A model generated the notes under the pieces. The model saw only the letters and a program-made list of their open reading frames with translations, searched no databases and was not told the origin of the DNA. This document shows positions 1-64,000 of a stretch of 64,000 bases of DNA, in pieces. Position 1 is the first letter of the stretch; every line of letters begins with the position of its first letter. Source of the DNA: Curvularia clavata (taxonomy: Eukaryota). Made by a program: the position numbers and the translations under genes. Location: contig CP089274.1 of assembly GCA_023920165.1 (NCBI GenBank), forward strand, positions 1,922,001-1,986,000. Reading direction: 5' to 3'.

Positions 1-89
1 CTTCGTCCTTCTCCTAAGGCTCTGGGGTGTCGGGCGGCGGCCGCGGCGGGTAAAGAACGCTCATCAAGCGAAAGAACTTGCTCCGAATC

Positions 90-3000
90 TCAGCCATTGT
101 TTTCTGAAGAGGGTTTTTGGGCGGCAAGTTGGCGAATGAGGCGGGTGCTCTTCCGCCACCACTTCTTGGAATGGCGAGATTCGGCCTCAACCGAAGCCCT
201 GCCTTGGATGACTTCAGTTGCTGAAGCCTCCACCCACTCAGGAGACGATTGGGCTCGACCAGCTCGCAGGACCAACTTGTAGTACACGTTGTCACAAGCT
301 CTCAGAATCCGCTTGCACAGCGGATCTCTGGCCTCGCGAGTGATGTCGTGCATCTCGTCAGTGTCCGACACACACGACTGATCACTGAAGATTGCAGTGG
401 GTGGTGACAGAACAGAGGTCGGGTATTGCTCTCCAGCTTTGTGAGGCTGGTTGCTTATGTGACTACAGCTATTCAAACGGTCTGCAGGAGCTCGCGCGAT
501 ATTATCAGCTGGTGGATGAGGAGGAGGTGCAAGGACAGGCGGTGCAGTCGAAAAGGCAGTTGTTCCGGACGCTTCAGAAAGCCTGTTGCGGATATGGGGA
601 GGTCTGGAGTAATGAGATGGACTCGAAGCTACTGAATGTGGCAGGAAGGTGTCAACAGCAGTGTTTGTTGACACTGCCGAAGCATAGTTTGTGTCTGGGT
701 TGCAGGGACGCGTCTCGCCTGCTTGAGACGTCGATGTCCTTGACCTCGAGGACCTTTTCAGGGGAAATGTGAGGTCGCTCGAAGTGCGACGACCTTGGTT
801 GTGGAGCGCGCGAGAACGTCCGCGCGAGGCAGCAGCCTGTGAATTGGACGGCGGAGCTGTGTTACGTTGTGTATAGAAGGACCTGCTCGAGGGCAAGGTC
901 AAGGCGCTTGAATAGCGAGGATCTTGAATATGAAGAGCGTTAGAGCGGTGGCGGGTGACAGCAGATGGTTCAACCTGTGGGTTGCTGGGTGGAGCTGTTG
1001 AGCGAGGTGTTTGCCTGGGAAATGTGCCATTGCCCGTCTTTAACTTCTCAACTGCATCTGCCCCACTAGCGCCGATGGCAGCAACACCACCGTCCATGCA
1101 GCCTGGCACACCACTCTCCTTCTCTTTGCTGTAATCCTTTCCTCTCTTTTCGAGCCCATCATCGATAGCTCCCTCAGGAACCATATGAGGCATACCATGT
1201 ACAGGTCCAAGACGAGCAGATGAGCGTTCTTGAGTAGGGTGAGTACGGTTAACCCCTTTCTTGATCGGAGACTCTGTGGACTCAACACGCTTGCGAGACT
1301 CCTTCAACGATGGGCTAGACTCTGGAAAGCTCTGTCTAAGTCCTCCTACTGCAGGTACAGCCAAGCTCCTCATCTCCGCCACGAGCTCCGGCGAGCAAGC
1401 ACGATGCATCTCTGACAAGCCCGAAGTAGCAATAGGCTGCATTAAGAGCGCTGCCCGGTCAACCTCCTCCACTTCAGCAAGCGACATTCGCTGATCTTGC
1501 GTCTCATCAGCCGTCGCAAGTCTCGGCGGACTACCTCTATTCAACCTTGGCGACACATGGGGCACCTGCTCTGCCGAACGAGAATGGCGGAGACCAACAT
1601 TGCTGGACAGCTCACCGGACAGGTCAACTTGGCTGGACTGCATCGGAGACAACCCGCGACGTGATTGAGTGAAAGCATTACTCGCGTTGTTGTCTGTATC
1701 ACTACGTCGGCGTGACACTGTCGATAACCTACAGACATTGTCCGGATCCTCGCCCGAAGCCTGGATACCTGACTGCGTAACAAACACGGATCGAGTCTTG
1801 GGGCCTTCGTGCGACTCATCCCTCAAACCAGGAAGATGACGCGACGGACTAGGGTATCGATTTTTGGGCAGCTCAAGGTCGGCCGCACTATCTCCTTGGG
1901 CACCGTCCTCTTGTATATCCGTCAGTCGTCTCGGAGACAGCGAGTTGCGCTGAGACCCAACACCCACAGCTGAGCGCCGAGGACCATGTCGAGTGCCAAC
2001 ACCTACGCCCGGTGCAACACAGCCACTCCGCCCTTCACGCGTGTTGGCCTGGTTATTCCTCAGACTATCCCCAGAGGAAGTGTCCCAAGTTGCACAAGAG
2101 TCTGGAGAAAGGCACGGAAAGTGATCATGGGCTGGATGCACAGGTGAGGACTCTCGGGCCACAGCTAACATAGGTGAACGAGCCCCGAAATTCATCCTGG
2201 TATTTCTCGCACTCATTATCTCTGTTCTGGACGGATGCGGTCGAGGTGACAGTTGGGGATCAGCACAATCGGGACTATCAACACCTTTCGCTGTTGAACA
2301 GGAGGAGGTGTCAGGACCCCTAAGATACTTTCCTTGCTAAGGCAAGAGCTTGGGATTCGATATGGGATATCCTTCACGGTCTTTACCAGATCCCGGCCTT
2401 GCTGGGCTCGGTGATACGTCCGGTATGCCTGTACAAGACTTGGAAGATTGCTCACCCCAAGGCTTTTGAGCACGGTCACTCGTAGCTCGTTTGGCAAGTG
2501 GTGATGGCTTCGTGGGATTTACTGCACACTCCGATACATTACCGTGTCTCTCAGAAGGCGTACCATCTCCGCATAATTCTTCAATCGGGGCATCTGAACA
2601 CTCTCCTCGAAAACCGGCTGGCCCACCGGACACTCTATCCATTTTACTCTGACCTGCAGCCAGGTTGGAATTGCTTGTAGTCTTGTCAGTCATCTTTTCT
2701 GTTGAATCGCCACGAGCGGCTTCATGCATTGAATCTGCGGCAGGGAAACAGTGATCCGATGGATATGAGCCTGCATTCTTGGTTTTCATTTCCTCCATGT
2801 CACCCGGTTGGCGCAGGACTTCGGTGGATCTGCCATCGTTTGAAACCGGAGAAGAAGTCGTGTCACATGACAAGGCATCAGAATTAGTACGCAGATATGT
2901 CGAGTTGCTAGACAAAGGGCCAGCCGCAAGCCTCTTGGAGTCCGCCTGTTCGGCTGCAATGGTTTGTTTGTGGTTTGTTGGCAACACAACGGTCTCAGAA

Positions 3001-4022
3001 CGATGACTTACATACTTGCTCTCAGACCTGTTGCGGCGGGATTGGAGCTTGCTGGCATGCAGACTAGCCGATCGATCGTCGTATGCCGTATCATCCAAGG
3101 GAGGGAATGGTTCCATTTCTCCATGCCGGTCTTTGAGGCTTTGGGACAATGACTGGTGTGGAAGTCTGAATCGCATTTGACCGAGATTGTGTGGCTGACC
3201 TGGACCATGATACAATTGTCCTTGTCCTTTATTCAATTGACCCTTTGAATTGTGGGGATGTCTTGTGTTGGCATACGCGTAAGTATAACCACCAGTCGAC
3301 GGTGTCGGTCCCTCAAAGTTCTGTGAAGCTTGCGAGGACAGGCCTATGTTGTCGTTCAAGGCAGATGAGGTCGACCGACTGTTGAGGGTTGACAACCTGG
3401 GCCCGCCCCTGTGAGAGGCAAGGCAAGTATGTAAGTTATGAGGCCGCAAGTTGTGTGCATGGCGCAGGTTTGTATGAGACCTGTTTCCTGGGGCACTGTT
3501 GAGAGACTGCACGGTATATGTCGTCGACTGCAAGCGGTTGGGGTCTCTATCGTGATTTTCGATCATTCCCGGTAGCGACGATGAAGGGGGATTCGACATC
3601 GCTGGCGGGCTGCCATACTGAGGACCATTTGATCCGGTCGGGCCTCTCGATGTTGAAGATGATGAGGAGTATCCAGGAAGAGGCTTTATTGCTCTACTGA
3701 ATAAGTTCGACATTGAAGAAGTTGCTGAAATACCGCTGGAGGCGCCATGCCACTGTGTATGGTACTGTCCGCTGCTGGAGCCAGACAAGTTGCCGAAGAC
3801 AATGTCGCCCAAGTCGCCCAATTCTGTTTCGGTTCGGAGCATAGACGTTATTCCACGATGAAAAATAGCTGGGAAATCAGAACTTATGGGTGGTAGAGGT
3901 GCGGGTTTGTCTGATGACCGACTCAGACCTGGTCTGTTGGAGCCTTTCGACATGCGACCATCCTCGTCGTTTGTATCTCGATTGGAGAGCATCTCTTTGT
4001 CGCTTGTAGGGTCCATGCTCAC
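90..4022 (-). CDS. Large Ser/Pro/Arg-rich, probably disordered hypothetical protein, interrupted by one in-frame TAG at 2337-2339 (two in-frame ORFs: 2337..4022 and 90..2336)
   Basis: ORFs 2337..4022 (561 aa) and 90..2216 (708 aa) are in the same frame. The 120 nt between them read open (QGKYLRGPDTSSCSTAKGVDSPDCADPQLSPRPHPSRTEI). Both halves share low-complexity composition; no recognisable domain. Confidence 0.6.
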
Positions 4023-4922
4023 GAGGTGCTGTCGAAAGAATCAAGTGTGGTGCAGGCAGCCTTGTCGTGCCGGGTTTGCTGCTGTTTATGATTGTGGGGT
4101 GAATGATGGACAAGCGATCAGTACGATAAGAAAGAGAAGACTGTGCTGCACTGAGAGCAATATCTAGGGGAGATGAGAATAGGAAAGACTTGTGCGACCC
4201 CTATCAGGATCCCTATAGAGAACGGAGTGGTGTTGGTGATATGGGTGTGTTTGATGGGCTGAAGGAGGAGGCGGAGAGAGTCAGGTGGAGACGCTATTTT
4301 GATAGTGAGGCTCGCGCCTGCTCTACATCTACCACGACTGGAGCCGCTCCTCAACGACAGCCTAACCGGAAGGAGCCGACGCAAGAGATGACAGCAATCA
4401 AAAGATGAAAAGAAAACGAGAAACGAGCAGCGTACGTGCTCGAGAGATTGGTCCCTACTTACGCCAGGTATACTGCACCTTTGAGATGTTTGCTGCAGCA
4501 GAAGGATCTCAAAAAATAATCAGTGCCGTCAACATGGCCCCAAGCCTCCTCTTTGCAAAGCTTTTGGTCAATTACCGCAGACCACCGTTCTTCCATATCC
4601 AGCGCCAGCACGACAGCTGGCCCTCAACACATTGGAAACTTTCCATACAACAGCACTTCCTACCAAGAAAGCCTGCCTGACAGGCAAAACCGACCCCGCA
4701 TAGCTCGTCATAAGGAAACGATAAAGAGAGAGAAATACCAATATATACAGTTAAAGATTTCTGTCGACCGCTAAGACTGCCGACTACCAACCGCGTCAGA
4801 GACGACAGCATTGGGGATGCACAAAACGAGCAGTACGCAGTCAAATGGGGTATAAAGCCATGCAACGCCATACGAGGTCAAAGAATTGCACATGATGGAA
4901 TGGAGATCAAAGGAAACGGATA

Positions 4923-6786
4923 TCACTCAGCAATAGGACCAATATCGCCCGACTTCTTCTTGGTGAATAGTCGTTTAAGGGATGTAAAGCTACTCCGTTT
5001 GGACAGCCGCTTGGTGGAGGCATCCGCATGGGTAGACATGGAGGTGTGAGGGCGGTTTGGCAATTCGGCAGGCTTTGAGAAGGAGTCATCAGACTGATCA
5101 AGAACAGGAGACCTAGTACCCCCTAGACTGCCAGAGATGGAGCCCTTAGGGGTGTTGAGATTTCGAGTGGGGAATAGGCCAAATTGTGCCGTTTGCCGCG
5201 ATGACATGGACGAGGCTGAGCGTGGCGACGCATAACCTGGGGACATAGCCGATGCATCAGAGACAGATGAGTAAGCAGAGTCCTTGGCAGTCAAAGGGGG
5301 GCTGCTATCCTCAGCATCTGGCTTCGCATCTGCATGCCTAGATGTTGACGTTTTTTCATCAGCAGGCACGTTGGAGGGCGAAGGGGTCTCCTGGTGTCCC
5401 GTAGGCTGGTGTGTACTACTGGGCTCTGCTAACGGCGTCGTTCTTCCACGTTCCTCGTCATTGTACCAGGTTCCCTGGTAATAATCATGCTGTTCTGTCT
5501 GACGTTGCACATGCACGTCAGCACTAGATACCGCTGACGCTGTGGATGAATCCTGGCTCCGCTCTGGGGTCTGGGTAACAGAGTCGGATTTTTCGACAAT
5601 TTCCGACTGGTGCTGAGGCTTAGCCTTAATCGTGGAATGTCGTTTAGGTGTTCCAAACCCCGCTGGTGTTTCCCGACCGGAAGACGAAGCACTCATGAAG
5701 GGAGGGCGCTCAGGAGGTGGTGTAGGCAGAGGCTTGTTATTCGCAAAATTCCGAAATGAACGACCCTCACGCGAGTTGGACGAGTTTCGAGACGACGTGC
5801 GCGTTGCAATCTAACAGGATTAGTACTCTGAAGTAAAAGAGGCACCAAGTAACCCGGATATAATGTTGAAAGACATCAGGCCATCTTACCAAGCTTCGAC
5901 GACTGGCAGCACCACAGCGCTTCTCAATCTCGTTACAGTAGCTGCTGACTTGTACGAGCACAACACCCAATCTTTCTGCTTTGGCGACCAGACTCTGCAA
6001 AAACTGCGACCAGCCTCCAGTATTTCCACACATGGCAGAATATATCCGTCCAATATCCTCATTTCGATATGTCCACGCGTCTCCCACGTCGGCCAAGTAC
6101 ATGTCAAGCTCCTGGTTTGCTTCACGGAATATGTTGATGTCGACAAGGTAGTCGTTGAGTAGTTGCGACATGCGTCCAATGGTGCGTTCGATTACGATAT
6201 TGCCGTCGAGTAGCTGGGCACGATAGGAACGATCCTCGAGAAGGCGGTCAAATTCGTTTACGTGTTCCATGGGCACCTTGAGACATTTGTGGCGGAACAG
6301 CATGTCCTTCATGCTACTTTCCAGGTCCTCATTCGCTCTCTGCAGAAAGCTGTCAAGCTCATTGACATGCTTGAGCAGAATGTCTGCCACGTCGGCCACA
6401 GACTTCTCCAGATGCTGATGTAACAGGTGAACACCAAATATAATCTGCGCGATGGTTTTGGTCAGAGCATGGAACTTGCCCTTTGGGTTGTGCCGCCAGT
6501 GGCAGCTATAGGTAAAGTTCCACGAGGGCTCGAGGGCGTTTTCGTCTCTACACAACAATTGCTGGCGGGTCTTGACGCCTTTCTTGGGGGCTACAAAGGG
6601 GACATGGCCTGTCTCGCCAGTGGCGTCGAGCATCGACTCTTCGAAGGGGGCCTGCATGGAGGCTATGGGATGGATGGGGAAGGTGGCCGTCATGATGCGT
6701 TTGTCGCGCTCGTCTTGCCATGCGTAGGCGTCGCGGTCTTCGTGGCTACGGTGACTTCTTTGGGACGGCCGTCGAAGAGGAACCAT
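4923..6786 (-). CDS. Conserved fungal hypothetical protein: helical/coiled-coil N-terminal domain plus Ser/Thr-rich disordered tail (2 exons)
   Basis: Exon 6786..5890, intron 5889..5811 (GTAAGA...TACTAAT...TTAG), exon 5810..4923 joins ORFs 5767..6786 and 4923..5696 in frame. Heptad-like helical region LLKHVNELDSFLQRANEDLESSM. Confidence 0.75.
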
Positions 6787-7878
6787 GGTGATGTAACGAC
6801 AAGAGCGGTAGGTGGTGGGCCCCCAAGGGCCAAGAGGTGGCTATCAGCTCGGGGGTCCTGTGGTGCTACAAGGCCAATTGGGGTCGTCGTCGTCGTCGTC
6901 TCACACTTCAAAGGCCTCAGGGCGGTATACGCGGACGCGCGACTGAAGAATCGAGATTGCCGAGGTGTCTTGGGGCGGGCATCCACAGGGGTCTCCTAAC
7001 AAAGACGCATCCCGGGAACTGGCATTGTGGGGGGAGGGGGTTTAACGGCGCAAGCGATGGAAATGTTAAGATGTGTCGGAGATGGCGGAAAGTAGACTGG
7101 ACAACGGACACGGTCCCAAACGTCCAGGGCGCCTTTGGTTCGTCAGTCATCAGGTCACAGGCCACAGGGGAGCCCTTCTGGTCGCCAGGAGGATGCTGCA
7201 GGTGGTGCGCAGGGCTTGCCCCGAACAAGTTTGGTTGCATCCCTTAGTGCCCGTGACGGCTGAGACGCCAAAGCAGGGCGGGGGAACCCGCCTCGCCACT
7301 ACAGCCAGCCAGCCATCCATCACCAGTCATCCCAACAGCAACCGGCCAACAAGTCTCCAGCTCCCGCTCCCTTCTGCTGCCCGGCACACACACACACGCC
7401 CTCTGCTGTCCCTCTCATCCTACGCTTGTTCGGGGCTAGGCGCGCCAGACGGCAAACTCGCCCTGGATTTGTTTTTCCCAATCTCACCCCTCACCTCGTG
7501 CGCTAGAAGATATGCAATGCAGCCGCCAGCACCAGACCAGGGACACGAAGAAGCAACGGCCTGGATCTTCCCAAGGCCGCCCGCCCTGAGAGCGGCCGCC
7601 TGCCGTCCTGTCGCTCGCTTTTGCGCGCCCAAGAGTTTCCGCCTGCGCTGATGGGCAACCCTCCATCATGGATACCTTGTTAGCTGAAACACCGCAGCCC
7701 ATCGCCAACGTCATCAACCAGGCCCGGCGTGACGTGACGGGGCCCGGCATCCAGGCCGCTGCTGTTCGACGGTTCAGACTGTGTGCCTGCACGTGTAGAA
7801 TGTGATACTGTGATTGTGTAGCGGCCAAGGCGATCTCTTCTATCCCATCACCTTTGCAAGCGACACCAAAGCCTCCCA

Positions 7879-7907
7879 GTGTGTGTGTGTGTGTGTGTGC
7901 GTGTGTG
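7879..7907. repeat. (GT)n microsatellite
   Basis: gtgtgtgtgtgtgtgtgtgtgcgtgtgtg read directly. Confidence 0.9.
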
Positions 7908-8764
7908 CAGTCGCTTACGATGCCAGCACATCTTCGCTACCGCTCATCATTTGCTATGCCACGTGCAAACTTGCGCGACGCCTTTCCCATACTAAGTTTA
8001 GGGGGGCTTTGAGCCCCGGACGAAAAAGCTTGATGGAAATGTTTCGAGGCTGCTTGATTGAACACGGGTAATGCATGCCACCTGTCACTATGACGGGGCT
8101 GAGAGGCCCGCTCCTAAAATTCCGCGTCGACATGTGTATGTAGCGCCAAACTCGTCAGGCCGCATCAACCAGGTGTATTATGTACCAACTAGAGCTTTTA
8201 CCGTGCTCATGATTGCTGTTACAATGGCACGAAATGGGCACCTTTGGGTCACGTGAGAACACAATCTCATAGGCTCCTTCGCGGCCTTATGGAAACGAGG
8301 ATCGACCACCAACCCCATATATTTCCGAAGTTATATTTCAGGGCTGCTAGATAAATTTCATTTCGTATCGAACACGTACTTGTATGAGTCTCGCAAACTG
8401 GGGTTCATGATACACGACTCGCGTGAAGAAGCATGTCAGATTTAACAGGTGGTTCTATAGGAATACCTAGCAGCTGTCCCGTCGCATGGGTTGCCTGGAG
8501 CAGCTGGCCCATAAGCAGCATATGCTTGCTGACTGAATCTTGGAATCAAACCTAGGATCATGATAAAACAGGTCACTGGAACACACGCACACCCCCAGCA
8601 CTTGTAGTAAGAAAGAGCATTCCCTACACAGTAGCTTATCTACTGGCTTTGCTTACAGCAGATACACGCTGAAGATGCAGGGCCAGAACGACAAACCAGG
8701 CGCAACGGCGCATATGCATATGCACATATATTAATTCCGGGCGGGCCAACCTTGCTTTTCTAGT

Positions 8765-10333
8765 TTACCATCCCCGCCATCGCACCCAAACATCTACCAC
8801 CGTCTCACCACCCTCGTCAGAGTCGACAACAAGATACCAACCAAACCCTGCTCCTGCCACGCATGCATGGTTGGGCCATACCATGACCTTGTCTCCAATT
8901 GTCAAGTTGTTACACTCAGCCCTGTCACCTTCCCAGGTCAGGATGCCATGTTCTTGGCTGATGCGGCCAACAATCCATCCCGTCTCGCTTTGCTGCTCAT
9001 CGTAGACGTGCTTTGTGGAGGCGTTGCCCAGGTCAGGCGTGACGATGCCCCACCCTGGGTAGGATTTACAGGGTTCGCGGCCCATGGCAAGAGAGCCGGC
9101 GGATACCAGAGCTTCAGGCTTGGATCGCTCGTTGTATACACTTGTTACTTCCAGCAGCATCCGGATACCGATGTTGGACTTGGACAGTGGCTGAAATGCT
9201 GATGTCGCTTCCGACGAAGACGTAGGGGGTCGAGCGTGTGTTGCGACTTGTTGACAGTCCAACAATGGGTACACGCCAGCATGCAATTCAACAGCATGCT
9301 TCTTTTGGAGCCGCAAAAGCACCGTCTGAAACTCGCGAACCCGTGGGGAAGAGCCGGAAAGCATATTCTGTGCTGCTGTTGCAGTAGGTGTCGCGCCAAC
9401 ACTCAGAACCAGCTTTCTATTGAAATTCGCCGGGACGGCTTGGGCTGCTGCTTCCAGCCCAACTAGCTCTTCGATCAGGCCATTCGCGGCGTCACTTTCT
9501 GAAGACCCAGCATAGCTATGGCCGAAGTGACTGTAGAAACCTTGGAAGAAACACTTGGATCCGCTTTCTTGCGTCCTTGAGACAATTGTCTCAACAAGTG
9601 ATGGGAAAGTTGGAGAAGTAGTCTTGACACCAGCGCGTTGGTAGCCAGTGTCGATCTTAATAAAGATGCCAAGCTCAATTTGACTCGCTGAGGCAGAAAG
9701 CTTTTCTACCAATTTGAGGAAGGCATCTTGATTGTCAATTATGATGCTGATAGATCGTGGCTGAAGTTCCTCGGCCAGAGAAATTAGGCGTGGTATGCCA
9801 GATTGAGGAACTGGAACGCCATAAAGTATCTATACATGTTAAGTTAGTGAACTAGCTCTTTTCTTTTCTTTTCGCTTTGAGGAGAAGTAATGAATGGCAC
9901 ATAGAGACCACACTCGAAAGCGTAAACAAATTAACGTAAACGCGAAAGCAACACAAGGGAAAGAAACAAAGACGACGAGAAATGAGATTCAACATACACT
10001 CGACTCCCTCCCCTTTCCCTGCTCCTCCTTGACTAAAGGCGCCAAATGCTCCGCCTCCATAATCGTACTAACAATAAAATTGGCCGCTCCATATTTCCCC
10101 GCCTCATCTCCTACTTGCAGCTTTGACAGCTCAAGCGTTTTGTGACTCTTGACATGTGCTCGGAATCCTACGCCCAATTGCTTGCAGACCTGCAGCATGG
10201 AATCGCAGTTGCGGCGAATAGGGGCTCGATCCAGCACTACGGCCGGCGTGGCTAAGTCTTCAAGTCGCTTGCCGACGAATTGTTTGGCGAGTGAGGACTG
10301 AGATGGGAGGGGGTAGTTTTGTAGGGAGGACAT
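8765..10333 (-). CDS. DSD1: D-serine dehydratase-like / alanine-racemase-fold (type III) PLP enzyme, 2 exons, ~466 aa
   Basis: LATPAVVLD, PLP-lysine motif FRAHVKSHKT, IKIDTGYQRAGV, YSHFGHSY, SVGATPT, ELHAGVY, ISQEHGIL, VWPNHAC. Intron 9997..9830 (GTATGT...CTAAC...ATAG) restores the frame (ESS|ILYGVPVP). Confidence 0.85.
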
Positions 10334-11062
10334 GGTATCGGTAATTGTTGAAGCAATGAAACAGTTTCCTGGAGTACAAGTACGTGATGGGAGGAGACGA
10401 GTCTCGTTGGGATTGGGGTTCGGCTCTCTTTTATGTAGGTCACAGTAAATGGCCCGGATGGAGTCAATGGAGAAAAGCGAGATACCCAAGCTAGTGAGTC
10501 ACTATGATAGACGCTATTCCCCACAGTGACTATCTCTTTGAGTGTTTCAATCGCTATGTTGGTCGCCTTATCCCGGATTACCTGGTCTCGTTGCCGTCGG
10601 ACAAACAAAGTGCGGGCGGTACTGTGGCGGCCGCGCAATGTGGTGACAAATTTTTCTTCCAAGGCCGCGGATTGGTAGAAATGGTTCTTCAGAGAAGATG
10701 GGAGGAACGCTAGGGTTAATGCGAGTTGATTATTGGTCTGTGTTCTAGGTAGGCGGGCGCGTTGCTAATATGCTGGGGGTAACGAGTTGGGTGTGGGAGT
10801 TGAGCGGTAACATCCATTGTGGATTAGTGCGGGGGTACTATCCAAATCAGGAAAGATGAGAGCTACCAGGTACTAGGTCAACGAAATAGTGAGAGAAAAG
10901 TAGTGGATCCTAAGTCCGCCGTAGAACTGTGAGATGTATGTATAAGACAAAGTGTTTATGAGCACATGATCATGAATATGCCTGAACTCCCAAACAGTAC
11001 CCGAATCACACAATCTCGTTTCTCTTGTACACTTGCCCAATCTCCTTAGTACAAGATACATC

Positions 11063-13386
11063 CTACACACTAGGTCCAGGCCAAACACTACTTAGCCTCC
11101 TCCTTCTTCCCGTCATTGCACTTCCGGGACTAACACTCCTTGTGCCGGCCGCACCCGTCGGCGCAAAACTGTTCTCTAGTATGGCATCTTCCAGATCGTC
11201 CTCCTCTTCAATGCGCATCACTACGTCTGGCGGAGGTTCCTCCTCGAACACAGCCTGAAGGTCGGCGTGGGGGCTAAGTTGTTTCCAACTGTGCCAGAAT
11301 CCAAAAGTGGTCCGTTTTGAGGGCCCAGGACCATTGACATTGAGTTGACGGACGGGCTTCCAGAGCGACCGGCGCTCGTAGTAGGTAATAAACAAAAGAA
11401 TAGGGAAATTGAGCGCTCGAATCGCTGTAATGTTAATCTTGTGAAACCAGCGAGGTGAGAGGATGAACTTCAGTGGAAGAAGTATTACAAACGCAAGAAG
11501 ATTAAAAGGTGGCCGATAGGCGAAAAGTGAGTCTGACTTCACACCTTCAAAGGTCAGGACGGCCCGGCGAAACTGGATCTCTGCTGTTGCATCGGCTGCA
11601 ATCTTGGAGAAGGTGTTTGATAAGATCGATACCAGGACGGTCAGGAATAAGGTATTACCTAGAAACGCGTAAATGACCATCAGGGTGGGACCGAGAATCT
11701 CGTGAAAACGAGGTGCTTCGTCTATTCCCGTGCCATCAAGACCGAACCAGATCCACAACATCCATTTGGAAATGGTAATGGAGTTTGGTGATTCTTCATA
11801 GCCAACGGCAGGGTTACTGATGCTCAGCCATTTAAGCGCCAAGAGGAAACCACCAAAACACCAGACAGCGATTAGACTTAGTGCCGTGAACTCTTTAACC
11901 ATGGCTCGGAGGGCAATGAAAAGCATGTTCTCAGGCATCAGATTGAACGCGATACGCGGAAAGAGGATAGGCGAGGCAACAGTAAGGACATCGAGAGCCT
12001 GCCGTCCAGTCTCATCTTGTCCGGTCAACCAGCCATGAAACCGCATCCAGACATAGATAATGTATATCCCAGAGAAAGTGACATCCAGGAAAGCCCACAG
12101 CTCCTGTGTATGAACCTCCCAGCCATGCTCAAGGCATGATGTCAGTTCGTCCAACACCCAACCGCCGCCATAGACCATAAAAATAAGCTCAGGCCAGGTA
12201 AGATAGTGGTCTTTTCTTGCCGACATGCACCAGCAGAACAAAGCCAAGAGTATGAGAAACTGGACCACTTCAATCATGTTACGCGTCCTCGGTACCATGA
12301 GTCGGTACTGGTTAAGTACAGGTGCTTTCCGTGGGTCATATAGTGAGATGGGCTTGTATTTGTAGTGGTCCGGGATGATATCCATAAACGTAGTCGGTGT
12401 GTATACGATGCGGCCGCGATAGATGGCGTCGATGACTTTTTGGCTCGCGGAACCAGAAAGCAGCACTTTGCTTTCGGATACGATAGCAACTTCCAAAGCA
12501 GTGAGCTTGCCCTCATTATCGCCTTGACCTTGGTACTCAGAGGCATGCCGTGGCGGACACCGCTCCTCGGGCGCTCCCTGAAATGGCTGAAATGGTGCTA
12601 CTAAGATCTGCGCCAGCAGCAATAGGCCGGCTTTGCCCGTGGATTCTTCGTCATGCCGTCGCAAGATCTTCATTGCGACCAACTCGCATAGATTGGCACG
12701 TGTGAGATCGACGGTCTGGTGGTGTTGCTGGAATTGTTGATCCCGTAGAAATTGCATGCGATTTACAAGCAAACAGTAGACGATGGATATGTCATCCTCG
12801 TCGTAAAGACGATCAACAAGTGGCTTGACAATGAGGACGTTCATACGTGGTTCTCGGAGTTGGTCCACCGTGTAGGGATCCTCAATGACGGCCAAGATCA
12901 ATCTCCGTATTCTGTTTTACTATTAGCAATAACATCTGACGTTGCGTCTTCTGCCAGAGCTTACCGATGAATGTTAAAGTACGTCTGATAACTATTCTCG
13001 GTATTCGTACCCGCTGCTCGCGCAACCGCCGGCTGCCCTTGGCCGTTAAAACATCCATCACTTCCTGCATAGTCCTCCTCAGGTAGCAGAGTTTCCTGCT
13101 CTTGCCTGCTCTTTGCTGATCTTAGCGCATCGCTCAGCGTGCGCTGCGTCTCCTGGTACGGCCGTTTCAAGTACTTTCTAAACTCAATGTGCCGTGATGG
13201 TTGACGTTGTGGAGACGGTCTACGTGTTGGCGAGAGCTCCTCATCTCCATTGCAGGACAGAATGGCAGTGCTGTCATTGCTGCCGTTGCTGAATGTAGCA
13301 TGGAGGTTGGTTGGGGACTGAGGAAAAGTACCATAGGCGGGACTGCCACTTTTGTTCCAGTCTGGATTGGATGTTGGGCCGGACAT
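11063..13386 (-). CDS. TRP-like non-selective cation channel (Yvc1/TRPY1-related family), 2 exons, ~756 aa
   Basis: Multiple hydrophobic helices, pore-like WIWFGLDG, S6 YAFLGNTLFLTVLVSILSNTFSKI followed by EIQFRRAV and YRPPFNLLA. N-terminal ALEVAIVSESK and KVIDAIYRG resemble Yvc1-type channels. Intron 12964..12912 restores the frame. Confidence 0.8.
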
Positions 13387-15154
13387 GTGAGGCTGTTGTC
13401 AGCCTCCAGGAATAGCAATAGAGGCTCCGCGTAGAGGGCACGGGTTGTGCAGGTCGCGTTCAGAGATGATGGGGCTCCACGCGTGGCTAGGCTTGATTTG
13501 TCTCAAAGGATGCAGCGCGCGAAGGGGGTGGGGCAAGTGATGCTCTTTGTCGACACTCGCAACGCACGTTGAGACAAGGCGCGTGAGAGAACTCCAAACC
13601 CGGTCAATGGCAATGCTTATGTAGTCTCGGTGAGTTTGGTAGCATTGTGCGGGTTGCCGATAAGGTAGCAGAAAAATCATGTGGATTCGCCGCTTCACTC
13701 TGAACCAAGGGTGACGTTTGAAGCTAAATCGCGCGCACGCTAACCGCATCCGCACTAGACTCCCCTCGTGATGCGCGATATCTTCTAGAAGTATCACTTC
13801 TACTGTACAAGTAGCATGAAAGCTGGCACCTTGGCATGCCTGCTGGTGTCGCTCAATTGATGGGCATGTAAAATGACGCTCATCTACTTATGCGGATTGG
13901 ATTTTCTGATAAACGCAGCCACCCAAAGGTACCATTCTTAGTACACACGGTACTCGTAACGTCGGTTGACATATGTTAACTGTCAAAACACGACTACTTC
14001 GTGGAAAAACGACATGATTACCTGGCTGAAAATACAAGGGGTTGTATTGGTTGGCGACGCACACGTCACTCACGAATCAACTAGTACCACAAATTAGGAC
14101 TAGGACGATATGCTCAATGCTTCGGGAAAGACTAAACGTCCCGGAGCACATGGATACAAACATCAGTTACTAGAACATACACATGCAAGATATAAAATAG
14201 CTCCAGGGGCATTGTAAGGGCGCAGCCTCGACAGCGCTGCGACATCGGCGCACTAGTGGGTCACGGGGTACAAGAGATCCGTGGACAGACTACTCAACCC
14301 CCCACTATACACCCACGGCATAGAAAGAGTGTTAAGAAGAGCTCCTATAGAAACATATTTCCCACCTATATTAACATAGATAGCTAGGAGCCCTAGAGCG
14401 GCATGAGTCAATCTTACTCTTTCCTTACTCATTGCTCGCTGCTATCAGACTTCTTACAGGCATCTCAGCTTGATGTAGGATGCTGATTCGACTTCGGGTG
14501 AAGAGTACAGACCAAGCGAATGCGTGTGATAGGCGGGCACTACCACCTAAATAAAACTTGAACAACGCATCTAAAACAAAGTTACTGGTTAACAATAGCC
14601 AAACCAGGAAGACAGCCGCTCTCTGTTAGCTAGATCTCACTCTCCTACATTTTCCATTGTCAGGATTGGGATATTATTCATCGAGACTATTGGCTTGAAA
14701 AGTCACTCATACAGTCAGCAGCCTTTACTTCACTTTCCAAGTGACAAGAGATTCCACAACAACTCTTTCTAGCAACTCAATCTCCTGCAAGGCAAAGTTC
14801 ATCCAAGCCATTTGACCCCTCTCAACCGTTTGCACACAATACCCTGAGTCTAATCAGGTCAGTCTCCGTTTGATCTACTGCGCTATCTTCTACGCACGTG
14901 AGCAGCCCTGTGGATTGTTAGGCGCTTTAACATTAGATATTGCCGTTTTGGTACTCACATTCATTTCGTTTGACCTACCTGCCACGTTCACGGCTGTTTC
15001 TGCCTAAGCGCACATTCACCGATTTTAGGGCCATCCGCGCTGTTTTCAGATACCTAATCCTTCTGTCACTGTTTGCGACTTTCTTTCAATCAACCTCCGC
15101 TGCTGCAGAACCTCAAGACGCTACCAAACCCCATCAGTGACGGAGAACGTGCTA

Positions 15155-15950
15155 ATGGAGACGAAGGACTTCCAGGACTACTATGCTGCACTAGGACTTG
15201 AGTTCGGTGCCACCAACAACGCGATCAAAGCTGCATTCCGTGCCCTAGCTTTTGCACACCATCCTGACAAGACCGGAATCAATGACACAACTGTCTTCAG
15301 TGCTGCTCATGAAGCCTATCGAAGGCTCATGGATGCTGACTTTCGCAACACATATGATAGAAACTTCTGGCGCATGAAGCTCCAAAACGATCCTCCCGGT
15401 CAGCGCCTCGGCGAGCAAACTCGTACCGAGATATACGAAACGGAGATGCGACGGAGGCAAGAGAGAGCTCGCCGAGCAAGTCCTCCGCCAACAAAGCCGC
15501 CTAGAAAGCTGGGTGAGCCTGGATGGCAGTATGTAACCAGTGCCGCGTACCAGAACTGGGAGCGCCTGTCAACCGAGTACTATGCCAGGCACCCCGAGTG
15601 CGACCGTCTGTAAGTCCACCTTATGTAACGAAGCTTGGTTGTGTGCTCTCACTAATCTAGCTCATAGTTTTGCAAGCGAGCCTCCGAGCCCTGGTTCGGG
15701 TGGGATGCAGCATGGTCTTCCTGTCGAAATGTCACATCCTTGCGTACTTCAGTCTTGCAGGTGCCTAGTCAGATACTGGCGAGTTCAGTCTGGTGGTCCT
15801 GATCATTGCATCTTCTGTATGGAGGCCCATGTCGGCTGCAGCAGATGTCCTGAATGCCAGGCACTGGCTTGTGAGAGGTGCTTGGAGTGGATCGCTGTGC
15901 TCGAGCAGAGGTTTTTCATTCTAGGCAACTACACCTATTCCACAGCTTAA
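15155..15950 (+). CDS. J-domain (DnaJ/Hsp40 class C) protein with Cys-rich C-terminus, 2 exons
   Basis: DYYAALGL...AIKAAFRALAFAHHPDK (HPD motif)...AYRRL. Intron 15610..15667 (GTAAGT...ACTAAT...ATAG) joins to an exon with CIFC..CPEC..CERC. Confidence 0.8.
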
Positions 15951-17611
15951 CGATGCAGTATGCTTGTACAGGAAGGTGACTTATCAACGGAGTGTGACCG
16001 CTACTGCAGACGGAAAGGAGGCGCATCGGCAACCTACGAGGGTGGTTTTCTTAGGGCGATGGGAATTTTGAACGCTTTCATATGCTACTCACAGGCACAC
16101 ATACAATACCACAAGGGGAGGTCAGGGCATGTGATATGGTCATGGGATGGATTCATAGCCTCGACCAGTACCTGAGAGACATTCCCCAATACAGTGCCTT
16201 AATTGGATATATCAGTCAATAGTACACACAAGCCAGATGTAGCTGTTGTTTTCTTGGTGATAAAATGAGTCGCAGACACTGACGGAATATAACTGACGTT
16301 GAAAGACCCCTGGCTATACATGGTCTGGGTAACAGATCCCATTCGTTTCAGACCGACCACCTCTACCTTGATCCTTGCACCCTTGCACCTCGATCCCATT
16401 CTAGACAAGAACGTACATCTTGTCATGGCGCCGTGCAGGTGGAAGAAGGCGATGCGTCGTCGGCCAGACCATTGCGTCATTGCTTTCCTCATCTAGCAGA
16501 TCACAGCAGAGGATATCCCAACGATATTAATGTCAAGCACATCCAAGGTATGGCTAGCGACGTATATACCCCTCATACACATTACTACCTTCACGAACGC
16601 TCTTCCAATTGCTGCAATGCCAACTAACACGACATCGCCCATCGCCTCTGTCTACTTGTACTGGAGCGTCCTAGCTTCTACCAAACCAGCAACTGCGTAA
16701 CCCAGCTCCCTCGCACCTTTCCGATAATATCACCTGGGCATTCGAGGCTCCCCAATGATATGACTAGGAAACCGTCGCAAGAATATGGACGGACAGACAC
16801 ATCATATGGATCTAAGGCCTACTACAATGTCGTTGTGCTCGTCGGAATTGAACGAGACGCCTTTCCCAAAGCCAAGAGCTGAAAAGGCCATTCGAGACTC
16901 GGATCTAGTGAATTCCCCTTTTCACATCACGACCAACTCTGCCATGCTAAGGATTTAGTCTGCAACAGGAGACGGTGGATCAGCCTACCAAAGATGCACC
17001 TGTTAACAGCGATATACGACGACTGCTCATAAGATCGAGCGAGCAGGCTACTCACAAATCTGCTCGGGCAGCGATACCAGCGGCCGCACTGTTGGCTCTG
17101 GCATCTACTTGTTGGAAAGAGATAGCCAAGCAAGTCAAGGGCTTTGAGGTCTCATACAAGTAGAGACCCCGCATGTGAGGAGGTGGGCACGGTCCTGCTC
17201 CACATTTCGGAAACGCGAGGGCTGTTAGTCCGCTTTTTGACGCGCAATCCGGCCAAGCTTACCGTCAGCCCGCACGCCGTCCTGACGCTGTTTATGGAAC
17301 AGCTGCGCTCGGCTGATCTCAATCAGGGCGCGTCCCAGGGCGCCAGATGGCTTGTGAGGCGGCACTTAACTTCAGACTCTCACGCCGCGCCACGACCGTC
17401 CGCCTTTGTATTGCTGGGACATCGCCCAGGGAGCATCCAGGCTAACCCTAACCGCTTACACGGGACTCAGCTAGCGCCATTCCGCTGTATTCTTTCATCC
17501 TTTGACATACCGACACTCTCCCTTACTGTGTTTGCTGGACATTCACTGAGCATCGTTTCTTACTGTATCTACCTACTCTCGCTCCTTCAACACTACAAGT
17601 CCACATTCAAC

Positions 17612-19154
17612 ATGGACCTTTACAGAGCTACTTTTGCCGGATCGCTGTTGCTAAATGCTTTCGCATTCTATCAATCGCACCGCTCCCGCAGAGCAGCCAC
17701 CGATGAGTCGGCCCATGCGGATAAAAAGGATGGACTCGGATCTCTCGAGCCTGATATGGAGGGCTTGTACAAGTTGAAGAAACGATTCTTCCCCATCTAT
17801 CTGCTGGTAAACGCTGCGGACTGGCTCCAAGGCCCCTACATCTATCCCATCTACAAAGGTATGTGTGAATGATTAGGCCTGGATTGACGAGTACTTATGA
17901 GCCTTGCAGATGAGAAAGGACTTCCTGAAGAAACAGTCGCATTCCTCTTCCTTACGGGCTTCATCTCAGCAGGCATCTCTGCATCTTTTGTAGGCGGGCT
18001 CGCAGACCGTTATGGCCGAAAGACTGCCTGTCTTGGATACTGTGCGCTCTACTCCCTCTCGTGTGCCACGCTCCTCACCAACAATATTTACGTTCTTTTC
18101 TTTGGTCGTATACTCGGCGGTGTTTGTGGAACGATTCTTTGGAGCGTCTTCGAGAGCTGGCTCGTTGCCGAGTTCAACCAACTCATGCTGCAAGATGGTG
18201 AACCTCATCTGAGCGCCATTTTCAGCACTATGACCACCTCCAACACTTGCGTTGCAATTGCTTCTGGTATCTTTGCTGAGTGGGCTGTCACCAAGACAGG
18301 CACGGCCAAAACACCTTTTATGGCGTCTATTGTGTGCTTGAGCTTGTCTTTCCTGGCCATCTCGTCATATTGGGGTGAGAACTATGGATCGGTCAATCGA
18401 CGAGCCTCTGAAACCGAAGGACTTCTTCAGCAAGAAGAGGCTACACCAGCACCATCATCCACCTCTGCTCTGAAAACAATCCTGCGCGACCGCAACATTA
18501 TGATTCTCGCGCTGGTCTCGGGTTTCTTCGAAGGATCACTGTTCTTGTTTATCTTCTTTAAATTTCCTGCACTGAAGCTCAGTCACCAACTTTCGGGCTC
18601 AACAGATGGTAAACCTTTTCCCCACACCACCAGCTCTAGCCCTATAGATCTGACTAGAAACAGAACTGCCTTTCGGTCTCATCTTTGCCATTCTCATGTG
18701 CTCCATGATGCTTGGTTCTCTCCTCTACAAACACGTCTCTACATCCGCGAACCCACTGCCCGCTCAAAAGATGCTCATAGGCATCCTCGCCGTTTCTTCC
18801 ATCTGTTTCTTTATTCCCGGACACTTCCGCGACGAGCGCCTCACACTGTGGTGTTTCTGCATCTTCGAGCTCTGCTGCGGAATCTACTATCCCGCCATGG
18901 GGTCGCTGAAAAGCAAGCTGATTGAAGATGGCTCACGAGCTAGCATTTACGGCATTCTCCGTATTCCGCTCAATGTCTTCGTCGTGCTTGCGCTCAGCAC
19001 CACAAAAGAAGGTACATACTGTCCTATTCACCATCCAACTGCAATGAAAGCTAATCACCGAGGTTCAGGCGAGGCACATCGCGATACAGTATTTACCACG
19101 TGCAGCATCCTGCTCATTGTGGCCGCAGTCTTTGTTCACAAGACATTGGCATGA
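17612..19154 (+). CDS. MFS transporter of the MOT2/MFSD5 (DUF791, molybdate-anion transporter) family, 4 exons
   Basis: Signature ADWLQGPYIY, MFS motif A GGLADRYGRK, SVFESWLV, WGENYG, FEGSLFLFIF, RASIYGILRIPLN. GT-AG introns near 17859, 18609 and 19012. Confidence 0.85.
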
Positions 19155-20305
19155 TCCTTTCATACTCATGAAACCCGGGGCTTGAACACTACGCTCACGA
19201 GCCAAGGCGTGCGCAGCCCATTTTCTATGTCAGACATCTAGTAATACGCCCGACTAAATAGCGCAGAGGCGTACATGCACTATTTCGTTGCATTTATCAT
19301 CACAAACCTTTTCTGTAAATAGCACTGTACAGATATGCAAATACCCAATCGTTTTGTTCCATTTTTTGTCGAAGATTGAACAGTAAATCAGCATATATGA
19401 CATCATTGGCCCTTGCGACGCGTCCGTGTATACCCTGCATATCTTGAATCACACGATTATGCGCAATCCTTGGGATCCTCAGCTCTGCGCGAAAGGGCCA
19501 GTCCTTGGTCCATTCTATGGGTTGGTTCAGGAGAGCACAGGCAGCTGGTCAGCCCAAAGATGAAACGGCGCTGGTGTGGCTGCGGACGGCTGATGGACCC
19601 ATAATTGTGCTCCACCCCCGTCACAATCGCAAAACGTCCACCACGGCTAATCGACCCGCCATCCACCTAGTTCCGCACGAGTTAGCGAACGCCCGCGGTC
19701 CCGGAGCCAATGGTGCTGATGTAGCGTCATGTAGCTGGGGGTCTTAGTCTTGTTCTCCGCAGTAAGCCCGTACCGTAGTGGTCATCAGGGGCGCCTGATG
19801 GAGTCCTCTCGTTCAATCAACATGGTCGGCCCATCTCCAACACCAACTAAACCGGGAGGAGGCCGGCTGAGGATTATCTTTCAATGGTGTTGGATTGGCA
19901 CTTGGCGGGGTGGGTGGGTGTGTACGCGTAACACTCATTGCCAACTTGGGTCCCGCTGTTATGTGTTTCGGCCGGAATGCTTGGCACGTGTCCAAACGGC
20001 GATCTATGTCAGGAGTTGAAGACTGATCGAGAGGCGTCTGTTTGATCATTATTTGTCTTGCCGCCCGTATGCACAAGTAAGGGTCTCGGGCCAAGTGGAA
20101 TTGGCTGTTTCCTTTTTTAACTTCTCTTTGTTTCCCGTTCTCTTTCATCGACACTTACATTCTCTCAACTTCCACTCCTTCCCGTCACTTGACGCATATC
20201 AGTCCTCCACCGATTCAACTCGGAGGTACATGTACACGTCTACGATTGTTCTACGCCTCTCTCATCTAGACCTTTGAACGTCGTTCTTTTCTTTCAACCT
20301 CTAAG

Positions 20306-21446
20306 ATGTTGAGGTCATTCGGAGGTATATACACTTTGCTGTGATCTTCCATCGAGACTTTGCTGACATAGTTCGCCAGGACGTATATTCGCTGGAATAT
20401 TCGTTGTCGTATTTCTAATCGTCATCTTTCACAGCGAGGAATCCGCTGGCACGGCTCTTCTTCCTTATCTTCCTGTTTTACCAGCAGCAGGCTCCTCGCA
20501 ATCATCATCACTACTCCGAGCATGGATAAAAGAACGCTCTGCACTTTCCGAGAAATCGTGGAAGAAGAGTGTTCAGCAGCGCGAGCACATGGCCGAGTCT
20601 CACCCAGATAACCCGAAAATTCCATTCTTCCCTCAAGACTTTTTGAAATACCCTTTCACGATCTGGGACTTCTTCCCTCCTACTTGGACATGTCCACATG
20701 ATATCCAGCGCGTGGGACGTATGGGTGACGGTGGAAAATGGGTCTGTGGTATGAGTGTGTACGAAGGACTTCCAGCACCCAAGACCTCGGCACTACGCAC
20801 CGCATCCCAAGAGCCGCTTTCAGATGCCCAAGAAGGTCTTGTAATGTACAGTTTCGGTATCAACGGCGAATCCTCGTTCGAAGCTGAAATGCTCGAGCGC
20901 GTACCTAGCGCCCGCATCTGGGGCTACGACTTCTCCGTCAACGGTTGGGGCGCCCAGATCGCAGAGAAACACCGTCACCGCACCTTTTTCAAGAAGGTTG
21001 GTCTCGGGAAGGAGGACAAGCATGAAAGCGATCCTCCATTCTGGACACTGCCATCCCTGATGAAGCAGAACAACCACACCTACATTGACATTCTGAAAAT
21101 CGATGTTGAAGGCAGTGAATACGATGCCCTAGACACCATGATGGATGCATTCGACAACGTCAAATCTGCGTCTGGAAAGTCAGTCCTACCCATTGGTCAA
21201 GTCATGATTGAACTCCATCTCGGAGATGGAATCAATATCGATACCAAGGCCGTCGGTGGCGGCAGCGTAGACTTCAAGCGATTCCGCAGCTGGTGGGAGC
21301 GATTGGAGCGCATGGGCATGCGCCCTGTGTGGATGGAAATTAATCTTTTCGCCGTTACGTTGGGCAAATCTAAGTCTGACCCGAGGTGTACAGAGTATGT
21401 TTGGGTTAATGCCAGGGACCAGAGAAATGTGCTCTGGAATGTGTAG
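20306..21446 (+). CDS. Membrane-anchored SAM-dependent methyltransferase-like protein (Methyltransf_22/METTL24-like), 2 exons
   Basis: RVGRMGDGGKWVCG, YSFGINGESSFE, IWGYD, YIDILKIDVEGSEY, QVMIELH. Micro-exon 20306..20324 plus intron 20325..20379 adds an N-terminal hydrophobic anchor (IFAGIFVVVFLIVIF). Confidence 0.8.
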
Positions 21447-23004
21447 ATCTGTCTTGCCGCGAATCATGATATGAGCGGGCCACTGGCGTTTCTGTATGAC
21501 ACTTGGGATGGTGCTTTTGCAGAATTCATGTTCAACATAGGACAATTTTATATTATTTCTGTTCATTCAAAAGGGCCATTTTTGACACTGCGCGCAGTCA
21601 TCTAGTAATTGCTTCAGAATCAATACGACACAAGCTCGCTTTCCCTTCACCTACTTCCACGAGTAAAAATATCAAATTGTATTGCCACCCTCAATCTCAC
21701 TCTCACCTAATTGCCAAGTCAACATAATAACCTAATCGTCAGCTCAGCACCGAGTAATAATCCGATCACCTATGACAGCGGGAACCCAGTCATCCTCAAG
21801 GCATGTCTTTCCAGCCACTATCCCCAAACCACTGCACGGAGCCCGAAACCCCTCATTGAGAAGGCGAGACATGACCAGCACCAGCGCTCCACTTCGGTCC
21901 GAACAACGCCCGGCTCCCGTCTCATTCCACACTTTCTATCTGCCGATGGGTACCTAAGGAAAGGGGCGGCTCGGAAATTGACAAATGAATCAACAAATCA
22001 ATAAGTAGATGAATGCATATATACATGAGGCGAGAAATACAGTATTTGTGACGAGCATACTGAAAGCCCATGACTGACGTGAAACCTCCTACTAGTCGCA
22101 TGACGGAAACGCAACTATTGTACTCGATGCCAATACCAACGATGAATTGGCGGGCATCTGCAGAGTCATGAATGGATGTAGAGAGAGCGACCACCCTACT
22201 CCGGTCTACTGCGATGAGCAACGGAGCCTATTTCCTAGGATCGGTCAAATCGGCGGATGACCCGTCTGGGTCACCGATACCCCATGGGCAGCTTTCCTCC
22301 ATTTGCTTGGTCGTGCTTCGTGCTAGTGCTAGGGGCGGAACCGATGCCTTAACCTGGGATGGTTCGTTGGAAAATTCTGACAGGAACAGTATTAGCGGGG
22401 TGTATAGGCAGCTGACTCTCTTCCTGTTCTTTGGTCTTGTGGCACGCTGGCAGAGTATTGGCGGCCATTAGTAGGTAGGTTGTAGCTATGCTAATGAAGG
22501 TATTGGCTCGCTTGCGCGTGTTCCTGCATTGGTGGAGACATCTAGTGAAAATCAAATTTGCTGAATTTGGAGCCAGTTGGGAGTTTTGGGGACGGTATCG
22601 ACAGTTTAAGTTACGAGCGTTGCCTGGTAGAGGTGAAGTTTGGAGTCATGTCTCTAGTAGAGGCTGCGGTATTTACACCTAAGCTTAAACCAGAAGATTG
22701 GAGATTGGGAAATAGGGCAAGACCAAACTAGGGTTTCTCACACATTCAAACGATTTGATAAGGAGAGTTTTACTTGTGATATTGACCTCCTATCTCCCCT
22801 GCAAATACTGGTTCTCTTTGATGCGAGGGCAAAAACCCTGAACCGCACCATTGCTACTCATGAACTTTTTAACCCCCAGACTTCTCTCTTAGCTTCATGA
22901 AGTCTCCTCTATCCCAGGCTACTCAATTTTGATTGACTCTAAGTAGGACAAGCCATTTAAACGAAGAATGACAATTGACTGGTAGCTCCAGGTACTACTT
23001 GATC

Positions 23005-23531
23005 GCTCTAGTCCAATTTTTCGAATTCCATATAGTGCTCTTGCCCAGATATGCTCTCAGAGAGCATGATCTAAAATTCCACATTTATGGAACCTTCTGT
23101 GGCTCGAAATGGCCAAGGCTTGATGATCGTTTGGTGCATCTTAACTTCATGCTGTGCGCCCGAGTCAGAGTGTCTATTGATCCAGCTTTATAAAGGGCAG
23201 GGCGAGCGAGACGTACATTGAGAAGGTCATCGAAGTCACCAAACATGCCCATGACAAAGCTCACTCTAGAAACGTCTGCCATAAATGACAGATGTCGTAA
23301 CGGGCATGCGCTAGCTCCACCTAGCAAGATGTTAAAGATACTCGAATCCATATTAGACATAAATTTCTTGAATTTGATCACGCGAGAAACATCTGAAAGG
23401 AATTCGAATTCTATTTCGTGTACTTTGTTCAAGAACAGCATGAAAAGGGTGGCATGCGGGTTCTCGGTTTTCGGTTTGACCATCGGAGAGAAAGCTTGGA
23501 GAGTTCGGTTCACAAGCTGAGACCCTAACAT
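23005..23531 (-). pseudogene. Degenerate C-terminal fragment resembling fungal DUF4470-type proteins
   Basis: FSPMVKPKTENPHATLFMLFLNKVHE and, after a frame break, ISGQEHYMEF resemble the NPHATL..LF.NAV and G.ERY.EW motifs I recall from DUF4470-family C-termini. There is no room for an N-terminus because the upstream gene ends at 23643. Confidence 0.4.
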
Positions 23532-23642
23532 ATTATCACAACTTGAAGGATGGTAAAGGAATTGCTAATTGGGTTGTTGCTAAATTCGTACTCCACCAAT
23601 CTCTAGCTGTTTTGTAAGAATATCATATCATTGCCAATAAAA

Positions 23643-26600
23643 CTACTTTCCAACACCAAGTCCACTTCCGAACACCTTATCGATCCTCGTAGCTCTCTCC
23701 CATACAATGTCATCATCTCCACCATCTCCACCCTTCTTCTTGAAATATAGTATCCTGTGTTGAGGAATGAACTCTTCGTCCGTCTGCTCCGTCTTCCATT
23801 TCTCGAGTCCCGTCTCTTTCGCACCAAGAAAGCGGTCCTCATACCCAATTATGTAGTTGCTCGGATCAAGGCTTGGGTCCCATCGCAATCTATTAAGAAC
23901 GTCGGATGCGGGACGTAGCTTTGTCCTTGATAAAGGCTCTGAGGTGGGCTTAGGGCGTTGGGGGACTGCGCGCTGCGGCTTGGCCTCATCGGGATCCTGA
24001 ATATCTTCTTCGAGCTCTTCTTCATCATCCGAATCGGTATCGATGTCCATGGCATAATGTCCCCATTCTCGATCATCTTGGTGGAGATCCTTGACATCAC
24101 GCGACTTTATCAGCGATGCATCAATCCAACAAGTGGATGGGTCGTAGTTTTTCTCGTCGGTCCGCATTTGGGTGAGGAAACGATCGAGCGCTTTGTCTAA
24201 AGCTTTCTTGGCCTCTTGTTTGTCTTCAGGGCTACGCGCTGGGATGCTCTCTGCTGCTTTAGACAAACCGATCAGATAACATCCTTGGTAATCATTGTTA
24301 TCGCTGGCATCTTGCGAAGTGTTGCCTGTGAACCGGGCTGGCCAGATTCGCACTTCAGATCCTGGTAGTGCTTTGTGGATATCTATACAGTCAGAAAAAA
24401 GGTCGAGGTAACATTCTGAGTCTTGGAATGCTTACCAACAACAAGGGATATGCATCGAGATTCCACCCAGCCAACCAGACTTTTGCCCTTTGCAAGCGTG
24501 CGACCCCAGAACTGTATGTCAATCTTTACGAAGTCATTGTAAGTCTTCAGGAATTCCATAGCTCCTGAAGAAAGAGACTGCTCTGAGATTGGGCTTGAAG
24601 ATGCACCGAAGAACTCATCCCACGTCATACCAGGCTCACTTAGCTTGGCATCGGCAGCCTTGAGCTCTTTGATGAGTACCTGCAACCCTGGTACAGTGGC
24701 AGTGTGCGCAATGTTCGAATTAGGCGCGTGAAAGCCAAGAACAACCATGGGCTCTCTGGCACTGCGGTGATAACGCGGCTTCTTCTTGTGAAAAAACGCG
24801 TCATACACCATCTCGTTCGCCCAATCAAAGTATGAATAGTGCTGAAAGAAGCTCGTAACTAGATCCGCAGCGGTGACCGAACCGACGTCATGCGCAAGTC
24901 GCTTGCAGACCCAGGAGAGCATGAGCGTAATATGTACTCCACCAAAATAGCCAAATCTTGCGGAATATAGGCCACGCTGGACAGCCCACAGCTTGATGCA
25001 GCGATAAGCCTGACGGAACGAGGATTTTGATAGCAATGTACGTTGCATGTACAATAGGTCGCGGTAGGGTTTCAACTTGCGAAGCGAGAGAACCGAGAGG
25101 TTGAAAATAGGGTCAGATGCTGGGATATCAGGAAACTCGGTCCATCTGTATTAATCGTGTTAGCACTTCAACTAGTTCTTGAAAAAGCTTGCACCTACCT
25201 TTCGAGGACTTTCGTTGCAGGGCAATATTGCAAGTCCATCAATACACCATTGACGGAGAGTTCAAGCATCGTGCCAGTACTAGCTTCAACCTTCCTCAAG
25301 ATCCGTACCTGAGGATTCCCGGCTTTTGTAAGGCGCTGTCGTGCGAGTTTGAAGAAGGTCTTCGGACTGACTGCGCCAATGCATAAGCAGTCAATGTCCG
25401 AATCTGCTGTCCAAACACCTAGAGCATATGACCCGACTGGTACCATGACCAACGGAATGCCGGAATTATCAGAATTCAACTCATCGGCTGTGTCTAGAAT
25501 GATTCTCTGAAGTGTTTCAAATGCCCCTTGGTACCGTGCCATTTGCTCTTCGCTAGGAACCATACCATGGGCCGCCAATACTGACCATACACCTGACGAT
25601 TCCGACAAGGTCGGGATCGCGCGCTTCAGCTGAACTGAAGGTTGATCCATCGACTCTGTATTCGCTGTACTATCTGTTGCTTCAGCACTCATAATCTTCA
25701 TGGTTGTTCTCACTCCGTAATGATCGCTGGCAATTATCTGCACACCATCAATGGTCTCAGGTAAACCGAAATGATTAAAACGAATAATGCGAAGCGCATT
25801 CTTTGAACGAACCAGTATCCTGTCATATCTTTGCGGTCGGTCATGTGAAGTGGTAGTAGTTCCGGCAGCAAGTCTGTTGTTTTGTGGATCGAAAGTTGCA
25901 CCTTCCTCGCCTTCGAATAGTTCACCTACATCAGCAATGCTTGGCTGGTCTGTTCCTTCTACTCGGGCAACGCTCCAGGCATCGACTAAGCCCGCATCGC
26001 TGATTGCAGTCTCTATTGATAACAGAGTGTTTGCAGATTCATCAGTGATGGATTTGTTCTTGCGAGCGGTGTCGATAGTATGGGTCGAGGTGACAATGTT
26101 GAAGTCGCCAGCGATGACCCAGGCATCCTCCTTGTGATTCTGCTCTAGATGACCTATGAGGGTTTTGATCTGAGCCTTTTTGGTTGCAATCGATCCATCT
26201 GTAAGGCCGGCAGTCAAATGGACACTAGCGACTACCAGACCTTTCTGGCTCGGCAAACCAGAAGCGGTCACTCCCCGGAACTGTGCAACAATGGCACCCT
26301 TGTGTCTCCGATGAAATGGAACTGACTTCCACGAGAATGGGTTACGGCTGAGAACCACGATGTTTCGCAGATTGGGTAATGGACCAATGTCCGGCTGCGT
26401 CGGTGGTCCGTGGGAAACGAACGGATACCTTCGCTGAATCTCGGTTTCGCCCAATAGAAAAGAAAGAAAATCATCAGAAATCTCTTGCAGTACTAATACA
26501 TCCGCCATCGCTGAATCTGAGAGAATGGTACTAACGACCAAGGGATCACGGTCGTGTGTTGGCGGGTACTCGCTGTCTACCAGAACGTTATAACTCGCGA

Positions 26601-27432
26601 CTGTTATAGTCTCCAAGTCGACATCATCGTGATCCTCAGGGAAGTAAGGTGACCACTTGTATTCCTCTTCATCAAAGCAGTATGTCGGCCCTGATTGCAC
26701 ACCCTGATCATAAAGTGTGAGCTCGTGCTGGGCCATGCCGCCTTCGGTATCTTCCTCAATTTGCGGTACCATCGCATTTGAGGGAAGTCTCCGTACCCAG
26801 TAATCTGGACTATCTGGTCTTGAAACACTACCAGGAGGACAAAGATTGATCGTAGTATAAAGGCGCATGTAATCTGCCGAATCTGAACCAGTCGTTCGTT
26901 CGCGTACCAAAATCGCAAGTGATCCAACGCTAAATCGTACACTTGGTAGCAATCGAGCTTTCTCTAGGAGAAGCGATCGTGCGAAAACAGTGTTGTCTTG
27001 CGATTGACCAATAGTAAGATGTAGGGTAGATCGAAGAGGACGTTGTCCTAGAGCTTCCAGGACCATTGTGCGGAGAGACTCAAGAGGTGAATTCAAATCT
27101 GCACTGCTTTCTTCGGTAAGGTAGATGGTGCATCTGTTCTTTTGCATAAAGCACCCAGCTTGGGCTAGTTCCAGGTCAATTGGCTTATCCTGATCTAAAT
27201 GCTCTGCGAAATAATTCTCGATTTGTTGTCGAGCTCGTGGAAGCTGGTCCGGTGGTACGAATGGGTATACGAGATTGACGTGTGCTGGCCATCTTCCGAA
27301 AGCCTTGTCGTAGAGTTCTCGCAACTGGTCTATGTAACCACACTGCGACCTGGGCGGAATGATGCAAAGCGCCGTGTCGTACGAGGCTGTCGCGATTCGA
27401 GTAGGTATCTTCGAGTCGTCCGTAGATTCCAT
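23643..27432 (-). CDS. Multidomain RNA end-processing protein: 2H phosphoesterase + EEP phosphodiesterase + poly(A)-polymerase-like nucleotidyltransferase + MJ1316 domain, 3 exons, ~1227 aa
   Basis: 2H motifs WPAHVNL and LHLTIGQ. EEP motifs SYNV, LQE, GDFN, YDRI, SDHYG. NTase GSYALGVWTADSDIDC plus LMDLQY, PAP-central IKLWAVQRGLYSARFGYFGG. C-terminal LRPASDVLNRLRWD...IGYEDRF...IPQHRILYF...VWERATRIDKVF. Introns 25198..25146 and 24435..24383 give a 3684-nt CDS. Confidence 0.88.
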
Positions 27433-27946
27433 TTTTCAGAAAATCACTAAGGCTGTGAAACGAAATGCTAAATTGAAAGAAATCGTACAAGGGTATTATC
27501 GTTGAAACCAAAAGAAAAGAAGTGGTATTGGTATTGAATCTTAACGACCACGCAGTGATACTTATGCTATACAAAAACGCACCCCTACCCTTCTGAGTCA
27601 AGACCTACAATAGACCCATTTACCAACAGATCACCAATATGACTCCGATAGGACTTGAAACTCAGGTAATGAGGCTGAAGCACAGTGAGCGATAATGACT
27701 CATTTACGCTAACTGAAAGGGGGATCATGCGCCACAATTAACGGGCCGATGTATTCTTTCAGTGCCTACGACCACAATACCATTTCTGGTTGAGGAATAT
27801 AGTAGGTGTGCATACAAGATAGAGAAGACAAGTTGAGGATTGGCGCTCGGGAATTGAACAAGTGTCACTCAGAAAGCGGGGTCGATCGAAGCTGCGGCTC
27901 GCCAAGCCTCATCGAACAGAGCTGCGACACTCTACACACAGCTACT

Positions 27947-28912
27947 ATGGTGGCACTTTTGGATCTACCGAGTGAGATTCTCTTTGAGATTTTGGATCTT
28001 GTGATAGTGCCTATTCATTGGCCGAAGGGGAGCGTACGTTATCGACCGGAGTCGGGAACTACACCCGTATTCCCTCGCTCCCGATATTGCGTCTCTAAAC
28101 TGGAGCTTGTTGGAAGACACCCTGCAGTAGATCTCCTTCTTACGAGTCGAAGGCTTTATACTGCAACCAAAATATACCTCTCGAAGAAGCCACAAACTCT
28201 CGATCTCGATGTTGCGATCGTGGATAATCATTGGATCTGGCCCACATGGCGGACTTTGCCTGTGAGAAAAGACGGTGTCTTCAAAAGAATTGACGTTCAT
28301 TTTATCCATTGTTTTACTGAAGATGAGAGGTACCTGCAGACTGATTGGGACCAAAATTCTGTCTTAGGCATTGGAAGAAGCACGGATGCACACTGGTCCT
28401 CACCCAATGGGTACTTGCACTGGCAATCATTCAATCCGTTGCGCAACCTCGTCGGCAACGAAAATGTGAACGCCTCTGTCACGAACACACTCTCTTATTT
28501 CCTGCAACAGCCATTTTCAGGGGAAATAATGGGATATCCGGTCATCTCGAGGACTGAGACTCTGGCATTCCATATCGACACGAGGAGCTATGGAGACGGA
28601 AACAAACTCTTGAGTGAATCAGAAGTGCCATTACGAAAGATTTGTGGACTCGCTCATCTTGACTTTACAAAGCTCTATTCTGCCAAAGTCGAAAATGCGA
28701 GACTCCTGTTTGAAAGTATACAAGGGTATGTCAAGTTCTGGCTTCGAGAATGGAAGGAGAAGGAAGACCTTTCGCCGAGAATTGGAAGGATATTGTTTGT
28801 CTTTGATGGCATGATAGTGGAGAGTCTGGAGCAGGGCAATACAGAGTGGGTATTGCAGGAGGCTACGAAGGTTAACGGCGATGAGAGAACAACGGACAAC
28901 GTAGCTAGCTAA
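27947..28912 (+). CDS. F-box-like domain protein
   Basis: N-terminal LLDLPSEILFEILDLV F-box-type motif and downstream LLLTSRRLY typical of Pezizomycotina F-box-like proteins; open frame of 321 aa. Confidence 0.65.
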   Translation: MVALLDLPSEILFEILDLVIVPIHWPKGSVRYRPESGTTPVFPRSRYCVSKLELVGRHPAVDLLLTSRRLYTATKIYLSKKPQTLDLDVAIVDNHWIWPTWRTLPVRKDGVFKRIDVHFIHCFTEDERYLQTDWDQNSVLGIGRSTDAHWSSPNGYLHWQSFNPLRNLVGNENVNASVTNTLSYFLQQPFSGEIMGYPVISRTETLAFHIDTRSYGDGNKLLSESEVPLRKICGLAHLDFTKLYSAKVENARLLFESIQGYVKFWLREWKEKEDLSPRIGRILFVFDGMIVESLEQGNTEWVLQEATKVNGDERTTDNVAS

Positions 28913-29250
28913 AGGAAAAAGTAGAAAGTAAAAAAGCATCTTTACCAACAATCCGTGCGACTGGCCTCCAGGGTTTCTAGCTAAGCTATGCTCGATCGTA
29001 GACCAAGAACGCCAACTAGAGAAAGACTTACCAAAGAATAAAAATGTGAAGTCAAACAAACCTTGACAATATTATTGATAAATTAGATTAAATGCCACGT
29101 GAATTATGAAGTAGTATGAAGGCGTGAGATGCGTGTTGTTTCGAGTAAAAGGGTCACGCACCATAGAGGGAAAGAAAAATGAAACCCCTACTAAGAACAG
29201 CATCCCCAGCCAGCAAAGATACCAAAAAGCAAAAAAAGAAAGTTGAAGAA

Positions 29251-29350
29251 CGACAGCGGCAGGATTCGAACCTGCGCGGCCGAAGCCATATGATATCTAG
29301 TTGATGAAGCTCGTTCGAGTCATACCCATTAACCACTCTGGCACGCTGTC
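29251..29350 (-). tRNA. tRNA-Ser(CGA) with a 19-nt canonical intron (29295..29313)
   Basis: Reverse complement GACAGCG TGCCAGAGTGGTTAATGGG TATGA CT CGA A [intron] A TCATA TGGCTTCGGCCGC GCAGG TTCGAAT CCTGC CGCTGTC G. Acceptor stem, long variable arm (GGC-TTCG-GCC), T-loop, G discriminator and a downstream T-rich Pol III terminator are all present. Confidence 0.95.
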
Positions 29351-30250
29351 TTGAGTTGTTCTGATTGATAGAAGTCTGAATATTTATAAACAATATATAA
29401 CGAGCAAAAGTTGCAGACCTCGTCAGCTCGTGCTGCATTGTTAGTGGGTCTGCAACTGCGAAAACCTGTTTGGGTGGGGCTGGGCCCAATTTTGACTGAC
29501 CCCCACCTACTCCCATGTCGTGAGGAACTTTCAACCTACACAGCATGTAATGGAATTGTATTATTACTATCCTACTCCGTAGGCACAGCGACGAATAATA
29601 TAGGACGTGTTTCATCAACCAGATATCATATGGCTTCAGCCGCACAGGTTTCTTTTTGCGTCTGTTGTTCTCCAATCTTCTTTTTGCTTTTCTCGCTAGT
29701 TATAGAGATATGTGATCAGTAGCTTTTCTTACATAGAGCACTGCCTGCTCTTGTAATATTTTATATGTCGACGGCTTTTTTAGTCCAAAATGTTCTTCTA
29801 CTCATGTCACACCTCCCAGAAGGTTACATGTGAACGCGCATGCAATAGGGCTGACATTTCCAGCTGCAAGCGAACGGTTGCATTATAAATCCCAGCCGTG
29901 TAAATAGGCACCGGCATCTGCACATAAGCGCTACTCAATGCCGACCACTACACATGAGGTCGATGATACGCTGCAACCTCGCTAGCCACTCGACATGTTT
30001 ATGCACATGGATTCAAACAACGCCCGTGAAGGCATGCTCCGTGGTAAGGCGTTCAGTTCGCGTGACTTCTTTCTCTCCTCTTTCTCTCAACATAAGAGTC
30101 AGATTCTTGGACTACGTAGCTCAACATCTTGTGAAACAAAGTCACTACGATAAGGATTGGATACAAAGACCTACCTCTATATTTCTACGCAATTTTCCCC
30201 CCTCTCTCTTAACTGTATATTTTCCCCTCTCAACCATTGCATGTTTCGCG

Positions 30251-31873
30251 ATGTCCTCCTTCAACACTAGACAGCCATCTGCACCAAGGCACATACCAAC
30301 AGATAGTGTCATACCACTGCATAGGCAGGATGATACCTTTCAGAACCGCAATCTCTCAGTAGAATTCACTATGCGCTTCGACGATGTTCTGGATGCGCAA
30401 CAGCTTGCCGATTCGCTTTGGAAACTGCTAGAGAAGCCCGGCTGGAGGAAGCTGGGAGCACGCTTGCGCCTAAACAAATCCACCGACCGACTCGAATACC
30501 ACATCCCTACCCAGTATACAAAGGAACGCCCGCCAATCAATTTCACGCAAAATTCGTATGACATGAGACTGGAAGAACACCATATCGGGCGCAGATTTCC
30601 AAAAGTCGACGATGGTGATCGCATACAAGCTTTTGATGTTCTAGATTCATTGCATGAGCTTACCCAGACGGAAAACAGTACAGCTGTGCTTGCTGATTGG
30701 ATCTACAGCGACAAAGCACAGCTAGGACTCCACATAGTGAATTTTCAAGATGCCACATTGGTTACGTTGACATGGCTGCACGCACTGCTGGATGGCATGG
30801 GACGCCGAGCGCTCTTGAATGCATGGGTAGCGGTGCTAGAGGGACGTGATGACGACGTACCAGAGTTCTGGGGTTACGACTTCGATCCCTTGGAAGACCT
30901 TGGAGCGCCTTTGAAAGATGATGCCAGGTCGATTGAGAACAGTCCTGCATCAAAAGAGAAGCAGCATCGGTTCTGGATGGCGACGCAAGGCATCAAGACA
31001 TGGCTGTTAAGGCTGCTGAGCTTCAAGTCTGCTTTCGCCTACCTTTACTCTCGTATCTTCGGATCTTCTCAAATAAATGGCGGCCGTATGATCTACATGC
31101 CTCCATCCTACATGACCCGACTACGCACTGAAGCGATGCGCGATCTTGCCTCACTCGATTCTTCACAAATAACCTACAACACCTCGAGTCCTGCCAACCC
31201 AAAACCCTTCCTCTCCGATGGTGACATAATCTCCGCATGGCTGGTCCAGCGCCTCGCAGTTTCAGACCTCAAGCTCTTAAAAAGTCCTCCAAGTCGTCCA
31301 GTCCAAATCATCAACGTCTTGGGGATGAGGGATATACTATCTACAGCAACAGCAAAGTACAAGGTGCTGATTCCAAAGGACAAAGCCTACATTGGGAACT
31401 GCACTGCAGGAATCATCACTCAACTAGGTCTGAAGCAATTTCTCGATCTGCCACTCGGCCACCTAGCTGCACGATTGCGCAAAGACCTTGTTGAGCAGGG
31501 GACGAGGGACGTCGTTGAAGAGCGGCAACGCGCCAATCGCACCAGTCAGCAAACTAGCGCGTCGCCGCCAAATGCGTCAATGGCACCGGCGAGGTTCGTT
31601 ATATCCAACTGGGCGAAGGGAAAGTTTTTTGAAACGGATTTCTCGGCTGCCATTGTGCCTGGTAAAGGCCCCTCAACCAACAGCCGAGTAGCTAGGGGTA
31701 AGCCAACATATATCCATGCCTACGCGACGGATGCACGTGTAAACAGTAATGAAGCAGTATTGGGAAGTATCGGGAATTGCGTTGGCAAGGATGCGAGAGG
31801 TGGTTATTGGATTGGCGGGCTGCTTGCAAAGGCCTATGAGCAGGCATTTGAAGTTGCTGTGTTGGGAGGCTGA
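30251..31873 (+). CDS. CoA-dependent acyltransferase (BAHD/transferase, TRI101-like fold), single exon
   Basis: HxxxD motif LTWLHALLDG, GWRKLGARLR, FLSDGDIISAW, C-terminal SNW..FFETDFS. First plausible ATG at 30251. Confidence 0.75.
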   Translation: MSSFNTRQPSAPRHIPTDSVIPLHRQDDTFQNRNLSVEFTMRFDDVLDAQQLADSLWKLLEKPGWRKLGARLRLNKSTDRLEYHIPTQYTKERPPINFTQNSYDMRLEEHHIGRRFPKVDDGDRIQAFDVLDSLHELTQTENSTAVLADWIYSDKAQLGLHIVNFQDATLVTLTWLHALLDGMGRRALLNAWVAVLEGRDDDVPEFWGYDFDPLEDLGAPLKDDARSIENSPASKEKQHRFWMATQGIKTWLLRLLSFKSAFAYLYSRIFGSSQINGGRMIYMPPSYMTRLRTEAMRDLASLDSSQITYNTSSPANPKPFLSDGDIISAWLVQRLAVSDLKLLKSPPSRPVQIINVLGMRDILSTATAKYKVLIPKDKAYIGNCTAGIITQLGLKQFLDLPLGHLAARLRKDLVEQGTRDVVEERQRANRTSQQTSASPPNASMAPARFVISNWAKGKFFETDFSAAIVPGKGPSTNSRVARGKPTYIHAYATDARVNSNEAVLGSIGNCVGKDARGGYWIGGLLAKAYEQAFEVAVLGG

Positions 31874-32094
31874 AGGAGTTCCATTTAGCTGCTTAATTTG
31901 TGAGGTATATGTACGTCCATACTAGTTTTCCCTTGTCGATATACTGTCTTTTGTACATTCTTGAATTCTAAGAGAACGAAGAAAAGCTGGTTTGTACGAA
32001 CATACTACCAAAACATCTCTCCCGCAACCCTCACACGCATATCGATATCTCGCCTTTCCTTTCTCAACCTCAGAATTCTCAAGAAAAACTAACT

Positions 32095-32418
32095 TCACTG
32101 CCAAAACTTTTCCACGTCTTCAATCCTCAAACATTCTTGTTCCGGCATCTCGCTTGGCGTTGGCGCTTGACTTGAATCCGACTTGGGCATGTCTGAAGCG
32201 TCTATGCCCCAGCGCGTAAGCTCCTCCTGGCTCTCTGTCCACTCTTCGTCATTGCATGGAGGAGTTGAGACTACGGGCTTTTCAAGGTGCGGTTGTGCCG
32301 CTTGCGCTTGACGATACTCGGTTTGCGAGTAGAGTATATGACGTTGTGCGCGGCAATGGCCAATGGTGTGGTCGTGTTGGTTTGTTGTAACAGCTACGAG
32401 TTCGGTAGCAGCTGTCAT
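32095..32418 (-). CDS. Small acidic hypothetical protein (~107 aa)
   Basis: ATG-initiated ORF with a TATAAAA box on the minus strand at ~32563-32569 and a (CATA)n tract in the putative 5' UTR; no recognisable domain. Confidence 0.4.
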   Translation of the reverse strand: MTAATELVAVTTNQHDHTIGHCRAQRHILYSQTEYRQAQAAQPHLEKPVVSTPPCNDEEWTESQEELTRWGIDASDMPKSDSSQAPTPSEMPEQECLRIEDVEKFWQ

Positions 32419-32477
32419 GATTGTCGATTGAGTTATTGTTGGGACTTGTATGTGTAGCTGTGATCCCACTTGAGGTC

Positions 32478-32505
32478 TGTATGTATGTATGTATGTATGT
32501 ATGTA
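32478..32505. repeat. (TATG)n tetranucleotide microsatellite
   Basis: tgtatgtatgtatgtatgtatgtatgta read directly. Confidence 0.9.
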
Positions 32506-32942
32506 ATGTAGTCGTATGAATTGCTTTGCTGCGATGGTTAGATGTAAGTGTGGTGCCCTAGGTTTTATACGGAGAGTTTATTAATAAGTCATGCAATCAT
32601 GAAGTGTTGATAGCAATCTTCAGAAGAATAGGGTGACTTTGGAAAGAACACGGTGTGTGTGGCGTTGTTCGATTGCATTGCATAAGCTAACTTGGTGATG
32701 GTGGTGAGACCAGGAAAGTGGCGCCACTTCAGCTGTGAGCGGCCGGTTCCTACGGCGATAACGCTGCTAATACGATTTGCGAATACAAACACGAAAATGC
32801 TACACGACAATTAAAATGAGAGAACACGAACCAGAATCGCGTTATACGGTGCAAGACTATGGGTATCCTGAATACAAAGTAGCTCAAAAGCGGAATGCGA
32901 AGAAATAAAAGTCAAGGAAAGTGGCTCAAGGAAGTTGCGGCA

Positions 32943-34482
32943 TCACGAATCTGAATCGATGCGCGAAGATTCCGAGATGGGCGGTGAGGGAGGATGCGAT
33001 GGATCGAGATAAGATTTCTTCGCATGAGGTAACTCGTCTGCGGCTGCTTCGGTGCGTGTGCGCTTCCCCAGCGCGTTGGCTGATTCGACGTTGATACGTG
33101 GTAGCGTGACTTGGTCGACCGGTTGCTGTGACTTTTGCTGCGCCAGTCGCTCTTCTTTTCTTCTAAGGACAGCCTTTCTCCATTGTGCCAACACACGCAT
33201 GATAGAAGCAATGTGCTCGAAATGTGATACGGGTGGCGCAGACTCCATTTCCACCCACTCAATTTTCCTTAGGCCCATTAGTGCCTTGTTGGCAAACGCC
33301 TTGGAAAGGGCCTTGGTCATGAACTCTATCTGCTGCTGGTTCAAGGTCGGATCTCGGAGGCCAAAACGGAGAGTCAAGTAACCCTTTGGCTTGGACCGCC
33401 AACCGGGAGGGTATAAAGCGTGGGCTTTGGCGGGTTTTAGAGGCGCCAAAAATATATGTTGCTCGCTGTGATGGGCACTTTTGCCACGAGACCATATCTG
33501 CGACGGTGTATCTTTACGTCTGGGATCCATGTTGATGCGTTGATACAGGCGAAAGGTGGATATAGGCCCCTCAGCGTCTTCATTCAGAAGTTCCTTAAGA
33601 GCATCAATGAGGGCACGAGTATAAGAGTTCTTGCCCGGGGCTTCGGTTGTCTGGTCGATTGCACATGCACTGAGGAGTTCAAATCGTTTATGCCCATCCC
33701 TGCCAGACTTGACAAAGTTGCTCGAGTAGCATGTGTCTAGAATGGTCAGGACGTCGCCCTCAACGTCCTCATGCCTGAGCAGGTCTTCTGCCTTGTTCCA
33801 AGTTGCGCGTGCATTCTTGCGAAGTCCTCTGTCTTGCAGCAAGGCGTTGTTACGGAGGCTTCCTGTGAGCTCGAGGCACTTCTTCTCGTCGTTGAAGACG
33901 CCGTGGCCGGTGTAGTATACGATAAGGAGATTGTCTGGCCCGTCGTTGTTGCAGATAAAGTCGCTGACGTAGCTATCGAGCTGGTGCTGGGGCTTCTTTC
34001 CGACGTTGAGTTCGACGATGCTGGTGCTGTAGTTGAAGCTCTCGCTGAACAGGGCCTCGAGCTCTCGGGCCTGTGTTTGGTCAGATCAGACCCTTGACAT
34101 TCCCCCAGCACTCCCGTCCACATGGACATACCTCGTCACCAGTTTTCAGCTCGTCGAGTTGATCCGCCCACTTGATGATCAGCACAGCCACATGGGAGTA
34201 TCCCTCTGGCAGATCCATATTCCGTGCAATCGCCTCGGCCCACCAGTTCTGCATCTCTGCAGCCTTCTCCTGGTAGTTGACCTCTGTCGCGCTCGGCTTG
34301 CTTGCGACGACGCGCCCCTCGCTCTGCGGAACCGATCCATTTTGCGTCGGCTCTTCGTCAATCGACTGTATTCGTATGTCGGCGTGGATGACTTTGTTTG
34401 GATATGGGTTCACGACGCGAGGCGCAATCTCGGCCGCCATTGTGTTCACGACGTGTACGCTTGTGTCTGAGGAGAGAGCCAT
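32943..34482 (-). CDS. Caspase-like (clan CD, peptidase C14-like) protease-domain protein, 2 exons, ~492 aa
   Basis: Spliced product (intron 34131..34071, GTATGT...CTGAC...ACAG) reads YSHVAVLIIKW...ELEALFSESFNY...LLIVYYTGHG (His codon 33903-33905)...DVLTILDTCYSS (Cys codon 33729-33731)...FELLSAC...SYTRALI. Hydrophobic strands precede the GHG and DxC motifs, as in the caspase fold. Confidence 0.8.
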
Positions 34483-35035
34483 GAATCAAGAAAACGGCGG
34501 GGTTGCTGCACAGCGGGAGGTTTGCAGCAACCGGCCATAATGAAGAAAGCGTTCACTACTTTCAGCCCCCATATTGGACGGAATATGCAACACGACTCAG
34601 AGCGGGGAGATGGCAGATGCGAGCGCCAGCCCGCCAATCAGCGCGTCTAGAAATTCCATTGGGGGCCAAAAGCTGAGCCTCCACTATCCGTTTTGGACGC
34701 TCGTCTTACCGGGATTGTCTGATGCCATATGCGAACGCTGCTCATGGCAAACGGTAGATGACCATGTTGGCTTGCTCGACTGGAGCGGGCTTGCAGAGGA
34801 TGCGCCAATGCGTGGTATCGCTGGTATCGATGCAGCAAATGTTGCGGCTGTACAAGCATATGGGCCCCTATCTGTCATCAATCATGCCGCCCACCCAGCC
34901 TGTGTTGCCTGGGGCTGCAAGCCGCGCTTTTGAGAGGCCAGCAACAAGGACTTGTATAATAGCAGCTATCTTTGCTCTTCCTTGAGGGCATTCTCCACAA
35001 GGCTATCTGCCTCACTTCTCACACCCACCCAGACC

Positions 35036-35447
35036 ATGGCAACCACCACATTTGACAGCCAGCACATGCAAGCTGCTGAGAACATTCCCGCAGTCATGGC
35101 TGACGATCAGCCACACGAGGAGTATCTAGCCTCACTACCCGACGACACAATCCCAGACACCAAATCCGGCGTGCGCGTGGATCCCGGCGCCGCAATGGTA
35201 AGCCCAGAACTCTCGATTACACATGCGATACAGTCTCACAATGCCTTAGGCAAGCGCGCGCTTCAAGAAGGGTGATGTTGTTCAGAAGCCAATCTTTGTC
35301 AACGGTATGCGAACCAAGGGCGTCTTCACCATCTACGACCGCAGACTCAATCCTGCGGGCTATGTCGAGTACCGGCTTAAGAATTTCTACGACCTCAAGG
35401 TCGAAAGCGGTTGGACTCGCGAGAAGGAACTGAAGCCTGGGAGCTGA
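35036..35447 (+). CDS. Small spliced protein (119 aa): acidic N-terminus plus predicted SH3/Tudor-like beta-barrel
   Basis: Exon 35036..35197, intron 35198..35249 (GTAAGC...CTCAC...TTAG), exon 35250..35447 encoding ASARFKKGDVVQKPIFVNGMRTKGVFTIYDRRLNPAGYVEYRLKNFYDLKVESGWTREKELKPGS*. Phase-0 junction, C/G-ending codon bias. The spliced form is missing from the ORF track. Confidence 0.7.
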
Positions 35448-35768
35448 GCGCGGGTACAGCGTCATATGTGGCTGAGTTCACCGGAAAGTTGCAAGGCGGT
35501 AGCTGAAATGACTGTGTGCAACCAATTGTGCATTGGGGCGTCCGAGGCGTTGGGGGCTGAGCTTTATTGAGGGGGCAATGACCCCGGTTGCCATCTCATG
35601 TCTGATGGCTCTGCAATTCTACAAACACAGCTATTCCGCCACACTTCGTTTAGCCACACTTCATTCTTAATGTCCATCTGAACATTTTCTGTTTCTGCGC
35701 AAAACTTTTTTCATCATCTCCGTCGCATTCTCACTTACGCACGAGGCGCGCTCCCTTTGAGACTCGCC

Positions 35769-37341
35769 ATGGCCCCTCCTCGAACCATGACGGGGGATAC
35801 CTACACCGATGAGAAGACACCTCAATCTCCAGCATCACCTGCCAACACAGATGCAACTCTAACAGGCGAAGCCTTCGTGGAAACCGCCGACACCCATTCC
35901 ACGATTCAACCGTCCGTGCGGACAAATTCGATTGATATCGAGAGTGCACAGCCTCGTAGGTGATCCCACCCGCCATTCGGCCCCCAAAGCCCACGGATCT
36001 CGGCCGAACGACCCGCCTCATCATGAAGTTGTGGTGTGTGACCGTGTCCTACTGTCAGCACTTGTATGCACAATGGCTCACCCAACGGCATCGAGACGAC
36101 GTTGCATGCGCTTCGTAGAACCTAAACAAACTAATACCTAAACAGAAGGCAAGAAGAAACGGCCGCTCATCCAACGGATAACAGTCCCTTTCCGCCCCGA
36201 ACCGGAGCCCGAATATGTGACAGAGAACCGAACGCGAAAGCGTAAGCAATAGTTCCTTGTTGGGTTGCCCATTTCTGACAATCACCAGTTGAGGAAACAC
36301 CCAATGGCTTCCCCAGGCTTGCTGCGTTCCAATCAAGCGAGCCGAATTTCTCCCTATATCGATCTTTTAGCTACTTGCATTCACGAGTCTTGCTTGACCT
36401 CCAAGATGAAATCACTTGTCTAGAGAAGGAGCTGGACGAAGTCGACTGGGATGATTTCGATGAGGATTCTGACCGTTTGAAGTCGAGAGACTTTGATATT
36501 CGTCAGCCTACTGGAGAGGGAGAGCCTCGCAATCGTCGAATCATACTCCGTGAAATCAAATCCAAGCTGATGGAATATGGTAAGCATTCACTACCACACA
36601 TCTTTGTTGGGCTCAACACTGATAACAACCAGATGAGGTGCTCATTAAAGCACGAACCATAGAGTCCTTTCAAAGGCCTTCAGACCGCAACTACCGCAGC
36701 GTGCGACGCTATTGCCACAACGAAAAGCCACTAATGGACGCTGAGATGGATTCTATCCGCAGCAAAGAAGACATTGTCTCACTCTCCAGCGGCCGCGAAT
36801 GGGCTACCTTTGACGGCGGAGTAGAAACCATGATCGGCCAAATCGACCGTTTGCTCCAAAAAGTCTTCAGAACTAAGTCTTTGCCACTCCAGGTAATTTT
36901 GAGTCACCCCATCAAACCACCATATGGTTGCTGATTATCGATGTGTAGAAATACTTCCGCACGCCAGAGGCCCAAGAAAAGACGACAAATCCCTACGTCT
37001 CCTTTTACAGCAGCACTCGCATTGACAAGCTCGTCAATGTCCTCATCACTTTTGTAATCTTTTGTCTTCTAGTTGTCCCTGTAGTCACCATGTACCAGCT
37101 CACCAGTACTGCTGCACACGTCGATCCTGGTGCTTCGGACAAGGATGCCATTGCTGCTGCTGATATCAACAAGAGGGATACATTCAACGCCGTCGGCGTC
37201 TTGATGGTGTTTACATTGCTTTTCAGCGCCGCCATGAGTCTGTTAACAAAAGCCGCGCGGCACGAGCTGTTTGCTGCATCGGCGGCGTATTGTGCCATTT
37301 TGGTCGTGTTCATTGGAAATTTCACTGGACCTGGGAATTGA
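35769..37341 (+). CDS. DUF6594-type fungal membrane protein, 5 exons, ~408 aa
   Basis: Exons 35769..35955, 36146..36241, 36289..36579, 36633..36892, 36949..37341 (1227 nt). PNGFPRLAAFQSSEPNFSLYRSFSYLHSRVLLDLQDEITCLEKELDEVD, IKSKLMEYDEVL, EDIVSL, three C-terminal hydrophobic helices ending ELFAASAAYCAILVVFIG. Confidence 0.85.
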
Positions 37342-38405
37342 TGGTCTGTAATGTTTAGAGCTTAACGAATTATTACGAATAATGAATGATGACAAAAAAC
37401 GCATTTTGTGGTATGGTGAAATGATAGGGAGCCATATGCACAGGAGCATGGTGTTGATGGTTTTTGTCACGCGTTTATAATGACTTTTGTCATTTGTGTC
37501 ATGATTTGGACGAAATTATTTGATGTGGGAACTCCATGGTGTTTTGCGATATTTGAATTCAGGTGAACTAAACCTGTCATTTTTTCAGTCAGACAAAAAA
37601 TGCCATTCGTTTGAAGCAGCTACACAGCATAGCAATCATGCAACCACACAACCCATGTAATCAGAATATGTGTAACCAGGCAGTGAGTCACCACTATAAA
37701 CCCTGTGCACACCGCTCTGAGAGCGGTTGGTATATAATCGCATATTTTCCATATGTCTGTTTAACATCTGCACTGTCCCAGTAAAGCGAAGCCTTTTCTG
37801 TCTTGACGCTGTTCTCCTTCCGGATCTTCTTGATAGCGCGGATCTGACTTTTGGTTATGTTGCAATTTCTCTCCATAAATTGGTCTAGTGGAGAGGTGTC
37901 GAGTGTTGACCGACAAAAGAGAGAAGCAACGGCAGAGGTTTTTTCAGCGTCGTCTGGATCAAGGGTCTCCAGCATCTCGTTTGGTATCATAATTCATAGC
38001 GATACCTGCCAATAGTATCCAGATGTTGACAAGAAGGTTAGGCGGTCAGCTTTATCATAGATCAGCACCATTGCGAAGTCCAGAAGACATTTCCGAAAGG
38101 CGATTTCCTGCTGGATGTATGTGATAATGGTGCCTCGATCCCGATAGAACTTTTTCTAGTGCGGAAGCTGCAGAGAGCCAGACGTTTAATTTTGTTTTGT
38201 GTATGGTCTTCGTATTCGGTCTAGACACATGGGGAGTTCAGCATGCTGCCTTCGTTCGATATATCTGGCTGAGACTGGTTTTGTAGGGCATCATGAAGTA
38301 TTAACAAAGTGTCTATAGTTTAGTTTTTATGTGATCGATACCTCAACTGTTCGGACATGGCCGTGTCCGAAACGACCTGCTTCTTTAGTCGAAACCAGTA
38401 TATTT

Positions 38406-39719
38406 CTACTCAGAAATCTCAACAACCACCTTTCCCCGAACTCTGCCCCCCACCATCTCTCTCTTGACCTTCTCCCAGGCCCCTTGATACAGCTTCTCGT
38501 CCAAAATCCCTTTAACAACATCCTGCACCACAACACTCACCTCCCTCTGCTCCGCCAACTCCGCCACCTGCTCCAAATACCCGTTCTTCTGATACAGCAT
38601 CACATTCGCATACCTCGGTCCAAACAACCAGCCCCAAACATGCCTCATTACTTGCTTCGGATAAGTGAAGTAGGTTAATGGCCCACCCATCGCCGTCCTC
38701 TCAGTCTTGTCCCCCACAATAGTAACGTATGCGGCATTCCGGTGCAGCAGTTGCGTCCAGTACTCAAACATCTCGGTGCCGCCCACACAATCAACGTACA
38801 AGTCGAACTTGTTTCCTTGCGGACGCTTCGACAACAGTGACTGCGGTACGTCCTGCGTAGCGTAATCGATAACTTCGTCGGCGCCTAGGTCTCTGACGAA
38901 ATCGGCATTACGCGATGAGCAGATGGCTGTGACGTGGCAGCCATAGAGCTTTTTGGCGAGCTGCACGCACCAGATTCCCACGCCGCCACTCGCGCCTGAT
39001 ACGATGACGTGCGGGCGGTCTTGGTTGGGCGATTTGGAAGGCTCGGGAAGCCAGTCTAAGCAGGCAAAGGCGGTTAGAGCGACGAGAGGGATGGCCGCAG
39101 CTTCGGGATGGGAGAGGGAACGGGGCTTCTTGGCAATGGGGTCGGTGTGTGGACAGATGCAGAGGTATTGTGTGAATGTACCTTCTGCGGTCTTTTGCTG
39201 ATGTTAGTAACTGGTTTGGGTACTCAAATATATCTCTTTCTGACGCCTTTGAGTACGTTGAAGAAGAAGATTGGACATTCCAAATGGAACAACAGAAACA
39301 GAAATTTGGGATAGTACAAGTAACAAAGAAAGAGGTGACGCTTGAAAAAAGGCATGTCTTTGTGAACAGAAGGAGAAGGGCAGCATATAAACACTTACTG
39401 GCCTATTACACAACCCAAAAACCTCGTCGCCGACCTCCCACCCCCCTTGTTTCCTGACTTCCTCTCCCACTGCAACCACAATTCCCGAGTAATCTCTCCC
39501 TATGCCCTTCTCTTTACTTCCAGCCAGCCAACCCACAACAGGATTACCCCATATCTGAATGTCGACGGGGTTTATGGCTGCGGCATGGATCTTGACTAGT
39601 ATGTCTTTGGGCGAAGGAGTGGGGATTGGGGTGTGAGTTAGATGAGGGGGAGAGGATGGCTGAGTAAAAGTCAGGGATGTGTTTGATTCTGGAAGAGAAG
39701 CAGGCACTGTAGGTGGCAT
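38406..39719 (-). CDS. MDR-superfamily NAD(P)H-dependent reductase (Yim1/RTN4IP1-like quinone/enoyl reductase), 2 exons
   Basis: [46 protein letters not shown], Rossmann [23 protein letters not shown]. One ~200-nt intron near 39195..39398. Confidence 0.85.
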
Positions 39720-40790
39720 AGTTGATTAAGTCAACTTCTCTCTTCCACAAGACTCAAGCAGATCTGATATTTTCTGACTGTCGAAGTTACGAAATAGGCA
39801 ATATGGAATCTCTCAGTGTGGTTGAAATGGTCGGGTGTATGCAACGGTACAGCAATGTGGGGCACATCATGGTGAAAGCGGTTGGATTTCTAATCGCTAT
39901 GATCTTCGTGCTGGAAGTTTCGGAGGCAGGGATGGATTGGAGGAGGGGGAGTCGCCGAGGTACCTCGCATATAGGCTATACGAGTCATGGGTCGGACCTA
40001 AAGAAGATTTGCTGATTCGACTGCAAATCGCCAATACAGGCACCTGGATGGCCTATTTTTGAGATTGACATACTTGGGTATAGCAAAATATCAGACGTTT
40101 ATAGTAACAGCTCAAGGGATTTCTCATTGTTCATGTTTCCCCCAGTTCTCCTTCGACTTACCCAAACAATGGGATAAAACACAACCCAACTCATTATCCC
40201 AGATACTATAGTTAACTACTAGCATTCAATACTACATGATGGAACATTTCAATGATTCTAGGCCCTTTAACATATCAATTGCCACTCGTTTCTTGTTTCT
40301 CAGAGTTAGTAAGTGCATCTTACTAGAATTAGCAAGGGCGACTTTGGTCAAACTAATCAAATTGACGGAGAGCAAGTTTTGAGTGTTGTTTGCAGCCCTG
40401 AGTTCTACGCAGCAGCACCCAAGCTATATATATTTTTTTGCTACAGGATATAATAGTACTTCAACTATCTAAAACGAATACGTTCGTTGTGAAATTGGTG
40501 AGTGTTCGTGGAGTGAAGTTCGGCTTCGAGAGCCTTAGTTGGGATGGGCCGAAGTGACCACCTACCTAGGGAGCGGGAGATCCGCTAGCGGCGCATCTGG
40601 TCAGCGCGACTGGTACATGCACGTCCACTACCGCAACCCCAGGACGACTCCCCTCTGACGTTGCGCATCGCAAAGGCGAGATTCACCCACAACTCGCGCT
40701 TCGGTCGCTGGTGAATACCTCGGATGCTCCCGCTCCCCCACAGCATGTAGAAGCGCACACGGTCGATTACACACGTTCCCGTTCGGCACC

Positions 40791-42565
40791 ATGGACACAA
40801 TAGCAGTTGCCCCGAAGGCGTCGGCGCTCGCATCGCCCAAGATTGTCAAGAATGCAAAGGGAAACATTGTGCCTAGCAGCCAGATGGCGCACATCGAGTA
40901 CGGCTGTGGTAAGGGCGCTGCTCTCTAAAAATGTGGGCGCTGCTGACATCAAGGCAGAGCACATGGGCGAAATGTTCGACAACGCGCGCAAGCAGACGCT
41001 GCAGCACTACCGAGCCATCCTCCAGAACATCCACGAGAAACCGAGCATAATAGCGCAGACATACAACGCGACGGCCGAAGCCCAGAACGTTGTCTCCCTC
41101 CGGCCGCTGTTCTTGTGTCTGCAATGCCCCAGCATCATGGCCGAGGCGGATCGCGATCAGCACTTTGAGACCAAGTCGCACTGCTTCTGTGGGTGCATCT
41201 AAATCATAGGCAGGGTGAGCAGAAGCTAACGCGCAGCAGCTGTAGAATCGCGCGACGGCAATATTTACTGCGGGAACTGCCAGGACTTTATCTACGACGA
41301 GGCGCTGGAGATATTGAGACTACAAAAGGGTGCGCCATATATTACCTTACCATGGCCTAGGGCAATGGCAGTTGGTTGACGGAAACACAGGCAAGAAGCG
41401 AAAGTATGAAGACACGACCACAACGGAAGACCACAAACTCGTCATCAGCAATTCAACCTTTCTTCCCTGCCGAGCCATAGGCCTGCGTGGTCTCTACAAC
41501 ATGGGCCAGACTTGCTTTATGAGCGTCATCCTCCAAACACTTGTCCACAATCCATTCATACGCAATTTCTACCTCTCTGAGGGCCACAAACAGACGGACT
41601 GCGAGCGGGAGTCGTGTGTGAGCTGCGCGCTTGACGAGATGTTTGTCGAGTTTCATTCGGCCGAGAAGACGGAGGGCTTTGGCGCTGTCAGCATGCTCAT
41701 GGGAAGCTGGCTGGCAGGAGAGGCACTGGCGGGTTATCAACAGCAAGATGCGCATGAGTACATGCAGTTCATACTGAACACGCTGCATCTCGCCAACGGC
41801 GGATCAACAGACGACTCGGAGGACTGCAAATGTATCATACACCAGACTTTCTGTGGGAAGCTATCAAGCACTGTGACATGTGACAGTTGCCGTAACGTCA
41901 CTACAGCGCAGGACCCGTACATGGATCTCAGTCTCGACGTCCGGATTCAGAGCAAGAAGCGAAAGCTGAATGCTGAAAAAGGTGAAGATGCGCCTTTGGA
42001 TCTGAGAGACTGTCTTGAGCGCTTTACCGCAAAGGAGAAGCTTGGCTCAGCAGAATACACATGTCGGAATTGCGACAGCCCGCAAAACGCGACGAAGCAA
42101 CTCAGTATCAAGAGACTGCCACCAGTCTTGTCCATACACCTCAAGGTTTGTCACACTAGCTTTAATCCTTCCAGCTCTTCATCCAATACTAACATCCTAA
42201 ATCAGCGCTTTGAGCACACCAAATCCACTTCCTCCAAAATTGAAACGCCTGTCCGTTTCCCCGTCAAACTAGACATCTACCCTTACACCGCCGCCCACAA
42301 GGCCGCCATACGCGCAGCCAAGACGTCGGGCGCTCCGTCAACAAACCATAACATCAACAGCCCAACCAATGCCCTCGTGTACGAGCTGAGCAGCGTGATT
42401 GTACACAAAGGTAAGATGGACTCGGGCCACTACATCAGCTACAGCCGAGAAGGCAGTGACTGGTTCATGTTTGACGACAGCAAAGTGGTGCTCGTGAGCG
42501 AGGCAGAGGTTCTCGCTGCCGAGGCCTATCTACTATTCTACATGGTTGGAGGGCTGGAGGTCTGA
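40791..42565 (+). CDS. UBP8: Ubiquitin carboxyl-terminal hydrolase Ubp8/USP22 (SAGA DUB module), multi-exon
   Basis: zf-UBP (CLQC...H..TKSHCF..YCGNCQDFIYD), Cys box GLRGLYNMGQTCFMS, QQDAHEY, His box YELSSVIVHKGKMDSGHYISY, FDDSKV, AYLLFY. Introns near 40909, 41190, 41330 and 42146. Confidence 0.88.
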
Positions 42566-43849
42566 GCACGAGCATGAGACAGTGCCACAAAAGCTATAGC
42601 AACTGTTTAATCGATATCGGGCCTTTTGTCACGTACGTATCGGACGGGCGTGGGGGTGCATACGAGAAAGTTGGATGACGCATCATCTAGGCGTTTGGGG
42701 CGTGATGAGGCGTCTAGGTGCAGCTGAGAGAACACATTTTCATCGTTCAGTGTCATGTTGCAGTTGTCCAGAAAGTGAGTGTGTACATGTAGACTCCCTT
42801 ACTTTGACCTCTTCTCCTTCCAACACATACTCGCTATCTGTCTTTCCTTTCCCCATCTTCCTCAGAGCTTTTCGTACCTCTCTTCTCCCCCTTCTTCTCT
42901 CAACCAAACATCCACGCCGTTCCATCCCCACTCACCACTCCACCTGAAGCCACCCATCACATTGCCCCCAGCACCTTATCTCACCTTGGTCGGCACTCCT
43001 TCTCCCCAGAGCAAAAACAAGAGAGAACCCACCTCTCTATGTTACATTAGCCGGGGATGGGGACACCGATGGATCAGGCCCAAATCCTTCGCTCGGTGTT
43101 TTTTACGGCCGCACACGCATGATCGGTCTCGCCGCGTTTGTTGTGTCTGTGTGTTCTTGGTCGTTCGATACGAGGGACGTCGACACCCAGCAACCACATC
43201 CAGTGTATAGACGAAGAGACAGAGATCGCGGAGGAAGGTAGTATAGTCAATACATAGGATTTGCGTGACTTAGCGGTATAGGGCCATGTGCACCGGTAGA
43301 AACGGCTCGCTTGTAGCCCGTTGGTAATTTCGACTTCGGCCCTGTAAAACGAGAGGATTCCGTGGCTTTGTTTTTAATTCTTAACTCCTTGCAGCTTTTA
43401 CCCGGATCCTTCCCAATGCGCTGGATGATGTGTGTGATCGGTAAGGGAAGGAAGGGGGAACAAGGCGGCATTTCGGAGAAAAGTACCGAATGGACGGGCG
43501 GGGGCCACGGAGGCGGTACTCCTGCTTTCCTCTTTCTCTCCGCGCATGCATGGGGTAGCCTCATCACGGCAGCGCATATCACCCTTTTTGTTTTTAATTG
43601 TGGAGTATTAAATTGTTTATGGATAGGTATGTAACGTCGTATAATAAGCATCGTCTTGGCCCCCCCATTGTGTGCGCATATAAGGAGGAGGTCAGGCCCG
43701 GCCTGGCTTCATGATCTTCCTCACAACGGGGCAAACGGTATTACTTCTTTTCTTTCTTCAAGTCTTTCATCAAGAAGTCTTTTCCTTTAAACATCAACAT
43801 GGCTAACTTTTTTTGGCCATCATGCAAGATGGCAAGAGGTGCGGGCATC

Positions 43850-45181
43850 TCAAGCAAAAGGACTCTTAACATTTGGGCTAGTACTGTCACGTCTCCCTGT
43901 CTCGAACGTGGTTTGGATCTCTGTATTCACAGTAATGCCTTTACCGGCGTTCCCTGTCTCGGCTGCAGACAGGCTTCCGTCGGAGAAGAGCGAATCTTCG
44001 GAACCGTTGGCACGATGATGCGATTGCAGGCCGCCGGTACTGGATGTCTGGCGGGTGTTGCCCGGTGTGTTGAGCCGGTTCTCGCTGGCTTTGCGTCGCG
44101 CAGACGAGAGCTCGTAGTGCCGACCGTAGCTGTGAGAGTCGCCCTTTGTTGTGTCTGTGCCCAGGATCATGGAGCGCAGGGCAGGAAGGCACGTCGCTAT
44201 GATGGCGATGGCGGTTTCGATCATCGAGACCGTGCACGTTAGCATAGTTTCGTTGCGTTTGGAGTAGTAGGCTCTAATGCCTTTGACAGCTATTAGCGCA
44301 GATTCACACGTTGGCAAAGGTCAAGATCTTACAGCTTGCGATTACTACCAGGAAACCCAGGGCAAAGATGCCGGCAACACCAATCTTGTCCTTGAGTTTC
44401 ATCTGAAGCCGCGACACCATGGTAATGGGAAGAGCAATGATGATGACGTCGGTGAATATGTTGACTACGATGCAAATCATCAGCCTTGTCACACCAAAAA
44501 AAAGCAAGAGTCTTGGGAAGCAGGGATAGTGATGACTTACAGAAAATAGTAATCCAGTAGTTGATCTCTGAAGCGCGTGGGCTGCACTGATCTGCGACAG
44601 GGTCAGCCGGTCCACTCCGGAAGCAGTATATGTGGGGAAAGAGAAGGTGTTGGGCACGCACAGTTTGGATTACTCGACCATCGCTTATCGTGTGGGTAAC
44701 ACTGAAACATGATATCGAAGAAGATGATAAGGTAGGTGACCGTCAGGCCTCCCAGGGCGATGTTGTACAAGGTAATGAGTCGTGATCCCGGCGCAGCAAG
44801 GCTCTTGTAGAAGAAGACGAGGGCGAACTTGATGGCCCAGAGAGAGGTAACGTAGAGAGTCGATCCAGGGATGATCATCTGCATGATGCCCTTGAAATTC
44901 TCTCGCGTTATGGCTGCCATGTTGCCAAGTCCTAGGTTCCACATGTGTTGCTGGATGGCGAGATCGCCAATGAGACACAACAACGACAGCACGACGAGGT
45001 AGTCGTCAACGAGGAACCTGCCGACCCTCCTCCATCGCGTCCACATACGCAGAGCGACAAAAGGAACGGCGGCTATGGTACAAATGTACCACGACACCTA
45101 CGACATGGTTGGTTGGCGGGTAGCAGAGGACGGAGAAGGGGCGAGATTACTTACCACCTGTCCATGTCCACTGGCCGACAT
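43850..45181 (-). CDS. PTH11-like (fungal rhodopsin-domain) integral membrane receptor without CFEM, multi-exon
   Basis: FVALRMWTR, DDYLVVLS, LWAIKFALVFFY, FQCYP, NIFTDVIIIALP, LQMKLKDKIGVAGIFALG, IETAIAIIATCLPALRS, Ser-rich tail. First micro-exon MSASGHGQV starts at 45181. Confidence 0.85.
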
Positions 45182-46227
45182 AGCCGGTCTCTGTGTGGGC
45201 GCACCGACGTGGACCGGTGAAGGGTTGTGATGGTCAAACAAACAAGGTCCACAGTTGCTGATCCGTCTTTGGATGTCAGTTGAGGCGACGAGAACACAAC
45301 AATGTCGTGGACGAGGGTGGAGGGTGTTGAAGAGCGGGGACAGTGTGTTTGTTCTGGCATGCACAGTGTCGATCTATAAGGGTACCTCCACAGACGAACC
45401 CCCTCGAATGATAGAAGTGTCAGATATGCCCTGAGCAGATGATGCAGGGCCAGCTTTTGCGACTTCTAACTCGATTGCCACAAGCGCGAGGATTCTCATG
45501 CCAACTATTCGTACACGGAACCCGTCAGGCGGCCTGCTAGTGGCCGGAATGTTTATGCGAGAGCCGACAATGCACTAGGAATGCCCATGGTCAGGAATCT
45601 CCTCAAGTTCGCCCATCCCGGCTCGTGTGGCGGTTGGCCCGTTTGCGCGAAATGGCAATGTCACGGGCAAAGATGCTGTCATTTTTTCATAGCGGCCGGG
45701 GAGCTTGCTTGACGGTGCAGACGGGCTAGAGATAGTTGAGGGTGCTAGAGGCGCTCAAGTCGGTTGGCGGCGGACGAGTTGACACGGCAGGGTTGCAAGC
45801 GTCGTGGTTGTGGCGATGGCACGGCAAGGGACCGAATCTGGCGTCGACTAGGCGCGGACGTCGGATGCTCTTCAGGCACGTCGGCCGATCGAAAACGTGG
45901 CGAACATGGGTGCCGACGAGGGCACGTGATTGGCTGCTGGGGCGCGCGAGTCGCAGCCGAGGCCAGGGGTCCACTTCCGACCTGCATCAACGGAGATGAA
46001 AAGAGCTTTCTTCCAGAACGGATCCATGGCACTATTGCCTGGCATGACTTCGGCACTTTGCAAAGGCTCGCGGTAGTTCCGTACGATTGGCGGTAAGAAT
46101 TTGTGCTCCAACGCCCTGGGCCCGCCAAACTGGTGCCCTATATAGCCGTGTGGACGCCCAAACCAGATCTGCACCCTCCACCAAACCCTATCACTATCCT
46201 CCAGCCCGCTTCCCTGCGTCTTGCATC

Positions 46228-47998
46228 ATGAGGGTCCTCGACAGTCTTTCGCTAGTGGGCATCTTCGGACAAGCCGCCGTGATTGGCGCTAACCCGCTGC
46301 CCCCTCCGCCCGCCAAGGTGCCTGTCACGGGCGGAGTGGCGCCACTTTATGACGGGAGCGTAAAAGGCTTCACTGATTCGAATGGCAATTCGGTTTTCCT
46401 TGGAATTCCCTTTGCGGCAACAACCGGAGGACAGAACCGGTATGCATCTAACCTACTTCGTCTGTGTGTCTTTGCCCTGAGCCCGATGACTGACTCCCTC
46501 TTGCAGATGGAAGCCCCCCCAAAATCCAAAGAGGCTGCTCAAGGGCGAGGTGCTCAATGCCACCAAGTACGGACCAACATGTCCCCAGGCAATCAGCACC
46601 GCGGGTTGGTCGCAGCAAGGAGAGGATTGTTTGAACCTGAACATCTGGGTGCCATCGCCCCAGGCACTGTCAAAACGTGCGCCTCCACCACCTCCTTGTG
46701 TTTGTGGCCCTGGACCTAACAAGCCTCCAGCAGGTCCTAGTACTCCAGATAACAGCGCGGGCCTCCCCGTCTTCGTTTACATGTACGGCGGTGCCATGGT
46801 GACAGGATCCAGCAGCAACCCTGGGCTTGTAGGTACCAACTTTGCCAACAAGGGCGTCATCTTTGTCAGCTTCAACACTCGTGAAAGCCTGTGGGCGTAC
46901 CCCAACTCCGCTGAGCTTGCAAACGGCAAGCAGTCGCAAAACTTTGGCATCCTTGATGTTGACAAGGCCTTGCAATGGGTCCGTGACAACATTGGTCAGT
47001 TTGGTGGCAACCCTGACCGTGTTGTTTTTGGAGGTCACTCTTCTGGCTCTGTCCAGGTCGACCACTATCTGTGGAACCACCCTGATACCTGGCTTGCAGG
47101 TGCGGTTCAGATGGCCGCCAACGCAAAGTCTGGTCCAGCTGTAGCACCCACCAACCAAGCTCTTGATCTTGTTGCCAAGGAAGTCAACTGCCCTGTCGGC
47201 GCCGGCCAGCTTGACTGTCTCCGCAAGGTTGACATGTACGCTTTCCAAACCACGGCTTTCAACGCTACCCTCAACACCTACTTCACCCCTGTGGTTGATG
47301 AGATTACCCGCTTCAAGAACTACGAGGCCCGCTTCGCAGCTGGCAAGTACGCCTCGCACGTTCCTCTGCTGACCGGTAACTCGGACAAGGAGGGTGCTGT
47401 GTTCGGTCTGGTTTACGGCAACGAGAACACCAACTTCACCAAGTGGATCAACACTTTTGATGCCGATGTTGCTCAGATCCCAGACAATGTCCTTTTGGGT
47501 GCTTACAACGCTGCCGACTACGACAGTGTCTCTGCCATGAGTGGCGCCCAGTACGGCGACGCTCGCTTTTTCTGCCCTGTTGACTACCTTGTTGATGTGC
47601 GCAGCCAGAAGCAGGATACCTGGATTTACCGCTTCTTTGGCGACTACACCAACCTGCTCCCTCTTCCTGTACCTGCACCAACCCACGGTGGAGAGATCCC
47701 CTTCTTCTTCGGTGGCAACGACGCGTTCGCCGGTGCCGAGGGTGTCACTCAGGAGGAGCAGGCGCTGGCCGATTTCCAGAATGACTGGTTTGTCAATTTC
47801 ATCAAGAACCCCAAAGCCGGACCAGGATGGTCCAAGGCCACTCCTACGAGCGGTGCTATTGGAAAGCTCGGAGTCCCAGGAAACGAGCTTGCCATTGAGG
47901 TTGGCAACACTGCCGACTTCAACGCCAAGTGCCAGAAGGTATACAAGCCATACCTGCCTGCGTACCCTGTCGTCCAGAGTGTATTCGCCGGAAACTAG
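46228..47998 (+). CDS. Secreted type-B carboxylesterase/lipase (alpha/beta hydrolase), 2 exons
   Basis: Signal peptide MRVLDSLSLVGIFGQAAVIGA, FLGIPFA, EDCLNLNIWVP, YGGA oxyanion hole, NFGILD..ALQWVRDNIGQFGGNP, nucleophile elbow GHSSG, EG acid, His in PTHGGEI. Intron ~46440..46507. Confidence 0.9.
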
Positions 47999-49715
47999 AC
48001 ATGCCACGACCCATTAGATAGACTACAATATATTCCAAAATAATCCTAATGTAAAATGATACGATATACACATGAAGCTCGGACGAAATTTGCAGGATAC
48101 CTGTAAAGGTTGTAAATCTTTCAGTGACATGTTATGAGGCATGCTCCACGCAGACCCGCTTCCAAGGGCTGGACTTTTGACATGTTCATGCCAGCTTAGA
48201 TAGCGAGGCTACATGAAGCCGCAATGCATGCCCCCGTTACATGCTGTACAGCAACAACGCTTGCTTGCTTCCAACGTTACCTTCACGTAGCCTGCATTCT
48301 TTTATTAGGATTCGCACGCTTGCCCCCAGGGATTCCATTCCGCCTATCTCTCAAAGCATAAAAGCCGATGGTACAGTAGTCTGGACTCTGGCTTCTGGGG
48401 GCGTCGCACTACATCCCGCCTCCAGACGCAACGACTGATTCAAGAATCACAAAGTCGTCCAAGAAAGCAAGTTTGGTGGCTGTCCTATATTAATATAGCT
48501 CAGATCTAGATTGTGGATGGGTGGGCTCTCCGGAAACAGCCACCCGTCTCGGCGCTGGGCGCTGGGATGTGGGTGATCTGGGGCCGAAGCGCCTTTCCCT
48601 TCCTTCCCCCCCTCGCCCATGCTCCCCCGTCTACCCATGCCTCCGCCCCCTCATGCGGCGTGGCTGCTTAGTGTTCATGGGCTTGCGAGCATTAGGTAAT
48701 ATTATCATCTCCCCGGCTCGTATATCGGGGCTCTGGCATTTGCATTGGTGCGGCATTCCTGCGATGTTGGGAGTGATGGGAAACCTTGTTCCTGTGCCGC
48801 AGCGGGCTTATCTCGCCCTACTACTATTAGTCGACGTTATGTAACCACTGCCACTGCTCGTCTGTCGCATGTGGCTTGGTAAAAAAGGCAACTTGTGCGC
48901 TTTGCTTTTTCTCCTCTTCCTGGAGGATTTGTCCTCCTTCGCGCTTTGTTTTTGGTCTTGTTAGGCGTGCCACCACTCCACTCCACTCCGTACAAATGAA
49001 GTCGATCTTTCTTCGCGTCTGCGGTCTCTTGTCGGAGCCATTATCTCATATTACTCGAGTAGCCAAGCAGCCAAGTCGATGGCTTTGCGTCGACTCTGGT
49101 TGCCTAGTTTTTGGCGTGCGACGACGTGGTCGTGGTCGTGGTGGAGAGAAGAGCACATGAGCACCCAATCTGCTTGTAACAGCTCTGTCCCATAAATGCC
49201 CAAACGGAAAGTTTGGTAGCCTGCGAGTCGACCAGCAAGAGATGGGAGTGCTGCTCTGCTGGCAAGATTGCAACTGTGGCACAGGGACATCATCACACGG
49301 TTCGCCTTGACGATCTGTACCACCAGCGTCGCTATCACGTCTGCCTGGCAGGGACGCGTTCGACTCCGCCACTCTATTCAGTCAGCGAAAAGGACTTGCT
49401 AGACACGCAATTCCCCAAGACCCCATATTTTAGCACACTACTAGTTCTCGTTGGCCGGTGTTGGGTTGATGCGCAGCACGCATACCGTTTTGGTCTAGAC
49501 CTGGGTCCCCCTTTGTGGTCGGTGGGAAGACCCTGCTCTGAAAATGGTAGCACGCCTACGCTTGCGGAGCCTCATCCGGCCTCCTCGAAGCCTTTATACT
49601 CGACGGTGGCCTACTTTTTCGTCACGCAACACCCCCGTAATTCAATCCTACCGGTCTTTATAGGCGAAGTTGGGATTCATTGGATGCAACATCGCGGCAC
49701 GGGTCTGCCAGACGC

Positions 49716-51918
49716 ATGGGCTTGACCCACGCAGGCCTCGCGTATGCCAGTGGGCGCCTTGCCTCAGCGTCTTTCCTTCTTCCGCCTGTTTGTGTCCTTT
49801 GCTCCAAAAACATCATGACCACTGTCCATGGCCGCCAACGCACCTACGGGAGCGACGTGTTACAATGCCGGACCGTGTACGATCGAATCCAGGACCATCG
49901 CCAGCTGGCCTGGCTGTTATGCGCTACGACCTCTCTCTTGACCACCAGGCAACTCCTCGTTGAAATAAACCTACACTACCCTTTGCAACTCTATAGTTGC
50001 CAGATTGCGGCCACGGGCATTCTAGCTTTCATCTTACATTTATGGCGGCGGAATGGCCAACGGCGCAGCGAGCAAGAGCAACCGAGAAGACGATCAATCC
50101 AGGCAACCATCTTAACTGCAGCTTCACAATGCTTGCTGGCAGTTGCAGCACTATGCATAACCCAGGCGGTATTACATACCTCAAACCTGCCCCTGCTTTG
50201 CATGATGACGGTAGGTTTGTCTGGTCGCGCTGCAACGCGCGTTATGCTGACTTAGCCAGACAATCGCCTTCTTCGCTGGAGACCTGATATTGCATGTCTT
50301 CGGCTACACGTCTCGCTCCACCATGGACGCACTGCGCCTGGGTCTGCTCCTGCTGGCCTGTGCTGGAACCCTGTTTGTGGAGTACCGGCTCATGGTACCA
50401 AGCCTAATCACATCCATCTTGGCAATGCTCTTACTTGGTCTCGCGAATGCACTGAAAAAGTTGTCCGCGAAACATTATCCTGGAAGTGCACCTGCCAAGA
50501 GCACGGATGCAGGTTGGTTTGTTGGAGCGGGTGTCCTCATCGCAGCATTTTGCGCAATCAGCGGATGGCCTGACGAGCATAGAAACCCACTGGGCAGGGA
50601 CAGCTGGTTATTGCGTGCCCTGAATGCCTTCTCGACTGGATCAGCGCTTTTGATAGGAGGATCAGTACTATTTCCTCTGGAACCATCTGATGACGATTCG
50701 TTATATCACTATGCAGACTCACAACGTGTGAGCCATGTATTTACGCAACTCGCCATGACAGCCATCACCGGCTGCTTTACTACGCTTTCATTACGCCGTT
50801 CCTACTCCAGCTGGTACCAACTGTGCTTCTACTTCCTTGCAGTCCTTTGCGTCTGCGGTCATGAAGTTTACGGCTCAAGCTGGAGACAAGCAAGACACTC
50901 AAAAGGTCCTCTCGGAAGCTATGACATGGTTCCATGCTCACCTAGAGCCCGACCAGAGGACAACGAAGAAGCCGGGGAAGCAGAGATGCGAACGAGCCGC
51001 CCGGACCCTCAACGCCATGGTCTCCGCTCATCCTTCAATAGCCTCGTCTTGGTAATACTATGGACTGCTTACTTGAGTTTCAACTTCGGACAACGCCAAT
51101 ACCCACGCATTGAGCCTCGACTAGACCTGGGGTACCAGCCGAATGGTCCTTTGGAGGTTGTTATCAGCATGTACAAAGAGCGCACGGAGGATGTGGCTTC
51201 ACTTATATCCAGGTTGCACAGCATGCCAGAATTATCGCAGGCTCTTTTTACCATCTATCTCAGGGACAGCGAGGCAGACGAAGAGCGGGTCATGCAAGAA
51301 ACAAACTCGCACAATGTTGTCAAGATTCCAAACGTCGGCCGAGAGGCCGAGACGTACCTGAACCACATCGTTAACCGTTGGGACAACCTTGCGGAGCGTA
51401 CCATATTTCTGCAAGCTGATGTTCACAATCCACGCGAGTTCTATCCATTCTTCGAACGGTATTTTCGTGCAAACCAGACTGGCTTCCTTAACCTAGGATG
51501 GGCTGGTAACGTTTGCAATAGCGACGACTGTGGGGACCGCCATGGCTGGCAGGATGAGACATCGCTGTTTCCGCAAATTCAATCACGGGTCGACCATTCC
51601 GCGCGTGATGGTGTACTGCTCAGCTACAAGGGCCAGTTTGTTGCTACTGCTGCACGTATCCGCGGCATTGACAAAGCAATCTACGACGACCTCTGGAAAC
51701 TGCTCGTCGACGAGCACAGCTGGGCGCATAACGAACCTTACCTCAAGGGCCGAGAAGATGAGATGAGCAAACCTTGGTTCGGATACACCATGGAGAGAAT
51801 CTGGAATGTGCTGTTCCAATGCTCAGACATGGACGTCGCATGGAAATGCCCTACGCTGCTGAGCGGGTGGAGGCCTGGTGGCAGCATTGCTGACTGCCAA
51901 TGTTTCGACACCGTATAG
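49716..51918 (+). CDS. Polytopic membrane protein with C-terminal DUF3431 domain, 2 exons (start codon uncertain: 49716 or 49814)
   Basis: C-terminal LEVVISMYKE, PNVGREAETYLNHIVNRWDNLAERTIFLQAD, GQFVATAARIR, GYTMERIWNVLF are DUF3431-type motifs. The N-terminal half has about 9-10 hydrophobic segments. Intron 50211..50259. Confidence 0.75.
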
Positions 51919-51978
51919 GTGGAGTAGGTGGATGAGCATGAGTCGTGCTGTCAGCTTTTCTGTTTCTTTGTTATGATG

Positions 51979-51992
51979 CCCCCCCCCCCCCC
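51979..51992. repeat. Poly-C homopolymer (14 nt)
   Basis: Read directly, just downstream of the DUF3431 gene. Confidence 0.85.
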
Positions 51993-52747
51993 TTAGACCA
52001 CGAAGAGCGCAAAAACGGGTTTCTTTTTCCTCTCAGCCTTGCGCACGTTCTCTCGAATAATTATAGACGGCCGTCCGCTAGACCAGGTACAAAATAGCTA
52101 ATGAATGCAAAAGCGAGGTACTTTTGCTACAATTAACGATGCACACACCAGGATGCTGCTTTTCTTCTCTCTTTCTTCTTCCCGCATTGCAACAGTAGCA
52201 TATCAATGCACATTCCATGCCCGAGGACCCAGAGCCCGATCTGGTTTTTCCGACGTGTTTGAGAATCTGAAACGAGGAGGATTGATGGACGCAGGAGGTT
52301 CTGAAGCGCCAAGCTGAAACGTGTCACAGCCAGCGAGTCGGCTGCATCTTTGCGCTTACCCTCGGACACGTGACAGACTATTCCTTCTTCGCCTGGCGGC
52401 ACGGGCTGTGCGACCGATCCTTGGGTCTGCCACACAGTCAGCGGAGGCACCATCCATGAATGACTCGCCCCTATCGCACGGCAATGGCGTCGCAGATGGT
52501 CCCCTTTTTCATCGAAACATCCTGCCGTAAACCCTTGGTGTCAGCACGAAGGAACTTTTCGGTGCCACTTTAATCCAATCTGGACATCCAGTTACGACGA
52601 CAATTGCCTGTTGCATTCTCTCGCACTCAATCTTAATTAGCTGGGACTGACCTGCTTGCAATAGCAAATTTCTATATAGCGCTTACTCAGGCATTCAATG
52701 CCCGCCGTTTTCCTGTCTCTAGTCCCAATCCTGCATATCCACGACAC

Positions 52748-53791
52748 ATGGCTACAATCCACCAGCGAGCGAGCAACAAGCTCTCAATGTCTTCCAACCG
52801 GAGTTCGGATGGTCTCTACAAGCACCGCCAAAGCTTACTCTACCGCGAACTGGAAATCCTCCTGGAACTCACACCTAGCACATTCAGCTCTCCGCTCCTA
52901 GCGCTGCCAAGAGAAATCCGGGACCAAATATTCAGTTATGTACTACCAGACACGTCAAACAACCGACCAGAGCTCCACACTTGCCTATGGAGTGCCGAAA
53001 TGTCCAACAGGGAACCATGGAGACACGATATCTTTGGCTATGGATCCTCGGTACCCAAAGCGTCACGTCTTCGCCCGGAGCTCCTTCTAATCAACAAGCA
53101 AATCCGGGAGGAGCTGCTACAAAATTACTTTAGCCGCAGCAAGGTCACGCTCCACGCTGAATTGCGGAATACGCGGACAAACAATGACTACTTTGAGTTC
53201 TCACAACATATCTTAAAGCTGCCTATGCTAAAGCACACAACCCACATTCGCTTCTATCTCGAATGGAACTACACAACGCTACGCAACGGAAGTCGAGACC
53301 GGATGCTCAGGGACCAGATGCGCATGACATACAATCTCCTCGCTGCCATGGACAAAATCGCCCTGTCCCTCCAAAATATCGAGACCATTGAACTCTCTGT
53401 CCTTTTCTTCTGGAAATACCGCAGCGGCAAAATGTACAGTCTATCCATGCAAGATCTCTTTGACCTCGAGGGCGTCTTCAAGCGCTGCGCCGAACTTAGG
53501 TGGCTGGGTCTCCTCGGCGAAAACGATCTCCCTGGCAAAGTCAAACATACGACATCTACTTATCTCAGTCCGTCTTCCGCGGTGCTAAATACGTCCCAGG
53601 CGGGAGTGGGATACAAAATGTCGACGGAACGAAAAGGCACCGAGCAGAGCGGTGGCATGGAGATCTGCGTCAGTCGTGATTTAGAAGATGCAATGGAGGA
53701 GAGGAGGAAGAGTAGTGTAGATTTCTTTGGCAACTATGAGATTGGGGAGCCGTTGCCTCAGCCGGCGTATAGGCATGGTGCAATGATATGA
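52748..53791 (+). CDS. F-box-like domain protein, single exon, 347 aa
   Basis: SPLLALPREIRDQIFSYVLP and ELLLINKQIREE motifs typical of Pezizomycotina F-box-like proteins. Confidence 0.7.
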   Translation: MATIHQRASNKLSMSSNRSSDGLYKHRQSLLYRELEILLELTPSTFSSPLLALPREIRDQIFSYVLPDTSNNRPELHTCLWSAEMSNREPWRHDIFGYGSSVPKASRLRPELLLINKQIREELLQNYFSRSKVTLHAELRNTRTNNDYFEFSQHILKLPMLKHTTHIRFYLEWNYTTLRNGSRDRMLRDQMRMTYNLLAAMDKIALSLQNIETIELSVLFFWKYRSGKMYSLSMQDLFDLEGVFKRCAELRWLGLLGENDLPGKVKHTTSTYLSPSSAVLNTSQAGVGYKMSTERKGTEQSGGMEICVSRDLEDAMEERRKSSVDFFGNYEIGEPLPQPAYRHGAMI

Positions 53792-53834
53792 TTCAGGGAC
53801 TGGGGGTGAGAGCATCACCAAGTGGTGATGTGTT

Positions 53835-53859
53835 TCTCTCTCTCTCTCTCTCTCTCTCT
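53835..53859. repeat. (TC)n microsatellite
   Basis: tctctctctctctctctctctctct read directly. Confidence 0.9.
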
Positions 53860-56800
53860 TCCTCTTTCTTTTCTTCTGGGGTTTTCTTGTTCACGGCAAA
53901 AGTACGGATTAGCGAAGCATTTAGCGAAAAGCGGGCATATTGGGTACGGGTTATAATGCATAATTCGGCGTATGTATAGTTGGATGTAGCATATTCATTG
54001 GGCGCTTTCCTCTAGGAAACTTTACTTCAAATATCATCTAAGAGTTAATATGGTGTGGTGGCATTGCGTGCACATGGGACGACACGATAGGGTTTCTGAC
54101 GAAATCTTGAATGGGAATGGTGCGAAGAACCTCATGTCTTGAGATTCTTGCTTAAGAGTGTGAAGGCTTCTTGGTGGTGTGAGGAAGGGTGCTGAGTTAT
54201 TTCTTGTGTATGTCATTCTGTGAGATCTCGTAACCCGCGCCCTGGCATAGCATACGGATGAAGTTAACCGGCGGCCTGTGCTCCCCAACTAAGCCACTGT
54301 GGTCCTTTCTCCAGGTTCTTAGCACGGGCAAAAGGCCGCTTTCAGCCTTCTGCAAGCAGCTGCGCCACAATCCTGTACACGCGGCCTTCGTAAATGCGCG
54401 TTCCTCTTCAACAAGCGCAAAACCCATGTCTTTCTATATGGCAGTGCAAAATTCTGGACCGCAGCATGCTCAGGCCACACTTTCTTGCTGGAATTTGTTG
54501 TGGTAACAATCAGTTGTTGGCTAAGATTTATAGTGTTGCATTGCATAGAACAGACCCCTCCAGCTTTGGTCCCGTATTTTTGGTTCCCACGCTTACATGG
54601 TTTAACGTCGGGTTGATATTCTTACCGGTATGACAGGTTCTTGTTAGTATTGCCATCAGCAAATATAGAGACGAGGTATCGTAGTCGCTGGGTAAGGCGC
54701 CATCTTCGCATCATCGGTTTCCCCCTTTTCAAAAACCTTGGTTCCGTTCCTTGCTAAGTCACAGCTCTCCTCTTGATTTTTGATATAAAACATCGCAACA
54801 CTATTCCTGCCCTTACTGCTGCAGTACCAGCTATCGACATTCGATGCCATAACGAGGAGCACTGTCGCAGTAGCGCTCTAACGTGAGTGAGCGCCAGTCT
54901 TGACATGTGCCATGCCTGTGGCGGTGTATGCCGGGCTATGGAATTCATCGCCATTTCCACAGACTGGAAACTGAGCACCCGCTCGCACCAGAAGGCAGGG
55001 TGCAAAGAAATAGTTCACGTATACGACTCGAATGGCAAGGACTTAGTCTGTCATGGTGCACCCGAAAAAAGCGCGGCCTATACTGGAGCTGGCTAAAGCT
55101 TTATCAACCAAAAAAAAGTCAAACCATGCTACTTTTTATGCCCAGGAATTTGCAAAACTAGATCTTTTGACATTTAAAAATGGCCCAACATACACCCTTG
55201 CTAGTCTTGGTGAAGAAACAGTGAAGACGATGGTAAAGTTCCCGAGTACACAGGTTCTTTGGCTGATGCTGACATCTCTGTAGAAAGAGAAATACCAAAT
55301 ATAATCCCAGATATGGCGTACTAACTCCATAATTTCATGCCGGATCAACTATGCCTTTGACGGCGCGACTGTTACAGATATATGGAGCAAACTCGACAAC
55401 TGCATTGTACAGTAATGTTATTGAATGAACCATGGAGATTTTGGTGTATAAGACATTTTCAGCGGATATAGACATCGCCTGGCATTATCCAGTGAGACCA
55501 TACACAGTCCAGGAATGTAATTTAAAAAACAGCTGTTCGTCCAAGACATGATATGCGCCTCGACGACTACTTGTTGTGAATGTTTCCATGTCAGCGAACC
55601 CTAACCGTATCACCCTGACGATCCCATTTCCCTTGCCTCATCGGTGTACAAAAGACCATTCTCTGCCTCTTGTATGTTTGACATAGTATGGTGACATGGT
55701 TTTTAAATTCTTACATTTCAGCTACTAGCTCTGAACGCTAGGCCAATAAACGTTAGCAGTTTCCTGTATAGCTGAGTTCACGAGACTCAACCACGGCATG
55801 GATCAAAGGTATTGTATCTCAAGCCAAACCAATGGAAACCCTAGTCTAGTGTGTTGTTGAACAATTACCCCTCCAGTGCTGCATTTGTCAGCCTGGATTG
55901 GACTAGGGAGCTCTTTTACGCAGAATAGTTCATACATACTCATGGTCAGGCGAACACAACAGTCGCTAACAAGAATGACGGACATCGCGCTCCTAATCTC
56001 CACTCTTTGTTACTAAGTTCCTCGGACTCGCGACGTTACCAACCACCGATCGCCAATATGGTGTTGTGGGTCGCATGAGCTAAGGGGTTTGGAGGCATGT
56101 GCTCGGCCGAGGTCATCGGTGGTTTTTTGCTGGGCGTCATAGCGGGGAAGCAAAGGGCGACGACATGGTTTTGTCTTACAAGAGAATAAATTCACCGATA
56201 CAAACACCTTTGCCTGAGGGGAAAGGGGATGCTCTCAACAGCTCAATAGGAATTGGGATAAAATCGGGATCGCTGGAGTAGCTGCGATAACGGAGAACAT
56301 GCAGGTGGTGTGTATGTGGAGAAGATGCGCGATTTCGGTTAAACACACACCGTACCGAACAGTTTGTTCTCCGCTCTCCTTTGTACATGAATGGACTAGC
56401 ACAGTGGAGTCATCCCCATGCAAGAAGGATTTATTTACGGGGTCAACGTTATGGGGTGTCCAGTTGCGGAGTTGGGCAAGCTCCCTTGTCATACGGACCT
56501 AGAATGCCATTCGTGCTTTTCTTCCGGTATGCATATGTGCTCTATGGAGCTGTACTGCATATGCTTAGAGTAGTATAGATAAACGCCTTACGCCCTATGG
56601 CGTAGGGCCCGGAGGTAAGGGTTAATCCCATACGTATCAAGCCACTCAAGACGCAGGCATGGAGATAGTCGCACACCACGGTACAACCTGCTGCTAGCCG
56701 CGATCTAGCCGCATCTATTATTCCTTATTTTAATAAACCATGCCGCCGTTTGTGACCTCACTGTTGCAGCAGCCACTGCTGCCCTTGCTACGTCGTGTTT

Positions 56801-57000
56801 GAGTCAAACCCCCTGTTTATTCCCGGGTGTGGGTACAAACAATCGACGGTCCCCATACATCTGATTCTTTCGACTGCAACTACCTGTGTGTCTCCCTTTA
56901 AGTTCGTCTCTCGGAAAACAAGCGATTCGGAATTTTCTGAGCGCTCCATGGTAGCGACTTGGCTGTTCTCAGGACATCTCCGCTTCGTCACACCAACATC

Positions 57001-58759
57001 ATGGCACGATTAGAACCACCGGGGCTATATCGCCACCCCACAAAGAGCGAGATCATCGAACAAGCAGCAGCAGAGGGCCACGACGCAGACATCCCAAGTA
57101 ATCTTGGCTCCATACACCAAGTACCAAGTCGCTCTTCAGCGCACTCACCGTGGAAAGATGAGAAGAAAGACGATTACATAGCAGAAGACAAAGACATCGA
57201 GAAGGGCAACAGATCCAGCCTTGCATCTAGCGCTGATGGATCAGAAGAGACAGAACATGACCCCGATATCATTGACTTTGACGGCCCAGACGATCCCGAA
57301 AACCCCATGAACTGGAAAGCATCAAAGAAATGGGGCATGGTCGCCCTCATATCAGCAATCACCTTCCTCACGCCCCTCGCCAGCTCGCAATTCGCCCCCG
57401 GTGTACCCGAAGTCATGCGCGATTTCAACTCGACGAGCAGTTTGCTCGAGGGATTCATGGTGTCCGTGTACGTGCTTGGCTTTGCGTTTGGACCGTTAAT
57501 AATAGCGCCTCTTTCCGAGATGTACGGGCGGTTGCCGCTGTACCACGGCTGCAATTTTTTATTCGTCATCTTTACGATAGCGGCGGCCGTGGCGTCTAAC
57601 ATGGGTCAGTTTGTGGTTTTTAGGTTTTTCATGGGATGCTTTGGAGGCGCGCCCATGGTACTTGGGGGTGGCACAATTGCGGATCTGATTCCTAGGGAGC
57701 AGAGGGGTACAGCAATGGCAGTGTGGATGATGGGTCCCAGTGAGTATCTGAATAAATTTTAATAGAGAAGAAATCGCCAGGCTAATGTTGATTGATATAG
57801 CTATTGGGCCTTGTGTCGGACCCATCATTGGAGGCTTCTTGACAGTTGCAAAAGGGTGGAGATGGAACTTTTGGTTTGTAGCAATAGTAGTAGGTTTCGC
57901 TTGTTGGATGATATTATGTCCTGGCTAACTGAACTTCCAGGCTGGCGCGTTTTTCATCATGTCGCTTATCTTCATGTCGGAAACCTCTGCGATCATCATT
58001 CTCCAGCGTAAAGTCAACCGCCTCAAAGCCTCAACCGGAAACACCAAACTCCGCTCTAAACTCGACACGGGGCTAACACCCCGTCAACTCTTCAAGTACT
58101 CCATTGTCCGCCCAGCGAAAATGCTGTTCCTCTCTACAATCTGCTTCGCCATCTCACTATACATTGCAATCACGTATTCCTACCTCTACATCCTCTTCAC
58201 TACCTTTACCGCTGTCTTCAAGGGTCAATATGGTTGGGAAGGCGGAATAACCGGGCTTTCCTTCCTCGGTCTGGGCGTTGGCTCACTCATTGGCCAATTC
58301 ACCTACATCCGTTACGGTAACAGGATCGTCAACAAGCACATTTCTCGCGGTGACTTTTGCCCCGAGCACCGCCTATACACAATGTGTGTCGGCGGTATGT
58401 TCATCCCAGCTGGCTTGTTTATCTATGGCTGGAGCGTACAATATCAGACGCACTTCATGGTTCCGATGTTTGCAACTGGCTTGATTGGTTTTGGCTTGCT
58501 AATGACCTTTATGCCTTCGGCTACGTACCTCGTTGATGTTTTTACCGTTCATGCGGCGAGTGCCATGGCAGCAAGCACTGTGTTGAGGAGTCTGGCTGCA
58601 GCATTTATCCCACTGAGCAGTCAGACAATGTATGCACAAATGGGATATGGATGGGGAAATAGCATGTTGGGTTTTATAGCGACTTTGTTGATTCCGATTC
58701 CGTTTTTGTTCATAAAGTACGGCGACCGCATTCGGGCCAGGAGTACGGTAAAACTGTGA
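57001..58759 (+). CDS. MFS multidrug transporter (DHA1 family), 3 exons
   Basis: [98 protein letters not shown]. Introns near 57740..57800 and 57889..57940. Confidence 0.92.
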
Positions 58760-61700
58760 GCTTCAGGGCATACAAGAAAGTTGCATTTCGTAAAAAAGTT
58801 AGTTATACAATAGATTCATGGCGCCAGGTAAACACCTTCTTTCTGCTAAGTGGGATTGGTAACGTTGCACCTTCGCCTCTGTAGTGTCTATTTGCTGGGC
58901 AAATAGGCGGTTACCTTGAAAACCGACGAGTACGATGACAATTGTTGTGGTAACTAGCGTAATGACGGTGACGACAATGACAAACAGCAAATGCGCCAGC
59001 AATTGTGATTGCTAATGAACAACAATTGCAATCAAAATTGAACACAATCGAGTCGGAGCTGTAATCGTAGCAACTTATATTTGGCTCTACAGGATCATAA
59101 TTAGCTCGATACATATATGTCGGAATTCACATCTTCTTCACTTCTCATACACACAGCAGGAATTCGATATACTCGCCACTTTCATCCCAAGCTAAAATAC
59201 ACTCACTTCAACCACTGCCAAGCAACCCTATGGTTGATCCACGCCTCTTTTATCCGGGATGGAAATTGCTTAGGCTCGTGGCTGAGACTGGTTTTGTTCT
59301 CTATACCCAGTTTCTTCTCTTATTGTCTTGTTGGGTTGAGTATCCAACTGCTATTTCATCCTTGCAATTAGGTTGTAAGCCTTTTTCTTCTTCAACATAG
59401 GAAGAATAATACTCCTGGAATCATTGCGAATCCTATGATCGCAGCCTTACATGTTCACTGACGAACTACCTGGTATTCCTGGCCTCCGCCTTCTGTGTTT
59501 CCAAGCACGCGAACAGCCAATCGCATGTGTTCGGTTTATACAGAGATTGAGAGGTGAGATATCTGAAAATGCCGTCAAGTCTCCAAACGCAAACCGACAT
59601 AGTCTAGCATGGCCTACCAACAGGATTATATCCGTAACCCAGAAAACTATAACGCCGCTGTCGCTCGCACGTTGAACTCAGCCCCTGTGTTTCTGTGCCG
59701 TATTTATTGCCACGATCATGTCGAGAATCCTAGATATACACCGCTGGGGGAATGAAAGAAAGCGATGGTATATACCGGAACGGACTTCAAGAGCACCAGG
59801 TCTTGGAATCCATATCTCATTACAAACCGCCGTCGCAAACATAGTACGTCATTCTAGATGCCCATGTAGCTTTGCCCTCCTGGCTCCCACATAAGCTTTT
59901 GAACCCGCCTCGGCGGTATTACACTCCCCCCATTACCACGGATACTCGAGAAGTTTAGATATACCACTGACGCAATGTAGGGGTTACATCACTAGCTGGA
60001 CATTGCTCCGGACACACCGCTCACCAAATTGAAGTAGCTAGGTTATGTTCACCTTGGCTCCCACATATACTTTGAACTCCACTTCGGCGTTCTGGTACTA
60101 CGTCCCTTGTGATAAACGATGTGAAAGCCTAGAGCGTACCCTGAGAGAATGGAAGGAAATCACTGCATATCGTGGACCGATGCTTGCACTATATAACGCG
60201 GTTCGAAGCAAAAGCCAACGCTTTCTATAGCAGGACAGCTAAAGGTGTTTCAGAGAACTCCTTCAAACCGGTCCCGCCCTTATTTACGCGTCGTGTCACA
60301 TCTTTCAAATGCCAAAACGCGACAAAAATGGCATCCTGCAGTCAGCAAAGCTAGCACTACGCGACAGGAACCTAAATTATGAGTACATGAAGAGTACAGT
60401 GCCACTCTCTAATTCCTAACTCTCTATACCCACGACCCCGGAGTCGCTTCAGTCATCTTATTTGTGTACTGTATTAAGGCTAGGTCACGAATGGTGATTC
60501 AGGTGGAGATATCCTTGCAGTTCTATCTCACTCGCTCCTGAAGATGCCTTCGAATCCGCTACTGCGTTCTCATACTCTCTTTATTCCTACGAGCTCTTGG
60601 GCAGCAACATATGTCCCGTTGAAAGAAGAGAAAAGCAAGCCATCTGAACCCACGCCGTCCCGTGCATTTCCGATGGACACAGCTCAAAATACTCTTTCGG
60701 CATTCCTGCCTTCATATAATCCACACAGTCTCAGAGCATGCATGCTGCTCGTGGGGATATCGGACCTATCCTTACACTTCTGTCTCCCCACACTTCTGAA
60801 GAGACTGCTGAAGCGATCCTGGAATTTCAATACCCCTTTGATTGCCGTATACGAGTGAGAAATCTAAACGTATAGTCTGGGAGAAGAGAAAGCAAATACG
60901 TCCTCTCCTACTCCATGCAGTTCCAAAACTCGACATCGCATACGCATTCCGTTCCGATCTTTATATACTCCGTGCAGTCCGAGTACAATTATGCTGCTGG
61001 TGGCGGAGCCACGCTCTCACTCGCTCACACATATACCTTACCCCACTTATGCGTTCCTATAGTTCCCCCCTTGCCACAAACGACTGAGACGTCCCCAGGT
61101 ACATCAAAAGGAGCAGCGAGATTTACTACGCACTGCTATTAGATGTCGATGTTATCCTATATTCCGTGCTATTGGCTTTCAATCACTACATTCGGGTGCG
61201 CCGTGTCGTGGGTACACCTTCATATAGTCTTAGAGTATGCAAGCCTCCATGCTGCTGCCAGCAGGAGAGCTCTCCTTGCAATCCTGCATCACTCCTCGTA
61301 AAGGGACTCTTGCATCTGCCCGTCATTCTAATACTCCCTTTTTCGACACAACCAATCGAGACGCTGGAAGACCCACCGAAAGAAGCGGAGACGAAGGAAC
61401 ATATACCACGGACCAAACATTGCACTGTATACCGCTCTTGCTGATGAAGATGTTGTATCCTACGCATCTCTAAACTGAGGATCGCACTTGCCATGGCGCT
61501 TTCCACATTCTCATGTGCTCCAATAGTCTTCGGACTCGCATGCTGATATTGCTGGTGGTAGAGCTATCCGTACCATTCTGTCTCCGCCCGCTCCTGGAGA
61601 AGATTTGGAACCCGTTCAAGCATCTGATCCTCTTTCTGTTCCTGTAAACGCCTAAAAAGGCCATGGAGCAAAGAAAGGAACAAAGGCGAGATGGACCACA

Positions 61701-62666
61701 TAACTTGCATCTACAATTACACTTAATACTGTTGGAAGACACATACTTTATACCCCACTATTCCCAGGCAGTTTTCGACGCCCGACTTGGATATGTCATG
61801 ACCACATTTGTACACGCATACACTACGTCCCATCTCCAGGTATGTATGCTAGTATTTGTGGTGCAAGCCATGCTATCTACACAATTTTGGTCCTTCGTGG
61901 TGACGACGTCAAATTTGAGCTCATCCCTGCATTCTGGTACTTTGCTCCATCACGGGACATGGGTGCCGTTGCAGGTTGCAACTTCCATGCAACTTCGTTT
62001 CCGCTCCGTGCAACTGTGACTTCCTATAAGGGTGCTGGTGTTGGATTTGGTAGACTTCGCGATCTAGCAGTTGCGTCTGGACGACATTGAAATACCATTT
62101 GAGACGACTGCTTGAACAGAGAAGGCTTGGTAGGTGGGAGTCGAGAAAAATGGCAAATACTGGGCGGTTGAGTATGTAGATGCAATGAATGATAAGTTTA
62201 TATGGTTGTGAAAGACTTGGCCTGTAGATTGGTTTTCATGCGTTGTTTTTGTGAGTGAGGCTTCTGAAGTTAGTGACATGCCTTGCATCTTGCTAAATGC
62301 ATTCTCTATGCAATTCTCTACTCGCTTGTGTATTGACACAAAGGGTATAGAGTTTGAACTTATCTCGCTGGTGATAGTTATTAACAAGTAGAGAAAAAGG
62401 TACGACATCAGGATTACGTATCGATATTTTCAGGGGTGTGCGAAATGAAAGTTGGTGCGAAATTATAAGACTGAGTCAGGTTTGTTCACATATGCCGCAG
62501 GTGGATTCTCTTGCGACAAGCGCTTTGATGGATTTATTTCAAAGAAGATAATATATACTGGAGAATGTATTGCACCCGAGTAGACGCATGAAACATGGAA
62601 GTCCCATCTCTTGGGCCACCTAGTACCAGAGCACCGACCCTAGACCACGGCCATCCCTCTCTGGCT

Positions 62667-63497
62667 CTAACATTGCAGCTTGGTGGGCCCAGGAATCTTG
62701 TAGGCACCATTTCCAGTCGGTTGGCCTTGAGAATTGTAGATGCTAAGCTTGATGCCCGCATCATCGGCCCTGTAAGCGCCGGGGAAGCTGACCGTGGTTC
62801 CGGTCCTGGACCCAGAGCCCGAAACGTTGATCTGAGCGCATCCCTGTGCAAGTTGTTAGTATGAAAAGCATAGAGAACGTTTTCATGGCTTACAATGTAG
62901 AACTGAGCACCACCGGTGGATCCAGCATTGTGCAAGGCAATAATCTCGGCTCGCAGGAGATACTGGCCCGAAGCAACACAAGAGGGCACGTTGAAGTCAG
63001 TCCATCCGCCGTTGGAGATCATGCGGTCGACGGCCCATTTTCCAGAGCCGTCAAGACCGTCTTCAGCGACCTTGAACCATTGCAGGCCAGAAGCGGAGGC
63101 AGAGGCAGCGTTGGAAACCTTTGCCATGTAAAAGATCACAGGACCCTTGTGCGAGGCGGCAATCGGGTTGTCTGCGTCGTTTGCGCCTCTTTTGATGGTT
63201 AGAAGTGATGAGTTAATAGTGGCAATGTCAAACGTACTGGGCTCCTCCAACGATGTGCTGCCAGAGGACACCGACTCTGTCGCCTGGCTTGACATCAACG
63301 ACCTTGTTCGAAGAAGAGACACCGGTATTGCAGGCCATGGCGCCATCGTTGACGTTGGTGATGGGGTTGTTGGACGAGGCCACACGGATACCGTTGCCTA
63401 GGCCCAAGTCCTGACCGTTGACCCGGACACGCTGGGCAATGGTATGGGCTGAGGAAAGGGCAGGCAGCAGAGCGACGGCAGCGGCGAAGAACTTCAT
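62667..63497 (-). CDS. AA9 (GH61) lytic polysaccharide monooxygenase, secreted, no CBM, 3 exons
   Basis: Signal peptide [17 protein letters not shown] followed by N-terminal His (HTIAQ), second His in [26 protein letters not shown] axial Tyr, SFPGAY, YKIPGP. Stop at 62667-62669. Confidence 0.93.
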
Positions 63498-64000
63498 GTT
63501 GATGGATAGTGTAGGGGTTGCGAGGAAGTGAATGAGTGAGTGATGAGACAAAAGTATCTATATTGTCGTCTTGCTCGTCTCTTAAATACTTAAGCGCCTC
63601 TGGTCTTGATGTCCAAGCTGTTGTTGATTACAGAATGGGACGATACCAAGCCTTTCAGTCGTCTACGTCAATCGCTGGGCGGCAATCTATTTGCGCCGCG
63701 GCGAGATGGGATACAGGAGCTGCTATGCACTCGAGGCTTTGGTTACAGCAGTTCCGGTGGCGGCTGTCGCCAATCTCCCAATAGGGGACATGGCGGTCAG
63801 TCGAGTGGACCATAGGGTGGATTGCGCCTAGACGTCGATATAGAGTGTTTCGAAATAAATGCGGCGAGCAATCAAGCACCCGGCAAGCAATGCTTGGCAG
63901 TGGCATTTGGGTGCTGCCGGTTAATATATTTCCGCGATGAAGGCCCGTGAACAGGCGGGCCTCATGACCGGTTTCTGAAAATGGATTTCGGCCATGGCTG

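Follow-up and report, generated by a model that had tools for sequence, protein, structure and literature searches.

A conserved three-gene cassette of Dothideomycete fungi encoding a caspase-like protease, a predicted Tudor-like small protein and a predicted DUF6594 membrane protein

Three adjacent genes of Curvularia clavata, here called A, B and C, lie in a stretch of 64,000 nucleotides of contig CP089274.1 (the window, in whose numbering all positions are given). The source mould is plant-associated. An initial annotation, made from the sequence alone, read the three genes as a possible protease-triggered defence or allorecognition module.

Gene models and products

Every element of the three annotated genes was found, with canonical introns (Table 1). 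All six modelled introns (one in A, one in B and four in C) have GT..AG ends and are exactly joined in contigs of the public runs X1, X3, X9 and X10, which come from four studies and whose RNA label is an index guess. A, B and C are each spliced into mRNA-like contigs in the four runs, and one X10 contig has a stretch of loose A's behind position 37399.

Table 1. Features of genes A, B and C in the window
Feature	Position	Strand	Description
Gene A, whole CDS	34482..34132 + 34070..32943	minus	492 aa
Gene A exon 1, residues 1-117	34132..34482	minus	N-terminal motif NKVIHADIRIQSI, long helix, first caspase-fold strand
Gene A intron, 61 nt	34071..34131	minus	removed in contigs of 4/4 runs; same junction in P0004
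Gene A exon 2, residues 118-492 and stop	32943..34070	minus	bulk of caspase-fold domain
His173 codon	33905-33903	minus	within YYTGHG
Cys231 codon	33731-33729	minus	within LDTCYS
A-B intergenic region, 553 bp	34483..35035	.	between the divergent ATGs of A and B
Gene B, whole CDS	35036..35197 + 35250..35447	plus	119 aa
Gene B exon 1, residues 1-54	35036..35197	plus	acidic N-terminus, probably disordered, with PDTKSGV (35153-35173)
Gene B intron, 52 nt	35198..35249	plus	removed in 4/4 runs
Gene B exon 2, residues 55-119 and stop	35250..35447	plus	predicted small beta-barrel, Tudor/chromo-barrel/PWWP type
Gene C, whole CDS, five exons	35769..35955, 36146..36241, 36289..36579, 36633..36892, 36949..37341	plus	408 aa
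Gene C exon 1, residues 1-62 and one base	35769..35955	plus	acidic N-terminus with GEAFVET (35865-35885)
Gene C intron 1, 190 nt	35956-36145	plus	removed in 4/4 runs (X10: just 19 letters on one side)
Gene C exon 2	36146..36241	plus	basic linker KKKRPLIQRITVPFRPEPEPEYVTENRTRK
Gene C intron 2, 47 nt	36242-36288	plus	removed in 4/4 runs
Gene C exon 3	36289..36579	plus	DUF6594 start, GFPRLAAF (36306-36329), helical region; Pfam E 1.1e-21
Gene C intron 3, 53 nt	36580-36632	plus	removed in 4/4 runs
Gene C exon 4	36633..36892	plus	mid-DUF6594; Pfam E 9.6e-07, 29.4 bits against cut-off 30
Gene C intron 4, 56 nt	36893-36948	plus	removed in 3/4 runs
Gene C exon 5 and stop	36949..37341	plus	three hydrophobic helices; Pfam DUF6594 E 1.1e-18
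Gene C hydrophobic segments, residues 306-327, 357-378, 385-403	37030-37095, 37183-37248, 37267-37323	plus	from hydropathy
3' untranslated end of C transcript	37342..37399	plus	one contig, run X10 only

The N-terminus and exon junction of A are identical to those of the annotated Bipolaris zeicola orthologue P0004. In the orthologue alignment the motif NKVIHADIRIQSI of exon 1 is conserved and the exon 2 region has invariant columns. The first strand of the caspase fold is HVAVLIIKW, from residue 97. The intact His/Cys dyad described in the initial annotation was located, and both residues are present in 57 of the 68 rows of the A-family alignment that cover both columns. Exon 2 also encodes a family-specific C-terminal beta-alpha-beta-alpha domain, followed by a disordered tail that contains KR-rich and PPSPP motifs; the KR-rich part may be a nuclear-targeting signal.

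The caspase fold proposed for A is confirmed on the predicted structure of an 83%-identical orthologue. The best structural matches are MALT1 chains (Z 17.9, rmsd 3.5 Å over 203 residues; Foldseek E 1.1e-07), although sequence identity is 14-15% and caspase-9 and caspase-3 (17.4) and metacaspase-4 (17.3) are tied with MALT1 within one Z unit. At the level of sequence the signal is weak. The window's A piece scores 15.4 bits against Pfam Peptidase_C14, under the cut-off of 21.4, while 29 of 30 A orthologues match it at E 0.01 or better (best 1.4e-06), and the A-family profile found no caspases or metacaspases among the sequences of solved structures. Pfam gives A no death, CARD or Ig domain, no CHAT or S8 match, and no TPR, WD40 or ANK repeats.

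Like para- and metacaspases, A has an Asp two residues before the catalytic Cys (LDTC), which makes Arg/Lys its probable specificity; the comparison is based on the S1 pockets known from MALT1 and metacaspases, and a basic P1 preference is probable for both the fungal metacaspases and A. Fungal type I metacaspases (Yca1/Mca1), with PDB 4f6o and 7qp0 among the structural matches of A, share the caspase-hemoglobinase fold, the dyad and the fungal origin. Unlike them, A has a weak Peptidase_C14 signal, an extra conserved C-terminal domain and tail, and a constant linkage to B and C.

B was annotated as an SH3/Tudor-like spliced protein that faces A head-to-head. The splicing and the orientation hold; the class holds as a predicted fold, and a Pfam search with B gave nothing at E 0.1 or better. 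The domain model is a five-stranded small barrel (pLDDT 94.5), like the royal-family barrels (Tudor, MRG15 chromo barrel, PWWP; Hva1_TUDOR PF11160). The closest folds are the MRG15 chromo barrel (Z 8.2, rmsd 1.9 Å over 59 residues), Tudor domains (Z 8.0 and 7.7) and the NSD3 PWWP domain (TM 0.71), though a Z of about 8 is common for small barrels, the match list includes SH3-like, KOW and R67 DHFR barrels, and the best Foldseek E-value is 0.024. B is thus Tudor/chromo-barrel-like at the level of predicted fold only. The Lys/Arg-Ser/Ala-x-Val core of PDTKSGV is present in the 13 full-length B relatives compared and in the window. The gap between A and B is presumed to be a shared promoter, and across the metagenome loci described below the spacing from A to the B domain has a median of 700 bp (range 474–1447).

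C starts 321 bp past the stop of B, close to the first estimate, and its assignment to DUF6594 with three C-terminal helices is borne out by Pfam and hydropathy. A Pfam scan of exons 3, 4 and 5 gave 78.3, 29.4 and 68.5 bits against a cut-off of 30, and the Bipolaris maydis orthologue P0151 matches at E 4.2e-59. DUF6594 is the sole Pfam domain in C, which has no DNA-binding or activation domain by this search, and the family was not mentioned in any paper of the literature searched. The last two hydrophobic helices are near-invariant in 45 orthologues. Three near-invariant C-terminal helices are predicted to anchor C in a membrane, and its conserved N-terminal part is very likely cytosolic. That part had been called acidic, which is true of residues 1-62 (9 D/E vs 3 K/R), whereas residues 63-95 are basic (9 K/R vs 4 D/E). 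The GEAFVET motif reads GDAIIEI or GDAIIDI in orthologues and paralogues. A basic candidate cleavage motif, ETKTRK, precedes the DUF6594 domain; paralogues instead read ETITVPLQ.

Linkage and co-divergence

To assess the linkage of the trio, 78 metagenome loci, all recruited through an A relative, were translated into six-frame ORFs and searched with HMMs of the three genes. Merging copies at 98.5% or more left 67 groups, of which 38 had at least 1900 bp upstream of A and were evaluable. B and then C follow on the strand opposite A, as in the window, in 28 of these 38 groups, and B is present in all three groups with 1200–1899 bp upstream. Apart from the rearranged locus L059, no further match to B or C was found in the 561 kb of loci or in the 64 kb window.

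Named genomes of the Pleosporales, Hysteriales and Mytilinidiales, the taxonomic range sampled, agree with this. A and C are exactly two locus tags apart in eight of the nine genomes with sequential tags in both lists: Alternaria dauci, Coniothyrium glycines, Plenodomus lindquistii, Pleosporales sp. CAS-2024a, Paraphaeosphaeria sporulosa, Didymosphaeria variabile, Boeremia exigua and Neocucurbitaria sp. The tag between them in P. sporulosa, DPSP01_011247, is B. In the ninth, a record labelled Curvularia kusanoi, they are 14 tags apart. Glonium stellatum has A and C on one contig of 8551 bp.

The trio also exists in deeply diverged paralogous copies – loci in which A is just 26-35% identical to that of the window keep B and C. 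Over the last exon, C of the paralogous trios is 95.6-100% identical to named Alternaria proteins, and several of these trios are from Alternaria; Alternaria arbusti alone has two such C paralogues in the list. Pairwise distances are correlated between A and C (r 0.87) and between A and B (r 0.88), with none of 2000 permutations as high, and also among the paralogues alone (r 0.78 and 0.73, respectively). Within the window's clade, orthologues are conserved across the Pleosporales at 46-97% identity and dN/dS is 0.04–0.51 across A, B and C, so that all three are under purifying selection and the trio looks like a conserved, one-to-one orthologue set.

Gene order in Dothideomycetes is known to be scrambled by inversions (PMC3516569); for the Pleosporales, section 9 of that paper counts 502 syntenic blocks that occur in 75% or more of its 8 genomes. 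The ORFs that flank the trio in the window were not found in the 4–10 kb flanks of seven loci (L011, L013, L017, L019, L020, L024 and L026), and in close relatives the whole block is inverted relative to its acyltransferase and dehydrogenase flanks. Rearrangements stop at the block borders: the trio stays intact where its neighbours have been lost or inverted. The initial annotation had proposed the three genes as a candidate module and named unlinked orthologues in other fungi as evidence against this; instead linkage is kept in 28 of the 38 evaluable groups, diverged paralogous trios among them. These observations support A, B and C as one conserved three-gene cassette of Dothideomycete fungi.

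Relatives with HET domains and similar known systems

Eleven of the 68 rows of the A-family alignment lack the catalytic Cys. Nine of these belong to a clade without visible B and C (absent in eight, while the flank of L042 is too short); of the other two, one is a fragment and one comes from L053, a locus with B and C and with two tandem domains, of which this row is the second. In all four loci of this clade that were tested, a piece of a HET domain lies upstream of the A-like domain. The HET-carrying clade has lost B and C together, and the catalytic Cys is gone from most of its members. Annotated proteins with HET ahead of an A-like domain also exist (P0269, P0270), and the B domain forms the end of one HET protein (P0141) and of two kinase-like ones (P0142, P0129). 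HET is a cell-death domain of fungi, and clusters of two or three genes that combine a protease with an effector are an established pattern (PMC10197012, PMC12881547, PMC8851545). In such proteins the regulatory or sensing part sits behind the HET or kinase-like domain, as the A-like and B domains do here. The A, B and C of the window have no HET, NACHT/NB-ARC or repeat domain. These fusions support a link to fungal cell-death or immune-type gene families; an allorecognition role is not supported (see below).

Among the closest known systems are the gasdermin-protease clusters of Podospora anserina, het-Q1/het-Q2 and Q1-6 with the TPR-CHAT protease Q2L-6, as described by Clave et al. (2022, PMC8851545). 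There, too, the gene of a caspase-related protease adjoins that of a membrane-targeting protein, the pairing lasts through long divergence and in paralogous copies, and relatives occur in combination with domains of the fungal cell-death repertoire (HET, kinase-like). Unlike in these clusters, the partner in the trio is an integral-membrane DUF6594 protein by Pfam and no gasdermin; A has a weak Peptidase_C14 match in place of CHAT or S8; the Tudor-like gene always lies between A and C; and the window's clade is orthologue-like, not idiomorphic. The logic proposed below for the trio would be that of the prokaryotic EACC1-caspase, Pepco-protease and bacterial gasdermin modules (bioRxiv 10.1101/2025.11.14.688446), in which the gene of a small or membrane-active effector adjoins that of a caspase-like protease and one cut, removing an inhibitory part, activates the effector. 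In contrast to the trio, the prokaryotic effectors stay soluble before cleavage, the proteases carry fused sensors (Avs and others), and the modules have no Tudor-like third partner. PADLOC models gave no match for A, B or C, and no sequence relation to the prokaryotic modules was found.

Possible functions of the cassette

The reading that we prefer, tentatively, is a protease-gated membrane-effector module. Its activity steps, from binding partners and cleavage targets to the action of C, we infer as follows. The products of A, B and C would act together, with A as an active caspase-fold cysteine protease, B as a small Tudor-like binding module, and C as a membrane protein on its three C-terminal helices whose conserved N-terminal part faces the cytosol. 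A stimulus sensed through B or relayed by it would activate A, which would then cut B and/or the N-terminal region of C. The cut would change the action of C in the membrane, by permeabilisation or another membrane output, and the outcome may be regulated cell death or a stress- or immune-type response. Against this, the predicted helices would put C in the membrane from synthesis, unlike gasdermin and EACC1, so the release of a membrane effector suggested in the initial annotation would need another way; and the candidate motif ETKTRK is missing in paralogues. The near-invariant membrane part and the orthologue-like clade fit a conserved cellular function equally well as, or better than, an immune effector.

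It is unlikely, though with several points in its favour, that the cassette releases a membrane-tethered signalling protein without cell death. C would be anchored like a membrane-bound transcription factor and cut by A beside the membrane on a membrane or stress cue; its freed helical N-terminal part would signal, possibly from within the nucleus, and B would serve as its Tudor-like reader or escort. The topology of C (a long N-terminal part, then anchor helices), near-invariant helices suited to sensing, the strong conservation and purifying selection in the window's clade, the chromatin-reader barrels closest to B and the possible nuclear-targeting tail of A would all agree with this. However, Pfam sees only DUF6594 in C, the fusions place A-like and B domains in the company of fungal cell-death genes, and several paralogous trios in one genome better suit a diversifying system than a single housekeeping pathway.

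Less probable again is a scaffold like the CARD-coiled-coil/BCL10/MALT1 signalosome, in which C and B would only recruit and dimerise A at a membrane and the substrates would be encoded elsewhere. The cast of three – helical scaffold, small adaptor, protease – may be analogous, MALT1 heads the structural matches of A, and caspase-fold enzymes are generally activated by induced proximity. A and C also have short conserved motifs in their disordered N-termini that are possible docking sites, and since members of the clade that lacks B and C have often lost the Cys, their A-like domain may be a non-catalytic assembly module. On the other side, MALT1 is tied with caspases and metacaspases, Pfam finds no death, CARD or Ig domain in A and no relation of B or C to BCL10 or CARD proteins, and near-invariant membrane helices are hard to square with a mere anchor.

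We consider it improbable that the genes are neighbours without a common function, held together by a shared promoter, overlapping transcripts or descent. A and B presumably share their divergent promoter region, contigs connect the 3' part of B with the first exon of C, so that splitting the block could disrupt gene expression, and many syntenic blocks persist in the Pleosporales (the 502 of PMC3516569). Order and orientation are nevertheless kept in the distant paralogous trios, the distances of A, B and C track one another, flanks change around an intact block, B and C vanish together in the HET-carrying clade, and elsewhere the B domain is very rare, with 28 representative relatives among 1.84 billion proteins. 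Least credible is a het-Q-type heterokaryon-incompatibility (allorecognition) locus with idiomorphic or highly polymorphic alleles, whose sole support is the likeness to het-Q1/het-Q2 (PMC8851545) and the HET fusions of related domains, against the conserved orthologues, the purifying selection and contigs from three organisms and four studies that are near-identical to the window, differing at few places and with no alternative alleles seen among them.

The new result is the conserved linkage of A, B and C. The trio stays together and evolves together, which argues that it is one working unit, hitherto undescribed, and the HET fusions of A-like and B domains and the kinase-like fusions of B tie it to fungal cell-death and immune-type families.

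Gene models and encoded proteins

The three genes comprise a caspase-like protease gene (A), a gene for a small Tudor-like protein (B) and a gene for a DUF6594 membrane protein (C). The start codons of A and B are divergent, with 553 bp between them, and C starts 321 bp beyond the stop codon of B. The window is Pezizomycotina-type fungal DNA with short introns, and the nearest named relatives of its A and C proteins are from Bipolaris species. All six predicted introns (GT..AG) are exactly bridged by contigs of four public sequencing runs from four studies – five are spliced out in all four runs, the last C intron in three – where the RNA nature of the runs is a guess from the index, and contig bridging was used while depths were not used for ranking genes. 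The exon junction and the model of A match the annotated Bipolaris zeicola protein. The description of the sequence in the initial annotation was therefore correct.

Coordinates of the three genes and of other features in the window and in metagenome loci
Feature	Sequence	Coordinates	Strand	Description
Gene A	window	34482..34132 + 34070..32943	minus	492 aa, model built from sequence
Gene B	window	35036..35197 + 35250..35447	plus	119 aa, model built from sequence
Gene C	window	35769..35955, 36146..36241, 36289..36579, 36633..36892, 36949..37341	plus	408 aa, model built from sequence
Small ORF	window	32098-32577	minus	160 aa, just downstream of A, no family assigned
HET piece + A-like gene	L031	6935-8743		long-branch clade
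HET piece + A-like gene	L033	3786-5477		long-branch clade
HET piece + A-like gene	L034	5319-6857		long-branch clade
HET piece + A-like gene	L039	6266-7991		long-branch clade
A paralogue	L053	4427-6916		two tandem caspase-like domains
Rearranged trio	L059	17-2450		A-like ORF followed by B and C
Peptidase_C14 protein gene	L075	4321-8062		bacterial, beside HipA-like kinase gene

In one contig a run of A's lies behind position 37399. Contigs are unbroken from B into the first exon of C (window 34577-35955), so the transcription units of A, B and C abut or overlap. Record 11 of run X3 spans 34577-35840, and record 1 of run X1 spans 32700-35955 with the introns of A and B removed. Read-through from B into C is possible; a single transcript is more than contigs can show. 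The searches and fold comparisons below used exon pieces and database orthologues, standing in for the full-length spliced proteins of the window. Two metagenome loci, L005 and L017, were wrongly considered as intron-free sources of whole proteins: in L005 the long ORF runs on through an intron that keeps the frame, and introns are present in L017 too.

The A protein is 83% identical to its B. zeicola orthologue P0004 (window exon 2) and defines a fungal caspase-fold family hardly seen by Pfam. Peptidase_C14 (PF00656) scores 15.4 bits with exon 2 of the window gene and 16.1 bits with P0004, against a cut-off of 21.4, while 29 of 30 orthologues match it at E 0.01 or better (best 1.4e-06) and some database relatives carry a precomputed PF00656 label. 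The family profile found no caspase among the sequences of solved structures, and its two matches there, to NRPS docking domains, were at chance level (E 0.17 and 0.34). An AlphaFold2 model was made of the orthologue P0004 (with 30 orthologues) and not of the window's own spliced protein; it has a confident core at residues 97-310 (pLDDT about 80-95) and disordered ends. At E 0.001 or better, Foldseek matched this model to 273 PDB chains, with the MALT1 paracaspase at the top (1.1e-07), and those among the matches listed were all paracaspases, caspases, metacaspases or related folds. With VIA-align, MALT1 (Z 17.9, rmsd 3.5 Å, 203 residues) was tied with caspase-9 and caspase-3 (Z 17.4) and with Arabidopsis metacaspase-4 (Z 17.3). 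The caspase fold that the initial annotation had claimed for A is borne out by these comparisons, and the predicted fold is the alpha/beta caspase fold of clan CD.

The catalytic dyad of the window protein, His173 in YYTGHG and Cys231 in LDTCYS, is at the expected places. Both residues are invariant in two alignments of 30 and 40 orthologues, and of the 68 locus rows spanning the two columns, 57 have the pair. The Asp two residues before the Cys is likewise invariant in the orthologues; para- and metacaspases, whose cuts follow Arg or Lys, have the same arrangement. Judged by these residues, A is an apparently active caspase-fold enzyme. The caspase domain is followed by a family-specific beta-alpha-beta-alpha domain; the tail after that is disordered and carries KR-rich and PPSPP motifs. 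Pfam found Peptidase_C14 alone in A and its orthologues, with no death or Ig-like domains. Two closer assignments were rejected. A MALT1-type paracaspase would be distinguished by more than a similarity tied with that to other caspases, and Pfam gave no sign of death and Ig domains or of a BCL10-type partner. As for a CHAT protease (PF12770), Pfam scans at E 0.1, 0.01 and 0.01 gave no CHAT match, and no repeats were found in A, where CHAT proteases are usually fused to TPR, WD40 or ANK repeats or to NLR modules.

The B protein has no Pfam match at E 0.1 or better and is rare – a search of 1.84 billion proteins gave 28 representatives at E 0.001 or better. Its last 65 residues (window exon 2) were modelled as a small beta-barrel with a pLDDT of 94.5. 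The best fold matches were the MRG15 chromo barrel (Z 8.2) and Tudor domains (Z 8.0 and 7.7), and the NSD3 PWWP domain aligned with a TM of 0.71 (Foldseek E 0.024), scores that are middling for so small a fold. The model points to a five-stranded SH3-like barrel of the Tudor/chromo-barrel/PWWP type. Among its aromatic residues Tyr41 is invariant, and Phe7 and Trp56 are common. The ESM Atlas yielded leads only: unnamed small proteins of bacteria and viruses, R67-type DHFR and Hva1_TUDOR (TM 0.46-0.54 by query). The disordered N-terminus has a K/R-S/A-x-V motif (PDTKSGV in the window), a candidate docking or cleavage element. A predicted complex of A and B from Decorospora gaudefroyi (P0005 + P0121) scored 0.00 in two runs without controls or supplied alignments, which speaks neither for nor against an interaction.

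Exon 5 of C is 92% identical to a B. maydis protein and 90% identical to a B. oryzae protein. Exons 3, 4 and 5 cover positions 1-85, 88-148 and 162-238 of the 238 in the DUF6594 model (PF20237), and the B. maydis orthologue P0151 matches positions 1-238 at E 4.2e-59. By these matches, C is a DUF6594 protein over the whole length of the model. We know of no function assigned to this large fungal family. The protein has an acidic first exon, a basic linker, a helical region and three hydrophobic C-terminal helices, of which the last two hardly vary among 45 orthologues. The basic linker and GDAIIEI/GDAIIDI in C, the latter kept in orthologues and paralogues, are candidates for docking or cleavage, as are the conserved N-terminal motif and PPSPP tail in A. 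A cleavage motif 'E-T-K' shared by B and C was dropped, as the paralogues of C read E-T-x-T-x-(P)-L-(Q/E) with no conserved basic residue. Pfam gave no gasdermin match in C; a gasdermin-protease cluster was rejected on this ground, the neighbour of the protease being a DUF6594 protein. The ESM Atlas gave no usable match for C once DUF6594 clusters were left out.

Linkage and co-divergence of the three genes

An alignment of A was scanned against JGI-type metagenome contigs, which gave 78 loci with A set on the plus strand, and HMMs of A, B (two rounds) and C were run over the six-frame ORFs of these loci and the window. Merging copies at least 98.5% identical left 67 groups. All loci were retrieved by way of A, and most derive from a small number of leaf-litter-type metagenomes in which Pleosporales abound. 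In 38 groups there were at least 1900 bp upstream of A: 28 of these had both B and C, and 10 had neither. Three groups had 1200-1899 bp upstream, all three with B, and the remaining 26 of the 67 were too short to judge. With the exception of L059, all B and C matches are on the strand opposite to A and upstream of it, ordered A / B / C like the window. L059 is the sole rearranged trio – its A-like ORF ends early, without the C-terminal domain, and B and C come after it on the same strand – and is possibly a decaying copy.

Public annotation gives the same picture. A and C are exactly two locus tags apart in eight genomes with sequential tags, and in Paraphaeosphaeria sporulosa the intervening tag is B. 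In Glonium stellatum (Hysteriales), A and C are on one 8.5-kb contig. The lineages covered are Pleosporales, Hysteriales and Mytilinidiales. In a record labelled Curvularia kusanoi the two genes (P0093 and P0217) are 14 locus tags apart. Its sequences are of Didymellaceae type rather than Bipolaris type, with A 47% identical to that of the window, which is odd for a Curvularia and may be an issue of labelling or paralogy.

The linkage is more than inherited synteny, because diverged copies of the trio keep it, the three genes diverge together and the flanks are not kept. Eleven loci have diverged trios in the same arrangement, with A 26-35%, C 44-57% and B 16-31% identical to the proteins of the window. 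In several of these the last exon of C is 95.6-100% identical to named Alternaria proteins. Two of the matching C proteins in one list are from Alternaria arbusti, and single genomes therefore carry several trios. In a quick maximum-likelihood tree of A (IQ-TREE), every paralogue lineage with enough flank has B and C, except L036. Divergence is correlated between A and C (r 0.87) and between A and B (r 0.88), with neither value reached in any of 2000 permutations; among the paralogues alone r is 0.78 for A-C and 0.73 for A-B.

The flanking ORFs of the window with at least 150 aa (18-52 kb) were not found in L011, L013, L017, L019, L020, L024 and L026, although the flanks of these loci run to 4-10 kb. 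The entire block [small ORF - A - B - C] has been turned round relative to its flanks in close relatives, with breakpoints at the block borders. When the flanks at 29855-31870 and 38409-39725 were compared, an acyltransferase-like gene was beyond A in the window and beyond C in the Alternaria-like loci L007, L018/L048, L010/L022, L003, L014 and L015, while a dehydrogenase was beyond C in the window and beyond A in L002. These inversions match the scrambling of gene order by inversion in Dothideomycetes described in the available text of PMC3516569, according to which many syntenic blocks nevertheless survive among Pleosporales. The block may already figure, unnamed, among the 502 Pleosporales syntenic blocks tabulated there.

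The small ORF is the 160-aa ORF on the A side of the window. Relatives with 43-54% identity over ~90-104 residues occupy the corresponding side of A in L002, L007, L014, L015, L016 and L018/L048. It moves with the trio in close relatives, and none was seen in the distant loci.

Pairwise dN/dS was 0.04-0.51, with A, B and C all under purifying selection, although pairs with dS >1 are saturated. B is the least constrained of the three genes in the paralogues. The clade of the window behaves as a conserved orthologue set.

Relatives with other partners or domains

Of the 10 groups lacking B and C that could be judged, six (L030-L034 and the L039 group) form a single long-branch clade nested within the orthologues. 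The remaining four are L036, L047 (a fragment), L070 (where a long ORF neighbours a WD40 gene) and L075 (bacterial, with HipA). The Peptidase_C14 protein on the L075 contig also contains an F5/8 type C domain and has no relation to the fungal trio.

In all four loci tested of the long-branch clade, an exon upstream of the caspase-like domain encodes part of a HET domain, which the available text of PMC10197012 and PMC12881547 describes as a fungal cell-death domain with a relation to TIR. L030, L032, L040, L041 and L042 are also in the clade; the flanks of L040 and L042 are too short to judge for B and C, and L042 joins by its position in the tree. Thr or Glu stands in place of the catalytic Cys (Gln in L042), and the His is kept throughout. 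From its sequence, the gene of this clade looks like a pseudo-protease joined to a death domain. At loci with B and C, His and Cys are always present where both columns are readable. Annotated HET + A-like proteins with an intact dyad also exist (P0269, and P0270 from Neodidymelliopsis). In L031 and L039 the divergent neighbour upstream gives a weak PF17111 match (22.8 bits, cut-off 27.2).

B-like domains are found in fusions as well. The B domain is the C-terminal end of a HET protein (P0141, 401 aa) and of two kinase-like proteins (P0142, 849 aa with Pkinase matches, and P0129, 771 aa). Kinase-like fusions are typical of fungal cell-death genes, as stated in the text available from the same two sources (PMC10197012, PMC12881547).

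Longer relatives of A were also seen. The A paralogue of L053, with B and C upstream, has two YYTGHG motifs, one in each caspase-like domain; the first domain is intact, and in the second a Ser occupies the aligned Cys column (DCS for DCC). In four database proteins (P0271-P0274, 962-1455 aa) the A-like domain is N-terminal and Pfam matches nothing at E 0.01 or better in the other 700-1100 residues, though P0274 has a precomputed PF28131 label. These long parts are possibly sensor-type extensions.

Possible working of the trio and its significance

We tentatively favor reading the trio as a protease-gated effector module, for which we infer all steps of activity: C would be the output, A the transducer, and B the binding or sensing part. 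A known death domain before the A-like domain and dispensable catalysis where B and C have been lost, together with B-like domains that take up this regulatory place behind HET or kinase-like domains, are what such a division of roles would lead one to expect. The logic would be like that of fungal gasdermins paired with S8 or CHAT proteases (PMC8851545, as far as its available text goes) and of bacterial EACC1, Pepco and gasdermin modules with caspase-like proteases (available text of bioRxiv 10.1101/2025.11.14.688446). Against a protease-gated module, C has predicted membrane helices and so would be membrane-inserted from the start, these helices are nearly invariant, and the clade of the window resembles a conserved orthologue set.

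The best placed of the alternatives, though itself unlikely, is the regulated release of a membrane-tethered signalling protein; the near-invariant membrane helices of C fit it, and the fusions of A- and B-like domains with HET speak against it. More doubtful still is a scaffold like the MALT1 signalosome, activating A only; MALT1 heads the fold matches of A, and Pfam found no CARD or death-fold match in B or C. That the genes are neighbors without a common function is improbable beside a linkage that goes beyond inherited synteny. An allorecognition locus, which the initial annotation had considered, is very unlikely, with selection purifying and the contigs of the four runs differing from the window at few places only.

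The protease-gated module has a bolder form, speculative and on the unlikely side: this DUF6594 subfamily would join HeLo/HELL and gasdermin as a third type of cell-death executioner in fungi, membrane-resident, silenced by its N-terminal part and Tudor-like partner and fired by the MALT1-like protease, with the trio a sensor-protease-effector immune cassette of filamentous fungi. If true, the trio would be a compact, heritable and duplicable cassette, the eukaryotic counterpart of the bacterial EACC1- and gasdermin-caspase modules, and DUF6594 would gain its first function.

No mention of DUF6594 or PF20237 was found in the main text of the searched literature. The trio does not appear in the available text of three gasdermin and cell-death sources (PMC10197012, PMC8851545, PMC12881547), in which S8 and CHAT proteases accompany gasdermins. 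The words 'caspase', 'C14', 'Tudor', 'transmembrane' and 'DUF65' are all absent from a survey of fungal NLR effector domains (PMC9815663), and nothing relevant was among the matches listed for paracaspase and caspase-like literature on Ascomycota and Dothideomycetes. PADLOC models matched none of A, B, C, the paralogous C or the HET + A protein. The trio supplies new parts of the clustered protease-effector kind – a Pfam-elusive caspase-fold family, a rare Tudor-like module and a DUF6594 candidate effector. Clustered protease-effector pairs have been the main discovery route for fungal and bacterial cell-death effectors, according to the available text of PMC8851545 and bioRxiv 10.1101/2025.11.14.688446.

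The cast of this conserved, co-evolving trio is clear, with a caspase-fold enzyme that is apparently active, a Tudor-like module that is rare, and a membrane protein whose helices are nearly invariant. Natural 'experiments' accompany it – paralogous trios, a clade that swaps B and C for HET, mostly without the catalytic Cys, and fusions of the B domain to HET or kinase-like proteins – and a vague annotation therefore becomes a directly testable hypothesis. The trio may open up a new branch of regulated cell death, or of membrane signalling, in fungi. Should cell death prove the wrong reading, the trio would still be an unusually strong case of selected linkage in genomes that scramble gene order.
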